A stretch of DNA of 59,669 nt, counting the filler, from Platydemus manokwari (taxonomy: Eukaryota), in NCBI GenBank assembly GCA_037951405.1. It is 6 parts of 6 records of this genome, joined end to end, with 100 filler letters (N's around TTAATTAATTAA, not from the genome) between each part and the next. Parts side by side here need not be neighbours in the genome. Positions count along the whole stretch, not along the records: positions 30,895 to 39,926 come from JBBMOY011310871.1; 5 more parts are not named here. One strand, written 5' to 3'. The notes beneath the pieces are model-generated. The model was not told the origin of the DNA and did no database searches. It was given only the letters and a program-made list of their open reading frames with translations. Numbering within the stretch: the first letter of the stretch is position 1; the number at the start of each line of letters is the position of its first letter. Of the stretch, positions 1 through 59,669 are shown piece by piece. The position numbers were made by a program, and so were the translations under genes.

Positions 1-1959
1 TCACTTATATACATAGTAATTATCGGTTGAAAAATCGTTGATTTACTATTAAATTATCACCAAACAAGTTTCCATCAGATCAATATCTCTTGGGTTTCCT
101 TCGTCAAACTGGATAAAATCTTCTGACACTCTTCCCTTCTAGGTGTTTCAAGAGGTTTATTTCCACTTGGTCATTTAAAAGAACAAAGTCCGAAATCATT
201 TCGAAATATATTTAAAACTAAGACAGTGCAGAAGCACCATAAATCTTTTAACTAAAATCTAGAAAAATAGCTTTTTATGCATTTAGATTTAATTTTTGTG
301 CGTTATTTCCTGTCGATAACCAAGGCACATGTTCAGATTATTGAATTTTCGATTATTTAGTTCACGGTGCTGCAGAGAATTGTTTCCAGTAGATCCGATC
401 AATCAACGATGTTCTTAAGTGACACAATTGCTAAAAGAAGCCCAAAAAATTAGAATAATAATTAAATTATTTTAAAAACAGTTAAATAAATAATTCAAAA
501 AAGTAAAGCTCAGAGAAAAATTAGATAAATCAACGGAAAAATTCTTTAAAAATTCAAAGTTTTACACGTGTGGAGATCCTCACAGATCAACGCACAGTTT
601 ATGGGTGTTATAGAGCATTATTATGGCAAAATTCTTGACAATTAAATTAATCAATTTCAAGTTGTAAGAGGTGCTAATTGTCATTAGATGTGATCACTTT
701 CAACAATGATCATTCAAGCTTAGTTTACATTAAAATATTTGGAATTTATCTACCAAGTAAAATAATTATTCAATAGCGGTATGACAATATTTCTTGAATC
801 ATTTGTACAAGGATTTGCAAGGCAGCCTATTGAATATATTTTGTGGTGATATTGTTTCCCAAAGGCGTTAAATCGAGACTTCTACTTTCTGAAAAACAAT
901 AGGGTCAATGACTTTTCATTTCTATGTTCTACCACGGTCGATCATTTTCAAAACAAAAATCATAAATAGACGCCATGGGACTTGCTTATCTGCACATGGC
1001 CCATGTTATGGTAACATAAAATTAAAATAATATTATTTCTCAATAAAGATAAATCACGATATTTTTCTTCGTCAATCCAAATCACAGTGTATATGAAGCA
1101 ACTTTGAACATTCCTATGATGCTTTCTTTATGATTATTTTAAACACTAAAAAATTACAATCGTACTGCCACGTTGTATTCAATTCAACAATGTAAATTGT
1201 TTTCATAAAAACATGTGCTTCAACACTCACATAAAATGTACTTGTAAGCACACTGAATGTCTATATTTTAAAGCTAGCACAAATTTCATAACATGTACTC
1301 ATTATCTGCAGTTAGTGATGATTTGTGAGATCAGTATAATGAAACCTGGAAAAATAAATAATTAAATACCAATGACTAGGTGCGGTAATTAAAGCCTAAA
1401 TATATATCGTAGATTTGGTATCATAGCGATGCATAAAATTGTATTACGAATCCCATAAATGAAAATGAGACCATTGTGTCATAGCAATAAATTCCGAAGT
1501 TATATTTTGTATCTTTCACTGGACAATGCAAAGTATTAATAATGCGGAAGTGATGTCAAATGTTATGGGCAGCAATTTCATAAAATACGAATTTAAAACG
1601 AGCTTAAGAATTTCAACCCACAAAGTATATTTAATCAAAATATTTAAACAAATTAACTAAATCATTAAATTTTTTAATATCAGTAACGTTTCCTATTTGA
1701 AATGGTCGTTTAAAATATTGAATTGATTCTAAAGCACTCCATATACGGAGATTATATCTTATTCTGACAATATTAAATTAAAGAATCGAGCTCGAAAGCT
1801 TATATTCAAATGACATTTAATGGTTGAAAATGTTTTCCAGCTTCAATCCATTCAAAAAAAATTTATTGAATGGCGTTTTGCCATTCCTAATAATCAATTC
1901 ACAATCAGTTAACGAACCAATTTCAAAATCGATATTTCGTTTAAGTCCATACGAATGAA

Positions 1960-2159
1960 TCACACAGAAACAGAGGAACGTGTTTGGCACATTTCCAAAT
2001 GTCTAATGATTGATTGATAAATTGTTGAAACACTTGTTTGATCCCCATTCGTGTCAAAATGACATTTTGAATTTAAAAATTTCTCGACTCGGATTGATTT
2101 AACACGTGTATTCTTGAGATTTTGATTTACGGCCAAGAAGCATTTGTTGCCAACGGGAT
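1960..2159 (-). CDS. Possible orphan terminal coding exon, unknown product
   Basis: TTATAG acceptor followed by 65 open codons (PVGNKCFLAVNQNLKNTRVKSIRVEKFLNSKCHF...RSSVSV) and TGA; no upstream exon or family recognised. Confidence 0.3.
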
Positions 2160-5100
2160 CTATAAATTTTACGTTTGAAATTGTATGGGTGTATTCATGT
2201 ACACAGTATTAAAGGGGGTAAAAGAAAAGTCACAATGGCAAATTTTCTAAGCTCACTAACATTGTAATCGTGATATTAATCTAATATATAGATATATATA
2301 TCTGAATGATTTCAATGCTGAAAAATCAGCTGATGAGCAGAAAGAACAAAATAAAAACTAGGAGTTTAAATATACTTTTTAATTGTGCTTTGAATCAACT
2401 GCAAAAACCTTGGCGGTAATCTCAATGCGTATGTATGGGTGAGATATATGGATGAAGTAATTACATCAATATCTGACTCTTAACAGTGCCTAAGCGTAAG
2501 TCATATAAATGACGTGATCAATAAGGCAATTGAGTTCGAATGGTTTTCATTTTATTGACGATAATCCCCTTGAGGTTATTTATTATTAGTGAATTTAGTG
2601 AAATCACATTAGTCCCTGATGTTTGTGATCCTAATTTAGCTTTATATTTATGATTTTTTTGAAATTAAGTTTTACATTGTGTTCCATTAACATTTTTCTG
2701 CGTCATTCTTCGATATATTCTTTATTATTTTCATTTAGGTTCTTAACTAATTTTCCTGATAAAAATTATGGTTCGAACACTGTTCACGGTATTACTATTA
2801 CAAAATGAATAAAAATCTTTTCTTTATTAGCACTACAGTTTTGATGGACCTAATTTATTGGCACACCATTTTTCCCAAACTGTTTCTCTTGCTTGAACCC
2901 AATAAATAAGTTCTAACCTTCAGTTAAGCTGAAGGACAACATATGCTTGCTGAAACACTAAATCTAGTCACGCCAAAGCCTCCAGTTTAACACGAGATTT
3001 CCTATCTTAATGGAATTAACGAAAATAGAACTCTCAATAATCATTTGAATAAAATTACTCCTGGTTATTTGATACCTTTTAATTATTATTGATTCCATAT
3101 TTTTAGCAGAAATCAGCTTTGAAATTATATTTTATTATTGATATCATTATTGATTTATAATTTATAAATATAACGAGTCATATTTCTTAAAACAACACTT
3201 ATTTGAGTCACATCATTAACAAATTAAATTATTAACTAACTCTAAATTGTTTCACCCATTATTTCTTGAACTCTTTCAGATTTTTGAATCCATCTCAATG
3301 AAAATGTCAAAACCATAAAGAAAATAATATTATTGATAAAAACCACAGCAGATTAAATACCAAAAAGGTCAATAACACACTTTTATTATTATCAAATTAA
3401 GTTGTGGTTTGAGTTCATTTTATTTTATTCTGCCTCTCTGGGGTCTTTAGTAGTTAATATGAGGACTATACTACTGGAATTTAAAGACTTTAAAAGGCTT
3501 TTGACTGGCATTGTAATTAGAAGGGATAATTATGAACTTTCATAACGGAACAACAGATTAATTATGGTTTTGATGGTTTCGGGTTATTTAGTTACAAATT
3601 CAAGCTTAGTCGAGCTCCAACCCTGCCTACACTTAAATAATTATTGCGTTTTATAAAATACACTCTTCAGTCGCACGATATTCACATCACACACACGCAT
3701 TACAAAATTAATCGGGCCTAGTTAACAGATAGAGTAAAACAAAAAACTATTATCATGAGAAAACAAAGCTTATTTTCACACAAATCGTTATTATTTATGA
3801 AATACGAAAACTCAGAAATGATTCTATTGTGTGTTTTATCTGTATCCTTTATGGTGAGTCAAATTGTTGGAATTCAAATGGTATCGGAACATCATCTTTT
3901 TACAAAACATGACTTGGAAACATTAATTCAATACATTATTCAACTGTAATTTTCCCAGGATGAGTTTTTTGGAATGCAATGCTAAAATGAGTAAAACATT
4001 TTCATTCATTAATCACAAATCATCGACTTGTCCCGCGACACAGTGGTTATTAAAAGTAAACAGAAAATAGCACATCATCTCATATCTCATTTTTCTGAAA
4101 ATACTCTCAAACATCATACCAATGCATTGAATTTATTGAATTTAAATAATGGAATCTATTTGATCGACTTGTTATTGTTTATTGATTATCATTATATATT
4201 TAGAAATAATCATTAACGATAACACAGCACCAACAATCTTCCTATAAATGGAGTGGCGGTTATTTCAGACATTATGAGAAACCACGTTATGTCATGCAGG
4301 TGGCGGTAATAATTCGCAACTTGAAATCATCACATATCTGTTGAGATTAATTCGTTGATTGTAACTCTAAATAATTATGTCAACTTGATAATTCCAGTGC
4401 CTCGCTAAACTATTGACAACATTTAAGATAAATAATTTTTTAAGACAAGCTGCAATGAATGAATAGGTTGTTTTCATCCAAGCACACCCAAATACACCCA
4501 GACACACACACGCACAAACACATACATACAAGCAGGTAAGTAGTTATAATGAATGAGTCATTCAAGACCATGCAATTATATTTTTATATTTACAAATATC
4601 ACTTGTATTATTTTGTCTAGCTATCAAGCCGAATGATTTTTCATATATCTCTCTAGTTATTTGCAATTTATTCTAGTGAGTAATTGTAATAATGTTCAGT
4701 AAATATACAAACTTGTAGTTCGCCTGTCCTGTCAATTTGGTAAAAATAAAGAGATTATGTGCCACCACTACAGCATATTGTATATTACGAGAACAAGAAC
4801 AGTTTATGTTCCTCTGAACTGGAGAGAACAGAAGAGAACATGATACTAAAATTTGTAGAACGAAACTCCTGTTGATTGGGTTCGTTTACTTTTAATAAAA
4901 TGAATTTTCCTAGACCAAAACATTAATGATTGTGTTCATATATTGGAATGTTGATATATTTTTAGAATTTTCCACGACATAATGCTAGATATTTCGGAAT
5001 TATCAATATTTTTATACTATTATAATTTATTATTATTAGTATTTATATTATAATTTTGTATTTGTTATTATTATTTTTCTAATTATTATTATTGAGACAT

Positions 5101-8100
5101 GAAATAATAGGAAATTGAAATCCTATTACATGTTAAATCGATAATTAATTATCACATTATGTGATTAAAGAGTAGAGATGCTATTCGATAATTGAAAAGC
5201 AAAAAGCTTTATAAAATCTGTTAATGAATACTGCAACAATGTGTGTGTACTGGAGATATGTGTGTGTATTGGAGACCGTACCCAAAAGAATTCCTCATAA
5301 TAATTTCAAATTCTCATCATAACCACTGATAAATCCCGTTACCTACAATTCATGCACAAATAATCTGCTCAATGATCCTTTTCAAACCCTATTCAAATTT
5401 TATCTCATCAAATAAAAAGTCCACGGTATTCCCACCCGTTCATAACCAACCATACCATCTCCTTATTGGAACTTCTCAAAATACCAACAATATTTAGAGA
5501 GTGATGAAATAATTTTACAAACTTATTACCCGTCCAATTTTACAGAAAGACGCAAATTGACTATTGGTACGAGACTGACTTAAAATAATGATCATAATCA
5601 TAAATAATAATAATTATAATAATAATAATAATATACGTATGCGAATTCATACCGATTACCGAAACATCTAGAACCAGTGATAGCTAGATAAAATATCCTT
5701 CCACAACACACAGTATCATTGTAAGCGGCGACCTTTTAATAAAGCACGAATAGAAAACGAACTGAAAAATCACGACATCAAATTATATTTTTATTATCAT
5801 TATTTATTATTTATAAAGATTAGATTATAAAATTTCTCAAATTTTATTTTATTATAAATCCTCACAATGATGGTGAAAGAAGATTGTCACAAAATAAGAT
5901 ACAATAACCAGAAAATATTGGAATATAAGTTCGGGAAAGAATATTTTAAGAAACGATCAATGAAAAAACAATTTCACTACAATGCCTGTCACACAATTAG
6001 GTTAAGTAAATAGGTGCTCTAGCAATAGATTGAAAAATAATCCGGAGCCAACAAATTGAAAAACTAAAATATTGCATGCATATTGATTACAAACAGGTTA
6101 CCGTCTGGTTTGTGAATGAATAGATTTATTCGATCAGAGATAAGGCCTGCGAGCAGATAATGCTTGCGAATAATCACGTAGATCATTCTGAAAATAGTAT
6201 TTTTCCTGACTTCCTTTTCTGATACGGTTTTTTCACTGGCGTTTTTTATGTGGTTTGTTGTGTGATTTGATTTAATAGGCCTTTCGGCTTTACGGCCTTG
6301 GACTATCTGAGGGTGTGGCTTTTTTATATCGGATTTACTAAAAATAAAGTGTTTTTAATTTTATTCTTTGAATGGGGTGAGAGTTTCATATTCTTCAAGT
6401 TTACCTATATAGGTATTGCAGGCTTAGTTCTAAAATCCGTGGACTATTATTTCTGTAATCATACACAAACACTCATTATTAATGACCATATTTTATTGAA
6501 TGCTATCCTCATATTTATTTTTATTATCCGTTCTATTATTTATGCCTCTATCCGTTTATTTGTTTGTTACCCATCTGTTATTTCTCTTCACTTTATCCTG
6601 TGTAGTTATTCCTGTTAGATATTTAACTTTTTTATCCAAATAAAACCAAACAATAACCAAACACGATAAAAATAAGCGATGTCGAACATTAATGTAATTC
6701 ACAATGCTATTCTTAAGTTTTCATTAAGTTCGCATTTCAATTCTAGCGGCGAGTTTGGTTATAACGAAACTGATAAGATAAAACAGGAAGTATAGAGAGC
6801 TAAATGTATTGATTAATTGATGATCGTGGATAGATTGGATCAGATTCGATTGGATATTTAATTCTAGAATTGATAGAGTTGAATTTATTGTTTGATAGAA
6901 TTGACAGAAAAGAGGATATCAAGTTGATAGATTAATATGTTGTTCGATATATTTTGATGCGATGATTTACTGTTTGGGATTCATTCGAGTTCGATGATTC
7001 GACGATTGGAGGTCTTATTGAAGTGCTCTTTTAGAATAAAAGGAAACCAATCATTAATAATCATAAAGATAATTGAAATACCTTAATTAAAATCAAAAGA
7101 AACATCCAAAATTGTGGGCGTTAGCGAGTCATGATTAAATGAGAGCGGGATTGTCAAGTATTGAAATCACCAAACATCGACAAATATTGTCATTTAAAAT
7201 TACTAAATATAGAAATCAAATCGTGAATGACGGAAAATAAATACATCAATACAATTTATAATAACTGAGCTCAATCAATAACAGCTCCCACAATTTCTCA
7301 TAGACAAATCCAGTAATTTATTTATAATATTTATAATTAATACACTATTATGCCGTCCTTCGGAGCTGTCATACTAGAGAGTGCACAATCTAGGTGAAGA
7401 AAGAACAGAATAAATTAATTAAATAAATTATCAGAGATCACGAGTCTTATATGGCATAGTATATAGCATAAATTCTCAAGAATAACTTGAATAGAATAAA
7501 ATCGACTGGACTCCAAACGTATCAGAAGAATTCATCCAAAGGTTTTCATTACTATTTAACCTTATCAAGGACTTAGTCATAATTTCCCCAGGACTATTTA
7601 AAAGAGAATTCATCTTTGTCATGTTAATCGTTTCTGTCAATACAATTCTTACCAACTGTCCTAGGCCTAAAATTTAAGTCGACATCGTTGGGCAAAATAA
7701 ATTCTAAAATCGTTATTAAATTATTGTCAAATTATTATTCTGTTGTGTCAAGAAAACCTGCCAAGTAATATATTTTATTTTACTCTCGATATAGCGCTCA
7801 TAGAGTTCGATATTTCATATTAAATCAATTCTTCGATTTGTTCTTTCTTTTTGTTCAGGTTTTATTGATTAAACAGCTAGCCACCGTATCGTAAATTTTT
7901 TCTTGCCTATACCAACTCATCGTTAATAATTATATTTTCAGAAATATATTATTACCATTTATTGAGGTCGATCAAACAAAAGGTAAGCAAAAAGAATTTA
8001 GATTGTTAAAATAAATTTTTATTTCATTTAATTTTGACATAATTTTTTATATATTGTTATTTGGGGTGCTTAGATTATTAAATTTTCAATTTACATGTCG

Positions 8101-9675
8101 TTTAAATACTTTTCATGTTTCTATATTTTTATCGATGTTTAATTTTACATTTTCCCGTTGTATTCTAAAATTTTAGATTTTTATATATTATTTTATAATT
8201 TATAATTTTTAATTTCTAATAATTTCGCTTCCGAAAATAGTGTCGAATTTGAGGGGCTAGATTTGACCCCACAATACAAAATTCTGCTTGTAAATGATTG
8301 GTAATTGTTTGTAACATTGGTAAATAAATAATCTTTTTTGAAAAGTTATCAGGTGTCCTTCTGAAAATCGTATAAATATGGAGGTGTTGGAAAAGTGCCC
8401 CAAATGCCACAAATACCCGTGAAAGAATCGAATGAGATGAGGAAAAAAACTGGGATGGAGTAGTTTATCATGGGGATAAGTCCGAAAAGGTCGGCCGGAG
8501 TGAAAGAAAATACAAGATCAAGACAGAACCGGCAATCCCAGATGATGCAAAGATCGAGACATAGAGGTGATGGGAACTCCACAAACAAGTGGACATTGAT
8601 GAGGAGTTCGACCACGGATATTTGTAAGTAACTTCTGTGATTCATTCATCTTAAATTTGTCTCAAATCTTTATCTTAAACCCATGTACTTTCCAAGTCCT
8701 TCCTTAATTATCAATAACAATTTAAAAAATAATTGAAATTAAAAATTTTAATAAAAATAAACTCAAAATAAAATTATAATAAAATCGGACTACATAAAAT
8801 GATAAATAGAGAGCCTAAAATAATAATAATAACGAAAATAAAAATTTACTTATAAAAATTGACATTTGTTTTAGTACGCTAAATTTATAGAAATTCCAAA
8901 ATTTCCAAAATTAATTCATAAGAATTTCTAAAAATGTCTAAAATTTTAAAATAATAGAATTAAATGAGCAAATTTATTAAAATAAATCGATATAAATTTT
9001 TGGAAAAGTAAAATAATTTTAATTTCGAAGTGGAAAAGTAAAAATATTTTAAATTTCTTTATTATAATTTCCACTTATAAAATAGTATAAATAGGCACCA
9101 AAAATCATAAATTTTCGCTCTTAAAAATCTTAACCGACAAAGTTGGAATTTTAATGAAAAAGAAAGTTAAGCTGACTACCACAGTACCAATCTCAAGAAG
9201 AATAATTCATAAACTCCGGGAAACCCATAAACAACAGCTTAAAATGAGTTGGCAATTTTGGATTTTGTACCAAGGCGAAAGATAAGAAATTTAAATCAAT
9301 ATTTTGAAATCTTTATATTTAAAATCTTTATTTACAAGGTCGATTGGTTAAATTCGTGTTGACCGATCCCGTCCATAAACGGTGAGAGATAAATACATGT
9401 TTGTTGGATAAATAAATCACCTGTTGACCTGATTAATAATTTAAATAAATTTATTGATTGTAATTTGTAGAATCATTTCGTAATTTGATTCGGTTTCAAT
9501 ACTGGAATATTTTTTCAAACGTCTTTGTTTTGATTTATTGATGAATCCAAATATAAGCAATAACATGATGTTCACAGGAGGAAGACGCATAGAGAAATAA
9601 GTATATAAAGACCGAGGTAACTCTTTATTTTCACCCTTCAAATTAGCCGACTTCAAGAGGTAAGATACATTATAT

Positions 9676-10036
9676 TGTTAGTGTAACTTACCATACAACC
9701 AGCTGAGTTGTAAGGAAGTAGTGTATTGTAAAAGTACCATTGTATTGGTATTAGCAGTGCGCTAAGCCTTTTAGAGGTAAAGTATTGCGGTGTAATATTA
9801 GCCAGAAGTATATTCTGAGCTAAGGTATTCAGAAGTATCGGGACCCAGTCTTCGAATTATTAACTTAACTTTATAGGGACTTGTGTTCCTTTTGTGTAAT
9901 CTTTTATTGGTGTAAATTGTCATATAAGTAAAGGTTAATCAGGAAGTTGTTTTATCTTGGTGTGCACCGGTTATAGTATAAGAGTCAGATAGGAAATTAA
10001 CCGAGCCATTAAGTTAGCGTAGATCTAAACTTAACA
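9676..10036. mobile_element. Possible solo LTR
   Basis: About 360-bp segment bounded by TGTTA...TAACA inverted ends, less AT-rich than the flanks, with AATAAA on the minus strand near 9905; no clean target-site duplication. Confidence 0.3.
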
Positions 10037-10681
10037 TTATTATTGATACAAAGAGTTCATATAGTAAATAGTTGTTGTCGTAAATTTATATAATAAATAG
10101 TTGTTGTTTATTAGACTGATAGTCGAGAGGGTTGATTTGAATTTAAGTCAAATTAGTCTCATCGGACTCACTTGCTGGGAAGACTCTATAAGCCCAAAAA
10201 CTCAACCGAGGTAAAAAGCATTTTATCATTTTACAAAATTCCATTTACATCAGAAAGTTATCGAATTTTAACATATGATACTTATTAATGAATTTACGTG
10301 CTGGTGAGAGCTGTGGTAAACAGTAAATTCTTCAGCATACAGTAATGGTAGCAGCTAAAAAATTTTGGAAATCTGTAATTATTAATAATAATACTTGTAG
10401 GATATAATTCTGAGCCATTAGCACAATGCAGTATTAAGATTTTATCGATTATCCATATTTGTGGACCTAACTAAATTTCGATTCAAACAGAAATATAACG
10501 TATTCTAAGATGCTTTAAATTTTCACTGGTGTGAGCTGGTTAAAGGTCAGAGTTATATTTAAACAGATTTTAGAAACCAACATAATTATAATTATAATTA
10601 TAGCTACTATTATTAATATTATTATTGCAAATATTATTATTATTATTATTATTAATTCTTCCAAGTCGAATCAATGATTTA

Positions 10682-11111
10682 TTAAATTTTAAAGTTCCTC
10701 TTCTTAGTTTCGGCATTCACGTGAAATATATTTTTAATGAGTAACACCTGAATAAAAGCTGTACCAATTATAATGGCTATATGAATAATGCCCCATCTGG
10801 TAACAGCAATCCGATTAGCTTCCATAAAATACCTATCAACTAATTCAGATGACCTTTTCCTGTGATAAATGTTTCGAATTGCTCTAACTGCTTGATAGAT
10901 TTGGAACAGCGAAAACTTGAAAATCAATGATTATCATTATTCATTATTATCGAAACCTACATGCAATACATCAATATTTTTCATATTGTTTTCGTTATAC
11001 ATTGTTTCATCTTCAATCTTGAAGGATATTTTTTTTAAACCGCTCGAAGTAATTTGATTGTCAAAGCATATTCTATAATATCTGCCGGAGAACTCTTTCA
11101 AGATATTGATT
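10682..11111 (-). CDS. p24/emp24/TMED family cargo receptor, 3' exons (end of GOLD domain, coiled coil, TM, tail)
   Basis: GRYYRICFDNQITSSGLKKISF matches the GOLD motif G.Y.FCFDN...K.V.F; DRYFMEANRIAVTRWGIIHIAIIIGTAFIQVLLIKNIF matches the p24 juxtamembrane/TM pattern. A phase-0 GT-AG intron at 10916-10960 (45 bp) joins the two ORFs. The 5' part (to ~11400) could not be assembled. Confidence 0.8.
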
Positions 11112-12529
11112 CTAAAGTATAACAATAATAATGAAGATTACCATGATATCATTATTTATTAAATGCTCAAAATGTCAGAACACAACGCGCTTCATAGAGA
11201 TTTTGCCTTCTCGTTGAATCAGAAAATACGTTTCTTTTACAAGGTCTTTACAATTATAAAGAATGTGAAGGTTTCAGGTCGATTAAGTCCGCTAGCATAG
11301 CTCAATTGAAATTTTTCGGGTATTGCAGAAAAATTAATAAAAAAAATCCAGAATAAAATATTTAATGGATCAAATGATAGATGCAAGGGTGTGGCATTAT
11401 TTTCCTATTTATGAATATTGTTGCTGGTGTATTGATTTCTCGTGTTAAAACAACGGTAAATGTTTATTCGATATGGTAACCAGATATTATTATTTATATA
11501 AATATTCACATGAATCGGCATCATATCTTTACATTATAAGATCGTTGATAGCACAAGTAAATCGTGGTTTATCTCGCATATCGTCACTACATGATACTCA
11601 GTATAAGTTAATTCATATTAATAGCTCTCTCTACTAGCTTATTCCATTGAAGTTCAGATGAGGAAGATTATTTTCGTTTTTATATTTATATAAGATTTAT
11701 AGAGCGCTAATAGTGCCAAAAAATTATGGTATACATATTGGAATCGATTTATCAGAAAAATTCGAGTTCATAGCAGCTTTCTGTAACCGACCGTTGATGC
11801 AAAGATAAATAAAAAGCTCATATATTTCTGGAATCAACGGAACAACGGATTTAAAGGAAACTCAGCATCAAGTTATTAAAATTTCCGACTCAATCAATAC
11901 AAATACTTGACTTGAAAACCAATTAAAACAAACTAATGCCTAAAGTTTAGTTAAATGAAGATGATAAAGAATCCGACATTGGAATCTACGTTCTGAGAAT
12001 CAAGATTAAGTTGATTAAAACACCCCAAAGTTGATAAAAATATTTCATTTATACCTTGTTACTGATTTCCACACTCGATGATAATTATAAAAGAAAATTC
12101 ATTTATATTTAAAAATTTTTAATTTAATTATTTAAAACAAAAAATCTTAAAATTTCTAATTCTTTTCCTTTCGTCGACGATGTCTGGCGATGATTAGAAA
12201 GTACAATTTTTCCTCGTCTCATCTTTCTGCTTTATTCTAACAATGAATTATTTTTCATGATTTTTCATTATGTTTTCAATTAATTGATAATATGTTCAGA
12301 AAATTCTGATCAGATAGAATTGAATTCGATAAGCTGTGATAAAGATTTCACAATTAAATACGTCCAGATTCACTGCAACTTCAAACGATGGTGTTCCATG
12401 TTTTATGGTCTTGAGTGCATTAGATATGCAATTCATAACACGATTTTATTATTAATAATATTTCTTAATTATCATCCCTTTGTTGTTTAAATATTCAGTT
12501 ATAAATTGAGGATATAATTCATTTGCTTA

Positions 12530-12715
12530 CTTGACCTACTTTCGTTATAATAAATTTTCGCGCATGAAATAATTTTATAATTTCATGTATATAACTGCTA
12601 TGTTTAAATTTACTCGTATGATTCAGTTAAAATCTCACTTTTTAAGATGTCTAATAGTGACAAAACATAATTTTAAAACCAAGTTCCCATTCTAATCACA
12701 ACACTTCTATATGAT
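12530..12715 (+). repeat. Dispersed repeat copy, homologous to 41045-41223
   Basis: Near-identical blocks such as ATCTCACTTTTTAAGATGTCTAATAGTGACAAAACATA and ATTCTAATCACAACAC occur at both places; this copy is cut by the contig end. Confidence 0.9.
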
Positions 12716-12815
12716 NNNNNNNNNNNNNNNNNNNNNNNNNNNNNNNNNNNNNNNNNNNNTTAATTAATTAANNNNNNNNNNNNNNNNNNNNNNNNNNNNN
12801 NNNNNNNNNNNNNNN
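12716..12815. other. Artificial contig spacer (44N-TTAATTAATTAA-44N)
   Basis: Exactly 100 nt; the palindromic 12-mer gives stops in all six frames; five identical copies in the window. Confidence 0.98.
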
Positions 12816-12851
12816 TAATACTATTATTATTATTATTATTATTATTAATAC

Positions 12852-12890
<39 letters not shown>
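12816..12890. repeat. (ATT)n microsatellite at contig start
   Basis: Long TATTAT... run interrupted once by AATAC. Confidence 0.85.
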
Positions 12891-12891
<1 letters not shown>

Positions 12892-14439
12892 AATTTCATT
12901 ATTATTACCTCATTATCATTATAATTAAAAGTATTCAAATTTATTTAATGTATTATGTTTCCGCTATTATCTTGGCAAGGCGTCGGCAACCCAAACTGAA
13001 TAATTCACCGTCAAAATCTGTTGAAACTTTAAACAAATATTTCATAATCGTCACATTCATTGATTTGAACATACGACTATTTTATTAAATTTCACTAAAA
13101 GTTATATATAATATTCCTTGATTATATTCCGGTGCCGTATCAGTATATACATGACATTCTTTCTTAGTTCATTTGAAAGTCACATAATTATTAGTTTCCA
13201 TTTCAAAATAATAATCCATATAGTAAATATTATTTTTATTCACATTTATTGTTTATTAATATATTATTATTATTAATAATCATTAAAAAATATTATAATT
13301 ATAAAATTTATAATTAATCTAAAATAAATGATTATTAATAATCATCATATGAAAGATAGCATTTCCATTTGTAACTAAATAATCGATAATTTAAATTTTT
13401 TTCCATTTAATATAAATTATGAAGAATACACATAATTGGAATAAATTAACATAAATTAACAATAAACAAAATAACCATGTCAAGTCGGAATGGAATGATC
13501 AATAAATAGCTTCAGTATACCAACTGAAAAATGCAGTCATCGTTTGTTGAAATAATCAATCGCGATAGATCGAAAGCAGATTTTTACAAATGTTGTCATA
13601 TTTAATTTTAAGTGCAATCGGAATCACTTGGATTGTAATTGGTAATTATTGTTCACTCGTTACAGTTTAGAAATCTTTTCGCGCAATATTTTCATATTTT
13701 ATTTAAAAATTTTCTTCATGATTTGTTTAAATCGATTCTGATTTTAGTATTTTTAAATCATTAAATATTTCATTCATAAATATTCCCATGATATTTGCGT
13801 TACATATAATTGCAGTTCAAAATATAATGTTGAAAATATACAGTTGAAAATCATCATTAATTACGGTTGACGTAACTTTTATTTTGAAAAGGATTATTAT
13901 TAAAAGGATCGAAGTTCCTATTAATCATTATTAATGTTATTGTAATTATAATTTGTTAAAAATATAATAATTTTCGATCATATAATTGTTATATCGATGC
14001 AACACTGCAAACATTATCGATTATGAATTTCCATTAATGGACTGAAATTCTCTGCCTAAATGAATCTGATCACCATGTTGATACAAGACACTTTCCTTTA
14101 TTAAAACTTTTTTTCGTTTGTCTGTAAGTAGATAAAAATGAAGGATGCTTTTATTTGACTAATCTCACCTATTAAAAGGCTTTTCATCAGTGTGAGATGT
14201 AATACGATTGGTTCTTCATTTGCAATGGAATAGTGGATTTAACGATGAATAACTAATTATATTGTGAAGAGGTAAGCAGCAATAACTTACTGAAAATAGT
14301 TTTAATAAATCAACAAAGAGTTTTAGTAAATTATTTAAGTATTTTTAAGCATTTCAGTCCTTGATCTCTTGTATCACGTATTATATAACAGTATGATGAT
14401 ACAAAATTGTCAAAGTTCACTCTGAAATTACAAAAAACA

Positions 14440-14800
14440 CTGACTAATTTATACTATACAAAACAAATCCATTGATATTGCAGAAAATACTATGAATCAC
14501 GTGATAATCGACGTGATATTTAAGATACTTCTGAAAAGAGGAATAATACTAACATATAGTGAAAAATTATATACATGCTGATTCAAATATTTTTGATAAT
14601 CAAAGGTATTTATAAAGCTCGTTCTCAGATAATTTTTAAAGTAATTTATCATTTAAAACTCTGTAAGGAACCAAATATAATTTTATATTTCATTTGTTTC
14701 GCTATTACGGGTATTACTAACACATTGAGAATGACAAATACAAATACAAAGGATAATAAAATAATAATTGTGAATAATTGCGTAACGTCACTCGGAGCTA
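14440..14800 (-). pseudogene. Possible decayed rhodopsin-type GPCR
   Basis: TM1-like LFTIIILLSFVFVFVILNVLVIPVIAKQMK, then stops, then TM3-like FIVFSAISMDLFCIV (cf. AIS.DRY.AV) at about the expected spacing. Confidence 0.3.
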
Positions 14801-17800
14801 GGGGAATAGCAGTTTTATGAGGATACAAATAAATCAAAAATTATACCTGACGATTTCGGGAATAAAACAGAACTAGTATGAAGAACCAAATCACTCAAAT
14901 GAAACTACAATCAATTTGAGAAAACTCTGATGACAGTGACCAATCAAAATCAATCAAATGACTTTGAAATCTACATGGATGAAAACGAATTACCAAACAA
15001 GAGGAACATTATATGATACAGGCAGAAACCAGCTGCTAAGATAGCAAAGAGTTCTTATGGATAAAATTTCATTTTAAAATAAATCTCTATATTTTCAAAC
15101 AGTGCAAAAGTGATCTCACTTTATGGGAGTAAATTAAATATTTAATCCCAATTAAGCTATTGAAATTTTTACTGTTTGATCACATTTTTCCAAACGATCG
15201 CATTTATATTTTCGAAACAGGAGTTTCTACAGTCTTTACACCAATTCTTAATTTGAAATTTTAATTTTTTTAAATTAAATTGGCGCACTTTAATAAATGA
15301 AAGATGTCTTATCAATATTTTTTTATACAACATCATCAAATGATGATCGAAATTTGCCATGAAATTATAAATCAAATCAATAATATTCAGAAATAACATC
15401 GAGAATTATATTAATAAAATAAATAATTATTAATAATAATATTCTCGACTTAATTTGAGATTTTTCAGTGAATTGGAGAAATATGAAATGAAAGTTTGAG
15501 TTAGCGATTTCACCGGTTAAGATTCACAACATTTCTTAAATAATAAAAAATCAAAAAAATTTAAAAATAACCACAAATTATAGATTAGATAAGAAGAAAA
15601 TGTATGTCTTCGATGAGATAAACAATTTCTATTCTACTTCTATAAAATCAGAAACAAAATTATCACAATATTCTATGCTGAAGAATAAGTGAAAAATTGT
15701 TGATGAGGATTCCTATTTCAATCATTCCCTATTTCAGCTATTATTTCCTTGTCAATAAATTCTAAAAATTCTAACACTCTGAGGAATTTAGTCGTGAATC
15801 CATTATTTATTTTATCAAGATTTTAAAAGCAATTTTATCCACCTACACACTGCCAAATCACTGATAAGGAATTGCCTTTAAATGCACAATAAATAATTTA
15901 GCAGTTATTCATAATAAAGTTATCGATTGGAAAACTGTTTCATCTGATTCGATATCCATTAATAATAGGGAATTAAACTTAACTATCCACTTCTGAAGGT
16001 CAATTTTAAAATTTAATAATTTAATATATATTTTATAAAATTAATGTTGATTTGTCACAGTATTCAAATTGATTTTCAAACTACTTTTTATATAAAAATT
16101 TCGAAATATCAGTGATGATAAATATAAATAGAAATGATATTAGATTTGTAAAAAATGCATATTAATTGGTTTGGTTGATTGGATATTCTCAGAATTATTA
16201 CAAGCTTCGATTTTAAAAATTTTATTTTTGGCCTTTTAACTCGTGATGAGTTTGTTTTGAAATTAAATAAAATACTGTTGACATTATGATTAATATTACT
16301 CTCGGAGTCATCAATGAATTTTATTTTAATTTTTTAAGTTGCTAGTAGATTTTATTTTAGAAGAAATGCTATTGAATGGATTGATAAATCAAATTTTTTG
16401 TCAGACAATTTTATTTCCTGATAAAACTTCTGTATTATTTGTTAAAACTTTTATACGATTTAACAAAAATCAAAAAATAAATCGTTTAGTTTTAATTAAT
16501 GGTACATTTTTGGCTTGTAAACTTTATTGATTTGTTTTATAACTCTAAATTGACTATTTAGTGAACCACTTCAAATCAAAATAAAGATAAAGACTTTTAT
16601 CGATTTCTAGCGAAAGCAATGAAATTATTTGGAAAACTCGTTGTTTGTTATCTGAAAAAATATAATAAATTAAAAGAATCAATTTTATTGCTTCCAATAA
16701 AAATAGAAATGTTAAACTATTGGATAAAAATAATGTGATTGATTTTTAAAGCCTTTAACCAAAAAAACCAAACTTAGATTCCCTTGAAGCCTATTTACTC
16801 AAAAATAAATCAATTATTTTGTTTGGATAAGCTAATTAACTCAATTGCGATAGAAGATTGTGGAAATCGATATGAGATGTTTAGATTATAATCATTATTT
16901 TGTTCGACATATGTTTGAGCATTAACTAATGATGTTCCTTTGATATAATTGATCAATATTCATTGAGTTTCTTATATGGATTGGAGATTATAATAATTTA
17001 TTTCAAAAATTGCCCTTTCCCTGCTAATGATTCTGTGACAATACATACAAATAGTTCAAGAATTGAAATTTCTGTTTTAGGAAACAGTTTCATAAGATCA
17101 GCTGAGAACGAGCATCATGTGCCGAATTTGTATCAACCTAATATAATTACACTTGAATATCGATGTCGAAATTTGTGATGGAATTTTTAACAAATTAAAA
17201 ATAAATTTGCACAGAACTTGTTTTGTACAAATTGATGTCATTCTTATAAGGCTTTTATAAACCTCTTGTCAGCAACTTCTTCAATTTTCATTTTTACTAG
17301 GTGAGTATTGCAATTATCGTTTATGAAGAGAATAGTATTTGGATATTATTGGATGATATATGATGTTATTATATAGTTTTGAAATATGTCATTATATAAA
17401 ATATAAAATAACTTTTAAAATTTTTAATTGTTTTTCAATAATTTTCCAGAAATTTTATTATATCAACTAAATTTCAGCTTTAATATTATCGATTTTATGG
17501 TTGATTTTCATTCTAAAATCTGGGATAATTTCTCATAATTCCGTTTATTATTTTATATTAAATTATAATATTATCGCTAAAGATGAAAAAGATTTTATAT
17601 TTCAACCCAAATGATAATAAACATATTGAATTTATTCGACATGGAAAAGAATACTTTTTCCAATGGTAGTCACGAGTGTCAACCCTCAAAATACATATTA
17701 TTAAATATGGAAAGTTAGGATTTTTAAAAATTGGATTTTTTTTCATTATCGTTTAGAAGAAAAATGATTTAAATTTAAATTTAATGACAATAGAACATGT

Positions 17801-18638
17801 GACATTGATGTGAGAGGGACCTTGATTGGATGACCTTCAATGGATGTGGCTATGGATTTCAGTTTGAACTTTAAAGATTTGCATAAACATTTACGATCAT
17901 ATGTTGTTGTTTATTCGTGTGTATAATAACGAACACATTTTCAATTTAAATAAAGCCAGAGGTATTTCTATGAATAATTGAGCGAATAAAGTCCAGTCGG
18001 ACAACATAAATAAGTTGATTACTAAGTAGTATCTATTTGGAATTTGGAAATTTGTTTTATTCAATAATCAGCCTGTCGTTTTATTGTTGTCGTTTTTCAT
18101 AGAAATTCTTTGAAAAATGTGTCCAGCTTTATGTTGTACATGGTTTGTTCGTAGTCATGTTGTTTGCTAGTACTGTTTCTATACAAACATGTAATGATAA
18201 TGCCAAAAACAAGATTGTTCGATAGAATGATATTTATTTCAAAAATATATTTCTGTTAAGTAGCTTATGAGACCTGATCTGTGCCAATAATACTTGAACC
18301 ATTCATCAAATATAGAAATGATCTTCTGTATTTAATAAGTATAAACCTAATGATGATAAATTATTTTTTTCAAGGAAATCTTCAGAAGACGTTAAATTAT
18401 ACATGTTTCATTTGGTAATGAACTAGTTTAATGATTGAGTAGATATTTTCATTCAAATTATTCATTTAGATGATAATATAATAAATCTGTTAAGTTCAAC
18501 AACGTTAAAAAAATCCTTTACCTCAGAGTAAATTTAGAAAACACAAGACAATTTAAAAAAACAAATAAAGCGAAGAAATTTTAACATAATTTTATTTGGT
18601 AGATGTCAACACATAAATATCAACTGGCAGTCATGAAA

Positions 18639-21600
18639 TTAAGTTTTCTTAAGATTGATTCCAGAACACTCGAGATGAAATGTTTTGTCTCCTGAGATGA
18701 TTCTTTTATTTTCTTGGCCACCGTATTGTGGTCGAATAGGTTCACCACAAGCATCACAGCGTGGAGCATATCTTTTATGAAAATCATCCAAGCAAAACAT
18801 TCGCTCATGAACATCTACCGTAAAGGCTTTGCCATCTAAACAACAATTACATACAGTGCACGTGAAACATTTCGGATGATACGGATGACCCAGTACACGA
18901 ATTATTCGATCATTAATGATAAAATTGCAGATAGTACATTTCTCTAGCGATTCATGAACGCATCTTGAACACAAGAGCCGTTTTTGGGCATAGAAGAACG
19001 AATCAACGTTCAAATTGGCTTCACATCGATAACAGCTGAAACATGCTTGATGAAAAACCGTATTTAGAGGTCCATTTATTTGTCCAACAGCCAATTTTCC
19101 ATTGCCAGGATTGGTGGATCCTGGTTCGAACGATTTACCACACCTATGACATTCATTGGTTGAAATCGAAGATTGTCTACTTAAAGAACCCGTTGTTGAA
19201 GTAGAAGAAGTGGAAGTTATCGGTTGGCTGTTAGTTCCTGACACTCTTTTACTACTGTAAGGTTGATTTGTCATCATAGGTGATGTATTGTAACCTCGTG
19301 AATCTATTAAATAAATCATTTTACTTATAAAAACACAATTTATAAATAAAGTTCTACTTTAAAATTTTGATAATGTGAAAGTCTCGGTGAACATAAAACC
19401 TACAGGTAATTCTAAGAAACAAACTCTGATTAGCTTTGACAAAATTTACCGAAAGTTTCAAGATGTATTCACGTATTCAGGTCTGGTGATTGTCAATATT
19501 CCCAAATAAACCCATTAAATAAAGTAATACGAGTAATACACAACATAAAATGAAAGATGAAATATTTAAAATAAATGGCCCATTGTATAAGTAATATAAT
19601 AATTATTTAATAATTTTGGAATGTGTACAGAATTGAAATTATTATTTATCAACTTCCCTCTAACCATTTCATATTTACTTCTCCTAACACATCTTCTTTT
19701 ATATAAGTACACCTACTTCTATTATGAAATTCATTGCAATACCTAATGTCACACACTGATTTTATCATCATCAGAAATATTGTGGGGATCAAAACTGTAA
19801 TAATTTTAAAGTCGTGACATTGAATTCCGACATAATTATTATTATATATATAAACTATAATTTGTTTAAACAAAGTAGTTAAATATACTTTTATGTTGAA
19901 TTTTATAAACGCAAATTCAATGAAATAGTTGAGGTTTACAGTAATAATATATATAGACGAACACACATTCAGTAATTCATAAATTACTTCTTTTGTGGAG
20001 ATTTTTGATATTTATATTATTCGATACTTCTTTAATTCATTCAAAACTGTCAATCTTAACTCACATATAATATTCATCTGTATTCCCTAACTATGATTTT
20101 TCTCTTTCTCGTTTTTTATTATATAATTTGTGATAAGTTTATATGGAGCCAAAATACAATTAAAACAGATGCCCATCACCAAGCAGTATAATGTTCTAAC
20201 CCAGCAACTATCAAATTATTTAAAGGGTGAATTCGATATTCTACCGACACTAAATATTAGAAATAATTACGAAAACCCCTTTTATAGGAAGACAAAAATA
20301 TTGGAAATATCACGAATAAATTCAGCAAGCTTCATGACCCTGAAAATGCCTATTAATACTTTCTTCAAAATACATCAATTCCATCTGACATTTCTGTGGT
20401 TTTGTGAAAGCATTAAAATCATAAAGTTGAACTGTAAATATTATTTTAAAATATTAAAAATGGCATTATAATGACAACAATTGGCCCATTTGATAAGTTA
20501 TAATAAATTCATAAATATAATAAAAATCTTTCAAAATATATTTATATTATCAATGTATTGCAAATGGTCAATATGTTGTTGAAACATATGTTGCCAATTG
20601 CAATTCAAATGAGACAAAATTCCAATTTATCATCAGGATTTCAGATTTATTGAGATCAAATTTGAAATTTTATTTCATGGCACAAAAATTCGCACCCATT
20701 CAAACAACAATGGTGACATAATTTTATATAATTTTTATATGCCATTTGAAAAATATTCTGCAATGCATTTAGATGAAACTAATGAAATATGGATTTTAGC
20801 TTTATATTTAATAATGATTGTGAAGCCATGGGATTGGATAATTACTATGTAGACACTTTCAAAGAAATAATGGAGTCTTATTAATGTCACTGAAAAGTTT
20901 TCTCAAATTTTCGAATCATTTAATATTGAATTCAAAGATATTTTTTAGTTTTGAACAGGTTCGATAAAAAACTTTCTAAATTTTTAATCACTATTCTTGG
21001 ATATGGTTTTTATCACTTTACATCGTTAACAAGGCTTATCTTAGAAGGTGGGATAAAAATCTTTAGTTGAAAGTACAACAATAAATTCATAAATTATTCT
21101 GTCATTGAAAAGCCACTATTTATTGATTTAATTCCTGTATTATTTATATTTTTATTTTATTATTTTTTCTATCAAATTTATCATTTCAGATAATTACTAC
21201 CCACTTGTCACATTATTTTGAAATTAAAAAATTTCCCCTATGTCAGAATCAATTAATTCGACTCATAAATAAACTTCTATAACAACTTCAACAAAAATTA
21301 AAGAATATTTCTTTCTAATTTGAAGACAAATCAAGTTGCTGACTTGGCCTATTCAAGTATTATTAACTACCATTAATGTAAAAATAAAAAGTGGTACTGT
21401 ATAGTTTTAAATTAACATTAGGTTTGGATAACTTTTTGCTTGAGAATTATTTTAGAGAAAAAAACATTGAAAATTCATTTTGCAAAAGTGTTGTTGAAAA
21501 TTCTTACTTTGATCTTTACTGTCGGTTTTGTTACCAATGCTTTTGATAAGAATGTTCGTTAAAGCATCGACTTCGGCTTCGGAATTTCTTCTCATTTGGG

Positions 21601-21814
21601 ATAAATTATTTTTTGGAGAATCTGAAAATCCACTTGATTTTCTCGTCGTTGTTGAACAATCAAAACTATTTGTAGACGGTAAATGAACAACGGGTATGAG
21701 AGTTGCTGTTGTCATCTCATCATTATAATTTGTGAAATTCGGTTTAGATAACCTTCTTTCTTGAGGATATTGATCTCGGTCTCTAGTATCGACGGTAAAG
21801 TTGTATAGGCGACT
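18639..21814 (-). CDS. Zyxin/LPP/TRIP6-family LIM protein, 5'-partial; exons 21508-21814 and 18639-19303
   Basis: Two complete LIM domains (CHRC...FHQACFSCYRC...CSRC; CTIC...YHPKCFTCTVC...CLDDFHKRYAPRC) with family-typical linkers, plus an NES-like EAEVDALTNILIKSI in the upstream exon. A phase-1 intron GTAAGA...TTAATAG (19304-21507) joins them in frame. No start exon was found before the contig end. Confidence 0.9.
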
Positions 21815-21967
21815 CTATCAAAAAAAGGTTACATTAAAGCTATGTGAACTCACACTAATAAAATTGATTTTCAATAAAATATTATATAGAACTTGAATTC
21901 GTCAAAGAATAATCCAGAAAAATAAATTAGATAAATAAATAAAAATTATTTGATGAAAATTTCTGTC

Positions 21968-22067
21968 NNNNNNNNNNNNNNNNNNNNNNNNNNNNNNNNN
22001 NNNNNNNNNNNTTAATTAATTAANNNNNNNNNNNNNNNNNNNNNNNNNNNNNNNNNNNNNNNNNNNN
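21968..22067. other. Artificial contig spacer
   Basis: 44N-TTAATTAATTAA-44N. Confidence 0.98.
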
Positions 22068-22553
22068 ATTTTAATCAAAATTATAATTATTAAAGTAGTA
22101 ATGACAATCTAAACTAATAATTAACTGATAATATATACATAATACATTAATAATCATAAATAAAAATTAATAACCATAAAATTTCACCGATATATCATAT
22201 TAGGTGTGCAAATGAGCGTGAAAATTATGGAAAATTATAATTGGGATTTATACAATTACTATCATTATCACAAATAACATCACGATTTTACATTTATCGT
22301 TATTATATCTGTGGTGTTAAATTTATTTATTGATAAAAAATACTCCTGACCGTAAATGTCATTATTATTATAAAACATGATATCAAATCATTAGCCTTAT
22401 CTTCTAATATCAAAACAATCAAAACTTACTCGGCCTCTTCATTGATGACGTCAAATTGATTCTTGATCTTTACAAATTTATCTAAAAATGTTCCGAAATC
22501 ATGTTAAGCCTACTGAACAATGAACCAACCATTTAAATTGCTAGAATCAACCT

Positions 22554-25500
22554 CCTCAGATAAATCCTCAGATAAATCATCGCAATCATCATAAACAATA
22601 CTATCTTCCTACAATTATCAAATATTATTAAGAAGTTAATCGTTCAACGCAAAAATACTTCTGAACTGGTGTCTTCGTTTAACATTTCTGGTACATTTTT
22701 AAAAGAAACTGGAAACGAAAAATTATTATAAAAATAAACAGAGTATGTTAATAACACATATTATGTAAATATCATTAAAATTGAGGTAAAAATCTTTCAT
22801 AATGTCTTCGTGAACAAAAATCTGTAGAGCTTACGGTATTTGTAAATAACAAAAAAATTTCATAATATCGAAATAAAGTTCAATTAAAATAATGATAATT
22901 AGTAATAAAATAAATATAAATAAATAAAAATGATTAATCTGAATATTTAAAGGAAGTAATAAAAAATCAATAATATACCAGATTTTTTAAGAGATTTGCA
23001 AGATCCTTGTAGAATTGCTGAAAGTCCAATAATCGGTTTACGAATTCCGGCACTCGGTAATCGTGTTGATTCGAAATAACTGTTTTTGTTGATGACAGTA
23101 TTATCAACAGAGCATATAGATTCGATTTTTTTCGATGACTTTTGGCTTCTAGTGGATTTTTGTTTCGATAATCTTGTTGATTTCAGGTCACTGTTGTTGA
23201 TGTCAGGATTATCATTAGAACAAATAGATTCGATTTTTTTCAATGACTTTTGGCTTCTAATAGATTTTTGAGTAGATAATTTTGTTGATTTCAGTTCACT
23301 GTTTTTGTTGATGTCGGAATTATCAACTGAACATATTGATTCGATTTTTTTCGACGACTTTTGGATTCCAATGGATATCTGATTTGATAATTTTTCAATT
23401 GCTGTTGTTATTTGTGTTTTATAATCAGATTGATTATTGATGTATTGATTATTTGACTGATCCAAATATATGTCATCGTCACAATTGGCTGGTAATGGTG
23501 GATATCCCGATCTATCCTCATCAACAATACTAACACATCGCGACAGATCACACTGGGCTTCAACACTGATTCTTTTTGGCAGAAATTTTGAAATACTAGT
23601 TTTGATGGTTTGTGTTCCAGCATCCACGTACTTAGGTTTGTTGTCAACACAACAATCTGTTTCATTATCTTGTTTGCCAATTGCTAAAACACTACAATCT
23701 CTTATTCCTCCTCCTATTTGTGCCATACAATCAACTGATATTACTTGTAAATTTTGAGAGATTTCATTATCAATATTTTCTCGATCTATCATTTTCAAAT
23801 CATTATTCACGGACGAATATTGTTCGGCTGGAATCACATTAACGGTTTCTTTATCTGCAAATTCCATCGGCGGTATTATGGATAGAGATAAATTGGATTT
23901 GAAAGGTGATATAGATGTCGTTTGTCCGACATGGTTATGAGGTGTTTGATTAATATCTGTTGAATAATAGCTATCTACTTGATTTCTTAATGAACACTCT
24001 AATTTTTGTGCTAATTCCTGAGTATTGGTTGATTCTTCACACACGAGGTGTACATTATTATCAGAGGACGTCTTATTATCATTATAAGATGTATTATTGG
24101 AGACTTGATTAATATCAACATTGGAAACACTGACACATTGTGATTCTAATTTATCAACATGATGTTGTGAATTATTAAACGATAAGCTCTTTAACTTATA
24201 ATCAGGCAAGCTATTGCAATGATTATTATGGTAATCATCAGATACATTTGATCTATCAACATGAAATGTATTCATTTTATTATCCTTCATTTTTCGAGTT
24301 TCACTGCGTAAAGTATATCGTTTAATGGTATTGTTAGATATTGATTTTCTGTGTCTCTTCTTTCTTTTATTTAAAGATGGTACCGTGCTTTCATTTAATT
24401 TTTGATCAATTTTTTCAGATAATACCATCGATTTATTGATTATTTTAGAAGGTGATCTGGAACGTGCTGATGGTGATAATTGGTCAACGATTTGAAAGGA
24501 AAAATTCTGACTATTTGGAAATTCAATGACTTGTTTGTTTTGATCTGTTTCCCTATCAACAATACCAGTCGAACAGATTTCTTGATCATGTATGGAATTG
24601 TTTTTGATTTTATCATAATCAAATGGATCATCGAAATTAATCGAATCAACGAATCTCCTTTCATCAATTTTATCTAGTTCAATATCTAACAGTTGGGGAG
24701 AAATGTTCCTATTATCATCGGAAGCAACAATTTCGATTCTGTTATCATCAAATGTAGCATCTAAATCAACAGAATATGCTAATGGTTCATTTCTATTATT
24801 TATTTGTTGATAATCAATATGTTCACTGAATGATGGTATAATATCAGGAAGCATACCATAAATCTCGGAGAAGTTATTAATGTTATTGTTTCTAGTCAAT
24901 GAAGATTCCTCATCAATGTTGTTACATGTATCAACAAATGAATCAATAGATTGATTAAACTTGATCACTTCTGGCTCATTCTCAACAGAAGTGCGGATTT
25001 CCTCATTTTTCGATTCATCATTAAATGAACAAATTCTTTCCATTGTATTTGATATTTTAGGTGAATTTTTAGCGGAAATTTGAATTTCTTGATAATTTAT
25101 TGATTTATCGATATTTATCATTTCTGATCTTTTCGTTAAATCTAATATAGAAAATTGATTTTTGTTTATTCCAATATTTCTGATGGCATTATTTTTATTA
25201 TTCGATATTGATTTGACTTCTTTCTGTGCATGTGAATGTGAAGGCAATTCACGAATATCAGTAATTTCTTTGCTAATAACATCAGTTATTGACGAATCTT
25301 TATTTAAGGTAATTGATGATGATGAGTTTTGATTATGTGATTTGTTGCGCAAATTATATCTGGATTGATTATCTGTAGATATTTCTGAAGAAACATTCGG
25401 TGTTTGTCTTGATTTGGATTCATTTTTTCTTTTTTTCGATCTTTTTGTTGTGTGTGATTCTGATAAGCTTTCAATAAGCTGTCCCCCATAGGGTTTCCTA

Positions 25501-28500
25501 CTATCAATTTCGGTGACATTGGTTAATGAATCCATGTCAATACTGGATATCCGAGTCAAATCAATGATACTTGATTCTGATATATTAAAAGAATTCAAAA
25601 CAATCTTTAAATCTGTGGAATTATTATCACTGATCCAGTTATCTGAAATAGTGGTATTTATGTGAGTGCTTTTCAAATAATCTGGTGTCTCATCAAAATC
25701 AATAATATTGTTCATATCTGTGATGGGTGTATTTATTGATTTTGTTGAACATTTATTGAATAATGATATTGATTCATTCAATGGTTTAACCATATTATTA
25801 TCTTCGAGAACAGAAATACATGAAGATGGCAAATTCATACTTTCAATCGTTTGTGATTGGCATTGCAATGATGGCATTATCATTGATAAACATTCGTTAT
25901 TGGTAATATCTGAGATTCTCTCTCTATTTTTCAAATAATCTGGTGTCTCATCACAATCAATAATAAAGGCTTTATTAGGAATCGGTGTATATTTAGTTGA
26001 TTCATTCAAGACTCGTCCCATATTACTTGCTTCTATTTGTGATTGGCATTGCAATGATGACATAATCATTGATAAACATTCGTTATTGGTAATATCTGAG
26101 ATTCTCTCTCTACTTTTCAAATAATCTGGTGTCTCATCACAATCAATAATAATGGCTTTATTAGGAATCGGTGTATGTTTTGTTGATTCATTAAATGATA
26201 TTTGTTCAATGCTTGATGTTTGTGGATGGCAAATTGATTTATCATTTACTAAATGATCAATATGTAATGATCTATTATTTCCATCTATGTCAGAATGAAT
26301 TGAAGTTAATTGGTTGACATCATCTATAATATGAGCCTGAGATTGGGTCGATAATGAAACCGAAATGGGTTTCTGAGATGATTTATCGACTCTAATGTCA
26401 GAATCATGAAATAATATTGAATTATTATATTTTGTCTGATTATAGTTATTATCAAATGATTGATCAATGGATACTGATTGTTGAGCTGGTGAATTACAAT
26501 TAGCATTTTCAAATTTATCCTTCTCTAAAATGATTTCATTTCCAAATATCTGATGAATAGAGCTATCCAACACAGAATACTCTTTATCAACTCGATTCAA
26601 ATGAATGGATAAATTATTAAAAGACAATGATGATTGTGATTTGTTATGAAAATCTGATTGGTTGATTAAATTATCACTGACTATTTTGTCAGTAGAGATA
26701 TTACAAATAATATTTTCCTCATCAAATTCATTTCTTTGGATCGATTTTTCCGAAATTTCTTGATTTAATAAAGTATTTCGATGTGTGGAAATGTGTTTGG
26801 ATTCATTATTATCGATATTTGATTGATTATACAATGATGGGAGATCAATAGATTGATCGATTACATAAGTCATCCGTGATTTTATTGGATCGATACAAAT
26901 GATATTATTAGCTGATGTTTCAAAATGAGATTGTTTAATATCGATTGATGGTGGTGATGCTGAATCAATATTAGAATATTTTGACATATTATTGGATATT
27001 TGTGGCGATTCATGATTATTATTAATCTGATTGAGATCGCATTTAGATATTGAGATTGATTCATTGATAGAACTTTCTGTAAATCCAATATTTCGATTAG
27101 AATCATCCAAAATGTTCTCATTTGATGCTTTAGAATTTATTAATTCAAGTTTGGATGTACTATCATTAAAAGTTTGATTTCGTTTGATTACAAATGTCGT
27201 TCTTCTCTGCTCTTTAGTCTTATCAATGATTGGAGTTGGAATTTTTGTAATTCTAGATACCGAAGGTCGAGTTTTGAATGATGAAGAAAACGAAAGATTT
27301 ATATTCTTTTCAGATACCATTTCCTCTTCCGCTCTATCTGTTAATATTTGTTGTAATGATTGATTAGATTGAATATTTGTCTCGAAATCATCCCCCTTCT
27401 TAGATTGTTCTAATATTTCCACATTATTTCCAATTGAGTCAAAATTGGAATCAAAAGCTTTATCGCTTTCAATTACATATGTTCCCCTTCTTTGTTTTGA
27501 ACTTTTAATGAGTGAACATGGTATATTCGAAGATTTATTATTTTTATATAATAATGGTGATGTTCGAGACTTGAATGATAAAGAGAAATTGTCGATTTTT
27601 GAGTTTATATTTTGGCTTTTATTATCATTTTCCTGGCCCATCGTTACAAAAGACCCCACATTGCTTCCCTTGGTAAACTCTTTATTAAATGATGCAGGTA
27701 AATCGTCATTATATTTATCCCGCTGAATAGAAATTGATTCATTGAAGGACCAATCTATAATTGTAGGCTTCTCAACTTTATATGTTCGTCTTTTATTCGC
27801 TTGTTTAATAATTTTAGATAAATTGCTTGCGTTATCATTGATATTTTCATGAGTCAATAATGCTCCTAACTGATGATCATCCTTAATATCACATTCTCCT
27901 TCATCGTTATCACTTACACTAAAAGATTTCAAAATCAATTGACTACAATCAGCTTTTGCGATGGAAGAATGTCCTAAACCATACTGTGTGATACTTTTAT
28001 TGGAAGATACTTTTAAATTGTCATCCAATGGTTCAACAGCTGATGTACCAAGCAAAATTAGAGATTGATCTTCTGTCAATTCAATACATTTATCTAATTC
28101 TAATGCTTGCCTTGTCTTGATTGCATTATTATAGTGAATATGTCCAGATCCTGATGACTTTAACGATACATTGTCATCATTTATTATTATTGACTGGTTA
28201 TTATTCTGTTGAATACTTCCTTGCTTAGATTGCACCTCTATTTCATCGATTTGATCACTCTGGATTAATTTTTCATTGAAATCTTTTATATCTGACGTAT
28301 TATTGGAAACAATCATAGACAATTCTGACGAAAACTCATGCGATATATTTTCTTTATCATTAACCAAATCATCGAATGGACCATTTTTACTAATATCGTC
28401 AATTCCCCATATAGAAGTGCTGAGATTAAACTGTTTGCATTTATCAATGGTCGTGTTTAATGTTAATGAATTTAATGGTGTTATGGATTTATTATTAGAT

Positions 28501-30738
28501 TGATTTATTTGTGATAATCTATTGTGATCATCTGTTGCTAATGATATATTTTTAGAATCATTAACACCACTCATATCACCCAATGATAAATGATTAAAAT
28601 CGAGACCGATGCAAGGCTTTTTGATATCCCTGAAATTGAAATATCAATATATTCGGTTTGAATGATTGGTGTGGGAAATATAAAAATAAACACATCTAAT
28701 AATATTGATTGAAAATATGTTTAACAATATAAATAGACATTAAAAATAGACATTGTTGGATATCATTTATTATCGATTTTCATATATAATCACAATCCAA
28801 AATCATTTTATTATTATTCAGTGACCATATATAGCATATAAATCATGATAAATAATATTTATATTGATTCTAACCTGATAGGTGATTCCAAAGATTCATC
28901 ACTTAATTTCAGTGAACTGGGACCTAGAAAATGAGATTTAATTAAATATAACATCGAAAAATACATGATTGCATAGATTGAAATAGGAGAATATTAAATG
29001 ATGGACACGAATCCAGGGAAATCATAAAACAATGCTTAATCAATTATTAATGGAAAATACCCAATATTGTTTTGTTACCATTGTTGAATACAAATATGAC
29101 TTGCAGGTATTATTTTTAACAACCAGAGATATAGAAAAGACTATTTTATTTTGTAATTCATCATGTTTTATTAATAATAGCTGATAATATTTAACTATTA
29201 TGTCAATACCACCTGTATATTATCGTATAGAATTATAATGGGATTATAAATATTGATTCTATAAAATCTACTCAATAATTATCCCCATGGATTGTGGCAA
29301 TCTTTGAAATAGCTTTTAAATAACAACACTATGTGAGACTTGGTTAGATGGTTAATTAATTATGTTTATTATATGATTGTTTAACAAATAACCCTGTGGG
29401 AAATGGATCTCTCCGATTACATATAAATATAATTAGATAATAAACGCTTAAAATAACAACAATCATTACTATAAAACTATAATTTCTGTTAAAAAATTCA
29501 CAAATATTTACCTGATTTACCGTCGAAATCAATCGATTGTGAACTATTAATGCCAATCTTCGGAATAATAACAAACGATTTCCTAATCTAAAATCATAAA
29601 ACGTAAATTCATAACAAATAGAAATTGGCAATCAATAAACTTTAAACCCACCCCGAATTTTAATTCAAAGACCTCATTATCACCAACAAGGCTCGACACA
29701 TTTGTACACTGTTTAACACTCGAATTGGGGAAAAAACTACTGAAAATCAATAAATAATCAAGTAATTTCCCATTAAAAATATTATCCCACTGTGATGAAT
29801 CTGAGGAAATATTATAATGATCTACTAAAGGCAACTGTCTAACATTACAATATTATTAATAACACCAATAAAAATTTAATAAAACTTACTCTTTCAAATC
29901 AGATACATTGTGAGGTAAATTCTTCGATTTCTACAAAAGACTCTTAAATCATATTTAAAAATATAATTTTAGATTACTTTTTTATTGCGTTTCCTTTTAT
30001 TATTCGTTGGATTTTTTACCTTGAAAATTTAAATTTATCAAAAATTATTAATTAATTTCGCTTAACTATAAATCCGAATTTAATAAAATCATATCAAATT
30101 TATCACCTCTTTAATAATATCTGATTGATTGTGTTTTTCATTCATTGGAAAAATAATTCTACAACAATATATTTACGCAATCAATGCAATTTATTTCTTT
30201 TACATTTTAGCTTGATCTTCCTCGATAGTTCCTAAATGAACTTTATCTGGCTATAATTAGATTGAAATATTTAAAATTAGTATATATTATTTACTTTTGT
30301 TGTTTCTCGATTAGGTTTACTTCTTGTATTGTATTCATTTACAATACTTAAGCTAAAATTACAATTAGATGTTCTGATAAAGATATAAAATAAATCTACT
30401 CGAATCGTTTACTTTTACTAATATTATGTTTTTTCTCTAAAAATAATTGACAATTATAATATAAATTTAATTGAAAAACTTTATACGTTTCCTCCGATTG
30501 GATATGCTAACATTAGTTTTAGGCTTTCTTAAAATTATGATTTCATTTTTATCAAAAATCAAATATTTTTACTTTAAAGTTTCATTTACATTTAAACTCC
30601 TTTCATTCAAGTTCTGTGTTGATGCTAATAAGATTAAATAGTAAAGGTAAGAAAGTTAAATAACATACAAGAATTAGCCCAATCAATATTAGAGTCATTT
30701 CGCGCTTCTTCAATATTAATATAATTCTTTTTTTTCAT
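22554..30738 (-). CDS. Very large (>2000 aa) low-complexity S/N/I/D-rich protein, multi-exon, unknown function
   Basis: Giant exon 22979-28629 (TTTCAG acceptor, GTATAT donor) contains the 1878-aa ORF. A chain of small GT-AG exons can be spliced in frame from ATG 30738 (MKKKNYINIEEARNDSNIDWANS...) down to about 29510; exon 28875-28923 joins the giant exon in frame; acidic exons follow near 22660-22708 and 22554-22609. The junction between 29510 and 28923 and the true last exon are uncertain. Confidence 0.85.
23058..23363 (-). repeat. Coding tandem repeat, ~3 x 108-111 bp
   Basis: QKSSKKIESICSVDNSDINKNSELKSTKL unit starts at 23363, 23252 and 23144. Confidence 0.92.
25668..26192 (-). repeat. 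Coding tandem duplication, 186-bp period, two near-identical copies plus a diverged partial third
   Basis: NESTK(H/Y)TPIPNKA(I/F)IIDCDETPDYLK(S/N)RERISDITNNECLSMIM(S/P)SLQCQSQ starts at 26192 and 26006; the third copy keeps IIDFDETPDYLKS. Confidence 0.95.
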
Positions 30739-30794
30739 CCTTTGTTCAAAGTTAAAATTTTAAACAATGATTCTTTTTTAGAGTATATAAACAA

Positions 30795-30894
30795 NNNNNN
30801 NNNNNNNNNNNNNNNNNNNNNNNNNNNNNNNNNNNNNNTTAATTAATTAANNNNNNNNNNNNNNNNNNNNNNNNNNNNNNNNNNNNNNNNNNNN
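30795..30894. other. Artificial contig spacer
   Basis: 44N-TTAATTAATTAA-44N. Confidence 0.98.
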
Positions 30895-31479
30895 TTCTCA
30901 TATTTTAAAATTCGACTAATTAAATAAAACGCCAAGATTTAAAATAAGTTTTTGAATAACTTTAAATCAATAAAATCTTATTTGATTTAAAAATCTTGAT
31001 GAAAATATAAAAGGTGGTTGGGTTATCAATCCACAATTTATATCTGAAAAATGTATTAACAGAGATATTGCAATCAAAGTCTCAATATCAACTGTAAATC
31101 TTATCATAATTCATAAAGTAAATCACACAAGACGGGATCAGCGTCCATAAGTCAAAAACAGAATGAAAAGTAATAAAAATGACTGATCGCTAAACCATAC
31201 GAAGATAAGCTAAGCACTCAAGTTACCAACCAAAAAGTTTGACAGATATCCATAGAAATCAACTTCTTTTATAGTTCTATCGGGTGGATCTGCTAGATGT
31301 CACAGATCTTCGTTTTCCATTTGCTGAATAAGTTCGTGGATCGATTTACTTGAGATTTCCCTTCCATCTCTCGTGCCATTGGAAGATATTCGAGCTTCAT
31401 GCCGTTTGTAATTATGTGCCTATCTGTTCTTAGCTTCTAAATATGGATTAATATTATAACGAATCTGATTAGCACAGGT

Positions 31480-31904
31480 GATTGTCCAATTATTGCTAGG
31501 CGGAAAATATATGATCTCAAAGTTCTGATTATTGTTGTCAGCATGTAAAATCACTCACGGTTTTCGAAATTCTTCACAATGGTGAATCCATCAACGCTGA
31601 GAGATATCTACAATTCCTGCAGAATATGATTTTAAACTTTCAACAAAACTATCTGCTTGGGAAATGGTCATTCAGCATGACAATGCCAGACCGCACACAG
31701 GACAATTAATTCAACTTTGGCTTGAAGAATATTTCTCAACCAACACAAACCTCATGTATCACTTTATCTTTAGGAACTAAGAGTGTGAGCAACGATTTTC
31801 GCCAATTTTTGGAGTAAACATCGGAGGCCAAGTTCACGAGCGAGTTTCAAAAATTTACCGGTCACCTCCAGAGTGTCATTGAAACTAATGGAGACCACGT
31901 TTAG
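31480..31904 (+). mobile_element. Degenerate Tc1/mariner transposase fragment
   Basis: Frameshifted pieces FEILHNGESINAERYLQFL, VIQHDNARPHT (second catalytic Asp motif) and the mariner-like C-terminus HLQSVIETNGDHV*; the YSPDLAP.D segment is missing. Confidence 0.85.
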
Positions 31905-34900
31905 GCTCTGTTACCGTTTGCTAACACTTTTAATATAATTGCACATGCGATTTTCACAAATAAATGTTTTAAATTGTATATTTTTAGATTTTCATAAGAT
32001 TTCGTCGACTCAGAAAAACGAAATATAATCGGACGACTCTGTAAACAGGCAGAAAAGTAACAAATAATTCAGAAGTGGAATCTAGAGAACTTTGCTACCG
32101 ATAATTATTTTGGAAAAAATAAGTCGACCTATTCGAAATAATTTATCGGAGTTGGGAAAATATTTTTTAAAAGATCATAAGCTTGGAAGATATATTTCCT
32201 GATAATAAAAGTAGCTGGTAAAAGTACTATGCATATATTTTATTATTTAACCTTAACTCTTCGTGATACCACAGTTATCGATTGGCTAAACTGAGTTCAG
32301 TTGATTTAATTATTAAAATTTCAGTAAAACAGTGCTGATTTTGCGCTTGTCAATATTTAATGGAATTGTGCTATCATTTTTGATATGTTTATTTAAAAAG
32401 CTTTGAGCTTTGATGTTCAGTAAATAATATTAAATTTAAACTGGATTTGGGATTGATAGCAATTGTTATTCAGTGAGAGGTGATTATCTTCAGTGGTTAT
32501 TAAATTCTTTGTATTTATTTGTAGAGATAGTAGTTTATATTTGATTTAGCTAAATGGTAGGCAAAGATCAAAGCTCAACAATATAATTATATATAAACCT
32601 AAAATTAAGATGACTTCTATAATAATAATAGTGGTAATAGTAATGAAGACAATGATAAAGTTAAAAGCAATCAAACTGCACGACATCATTGTAATCCTAC
32701 ACAACAAGTTATTAGAAAGACATTAGAAAGTAATTTATCCATAGTCATATCTCTATTGTTATGTTTCTGTAGCTTTAATTAAATTTTAGAAAAATCAATT
32801 GAAGAAGCATCTAGAATTTTTTGTCGTTGTTTCTACAAAATTGTTTTGGCTTTCTCAATCCATATTTCAAGAAATTCTCATAACTTGTGAAATACATCAT
32901 GCTTGTGATACACATTATTTCTCATTATTGTTGTCAGATTTTCACAAATAAATTTGGCATTTTGCCTGACTCGTGAGCATAAAAAATCATCGATTTCATT
33001 AAAGAAGCAAAAATTATTTCATAAATACAGTGATTTACTTGCTTTAATAGACTTCTTATCATTACATCTCAGACAAGATATCTTTGTATAAAAAAGACAA
33101 AAGAAATTACATAGAGAATTTTTTGGATTTCTCGATAGTAAAATAGAAATGATAAAGAATGATAATTTCTTATCAGATATGGATTTGTAATTAAGAGAGA
33201 GATATAAAATAAATGAAGAGAAAGGAATTTCGAAACACTACAAAACGGCTTCAAGTGAGTTTAAAGAAATACTTAGTTAGAATATTCCATAAATTATTTT
33301 CTTTCTAAATCAATTAGCAAATTTCCATGGCATATCCAAAGTTGCTGTATTTTTCTCGATTGTCGAACAGTTGGTTTAACCAAATAATACTACATAGTGA
33401 CCAATTGATTTTCTACGTGAAGATAATTGTCACGACGAATTTTTTGAAATTTATATTGGGAATTACTGTATCTATCTCATAGTTAAGTCCTGTTAATTAA
33501 CTATTGTTCAAATATTTGTTACCGTCATTTTAAGTCTTATTCATTTTTAGCCTATTCCAATTCTCTAGCACTTTCAACCTGGCTTCTGTTGGATATTAGA
33601 GAACTACAATGTTAATTGATATATTTATCAACAACAAATTATCAATTCTACAATTAAATAAAAACAATTTGGCACAAAATTGAAAAACTCAAAGTCAGAG
33701 ATTATCACAAAGAAATGGGGTCAGTTTCTGGAAGATAAACACATGGAAACTTCCGACCAATAAGACTAGTAATTCTTGGCGAAGGCCATGTTTATAAATA
33801 ACCTATATTTCTGGGTGCTTTTGATGTATTGTGCATTTATTTTCATTTGTTATAACTGCCTAAATCTTACTTACGGATTTTAACTGGCAATTCATTTTCT
33901 TTCTTCGATATCATTGATCCATTGGAATGTTCTTTTATTATACTATGTCACAATTTCCAATTATCAATAAATAAATGTTCGTTCTGATTGGCTGCTAGCA
34001 CATTAGTGTGTGTGTATACCATTTGACGGGTTACATCGGAGTTTTAATCAAGATTGTCTGATATTTATTTATCCCATCGTTTCATTATTTGTCTTTATTT
34101 ATCTGTAATACCAATCAATAATATTTCGAAAATATTCCGTCATATATTTTCAAAATAAATAAAATAATTTTTACCATGAATTTCCAGCCATTCGAATGAT
34201 CGTTGTTTAAAATTAATACATTTTTTAAAATGTGTAAATATCAAAATTAATTGATTATTTAGTGATATTACCAAACCATAATTATTGATCAAATAACAAT
34301 TAAAGATAGAAAAAATTTCAAGTGAAAAATGGTTTCATGATTTGCTTCATTTACTAATTATAGGATATTTTTAAAATTAAAGGAAAAATTTAAAATTTTG
34401 GAAATTTTATTGATAATACAGATTTCACAAAAACCACAAATCTAGAATAGTGCATTCGTTGTATTCAATGTAAATTTAAATTTGTTTTATATAGATATTA
34501 ATTTTATTGATCACTGGCAACTCATTTGGTGAAGTGCACTTAAGACTTATATATGCTAGTTGGACTTAAATCATGTTACGTTTTTCATTAGATCATTGAC
34601 TGTTGATTTCCAAAAATGTATTGTTAGTAATGAATTAGTCTATCGGAGTGATTCCCAAAGTGGTTTATATCGACTCCAAGGGTCGATGAAGACCTGCAAG
34701 GGGTCTAAGTGGGTTAAAAAAATTCAGAGTGAGAGATCAATGGGAAGAATTTTTCAAAAATTTCAAAAACAGTATAATTGATATAATTTTAATTTTTAAA
34801 GAAATCATAAAAATTTAACCTTGTAGCATTATTAAGTCGGGATATTAGCTCGTTGTATTATATATATATGCATATGACGAATCGAACTGATGCTAAGCTT

Positions 34901-36587
34901 CTTTCTCGGCAATAGAACTAACATTATTTATGAGATCATTAGTTTTACAAAGTAAAATATTTAATAATAATATAAACTGGTAATTAGGCACATATAAATT
35001 GTATAAAATGTTTTTGTTTTGTTTTGCTTTTTCACATTAAAAGAGCTTCACTACAGTTGAAAATTAAATCTTTTATGGTGTATAGCAATGGGTCTACCCA
35101 AAACCATAAAACATGGCAAGAGATCTATGAGAGAAAAAAGTTTGAGAACCTCTTGTCTATCGTATCTTGTTTTGGTTGGAAAATTCATTAAAATATCGTT
35201 AAATTTCGTCATGGCAACTATTTCTTTAACGTACTGACTATCGCTACACTATAAAATATTAATAGCTTATCACGAATAGATTCTCAAACTCACAGATATC
35301 AAGCCAATTATACAATTCTCAACCGAAACCACAATCACTCATTGTTTTTTCAGCACTTCTTCTAATCAATGGTTTTGTGAGCAAAATTTAGAGTTATTAT
35401 TAAAAATTTATTCCAATGCAGTCTCTAAGCAAATTGATTGATTTGCAGATAATTTTCTGTTTGACAGTATTTATCGGTTGATCGATTAATTATTTCGCTG
35501 CTGTGTTGACAGTAACAGTATTGAGAACATTTACAAGCTTAAAGCAATATTGTTTGTCTCTCTTGTTAATAATTGAAGTATTTGTTTGCTAGACTTGATT
35601 GAAACTATTTCAAATAAAATGATACGACAATTAATTCACAATCCACAATACAAATACGATTAAAAGATTAAGATTGAGATCGTCTCTGATCAGTCGAATA
35701 ACAAAGTGGAAAATAGTGATCTGAAATCTCCGTTTGATGCCGCATTAGTTATTGGTTGTGCTGGTCGTACAGAAATCATTCAGAACAAGTAAATTTCAGG
35801 TTGAATTTCTTATCTATTATTCTACATTTTTGTGGACTCAATATCACCTGGTATAACCTCATAATTAATCATATCGATTTACTCCGAGAACCTATTATCA
35901 ATGCATCAAAGGCTCCAATTAAGCAAATTTCTCACAGACAGCTTATGAGAAAAAAAAACAGTGAAAATAATCTACTAATGAATGGAAAAATTTGCTAATA
36001 TCTCACAATCAAGATGCTTATTAAATATATATTACTCCGTGAATTCAATGATTTTTTTCGGGTTTATTAATAAATAATAAATAATAAAATAAATAAAATG
36101 TTAATTACAACACTTCTCATATCGATTTTTATTCATCAAAACAAAAACAGAACAAAATTCCACAAATGTTTTTCTTCTTTTTGAAAATCTGACGCCTAAA
36201 AATATTTTAGTAATTAATTTATATTTTCAAAATCTTCCGTTCGTGAAAATATCGATTAATTTAATTTTCACTTATTTGAAAATCGATCTAAAGAACGATT
36301 AAAAGAAATTCAATCTAAATAGACCAGTTTCAATTTTGCGAATTCGATAAAGATCAATAATATTCATCTCAATTCTATAATGCCAACGATCACAATTCTC
36401 AAACGATTCTGATTGGCTCAAATATATTTACAAGCTATTAAACTATCGATTTATCAATTTCCAATCATTTTACAAAGACAAAATCAAGCACCACTATCAT
36501 CATATCGTATTGCACAATTTATTGATAACTACGCTAAATTACGATGATTTATGAATTATCCAATAAACGTGCCCGTTCGTACAATTG

Positions 36588-37993
36588 CTAAAAATTACAT
36601 TGAAATTTTCGAATAATTGTCTTCACTCTCTCAACGATGACAATCGGTTTGAAATAAGTCAAATATTTCCCGACTTCCATTTTCGGTGATTTATTGACAT
36701 AGAATTCGTAATGAAGCCGTCGCCATTGACAAATGGATTTGAAATGGACATTTTTCTCATTGTAATACATGGGAAACAACTCAATCAATCCAGCTCCGTT
36801 CGGCAGAAACAGTGTGTGAGTCAATGCTGCACCATGCATGGCAATCAATATCGTTGTGTTGGTAATCAATTCCAATTGTTCCTTCATGGACAGCTGGTCG
36901 ATTTGTGTTTCCGATATGTCGATATTGAATCGAGATAGAAATCGATCGGTTTCGCTGGCTGATTTCAAGGCGGAAACCAGTTCCGGTTCGTTGGCGATTT
37001 TTCTGGAAATTTCCCCACTCGGATTTCGTGGATGAGAGAGATAATTCCGGCGCCAAATGAATAAAATCGATATCCGATCACAGGTTTTCGATCGCGATTG
37101 GGATGGATTGATGTTGTAAGTGGAGAGAAAAAATTCCCGAAATTCATCCAATAATGGCGCTGTAGGCCACGAGAGCTGCATCATTGGAGCGATATAGCCG
37201 AATGGAATCCAGACCAATTCTCCAATCAATATGTGATTGCCGATGGTGAAATTCGAAAAACGAGAAAGATTCGGAAACATATCGATCCATACGTTGTCGA
37301 GTGAGCTAGATGGATGCCCATCCGTCAGAACGACATGGATATCATCGACAGTCCAATGGAAAATGCGACAAATGAGATATGTGATGTAGAAATCGGTCAT
37401 TGTGTGATAGAAATTGGCGTATTCATTACGAGTGACAAATAAAACTTTCTTCTTAAAGACAAGTTCTGGTGAAATAAAATCAAGAAGACGGGGAGAATAA
37501 TAAGTGAGAGAAGCGTAATAATGATTGAAATGATTGATGTCACCCAATAAAAAACTGATATTTTCTTTATGGATATCGAAACATGGAATTGACAAGAAAC
37601 CGGGTTGATAATTTAGAAATTCTAACTGAAAATGAATGCAATCATGATATAATAAAAATAACAAAAAACCCAATCAACCTTCTCGCTCTGATTCAAAACC
37701 GTTTGCAGTAATTCACCTCCAGAAAGACCAGAAACTTTGGCTTTGTTAATAAATACATTTTTAAGAATGACGTACTTGTTTTTGTATTGATTAAAGTTGC
37801 CAAAGCATTTCGATTTAGTTATGTGAAATTCTTCAGAAATAAAATTGTCAAAACTGGCCGACCATGATTTGGAGTAAGTCAAATAGAAATCCTCTTTATC
37901 AGTTGGAGTCAAAAAATCATAGATAAATGATGATAGAAAAATGATAAGGAAAATTAATAAAATTCTCTTGAAAAATTTAATCTTAAATCTCAT
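36588..37993 (-). CDS. GT61-family type II membrane glycosyltransferase, plant beta-1,2-xylosyltransferase (XYLT)-like, ~450 aa; exons 37679-37993 and 36588-37625
   Basis: Short basic N-tail plus TM anchor; phase-0 53-bp GT-AG intron (37626-37678); motifs TRNEYANFYHTMTDFY, VVLTDGH, RRNYLSHPR, RKIANE, LSMKEQL, LIAMHGAALTH, IELFP. Confidence 0.9.
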
Positions 37994-38684
37994 AAGAAAT
38001 TAAATAGACTCGATAAAAATAAATTATCATAAAATAATTTTATTTCATTTATAAAACTCTATTATTTCATATATATACTTCAAATACTTTAAGTTATTGC
38101 AAATAAATTTAAATTAATAAAAGTATCGTTAAACAACTTTGATATCAATTAAAAATATAATAAAGTTTTTTTAATAACCTTTACATACATAATTTATATA
38201 TAATTCTTTAATCTGGCTATTTGAAATTAACTTTGTAATTAAATAACTACTTGCTAAATTTTATAAAATTAAATATTTTAAAATTCATTTAATAAAAATA
38301 CCATTACTTAAAATAATTCCATAGTGTTCATTATTTAGATTTTACTTCTAAAGTTTAATCCAAAACTTTGCAAAAACTACTTTGGGCTACTAAAAAATGT
38401 ATTAACAGTCAATAACAAAAATATATACTCATCACCTTTGGAATAAAAGAGCATAAGCATCATGTCAGTATAATCATCACTACCAATTATAATAATTTTC
38501 AATCAATATCAATTAATGAAATCATAAACATAAAACAAGAATTCATTTATAAATAAAGTTAATTTTAACAAACTTAAGACATTTCAAAGAAACATAAATC
38601 AACTTCAAACCTAAAAATCGCTTTAGTTGTAATTTACCTAAAGTTTTATCAATATGTTTCGATTGCTGAGCTCTAGCAATAAAT

Positions 38685-39060
38685 TCATTTATCAACAAAC
38701 TTCAATTGAGAACAAATAATTATAATTTCTAGCAGAACATTATTGACATTTTCACAACAAATAACAAGCTTTTCCACACTGAGAATCTTAGGAAAAATCA
38801 ATGGCGTAATAATAATAGTGAATACAAAGTAATAACTCACATTGTTGAATATGTCGGATCTTATTAAAAAATCATAATCGAGTACTTTGAAATGAAATAC
38901 CTGCAATGGTACGCACATTGTAAGATAATAGACACTATCAAATGGCTATTCACAAACCCTCCTTTAACATCGTTGACTGGATTGCGGTGTTCGATTGGTG
39001 CGTAGAGGCAGAAATCAACAAACATCGAAATACACCAATCACTTGAGAAATAGAAAAACA
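38685..39060 (-). pseudogene. Possible decayed membrane-protein (GPCR-like) gene
   Basis: Three overlapping short ORFs in different frames; SHLIVSI/YLTMCVPL resembles TM3-(E/D)RY..VC.PL, followed by a TM4-like YFVFTIIITPLIFP. Confidence 0.22.
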
Positions 39061-39361
39061 TTCCAGTTGATGAGTAGAGATGAAATCGTGCAAAAGAAAA
39101 CGATTCTGTAGTTTAAAGCACATATTCAGACATTGTAAACATTTGCAAGCCAAAAATTTTCAATTTATTAGTCAGCAATGAATAATTTAGGCAATTATCC
39201 ACGTTACCGTGGAAATCAGCCCAAAACCTATGGAAATTGAAATTAGTAACCAATAAATCACGGCAATGCTGGAAATCTCCAAGGAGACATGACTACGAGT
39301 CATTTTGCTTAGTCACTCACTAGCGAGAAATAGTATTTAAACTGACTGTGGTCAGTCATCA

Positions 39362-39435
39362 TAGCACAAAATTTTCCACACAAAAATCACAGGCACGAAA
39401 ATTTGCATGAAGAAAATTCAGACACAAAAATTTCT
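39362..39435. repeat. Degenerate ~15-bp tandem repeat (CACAAAAATT core)
   Basis: cacaaaatttt / cacaaaaatca / cacgaaaattt / cacaaaaattt recur with about 15-bp spacing. Confidence 0.55.
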
Positions 39436-39926
39436 CAACTGTTAATCAGCAAAGCATATTACTACTCGTTGGATATTCTGCCGAATCGATGGAATTTATT
39501 GATCATTTATTTATTCAATCGTTTATAATTTGAAGCACATTCAAAGTGGTAAAATTTTTATTACTCATTTGTATTATTGCCTATTCATCGATCTCCAATA
39601 GGAGATTAGTTGAGAAATAATAAATTCTACAAAGTCGATGGAATTTGTAGAGTTAAAACCACTTAAAATCACATCCTTTAGTTTCATTCGGAGAAGGGCG
39701 CACCCAGACCCTTCGCCAATTTTTACATTCTTCAGGGCATAATATTCACTTTGTTAAATTCATTAGTAAACTCAAATTGTATATTTCAGTATCAATAAAA
39801 TATTTTACCTTAGTTATTATTTTATTACCTATTTTTCAAATCTCATCTAATTTTCTGTTAGGAGTTAGATTTTTTGTGGAACTACCAATTATCTACTGTC
39901 AATGGACCTAAATTAAATAAAGATTT

Positions 39927-40026
39927 NNNNNNNNNNNNNNNNNNNNNNNNNNNNNNNNNNNNNNNNNNNNTTAATTAATTAANNNNNNNNNNNNNNNNNN
40001 NNNNNNNNNNNNNNNNNNNNNNNNNN
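39927..40026. other. Artificial contig spacer
   Basis: 44N-TTAATTAATTAA-44N. Confidence 0.98.
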
Positions 40027-40690
40027 TTTTTCTGGATTTAATTTTACATTTCCTGAACTAATAATTCTTAATCAAAAAATTTATAAATTGAGTTCAAATC
40101 ATTATTCAATTGAAATCATAATAATTGTAATTGTTTTATTTAATAATTTAAAACACTTTTTAGATTTGGATTGGTTAGTAATCACAGACTCTGTGAATTA
40201 GCAGATTGTTTTAAGGATATAAATTTGCTTGCATTGAGTAGGAGTATATTTTAAATATTCTATCAGTCATTGTTGTTTTACATTTAAATTCTATACAATA
40301 TGCGGTTATTAATATTTGTACCCGACCCGTCATTGTATAAAGTGAATTTGTTTTACGATCTTTTTTGTATAGTAAATGAATAAAACAATTAATTTCTCTT
40401 ATATTTCACCAAATTAAAATTACATTTAAATTTATGCTATTAGAATAAATTTATTTGATGTAGATTAGATAAATGTCATCCGATGTTCATTTAAATTGAT
40501 GATTAAATTTTTGACGAATCAATATTTAAGATGTCGCATCTACTATAAAATATTGTTCACCATTTTCTTTTTTGCTTATTGTTGTATGAAATTTTATTTA
40601 CAGGTGACGTATCAACGGTTTTGGCTAAAATTTCGCCAAACATATCATTTTTAAGGTATATCTTTATTATGCATTTTTATACATTTTATA

Positions 40691-40905
40691 CATGGTGGTC
40701 CAAAAGTAGGTTTACAGTTATCACGTAGAAAATGCGACACTAGAGCAGCGGGAAATTAGTCATACCTGTTAACATAAATAATTTAATCCCCCAGATCCTC
40801 AACATATCCTCCGTCTACATTTATTTATATTTATTTATATGTACTTAGCAAGCAACTTCAACCCTATAAAAGGTAGTTTAATAACTGTAAGCCTACTTTT
40901 GGGCC
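40691..40905. mobile_element. Tc1/mariner-type MITE
   Basis: TA|CATGGTGGTCCAAAAGTAGGTTTACAGTTA on the left and inverted TAACTGTAAGCCTACTTTTGGGCC|TA on the right; about 215 bp, non-coding. Confidence 0.75.
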
Positions 40906-41019
40906 TATATATATGTGTGTGCGCCTGTGTGTCTGTGTGTTTGCGCCATAATTTATTTTATTTATTTATGAAAAAAATTCTTTGAAAACAATAAAAGCCA
41001 TATTATTAATAAAATCATT

Positions 41020-44000
41020 GGCTTAAGTTAAGAAAAAGGGTCTTTTGACCTACTGTCGTAATAATGAATTTTTGTGTTAATTATTGACTTAATTTTATAT
41101 ATAACTGCTATGTTTGATTTATTCGTATAATTCAGTTAATATCTCACTTTTTAAGATGTCTAATAGTGACAAAACATAGTTTTAAAATGAAGATCCTATT
41201 CTAATCACAACACCTCCATATGATTATTTGAGTTTTTAAATTTAAATTTTTTTTAATTATAAATCGAGTTACCTAATTACAGATATGTTTAACAATGCCA
41301 TTGCTTATTGAGAATATCTCTCAATTTGCTTCTAATGTGAAAAAAGGAGTCCTCACTAATTTTCAATAAATTGAAATTCTTCCAACTTTTTTCATTTGTT
41401 CAAATAATCAAATTTTAGGAGATTTTTAAGTTCTAGTTTATTTTTTTTTATTTTAAACAACTAAAATTCTTCTTAAGAACTTAAATAAAAAATTCAAAAT
41501 GTTTTTAAAGTATATAAATAAATAAACTATATAGATTTTTGCAATACACTCAACAAATTTAAAATTTCATTTTAGGACCATTTTTTTAAATTTGCCGGAT
41601 ACTTCATATCACACTAGTAGTTAACAACAATGATGATTATCATTACTGTGGACATAATAAAGTTTTAGTTGTGAATCCATAGTAAATGACTATTGAATTT
41701 TCGATTAGTGTGACATAAAACAATATTAATCGATATTAATCGAGATCGATTTTAGAAATCATTATTGATATTGACAAAACTTTCCTTAAATACAATTCTG
41801 AGAAACAATGATTTAAATAATAATAAACTTATTTGTTGAAAGTGATCAGAAATACTCTTAATTTACTTTTTATATTGTTAACTATGTCAGTTTAATTTTT
41901 TGACTCACGATTTTTTCATTTACTTTTTAATGTATATGTCAAAATCTTGATATTGATTTTGAAATTTTATTTTAGAAATCAGAATATATATATATATATA
42001 TATATAGAAAATCCGATCGCATAAAATACACTCTATTTTATTGTGCGCCAAGTTATCTTTTAGAGCACCAAGAAGAACTTGCCTAAGAAGCTACTGATGA
42101 TTAGCATGCAGTCTTAGGAATTCATTGTAATAACTTACATATTCAAATTCACGTAATTAAGAAGACAGTAAGAAGCAAAGAAATAAAATGGATTCATTTA
42201 AATGTGATTGAAGTCGACACGATGTACTCTTGCTCATTAAAAATTCTATCACTGTGTCAAGCAAGATGGCAAACAGAAGAAATCTTTGCTCTGGAGAGTC
42301 AAATCACTGAGGTTACATCAGTAGTTCACTCATATATCATTTTGTAATATATTTTGATATCATTGATTCATGAAATCGTGATGTTCAGCAATGCATCCAA
42401 CTTCTTTTTAAAAAAGAAACTAAAAACAATAGTAACTAATAATGAGATAGTACACGTTTATGTAATTTAATAAGAAATCCATTCTTCAGAGATTTTTAAG
42501 TTATTTTTCATAGTATTTTAACCATCTTTTTTAATAAGCTGTCTTTGCTATTCTAAGATAAAATAATCTTCCAATGACTGTATAAGGAATAAATCTGCTT
42601 TTTTAAACTAATAAAACAAAGTTGTCAAATAAACCGAAAAATTACTTCCAGCATATTCAGAGTTATCATGAGTTGAAATTCAATGTACATGTCTCTTAAT
42701 CATTTTATGCCTTCTCAATCCCGATCCTGTTTCAAGTATGTATAATGAGCATGTGCATAAACTACACCTTCAAATCTGCAGATGCTCTGTTCGGGAACCA
42801 GCACTGCCATCAGATTTGTGTAAAACACAACGTTTTTAATGCGTCAGATCTTTAAGTTATATTTGGAATTCATTGATATAGATCAGAAATACCACTCTTT
42901 GCCCTATAGGTACTACAAAAAAGCAGTTATAGCAATCTTTCCTGCTGTTGATGCTAGTATTTCATTAAATTCTTATTGAAAACGATTTTTAGAAGTCAAC
43001 ACAAAATCTATGTTTCACTACAACATTTAAACAAATTACTGTTTATTTTAATATATCTATATTTTATCTTATTATTTAAGGATAAAATATCAAAAATTAA
43101 AATCCTCACATTTAGCACTGCTCTTCAAATGTATGACATTTTAGAAGGCATTGCCGACAAATCATATTATTCTACCCACTTTAAGTATTAAAGAAGACAA
43201 TAACCAATTTTCACAGCCCATTGAGTTATTAGAACTACATTAGTGAAATCAACATATACAATAAACTCTCAAAGTCGAACATAATTGACATAACAAATCC
43301 AATCAAAAGAATCAAGATTATTAAAAATAACAGAGTAAATACAAAATGAGAATGAATTTCAAATTTACGATTCATTTTTATTCTATTTTTGTTTCTCAAC
43401 CTGACTGCAGGTACAACTTTATAATGATCGATATATTCTGTTGTTCTGATGATGTCATGTGATCATGCTACCACTCTATCATATTTTGCTCGATATTCAT
43501 CGAATATTTAATATTGTAAGCTAATTATAATAACAATAATTATTATTATCTTATCCACAAACAAAGTTTTGGTTTTTTACCCACGTTGTCCACACACCTT
43601 TACTTAGCAGTTGTAATTTAACTTTAATAGCATAAGGAGATTCAAATTAAAAAGAAGTAAACATTTTGATGGAAATACCGGGCAGTATCGTAAAGACCAA
43701 TCTTATATATTATTGAAATTTAGTATGCAGTCATCTTAATCATTCATTTTTTGTTTTTTGATAAAGATTATTTCCATTATATATCATTGAAAATATTGCA
43801 AATTATTGTTTTCATTTTATAATTAGATAATTGAGTAAGTCTTATCTACAATTTTCTCCGTAAATCATTTTAATTTTTAATTCAGATATTCTAATTTATT
43901 GAATTATCGTGCAGGTTGACATATTGAAAAACTACTCAGACAACACAATGAAAAGCTCTGCATCGCTAGATATTTTCGAAAAAGGAAATTAATCAAAAAT

Positions 44001-47000
44001 AAATCTACTTAAATAAAATTAATCTAATATTAATTATAATAAACTTAATTTAAATAAATAAATTTAAAAATATTTTAATAAAATTAAAATGAATTAGATT
44101 GTAAAAATGAGAAATTATTAAATCACTCGTATTTTATTAAAATTCATGAATATATATTTATCAAATTTTATAATATATATTGTATAAATGAAAAACACAT
44201 TTACCTTTATATATATGTGACAATTCCACGTTACCAATATGAAAATGTTGGTAGGAAATAATTTATTTATAAATCCACAATTTAATAAAAGAAAAAATCA
44301 ATAAATTTGTATGTCACCATATGCAGGTGAGTAGGAAAAGGAGTGTTTCAACATTAAAAAGAGAAAATAAGAAATTAGTCTGAAAAAATCAATTGTCTGG
44401 TTGTGGAGGCAATGAAAATTTTTATAATTCAATAGGATGAAATAATTCTTAATGTATGTTAATGTTTTATCTTTATTTTCGATACTCATTGATTGTAGAA
44501 TGCGAATGATGTCGTAGTTTATGTTTTTTTGCTAATAAATATTAATAATAATTTAAATATTTCTATCTAATTTTAAAATTTTTTCTAATTATGTTGATTT
44601 TTAACGTTTTTAATATCTTTAAAAAGTTTAAAATGCGGATAAAATGATATTATTTAAATAAAAGCTAAATATTTTCTAAACCTTATTTTTTAAATTCATG
44701 TATAGTACGATATAAATATTGATACTGATATACAAATTATATTAAATAATGTGAAAGTTTTAGTATAACAAAAGACTTCGAGTTAAACCATAAACATATA
44801 CGAATCTCAGCAATAATTTTATAACATTTTGATATACTGATATTAAAAAATGTAGAATATTCTTTTTATGCGATTTTCCAAAAGTGTGAGTAGAAAAAAT
44901 TGATGACAGAAAATATCATCAACTTATGAGATATACTTTGTTAAAAATTGGAATCAGGATTTATCTCTACTTATTTATTTAGCAAATCTATGAGTTTAAA
45001 AGCTATTAAATTCTAACATGATTTAATAAATTTATTTGTTTTTAACAAAGTTTCACTGCAGTAGTCAGTAGAAAAGTTCCGACTTCCACTCCATTTACGG
45101 CATAACAGATATATGTTAATTTATGTTGTAGAATTTAAGTTTTTATTTATGAAATAATTATTGTACTCTAAGAACAAACTGCTTAAATTGATATGTCAGT
45201 CTTTCTAGTACTGAAAGAAAAAAACAAGTTACATTAACAGATTCATCATAAATTATTAAAGGAAATCCAATAAGAAATATGTGGAGGCAGCATTCGAAAC
45301 GTGATGGGAGTGTATAATAATTTTCATCAATATCTTAATAATTACCATTTTTTACCGTTTCAACTTTAAGTTGGTACTTATCAACCATACTGTTGGGTAT
45401 GACACAAAACAGTTAAAATATTGATACAAACAGATTCAATAATCGCTCGTGTCAATAGCCAATCAAATGTCCTCTAATATAAATCAGTAATTAGAAGTTA
45501 ATAATCAGCTGGCACATATCAACAAATGGCAACAAACACCGATACTCATGAGTGGAACGATAGATGTATGAAAAATTACTAACATATTCATGTATGAACA
45601 AATTCAGCAAATTAAAAACGAATCTCCGGGATATCATACTGACACACATAATAAGCTTATAAAAGAGGTTGGATTCTATGAGTAGCTTCCAATCTTTTTT
45701 GATCGGTAACCTTCATTCTGTGCTTCGACTTTGGTGAGATTTTTCTGACAGCCAGTCTTCTTTTAAACAAAATTTGGAACATACCCCTGAATCTAGCATT
45801 GAAATTTTAATTTTTCATGAAAATACTTATGATACAAATTAAATTTTGATTTAGAGCCAGTTGCAACCAATCAAGTTGTAAAGAAGTTCAAATCGATTGG
45901 ATAAATACTCTACAAATTCGAGCGATGTGGATTATTTACATATCTAAAGTCTGGACTTCAAAGACAAACTTTCCCCAGAATTTCTTAATAAAATTAAGAG
46001 TCAACATATGCACTGTGGATGGAAGCAATCTAGAAATTCTCTGATCCAGAAATCGCATCCAAATTATTACAAATTGATCTCAAATTAGTGGCTGCGGTAT
46101 TTCCAACTCAAGATATTAAATATTAATGAAAATTCTAGGTAGTTGTGTTGCAATGAAAAGTTATTGACAGTATCCATGTGTGCAAAACAATTCTAAAACT
46201 GGCTAAAGTTAAAAAAAAGGTTCTGAAACTCTGAATTCGAAGAGTGTATTGCAAAAATCTAACAGTTTATTTAATAAAATTCTTTAAAAAAATTTTAGTT
46301 ATTTTTAATCAAATATTAAATGCACAAGATGTTTAAAAATTACTAAAAATTAATTTTTTACAAAAGAGTCAAAGTAGGTCAAAATGCAACAATTGAAAAT
46401 TAGCGGGTATCACTTTTTTAACATTAAAAGCAAATGAAACGATATCTACGATTTTTAGAGTTGTTTTTAAAAAAGTGATTTGGAAATCATTGAGGAGTAC
46501 CAGAAACTAGGTACCATTTAATGGATTGGACACATAGATCCAAAACATGTCCATATAGTAATGAAATGAAGTTTTTATACAAATCAAATAAATAGCCTAG
46601 ATGGACATGCCATAAATGTATATTCGGAATTTGAATAGAGACTTGGTTCAACAATTCAGTCTTGTTCCTTTTCGACATTCTGAATAAGGTATTTGTGGTG
46701 CACGGAGCTCGCACAAAAAGTGTATTAATAAAATGACTTCCGTAAATAAACCAACAATCAGCAAATGGTGACAATTTTTATCAGAATAAAACTAAGAATT
46801 TAAAACTATTTATTAAGATACAAAATTTGTAGATTCCACACCTGTGAATAAAATGCGCCGTAGAAATTGATGTGATCTATTTTGGAGGGCCAGAATATAA
46901 TAGACATGATATTTGAGTTGTTGAAATATTAGAGAGACTTAGTAAGAAGGAACTGCTTCTTATTTCCAACCCGCAAATGAAGTGCAGTGATCATAGAAGC

Positions 47001-47240
47001 AATAAATACAAGTTAAATAGAAATTTTAAATTTAAAACTTATTTAATTGTAGGTTTGTGAAATTATAATCCATGAAATACACGAATTGTTAGTGTTGATT
47101 TCTCATTTTGATTCTAAAATTGAATTTTATGTAAAAATTTCATCAACATATGATTATAAATAAATTTTAATATTAAATAACTCATGAAATATCATTACAT
47201 TAAAATTGGGTTAAGGGACCCTTTTTCTTAACTTAAGCCC
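41020..47240. mobile_element. Putative decayed DNA transposon with long imperfect TIRs (or two inverted copies of one repeat)
   Basis: Perfect 23-bp inverted pair GGCTTAAGTTAAGAAAAAGGGTC (41020) / GACCCTTTTTCTTAACTTAAGCC (ending 47239); further inverted homology 41490-41590 versus 46210-46305. Confidence 0.55.
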
Positions 47241-47440
47241 TAAATCTTATAGCCAATCAAAATCAAAAAAAGATACTCTTCAATTTTCACAGAAAATCAG
47301 ACAAACAAATACGGCAACTTAATTCTGTCATTGATCATTATTTTCTGATCAGTACTCATAACAAATATATTATCACAGAGAACTATTACTGGTGCTTTTT
47401 TCCCTTTTTGCAAATCCTGTTTATCCAAGCAGTTATATAA

Positions 47441-50220
47441 TTAGTGCGTAATTGTTGTGTAATATTTAAACTCAAAACAAATAAAATTTTTAGGAATCTC
47501 TTGATATGGAATCATTTTGACGGAGCTTTCATCATAAAATTTCCTAAATGTATAATTTACTACTAAGATATTTGGCAAAATTCTTCAAATGCCAATAATT
47601 TACACCTAATTGATTATGGAGTTCTTCGAACGAAGAAATTTCGTATCCTTTCTTTCTTAAAATTATCTTTACTGATCCTTCAAAAATCTGTTTTGACAAG
47701 TTAGTTCTTATATTATACATTGCTTAATTTTTTGACGTACTATCTTATTGTTAGTTAATTATTAAGTTGTATTACACAATACTGTTACTTATATTTATTT
47801 ATGATATCGTTATTTATTATTGTAATATTAGTTTAATTGAATGATTAACAAAATATCGTTGAAAATAATTACATTTGTTGGTCATAGTTTTACAAGGAAC
47901 TTTTTTACGTGGTTGAATTTATATCATTTTGTGGATAAAATTCAATCGCTACATACTTAAAACTGCATTCATTACAAGATTAACCTAGATATTATTGTTA
48001 ATTAATAATTGATAAATGCCTTACTTTCAGGATCATCAGAGATCTTAATGTGAACTCATTATTGCTTAGTATTTAATGGATTGGTTTTATAATTAAGTTC
48101 GTATGACTACCGTCGGCATTAAAGATATATATTAAACTTAGAGTATTCGGATAAAGATATCCATAAAGCTACTTATGTCCAAACATGGTTAAAATAATTT
48201 GATTTTAAATCAGTGCATTACTTTTTAGCTTTGTAGTATTTTGTTGATACACCTGACTCCAAAATTTGTATGTAAATTATTAACAATATAGATTTAATTT
48301 ATAGAATAACAATTTAATGAATAGCCTGATATATAAATAATATATAAATGGTATGACAATAATTATTAACGACATTCAAAATAAAATACAGTAAAATCAC
48401 AATATAAAGTAATTTTATAACAATGAATTAAATGGAATAAGCAAGTTTTTTTGCAAATAACCAGGTATTTAGAACTTTAACTCTTTACTTATTCGACTAT
48501 TGTGAGGTTATAATGTGATAGAACTAGTGATTTTTAATGTCTATCATGGCCATGCCCGTAAGAGCCCTCAAATGATTTTGTTGATGGTTATGCCTAATAG
48601 CGCCCAAACCACAACTAAGGAATTGATTTGATTTTAAGATTTTAAATTTTTAATTTAGGTCCTAAGTGAATGAGATTCAGGCTAGAATTTTTATATTGTA
48701 ATAAAGATAAAATATGATTTTAAAATAATTAGAATTACTCGATCTATGAGTTTAAAATAATGTCCAATTCGCTTAGATAATGAAATGCAATAGTTCTTCG
48801 ATCGAAGGCATTCTTCAAAATAGTTAGTCAAAATTGATTCATTAAATTTGTCGCAAATTTTTCTAAGCTGATTTAAGTGACAAAATAGTTTGTCGGCTTC
48901 GCAGAAATGAATTAGATTGTTTGTATAAACTATATCATAATAATGGGCTTTTTATTTTGTTGTTATTCCTTTAATACTGGTCTCAAATTTCTTTTTTATT
49001 TTTATTTTATTATTATGATTTATTAATACTATTTTTATCCCTTTCTTTTGTTGGGATAGCCCACCCAGCAACTACATACGTCATATGGCCGTAAAATGAG
49101 AAATATAAATAGAACTTCGATAAATAACAGACCACCACTTTGGAAAAGCATTTCGAAACACCATTGTGGAAAAACAACATTTCGAAAATACGAGTTTAAA
49201 CCAAACTTTGAACCACAATTTTGAATAACAATATCGCTATTTCAAATCACGAGTTTAAACCATATCTTGAAAATCCACAACTTTAGAAGCCAACGATTTT
49301 TTAAGAAATACAGTTTGGATTATTTTATTGAACGAGAAGATAATTTGAAGTCATTGTTGATATTTGATCGTTGAGGATTATTTACCTGAATATTCATCTG
49401 AGCGGAGTAAGGATATTTTTCTTAATTAATTAGTTATATATCATTTCATCAATAACCGTTAAATTAATATCAAATTATGCGTATTGTCGAAATTAATTCT
49501 TCTTTAAAATCTGCCCTCTGCTCCGTCCGCTTTGGATTTTTCAACTAACCACTTTCGCGCGTGTTGAGTTTTGAAAACAATTTTGTGATGTTCATTTTGC
49601 AACTTGTGTTGCTTTTAATTTCATAAATAAATGTTTGCAATAACTATTGTCTTCTGAGTGATTTAGTTATGATTACGCGTATCCGGACATGGAACAGTAT
49701 CTACTATAGCATAGAACTATAACCGATTGACATATATTTTAAATTTAGAAGATTAACACTCAATTGGTTCATTAATAATTTAAAACATTAAATTAAAATC
49801 TAAAATCTATACCTCAGCTTTAGTAACCTCTAGATTAAATCGGACATAAATATTTTACCAATAGCGTGGTCTTCATACCCGTTTTGAAGTCCCTTATAAT
49901 AAATGATAAACTAAAGCGAAAACAACTCTTAATGGACAACCAAAACAGAAAACAAATAAATCAACGAATCAAAATAAACAACCAACATATTTAATATTTT
50001 TTCTGGTTTCTATATTTAGTAGTCTCTTTATTTAAGTTCCAAATTTACATATCATTTAATCTATTTTTAGATTTTTTAATTCCAGTTGTATTTTTAGTTA
50101 AAATTAATGTTCAGGGTGATTCATGCTTTTGTAATTTTGAAAAAAAATTACTGGTCGATTACTATTATTTATTATAGGGTTGTACTCACCAATAATGCCA
50201 CCGGTATAATTTAACTCTTT
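47441..50220 (-). CDS. Putative multi-exon gene, unknown product, 5'-partial
   Basis: GT-AG bounded open exons at 50190-50220, ~48739-48929 (YTNNLIHFCEADKLFCHLNQLRKICDKF...KRIGHYFKLIDR), ~47606-47687 (IFEGSVKIILRKKGYEISSFEELHNQL) and last exon ~47441-47543 (KFYDESSVKMIPYQEIPKNFICFEFKYYTTITH*). The last two join in frame; the middle exons are unresolved. Confidence 0.5.
49130..49300. repeat. Degenerate short tandem repeats
   Basis: CATTTCGAAA twice, ACGAGTTTAAACCA twice, and recurring CCACAA(C/T)TTT. Confidence 0.55.
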
Positions 50221-50239
50221 CTATTTATTTTACTTAGCA

Positions 50240-50339
50240 NNNNNNNNNNNNNNNNNNNNNNNNNNNNNNNNNNNNNNNNNNNNTTAATTAATTAANNNNN
50301 NNNNNNNNNNNNNNNNNNNNNNNNNNNNNNNNNNNNNNN
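50240..50339. other. Artificial contig spacer
   Basis: 44N-TTAATTAATTAA-44N. Confidence 0.98.
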
Positions 50340-50539
50340 AAATGATAATAATAGTTATTATTGTTATTATTAGAGTCAAATAGAACATGGTGATTTCTTA
50401 ATCTAATTCCTAAGAAAAGATCAAAATAATATTTGACATATCAATATTTAATATTATCAAATAGTTGAATAAATTCTAATTTTCATTTAATCAAACAAAA
50501 TACTGCTAAGCGATAACTATACTATGACAAATTGAATAC

Positions 50540-50743
50540 CTTTTCATCAGTACCGCTTTCTTGCGAATAAACATTTGAAATACTTCTTGTTATGCTTTCG
50601 CTTTCATCCAGCAGTGACGACAAAACAACTTCATCATTTGATACAATCGCACCATCACTGGAAGAACATTTTGACGTTGCAGAGTTGGGAGTATCGTCGC
50701 TGCTCATAACATCGTTTATCAAATGGATAGGCGATTTATCCAT
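50540..50743 (-). CDS. Probable first coding exon of an unknown Ser/acidic-rich protein, cut by the contig end
   Basis: ATG-initiated 68 codons (MDKSPIHLINDVMSSDDTPNS...ESGTDEK) ending at an AAG|GTATTC donor; GC above the flanks; CCAAT motif about 90 bp upstream. Confidence 0.6.
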
Positions 50744-52722
50744 TTATTTAGATAATATATTAATCTAATAATATATTCAAATCTGTCTTTATTGTATCTA
50801 TGATAACTGACTGTGTATAAACATCGGTTTGACCAATCACAATTTACATTTCAGCACTTCAACACGTTTAGTTGGTTACTATTATTAGGAGACAATAAAA
50901 TAATATTATATGGATATATTAAAAATTAAATTATATTTTAAAAATATACAAAAATAATTAAATTCGTTTCTAGTATTCAAACATTAAAATAACAATTTTA
51001 TAGTAAATATTTTTATATTTTGAAAATTATTTTGAGATTTGTTTAAATATTACTTGTCATTGTGATAATTCAATTATAGATTCCATTGGAGTATAATTAA
51101 TGATAACCAAAATCAAGTTGTTGTAGTTCTACAATAAAGCATTTGTGCTTAATTAATGCTTTATAGAGTTACGAAAGACCATCATTTTATTAGCAACAGA
51201 TGTGATTTTTGGTTATTTAAAGCCAATTAAATTATTATTATGCAGGAGATTTTGTTGTAAAGTATTGTGATTAATTCAGTACAACTGCAATGTTTGACCA
51301 GGAAGAATATAAATATAACATCATTATTAACAAATCAAACTATCGCATTAATAATGCACAGTTTAATGAAACATATAGGATCTATAAATAAATATAAATA
51401 GGAAAAATAAATATTAAATGATTATATAGTGATTTTTCTAAACAGGATGACATCATAGAAGTACAATAGTACATATACGGCACACATGAGATTGGATTAT
51501 TTAAGCAATAATTTTTAAACTCATATTTCGACTGAAATACCCAACATCAGCAAAGTTGCTATTTATCACAGAATGTTCCTTTAGTTAAAATTAATTGCAA
51601 TGTAAAATAGATGCTTAGGCGTAAAGAGTGTATTTTATCTTATAATTAAGCAAATAATATCCTCTTTCCCACTATTTTTTCTATATACAAATGTCAAATC
51701 CATTTAACTTGATGGATTATATAGAATTCGACATGTTGGTATTCTTTCTGATATAAAAACAAAATAATTTGCTCTTGCTTCAAATTTTAGTTTCATTTCT
51801 TATTTACCGTATAAAGCACAGCATGTGGTCATCGTAGTGAATGATGTGTAACCATAACTATAGTAATAACGCTCACATTTGGCTGTTCGGTAACTTATCA
51901 TAGTAGTTACGAGAGAAAACGGTTGAGAAACTATTTATACATAATTAACCATGGATCAGAAAAATCACTCTGACATTGGGGTTTACATATATAGAAAAAA
52001 TATATAGAGAAATAAGCTCGTTATGTTAAAAGAAGATTACTTAAAATTTCTAAAACAAAACAATAGTTCTAGCATTCCAGAACTTGGTATCAATGAACAA
52101 ACATTGACAAATAATCACAAATTTATTGGCAGAATACAACTATTTTATCTAAAGGATAGAAATTCTAGTTCCCCCAGATTCATTTATTTGCATATTGAAT
52201 TATATAAACACAACGACAGATGAATTTATTGAAATTATTTCATAACATTTAGAAGTCTGGCAATCAAGAATATTGACTAAATCAGCTTACAGTATACTAC
52301 TTGATATATTTTGTAAAAGTAATAAAGCAAGATTTGTTCAGTCGGGTTAGTTTTGACGACATAGCTTTGTTAGAAAACAAAGATAATCAAACAAATCCAA
52401 AGACCACGCACAGTAAAAACATACTGTCAACAATCAAATCAACTTTAAAAGAATCAGATAATCAATAAGAAAGCAATAAACATATGTTATATATAGCGTA
52501 CCTCCCTATTCAAAAAATATTCATTTAATATTTCAAAATTGCGTTCGTTGTATAGCAATAAATTAGACTAACTTTTAAAATTCAAATAATGTTTTATTTA
52601 AATAATTTTTACTTTAAAATTTAATAGCTTTAATAATTTATTAACTAAAAATATTTAAACGTAACGATAATAGTAAAAAAATTAATCTGTATTAATTGGT
52701 TGTTTAAATATTAACTACTATT

Positions 52723-54869
52723 ATGAAATCTGAATTGGTTGATAGCGATTCCGCATTAAATGATAATAAATCTGCTGATATCAAAAGTATAAATCTATCA
52801 CAAATTTTAACTGAAAATTTAAATTCACCTTTACCTGTAAATATTATTTAAGTTAATTGTGTATTTAACTATAATTCAGAATCATGGGAATTTATTTCAA
52901 ATGTATAAAGAAGGAAAAATTTCTGATAATATATACACTCAGGAACCTCCTCTTAAAACGTACAAAGCTAAATTAAATACCCGTGAATCTCACATTGATA
53001 TTGATTCTTTACCCAAAGAAGAAATAATAAGTTCTTCCAAATCGCAATTGTAGTAGTAAAAATTCAAATGTTCTATTATATTTGTTTTAGGAGCACACCA
53101 AATTTGATTGTTAGTAGAAGACAAGTATGGTTAAATGGATTTTGAGACGAGTTTATTTTAAGATTTATCAGCAAGGAAATCCAGTAATCAATAATATTAA
53201 AAATGTTAGATGGATGTATGGCGACATCGAACCAGATTTTATCATGAGCAGAACGAGCTGTGCACTCTATTTGAGGTGATTTTTAAACCATATTACACTA
53301 ATTAAACTTATATTTGTTGGTTATTTAGTATTCGATTTTTTAATTTTAAGATATTATTTATTCAAATGCGTGTCTTGAATTTATGTTTAATTATTTCCTG
53401 TGAATCTTGATTGAATTTATGTTGTTTAGTTTGAAATATCATTCGACGAAACCAAATTATATTCACAACAGGATCAGAGATTTGAAATTATTGTTTGAAT
53501 TGCGCGTATTGTTGGTTCTTGTTGATACGGTAATGTTGATAAAGGTTTTATAAATACATTCACTTGTTATTTAATATTAATACATTTCGTGCTACTCTTA
53601 AAAGTGAGTAGATAATTAATATATTTTATAATTATATATTGAAATAACTAAAATAAATGTCAATCATTTTCGAATTATTATCGCTATGAGACACATTTAT
53701 GTTAATTCAGGAACTAAGCTTGTGGTTAAGATTTTATTATTTTAATAATTATAATTAGGTTTTTTGCAATTAAAAGACTAACTGCTAAAAATGAATTCCC
53801 TAGATTTCATTGTCTTAGGAAATTTAAAATTATTGAAGTGCTGTCCGATATATTTTCTTGTGATTTGTCTCTTCGTTGATTTTAAACGCCTTGTAATGGG
53901 TTGTGAATCAGATTGTGGTATTTTTCTGCTGATCAGCGTGTTTTATTTCCTCAAAATAATTACCACACAAACATAATAATGGGCAAATCTCTTATAATTG
54001 ATCACTTATTTCCAATAATAGTCTGCGTTAAATAACACCTGGAGAAATAATGATTTGACGCACCATTGATTTTTACATATAATATTGAAATTATTTGTTT
54101 GAATGAATGATATTGATTTTTACAGGATAACTCAGCACCAGTTGTAAGAGAGTTGTGTAATTTGTGTATTCATAATAATATTTCAATGTTATTAGCATGG
54201 AGGTAGATTTTTGGTTATGATGTCATTGGGTATATTGTGTGATGTAATTGTGTTAAGTGATGAAGAAGTGGCACGATATTTGGAATCATATAAGATGTTT
54301 GAACACAAACCACCAGATATTTTGACTGGTGATAAAATTAAATCGATAAAATCTGGTGAAGGATCAACAGTTGGTGATGATGAAATGACAACAATGATAC
54401 AGTTTCTTTCATCTATTGGATCAGTAAATAAAACTGATGCCAGGACTTTGATTGAAAATTTTGGGGTGGGATTTTTTTATAGTTTGATTGGATTTTGAAT
54501 TTTTTATTGGGATTTTGCTAGTCGATAGAGGCGATAATGATGGCTGATTTGGAACAGCTGAAATTGTGTTCTGGTATTGGAGCTTTAAAGGTTAACAAAT
54601 AATGTCTTTCGACACAAGGAGAACATCGTTTAGTTAATGATAAGGGTCTAATATAACCGCCAATTTAGCGATGTTTTGTTATTATATAACAAATCATCTG
54701 ATATCATCAACTCATTGATTTTCATTCCTGGATGATGTTTTCCTCGTTCGTCACAATTTATATTTAAACATCACTGTTTATCATTTAGGCTAAGTCTATT
54801 TATGATCTATTCCGGAAGTCCTTCCTTAAGAATCCAAAAGTCCAAGATCAGGACGACGAAGACCAATGA
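52723..54869 (+). CDS. ERCC1: DNA excision repair protein ERCC1, 9 exons, ~318 aa
   Basis: Exons 52723-52836, 52880-53049, 53091-53124, 53172-53275, 53430-53529, 54126-54202, 54258-54465, 54522-54590, 54789-54869 splice in frame (957 nt). Motifs LIVSRRQQGNPV, PDFIMSRTSCALYLSLKYH..KPNYIHNRI, LRVLLVLVD, LLAWSDEEVARYLESYKMFEHKPPD, SVNKTDARTL..FGSIEAI and the HhH CSGIGALKA. Confidence 0.96.
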
Positions 54870-55499
54870 AATACAAGATATTGATAAATTTAATAAATTT
54901 GTCTTCTGTTATTGATTTTTATGAAAATATGATTAAAAAAAATTTAGTATAAGCTATTAAATGATAATAAGTGTGAAGATTTTGCCAATTTATGTTGCGA
55001 TAAGACAAAAAAAATTATAATTGATATTTATATGATTTATTCTTGAACTTAATAGTATATCTTTGTGTGGTATTTTAATAAGAAACAAAATAGGGATTTT
55101 TACTATGTCGAATAAGAAATAAATAGAATTGTTGCATCAATTTTTTATTCTAATCACAGTAATTTTCTTCTAATTGTAGAAATGTTGTATTTGGATTTAA
55201 AAGAAATATTTATGAATTTCCCACTCGTCTATCTGAGCCGTTAAGTAAAAATTAATATTTTTAATAGTAAATAGACTTGCCAAATTGCAGCATGTTTGAT
55301 AATGTATTATTTATTAACCCTAAAGGTTGAGAGTATCTTTTTACATTCTAGTGTTAAAGAAAGAATTCTTACAAAATTTCATTAATTTGCAATCTGACCT
55401 ACTTTGATCTGATTTTCAAAAAATCGTTTTTTTAAAGATTTCAAGGTTCTTGTTCATTTGATTCTTGATTTAAAAATACTGAGATTTTTTTCGAATACT

Positions 55500-55592
55500 T
55501 ATATAAAAATTTAAAATATTTTTAATGAACATAATTAAATAAACTATATACATTTTGCAATACGTTCTACAAATTTAAACTTCATTTTAGGA
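55500..55592 (+). repeat. Dispersed repeat copy, homologous to 41490-41578
   Basis: Shared AATAAACTATATA.ATTTT(T)GCAATAC..TC.ACAAATTTAAA..TTCATTTTAGGA. Confidence 0.75.
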
Positions 55593-55711
55593 AACTTTCG
55601 TAAATATTGTTTGAATTTAAATCAAAGGTCAGATTTCTGCAAAATTTCAAATAATAAACACTTTATTAATTTCTATTAAACTTTGAATTAAACTAAGAAT
55701 AAACTATTTGC

Positions 55712-56609
55712 ATGGCTTCAAATACTGGGTTATTATCAATTAATTAATTATTATCAATTTGTGCTTTGTATTTGAAGAAAATTGGCCGGAAAAGTATTAT
55801 TTATTACTGGTGCCAGTCGTGGCATTGGCCGTGCCATTGCATTAAAGGCTGCTCGCGATGGAGCCAATATTGTTGTTGCAGCTAAAACTCGGGATCCTCA
55901 TCCAAAATTGCCTGGAACAATCTTCACAGTGGCAGAAGAAGGTTTTCCCGCATTTTAATTTAATATGATTAAAATGAATTATAGTCGAAAAAAGTGGTGG
56001 CAAATGTTTACCATGTGTTGTTGATGTGAGATATGAAGATCAAGTCCAGAAAGCCATTGACGAAACGATTAAAAAATTCGGTCGATTGGATATACTCGTA
56101 AACAATGCTTCCGCAATAAGTTTGACGAACACAATAGGTACACCGATGAAAACATATGATTTGATGAACACGATTAATGCAAGGGGAACTTATCTCTGGT
56201 AATTTAGCTGTTTAATTCAATATTCACAGCTTCTAATAAGGAATATCTCTAATATAGCATATTGGACAAGTGTGAGATTATGAATTTTTTTATGAGCACA
56301 AATGAGTAAAAATGGTTGACTGGTTTTATTTATTCGAAAAGCTCGCATTATGATGGTCATTATGAATATTATTTCCTGTTTATTTCAGTTCAAAATTGTG
56401 TATTCCTCATCTGGAAAAGAGCGGACCTGGAAGTCACATTTTAAATCTCAGTCCTCCATTAAATATGTCACCGAAATGGTTTTCAAATCACGTGGCTTAC
56501 ACAATGGCCAAATATGGCATGTCGATGTGTGTTTTGGGAATGGCTGAAGAACTGAAATCGAAAAATATTGCCGTTAATGCTCTGTGGCCGAAAACAGCAA
56601 TTTATACAG
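55712..56609 (+). CDS. HSDL2: Hydroxysteroid dehydrogenase-like 2 (SDR), 3'-partial; exons 55712-55728, 55778-55941, 55985-56198, 56389-56609
   Basis: MASNTGKLAGKVLFITGASRGIGRAIALKAARDGANIVVAAKT.DPHPKLPGTI, ILVNNASAISLT, HILNLSPPLN, catalytic AYTMAKYGMS, AVNALWPKTAI. All junctions are GT-AG and in frame; ends at a GTGAGT donor and no later exon was found in the window. Confidence 0.95.
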
Positions 56610-56649
56610 GTGAGTAAAGTAAATGATTATTTAATATTTGTGATTTCCT

Positions 56650-57300
56650 ATTGTGTGATATTTTCTGATGTTCTTCATATTTAAATACTGGTTGTGGTTT
56701 AATTTCATCTTTTTGTTCTTCTTTAATGTTGGACATCATAAAATGACATTTTTTGGTACACAGAAACATCAATTTATTTCGATCTGTACTGAAAATATTA
56801 CTGGACTCATTGTTTCAGCCATTCACTGTGTTCCTCTCTTTCTCGCATCATCCAGATGCAAGCAATGTGAGTATTTGTCCACTTATTTATTCACAAATTA
56901 TCTGACACTATTTGGCATATTTGAAATTCTCGAATAGTAATTTCCTGTTTTGATTTATTGATTATTTCCCGAAATTATTTACCAGCATTTATCTTATCTC
57001 TATTGAAATTGACGCTGTCATCATCTATAATTCCTCTTTGTCACTTCTGGATAAATGTTTTTAAAAAAGCATTCACCATATCATTATCTTTATCATATTT
57101 ATCGTGGATTTTCTCTTCTAAAATTACAAAAATTACATACAATACGTAATGCACTCATTCGATAATTTGTGATGTTTGATTCCTGATTGGTTAATAATTC
57201 TTACACAACATTTAGTGATGTGTGTGTATGGTGAAGAAATTCTTATTTGAATAATAAAACGTAATCTCCATATCTAATATGATTCCAATACATCACAAAC
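56650..57300 (-). mobile_element. Possible highly decayed non-LTR retrotransposon (RLE-type) 3' region within the HSDL2 intron
   Basis: Broken frames with EKIHDKY, K*QRGII and a zinc-knuckle-like ...LASGCE; decayed coding-like sequence may continue to about 59300. Confidence 0.3.
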
Positions 57301-59669
57301 TCGATTTCCATTTGAAACTCGCTAAATAGTGTTCGATCTGTTTTATTATTGTTTTAACTAGCTAATTTTATTTGTGTTAAATCTTAAAATATATAATTTG
57401 CAATTTTCTTCAATATAAAATGTTAAGATAGAAATGTAAATAAAAAATCAACTAGCTTGATTATATTGGGAAATGATCTTAGGCCATTGGCACAATAGAA
57501 GACTCAATTATTTGATAATAGTCAAACTTATTAGTATGAAAAGAATCCATAAATATTATGAAGAAAACTTGATACATAAGTTGAGAACAAATGTGAGGTA
57601 TGCGATAGAAATGAAAGATGATTATCGATTATTGAATGAATTTGATTGGATAACACGTTCTAGATTTTATCTTGTATTTAATAATATCAAGGATTGAGAA
57701 ACGGTTGTGATAATCATAAGGCTCCATCAACTTTCATCACATCGATAACAAGACTGATTGAAACAAACCCTTCAATAGAATCATCGAATCAATGAATACA
57801 GAAAACCAATGGCATAATAAATAACATGATAATAAATGTGATTTTATAACAATTTAACCTCTAATGGTCGTTGTCGTGAACTTTGTGTGAGTTCATTCTG
57901 AAGATGTTCGATAATTTCTTCTTTAATTTGTACTTCTGACGCTAAATTTCCGGCAGTATTTTCACGAATAGCTCTCAGCTATTTTGAGATCATTCGACCT
58001 AGATCGTAATGAATTCCATGTTTCATTTTCCCATAGGAACTTATCTAACGAATTATCGTTATCTTTAATTTTTGAATTCAAACCCAATTGATAAATCATT
58101 CTTGTCTATTAATGAAATTGTAAAGTATTCTGGTGGATCACAAAACTGTTGATAGCAATGCTCATAACATTTTCATATGATATCATTCCATTCGATATAT
58201 TTCTCTCTCTGTGATCTAACTCTGTCCATGAACAGTGTTCGTGCTGGTTAAATTCTAATGTATAACAATATTATTTATATTTTAATATTTCATCCAATAG
58301 TCTGTGCGCATATCCATGGTGTTCAATATATTACAGCATTCATTGAAAAATCATCAAATTTATCGATTATTTACATTATTAACTGGCAGCTTTGAGTGTA
58401 CCACCGAGTGAATATGATCGATATCAAACTGATTATTAAATTATCAATATTTTATCATATATTAACAGAATAGAAATCTTCTCTATCAAACATCTTTATC
58501 TTCTCATGCTCCATGTACTGTGGTAGTAATTTGCCGATTTCTAGTATTTTATGCACTAGCGCTCATTGTTATCTCGGTCCAATATTTTTGTGATCCTTTA
58601 ATGATCCATATATTGATTTGCAACAGTTTTCGATATGATTGTGTGTGGCGTATTAAATTGCTCCCTTTTAGAAGATTGCTCCTTTCCTTTTTTGTTTGAT
58701 AATAAAATTTTATCTTGGACCTGTGTTTCCTTAGGCTTATACATCTCGTTTTGTTGACTACTTCATTATTAATGATTTATATTCCTGTTATGTTTCTCAT
58801 TTTGATTTATGCCAACCACTTTGGATTCTTGATTTCCTGGAAGCGGGTAGTTAAATAAGATAATTCGTTTTTCAAAGATTCCTTATCATTTTATGATACT
58901 GTTTGAAATGATAACAATCCTAAGATTAATTCTAAGCTACTCGCTGTTTCATTAATCCATTTGTATTGATGCATTCAACTATGACCATAGTCCTACTATG
59001 GGTCAATTCAAACTATTTTGCAATTGATGTAGGCATCAAATTGCAACCATTTTCTTATTATATGCATTGTTGGCTAATTTTGTTAACACCAACTTATATT
59101 CCAGCTATTCTTTCCCCATTCTCTGATGTCTATCAAATATTCATGTAAATCCTTTCCCATTGATTTTTATGCCTCGTAACGCTTATAACTCGCAATTTAT
59201 TTTTCAAGTGTTATTGTCCCATTTACCTGGCACCTAATGTCATCATTTTGTCACGTGATATTAAGCTTAACCACTCAATCTTTTTCGGTTTGTCATGCGA
59301 AATATCTTCCATTTTTGATCACAGAATATTATATATTATTTTCTAATTAATGATCCATGAATTGTTATTGGTGCTATTTAATATAATGCTGCTATCTAAT
59401 TTCAAACCTACATTAATAGTGACTAGTAAATGGCTACATTTGACATATTCATCTTAATTCTAACATATTCATTCCAATATTTATCAATCTATTAATTCAA
59501 AATTCTAATTTACAACATTGGAACCTAATTTTTAACGAATATTAATATTAATACTAATTTCAAAAAAGGTTAAAAGGGAGTTATAAAAGTTACACTTATT
59601 ATTTATACAAGATATGACCTTTATTAAGGTTGACATTTAATAGAGGAATGAAAAACATGATGCAGTTAA

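Follow-up and report, generated by a model that had tools for sequence, protein, structure and literature searches.

A candidate N-glycan core beta-1,2-xylosyltransferase gene of family GT61 in a Platydemus manokwari assembly

The minus strand at positions 36588-37993 of the analysed window carries an intact two-exon gene for a 450-residue protein of glycosyltransferase family GT61. Its best reading, to which we assign a probability of about 0.6 on sequence grounds, is a Golgi UDP-Xyl:N-glycan core beta-1,2-xylosyltransferase. The window is the whole joined stretch of 59,669 nucleotides from assembly GCA_037951405.1, along which all positions are counted, and the part that hosts the gene (30895-39926) is record JBBMOY011310871.1 of Platydemus manokwari. 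Core beta-1,2-xylose ranks among the major cross-reactive carbohydrate determinants of plants and is also an antigen of schistosomes and snails. The enzymes that make it in plants and algae (XYLT) include Arabidopsis XYLT At5g55500, rice RCN11 and Chlamydomonas XylT1A, and are classified as GT61, EC 2.4.2.38 and KEGG K03714. Since databases already annotate look-alikes from molluscs, brachiopods and flatworms, the gene described here is one more candidate of a recognized family and not a new kind of gene.

Direct translation of the two exons gives a spliced product of 450 amino acids with no internal stop. The gene model consists of the following elements, in which L002 denotes an orthologous locus (L002:1-1382) on a Logan contig of sequencing run SRR33002330 with an intron in the matching position.

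37679..37993, minus strand: exon 1, codons 1-105, phase 0, with the start codon, a short basic tail, the predicted signal anchor, the stem and the first conserved luminal motifs; based on sequence and translation, the orthologous exon being conserved in L002
37993, minus strand: start codon ATG, with an in-frame stop just upstream
37626..37678, minus strand: intron of 53 nt, GT...TTTTCAG, phase 0
36588..37625, minus strand: exon 2, codons 106-450 and the stop; GT61 catalytic domain
36590-36588, minus strand: stop codon TAG, at the end of exon 2
36518..36523, minus strand: AATAAA, 65 nt past the stop, read from the sequence as a possible polyadenylation signal

The gene contains an open frame 361 codons long, far above chance expectation for DNA with about 30% GC. 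Splicing joins …LNQSEK/LEFLNYQPGF… (in longer form …GGELLQTVLNQSEK/LEFLNYQPGF…, the slash marking the junction) and leaves the product collinear with single-exon homologues, free of gaps. The junction is confirmed by L002: this locus encodes a 67% identical protein, and its GT..AG intron of 58 nt agrees in both codon and phase. The initial annotation had described an intact two-exon gene for a type II membrane GT61 protein, and its coordinates proved exact. Comparison with L002 gives a dN of 0.23 with saturated synonymous sites, for which reason dN alone is quoted and no dN/dS, and it follows that the gene is under purifying selection. The reading frame is intact, spliced and selectively maintained. 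The AATAAA may possibly serve in polyadenylation, and such a motif is weak evidence in AT-rich DNA.

We also compared intron positions across the family. The intron is specific to a small clade made up of the GT61 protein and the database proteins P0001-P0003 (hereafter the window clade), within which it is common to L002. Homologues from Lingula and Crassostrea, as well as P0045, are intronless, while the introns of Schistosoma, Macrostomum and Populus lie elsewhere; the difference from plant XYLT is illustrated by Populus, where they fall near residues 217 and 266. Shared intron positions were considered as a sign of vertical descent and rejected, the intron being common only within the window clade.

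The protein begins with ten residues of basic character (MRFKIKFFKR), followed by a hydrophobic stretch at residues 11-29, and a hydrophobic stretch near the N-terminus recurs at the equivalent place in the homologues. This arrangement fits a type II signal anchor and the usual layout of a Golgi glycosyltransferase. The predicted anchor and the principal motifs of the protein are listed below.

37907..37963, minus strand: predicted transmembrane signal anchor, residues 11-29, ILLIFLIIFLSSFIYDFLT; the top 19-residue Kyte-Doolittle window, mean 2.4
37682..37720, minus strand: GGELLQTVLNQSE motif, residues 92-104, common in alignments to the animal relatives and plant XYLT (GGE..E.VIGR.EE)
37404..37430, minus strand: RNEYANFYH, residues 171-179, from HMMER alignments to EOGT (9wjk)
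36987..37055, minus strand: WRRNYLSHPRNPSGEISRKIANE, residues 296-318, in which R297 aligns with EOGT R372 and R313 with EOGT R377
36816..36839, minus strand: MHGAALTH, residues 368-375, the GT61 nucleotide-binding motif, in which H375 aligns with EOGT H432

The crystal structure of EOGT provides a reference for the nucleotide-sugar site: its UDP contacts are N245, H248, R372, R377, Q412 and H432, and an N-R-R triad has been proposed as a hallmark of active GT61 enzymes (PMC13123520). In the HMMER sequence alignment all six contact residues are identical in the GT61 protein (N176, H179, R297, R313, Q355 and H375). N176 corresponds to N245, which contacts the UDP phosphate, and H179 to H248, at the proposed catalytic-base position (roles from PMC13123520); both lie in RNEYANFYH, a column that is invariant in our alignment of relatives (A1). 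Q355, just upstream of MHGAALTH, corresponds to Q412. As judged from this alignment, the N-R-R constellation for UDP binding is present as N176, R297 and R313. Because of the identity at all six EOGT contacts, the protein looks catalytically competent.

The family assignment is supported at the level of domain and predicted fold. Pfam PF04577 (Glyco_transf_61) matches exon 2 over its full profile (1-137), scoring 49.9 bits (cutoff 27; E 4.9e-13). For exon 2 an AlphaFold2 model, computed from an alignment of 20 relatives with exon 1 left out, reached a mean pLDDT of 80.3 and a pTM of 0.78. When this model was compared with solved structures using Foldseek, the top 16 matches were all POMGNT2 chains, with E values down to 1e-11 and TM scores (query) of 0.58-0.64. 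The model thus suggests a GT-B fold like that of POMGNT2.

To which GT61 subfamily the protein belongs was addressed by sequence and profile comparison. The initial annotation had called the gene a close follower of plant XYLT on the strength of a motif series of Arabidopsis XYLT. All of these motifs occur, in order, in a consensus of 14 plant XYLT sequences (Arabidopsis itself is outside the set), which reads LVTRFEYANLFHTVTDWY, HLVFVDGH, PLGY, VRREDYLAHPRHGGKVESRLSNE and HFALIAQW, an order identical to that in the GT61 protein. The closeness was overstated, however, since exon 2 is just 25% identical to Populus nigra XYLT, over 314 residues that run up to the very C-terminus (E 5e-31). The likeness to the plant and algal enzymes consists in type II topology and a GT-B GT61 domain that is collinear from the GGE motif to a C-terminal Cys, with TR.EYAN..HT.TD.Y, DGH, P.GY, RR..YL.HPR and HF..I..W all retained. 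Apart from the low identity, plant XYLT differs in having about 19 inserted residues (…KGLTE.I.C.GASAHDLWQ.PDD…) with no counterpart in animals and in reading GAHGAGLTH where the GT61 protein has AMHGAALTH.

Alignment of the animal relatives against the plant sequences with hhalign gave a probability of 100% and an E value of 1.4e-51 over 336 columns. With a profile of animal relatives, built without the window clade, matches to plant XYLT spanned the whole domain and reached 190-207 bits, compared with 104 bits for mouse EOGT; POMGNT2 scored about 67 bits, through the C-terminal 100 residues only. In the reverse direction, the plant XYLT profile gave the GT61 protein 140 bits and EOGT 40.6 bits and had no match to POMGNT2. 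Between R297 and R313 the protein also has a Y-L-x-H-P-R loop that is present in plant XYLT (VRREDYLAHPRH) and missing from EOGT, where the alignment has an 11-residue gap. These scores suggest that the animal clade lies much further from EOGT and POMGNT2 than from plant XYLT, and the GT61 protein itself almost certainly belongs to the XYLT-like clade. The better fit to XYLT than to EOGT or POMGNT2 that had been claimed at the outset is therefore borne out by profile scores in both directions, by hhalign and by the loop.

It remains the case that EOGT and POMGNT2 are the sole relatives with solved structures that we found, that they share with the GT61 protein the fold, the UDP-binding N-R-R triad with its H, Q and H contacts and the MHGA.L motif, and that UniRef carries the EOGT name onto several members of the clade. 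Orthology to EOGT, which adds O-GlcNAc to EGF domains, or to POMGNT2, which adds GlcNAc-beta-1,4 to O-mannose, is nevertheless extremely improbable. As a single sequence the GT61 protein matches them over about 100 C-terminal residues only (for POMGNT2, in the C-terminal lobe), and full-length similarity to either was not found. With the clade profile both score far lower than plant XYLT, at half its score or less, and EOGT is without the YLxHPR loop. EOGT is moreover a soluble ER protein with a cleaved signal (PMC13123520), whereas the GT61 protein has a predicted type II anchor and no HDEL-type ER-retention end. One database protein, P0278, carries the JGI name 'protein O-GlcNAc transferase'; we examined it as a possible EOGT orthologue and rejected it.

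Database searches place the protein in a family that is spread among spiralian animals. Its best homologues reach E values down to 2e-175, and an exhaustive search of representatives returned 672 at E ≤ 1e-30. In a word-index search, the named relatives were all spiralians with 34-44% identity over nearly the full length, and included Lingula, oysters (Crassostrea), Dreissena, Mya, Patella, Lottia, Aplysia, Lymnaea, Macrostomum and Schistosoma, to which Lineus was later added. The closest relatives, at 67-72% identity, come from metagenome assemblies, one sequencing run and one UniParc entry. Several relatives are named 'beta-(1,2)-xylosyltransferase-like' or 'beta-1,2-xylosyltransferase RCN11' by NCBI, and JGI names others 'glycoprotein 2-beta-D-xylosyltransferase'. 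The family is multi-copy in molluscs, with two members each in Patella and Mya. Word-index searches with the GT61 protein and with the alignment of animal relatives returned no plant sequences, and none of the 150 matches listed from the exhaustive search was recognized as plant XYLT by the plant motifs tried. Plant XYLT sequences were reached solely by way of the divergent fusion protein P0099.

The phylogenetic position was estimated from a maximum-likelihood tree (LG+C20) of 45 sequences, composed with EOGT, POMGNT2 and XAT left out and with two long-branched GT61 proteins as the outgroup. The GT61 protein and P0001-P0003 form the window clade with support of 100/100, on a long stem of 1.29 changes per site. 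This clade lies inside a larger one whose named members are all animals, specifically spiralians (94/91), and branches after Schistosoma and outside a group made up of molluscs, a brachiopod, a nemertean and Macrostomum. Plants, diatoms and other protists together are sister to the animal clade (99/98). The initial annotation had named grouping with EOGT or POMGNT2 as the outcome that would speak against it; the profiles favour XYLT, and the tree, which spans the XYLT-like clade and its outgroup, gives the plant, diatom and protist lineage as sister. With the spiralian 'beta-(1,2)-xylosyltransferase-like' proteins (those of Lingula, Crassostrea, Lymnaea and Macrostomum, the Aplysia 'RCN11', and the schistosome proteins Sjp_0055390 and Smp_125150) the GT61 protein shares the clade, 34-44% identity, the same invariant residues and candidate status. 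It differs from them in belonging, with P0001-P0003, to a separate long-stemmed subclade that has its own intron, and this subclade is further marked by AMHGAAL in place of GMHGAGL, by RNEY and by an insert of about 9 residues at ETDRFLSRF.

Given the fragmentary state of the assembly, we asked whether the gene could be a pseudogene, could stem from a contaminating or associated organism, or could have been acquired recently from a plant or alga. One sequencing run, which is not RNA and is probably the source of the assembly, carries the gene stretch identically, and none of the RNA runs among those searched contained it. A second run (X2), labelled as another organism and likewise not RNA, holds a 174-bp contig identical to 36621-36794, a part of exon 2, at a depth of about 2. 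This match hints that the source may be present in other samples in trace amounts or as an associate, or else that one species goes under differing labels. These observations, together with the restriction of the closest relatives to metagenome assemblies, one run and one UniParc entry, lend the idea some weight. We nevertheless consider it very improbable, as the intact frame has been kept across a wide contrast in composition (GC3 41% against 70% in L002) at a dN of 0.23, the spliceosomal intron is common to L002, the gene fits its AT-rich context, and the tree, from which the animal origin of the gene is deduced, nests the protein among animals and not among plants or algae. Contamination by another small animal, or association with one, is possible and would leave the nature of the gene unaltered.

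As a core xylosyltransferase, the gene product would be a 450-residue type II Golgi-type membrane enzyme of CAZy family GT61, XYLT subfamily (EC 2.4.2.38). Its luminal domain would take UDP-xylose as the donor and attach the xylose beta-1,2 to the core beta-mannose of N-glycans, as plant XYLT does, the acceptor cores having presumably been modified already by GlcNAc-transferase I. The product would be the core-xylose epitope that plants share with schistosomes, gastropods and oysters. This activity is the most likely one because it is proven in the plant and algal sister clade and because the animal taxa that have the family carry core xylose. Going by the sources as cited (Strasser 2000 and later work), proof of the activity is limited to plant and algal enzymes. 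Core xylose itself has been reported in schistosomes (PMC4122909) and gastropods (PMC8699351), as the initial annotation had stated, and in oysters, where it is found on 42% (C. gigas) and 19% of N-glycans (PMC10301044). Xylosyltransferase activity has been measured in Lymnaea tissue, according to a citation in PMC8699351. Since we found no animal member of the clade that had been cloned and assayed in the literature searched, the proposed donor and acceptor rest on the roughly 25% identity to plant XYLT.

The main rival is an active enzyme of the XYLT-like clade that uses another donor, or another acceptor such as antennae, O-glycans or glycolipids, and we consider it possible but not probable. 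GT61 is functionally diverse, comprising XAT, XAXT, XYXT, EOGT and POMGNT2 (PMC13123520); its plant members use UDP-Araf or UDP-Xyl and EOGT and POMGNT2 use UDP-GlcNAc. Chlamydomonas is reported to have several XylT with different sites. The long stem of the window clade, with its own substitutions and insert, could reflect a changed specificity, and as the family is multi-copy in molluscs, not every member need be the core enzyme. Two observations speak against another specificity: the named taxa in which the family occurs coincide with those for which core xylose has been reported, and the protein retains the motifs that it has in common solely with plant XYLT, among them the YLxHPR loop. 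The proposal that the gene is a candidate for the invertebrate core xylosyltransferase is thus upheld as a candidate assignment. The idea has precedents in the existing annotations and in the schistosome candidates Sjp_0055390 and Smp_125150, which a 2014 paper put forward and left for 'improved characterization' (PMC4122909).

With dozens of spiralian homologues under the same automatic annotation, the gene adds little beyond what databases already hold, and its added value depends on the identity of the organism and on a biochemical assay. Being intact and compact (450 amino acids, a single tiny intron), it offers a usable reagent for assaying a candidate animal enzyme, and as a divergent member it helps to define the truly invariant residues. 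Should the source be a non-trochozoan spiralian and the enzyme active, the deep branch would make core xylosylation ancestral to Spiralia, a tentative proposal that we regard as rather doubtful. As a guess, AT-rich DNA and introns near 55 nt could point to a rotifer-like micro-metazoan; a bdelloid rotifer origin was also considered for P0002, the relative known from UniParc only, but the searches brought up no named bdelloid protein, which weakens it. If true, it would put an immunogenic epitope of plants and helminths in an animal group where it was never sought, and would sharpen the question of vertical inheritance with loss outside Spiralia versus a single gain from an alga-like donor.

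The 9-kb part that hosts the gene (30895-39926) is AT-rich, with 17-44% GC in 500-nt windows. The maximum falls exactly at the GT61 gene, which forms an isolated GC peak between flanks of 17-30%. The gene itself has 38% GC and 41% GC3 and its L002 orthologue 51% GC and 70% GC3, a contrast that implies strong differences in genome composition among close relatives of the source. Elsewhere in this part (30895-36500 and 38000-39926) we found no other convincing gene, tRNA or Rfam match. On the plus strand at 31515-31777, and perhaps over 31300-31950, two segments free of stops, which overlap in different frames (…ERYLQFLQNMI… and …VIQHDNARPHTGQLIQLWLEEY…) resemble a decayed mariner/Tc1 transposase; as their match to Pfam Transposase_1 is weak (E 0.15, below the cutoff), they are a frameshifted remnant at best. 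A 73-codon open segment at 34560-34778, also on the plus strand, scores 19.9 bits with the Pfam GH59 central domain, below the cutoff of 28 (E 8.6e-4). None of its adjoining segments is coding-like, and it is probably a chance match or a decayed fragment.

Some of the homologues have unusual architectures or settings. P0099 (917 amino acids) fuses an XYLT-like GT61 domain to beta-1,4-galactosyltransferase (GT7) domains, and in P0100 a GT61 domain is combined with one resembling O-fucosyltransferase. Other long members, among them P0105, P0107, P0118, P0119 and P0187, measure 800-1030 amino acids and have long N-terminal extensions. The Lingula anatina homologue (L003:501-2231, LFEI02000103.1) is a single exon within the span of a protein-kinase gene on the opposite strand, and from this position it is probably nested in an intron.
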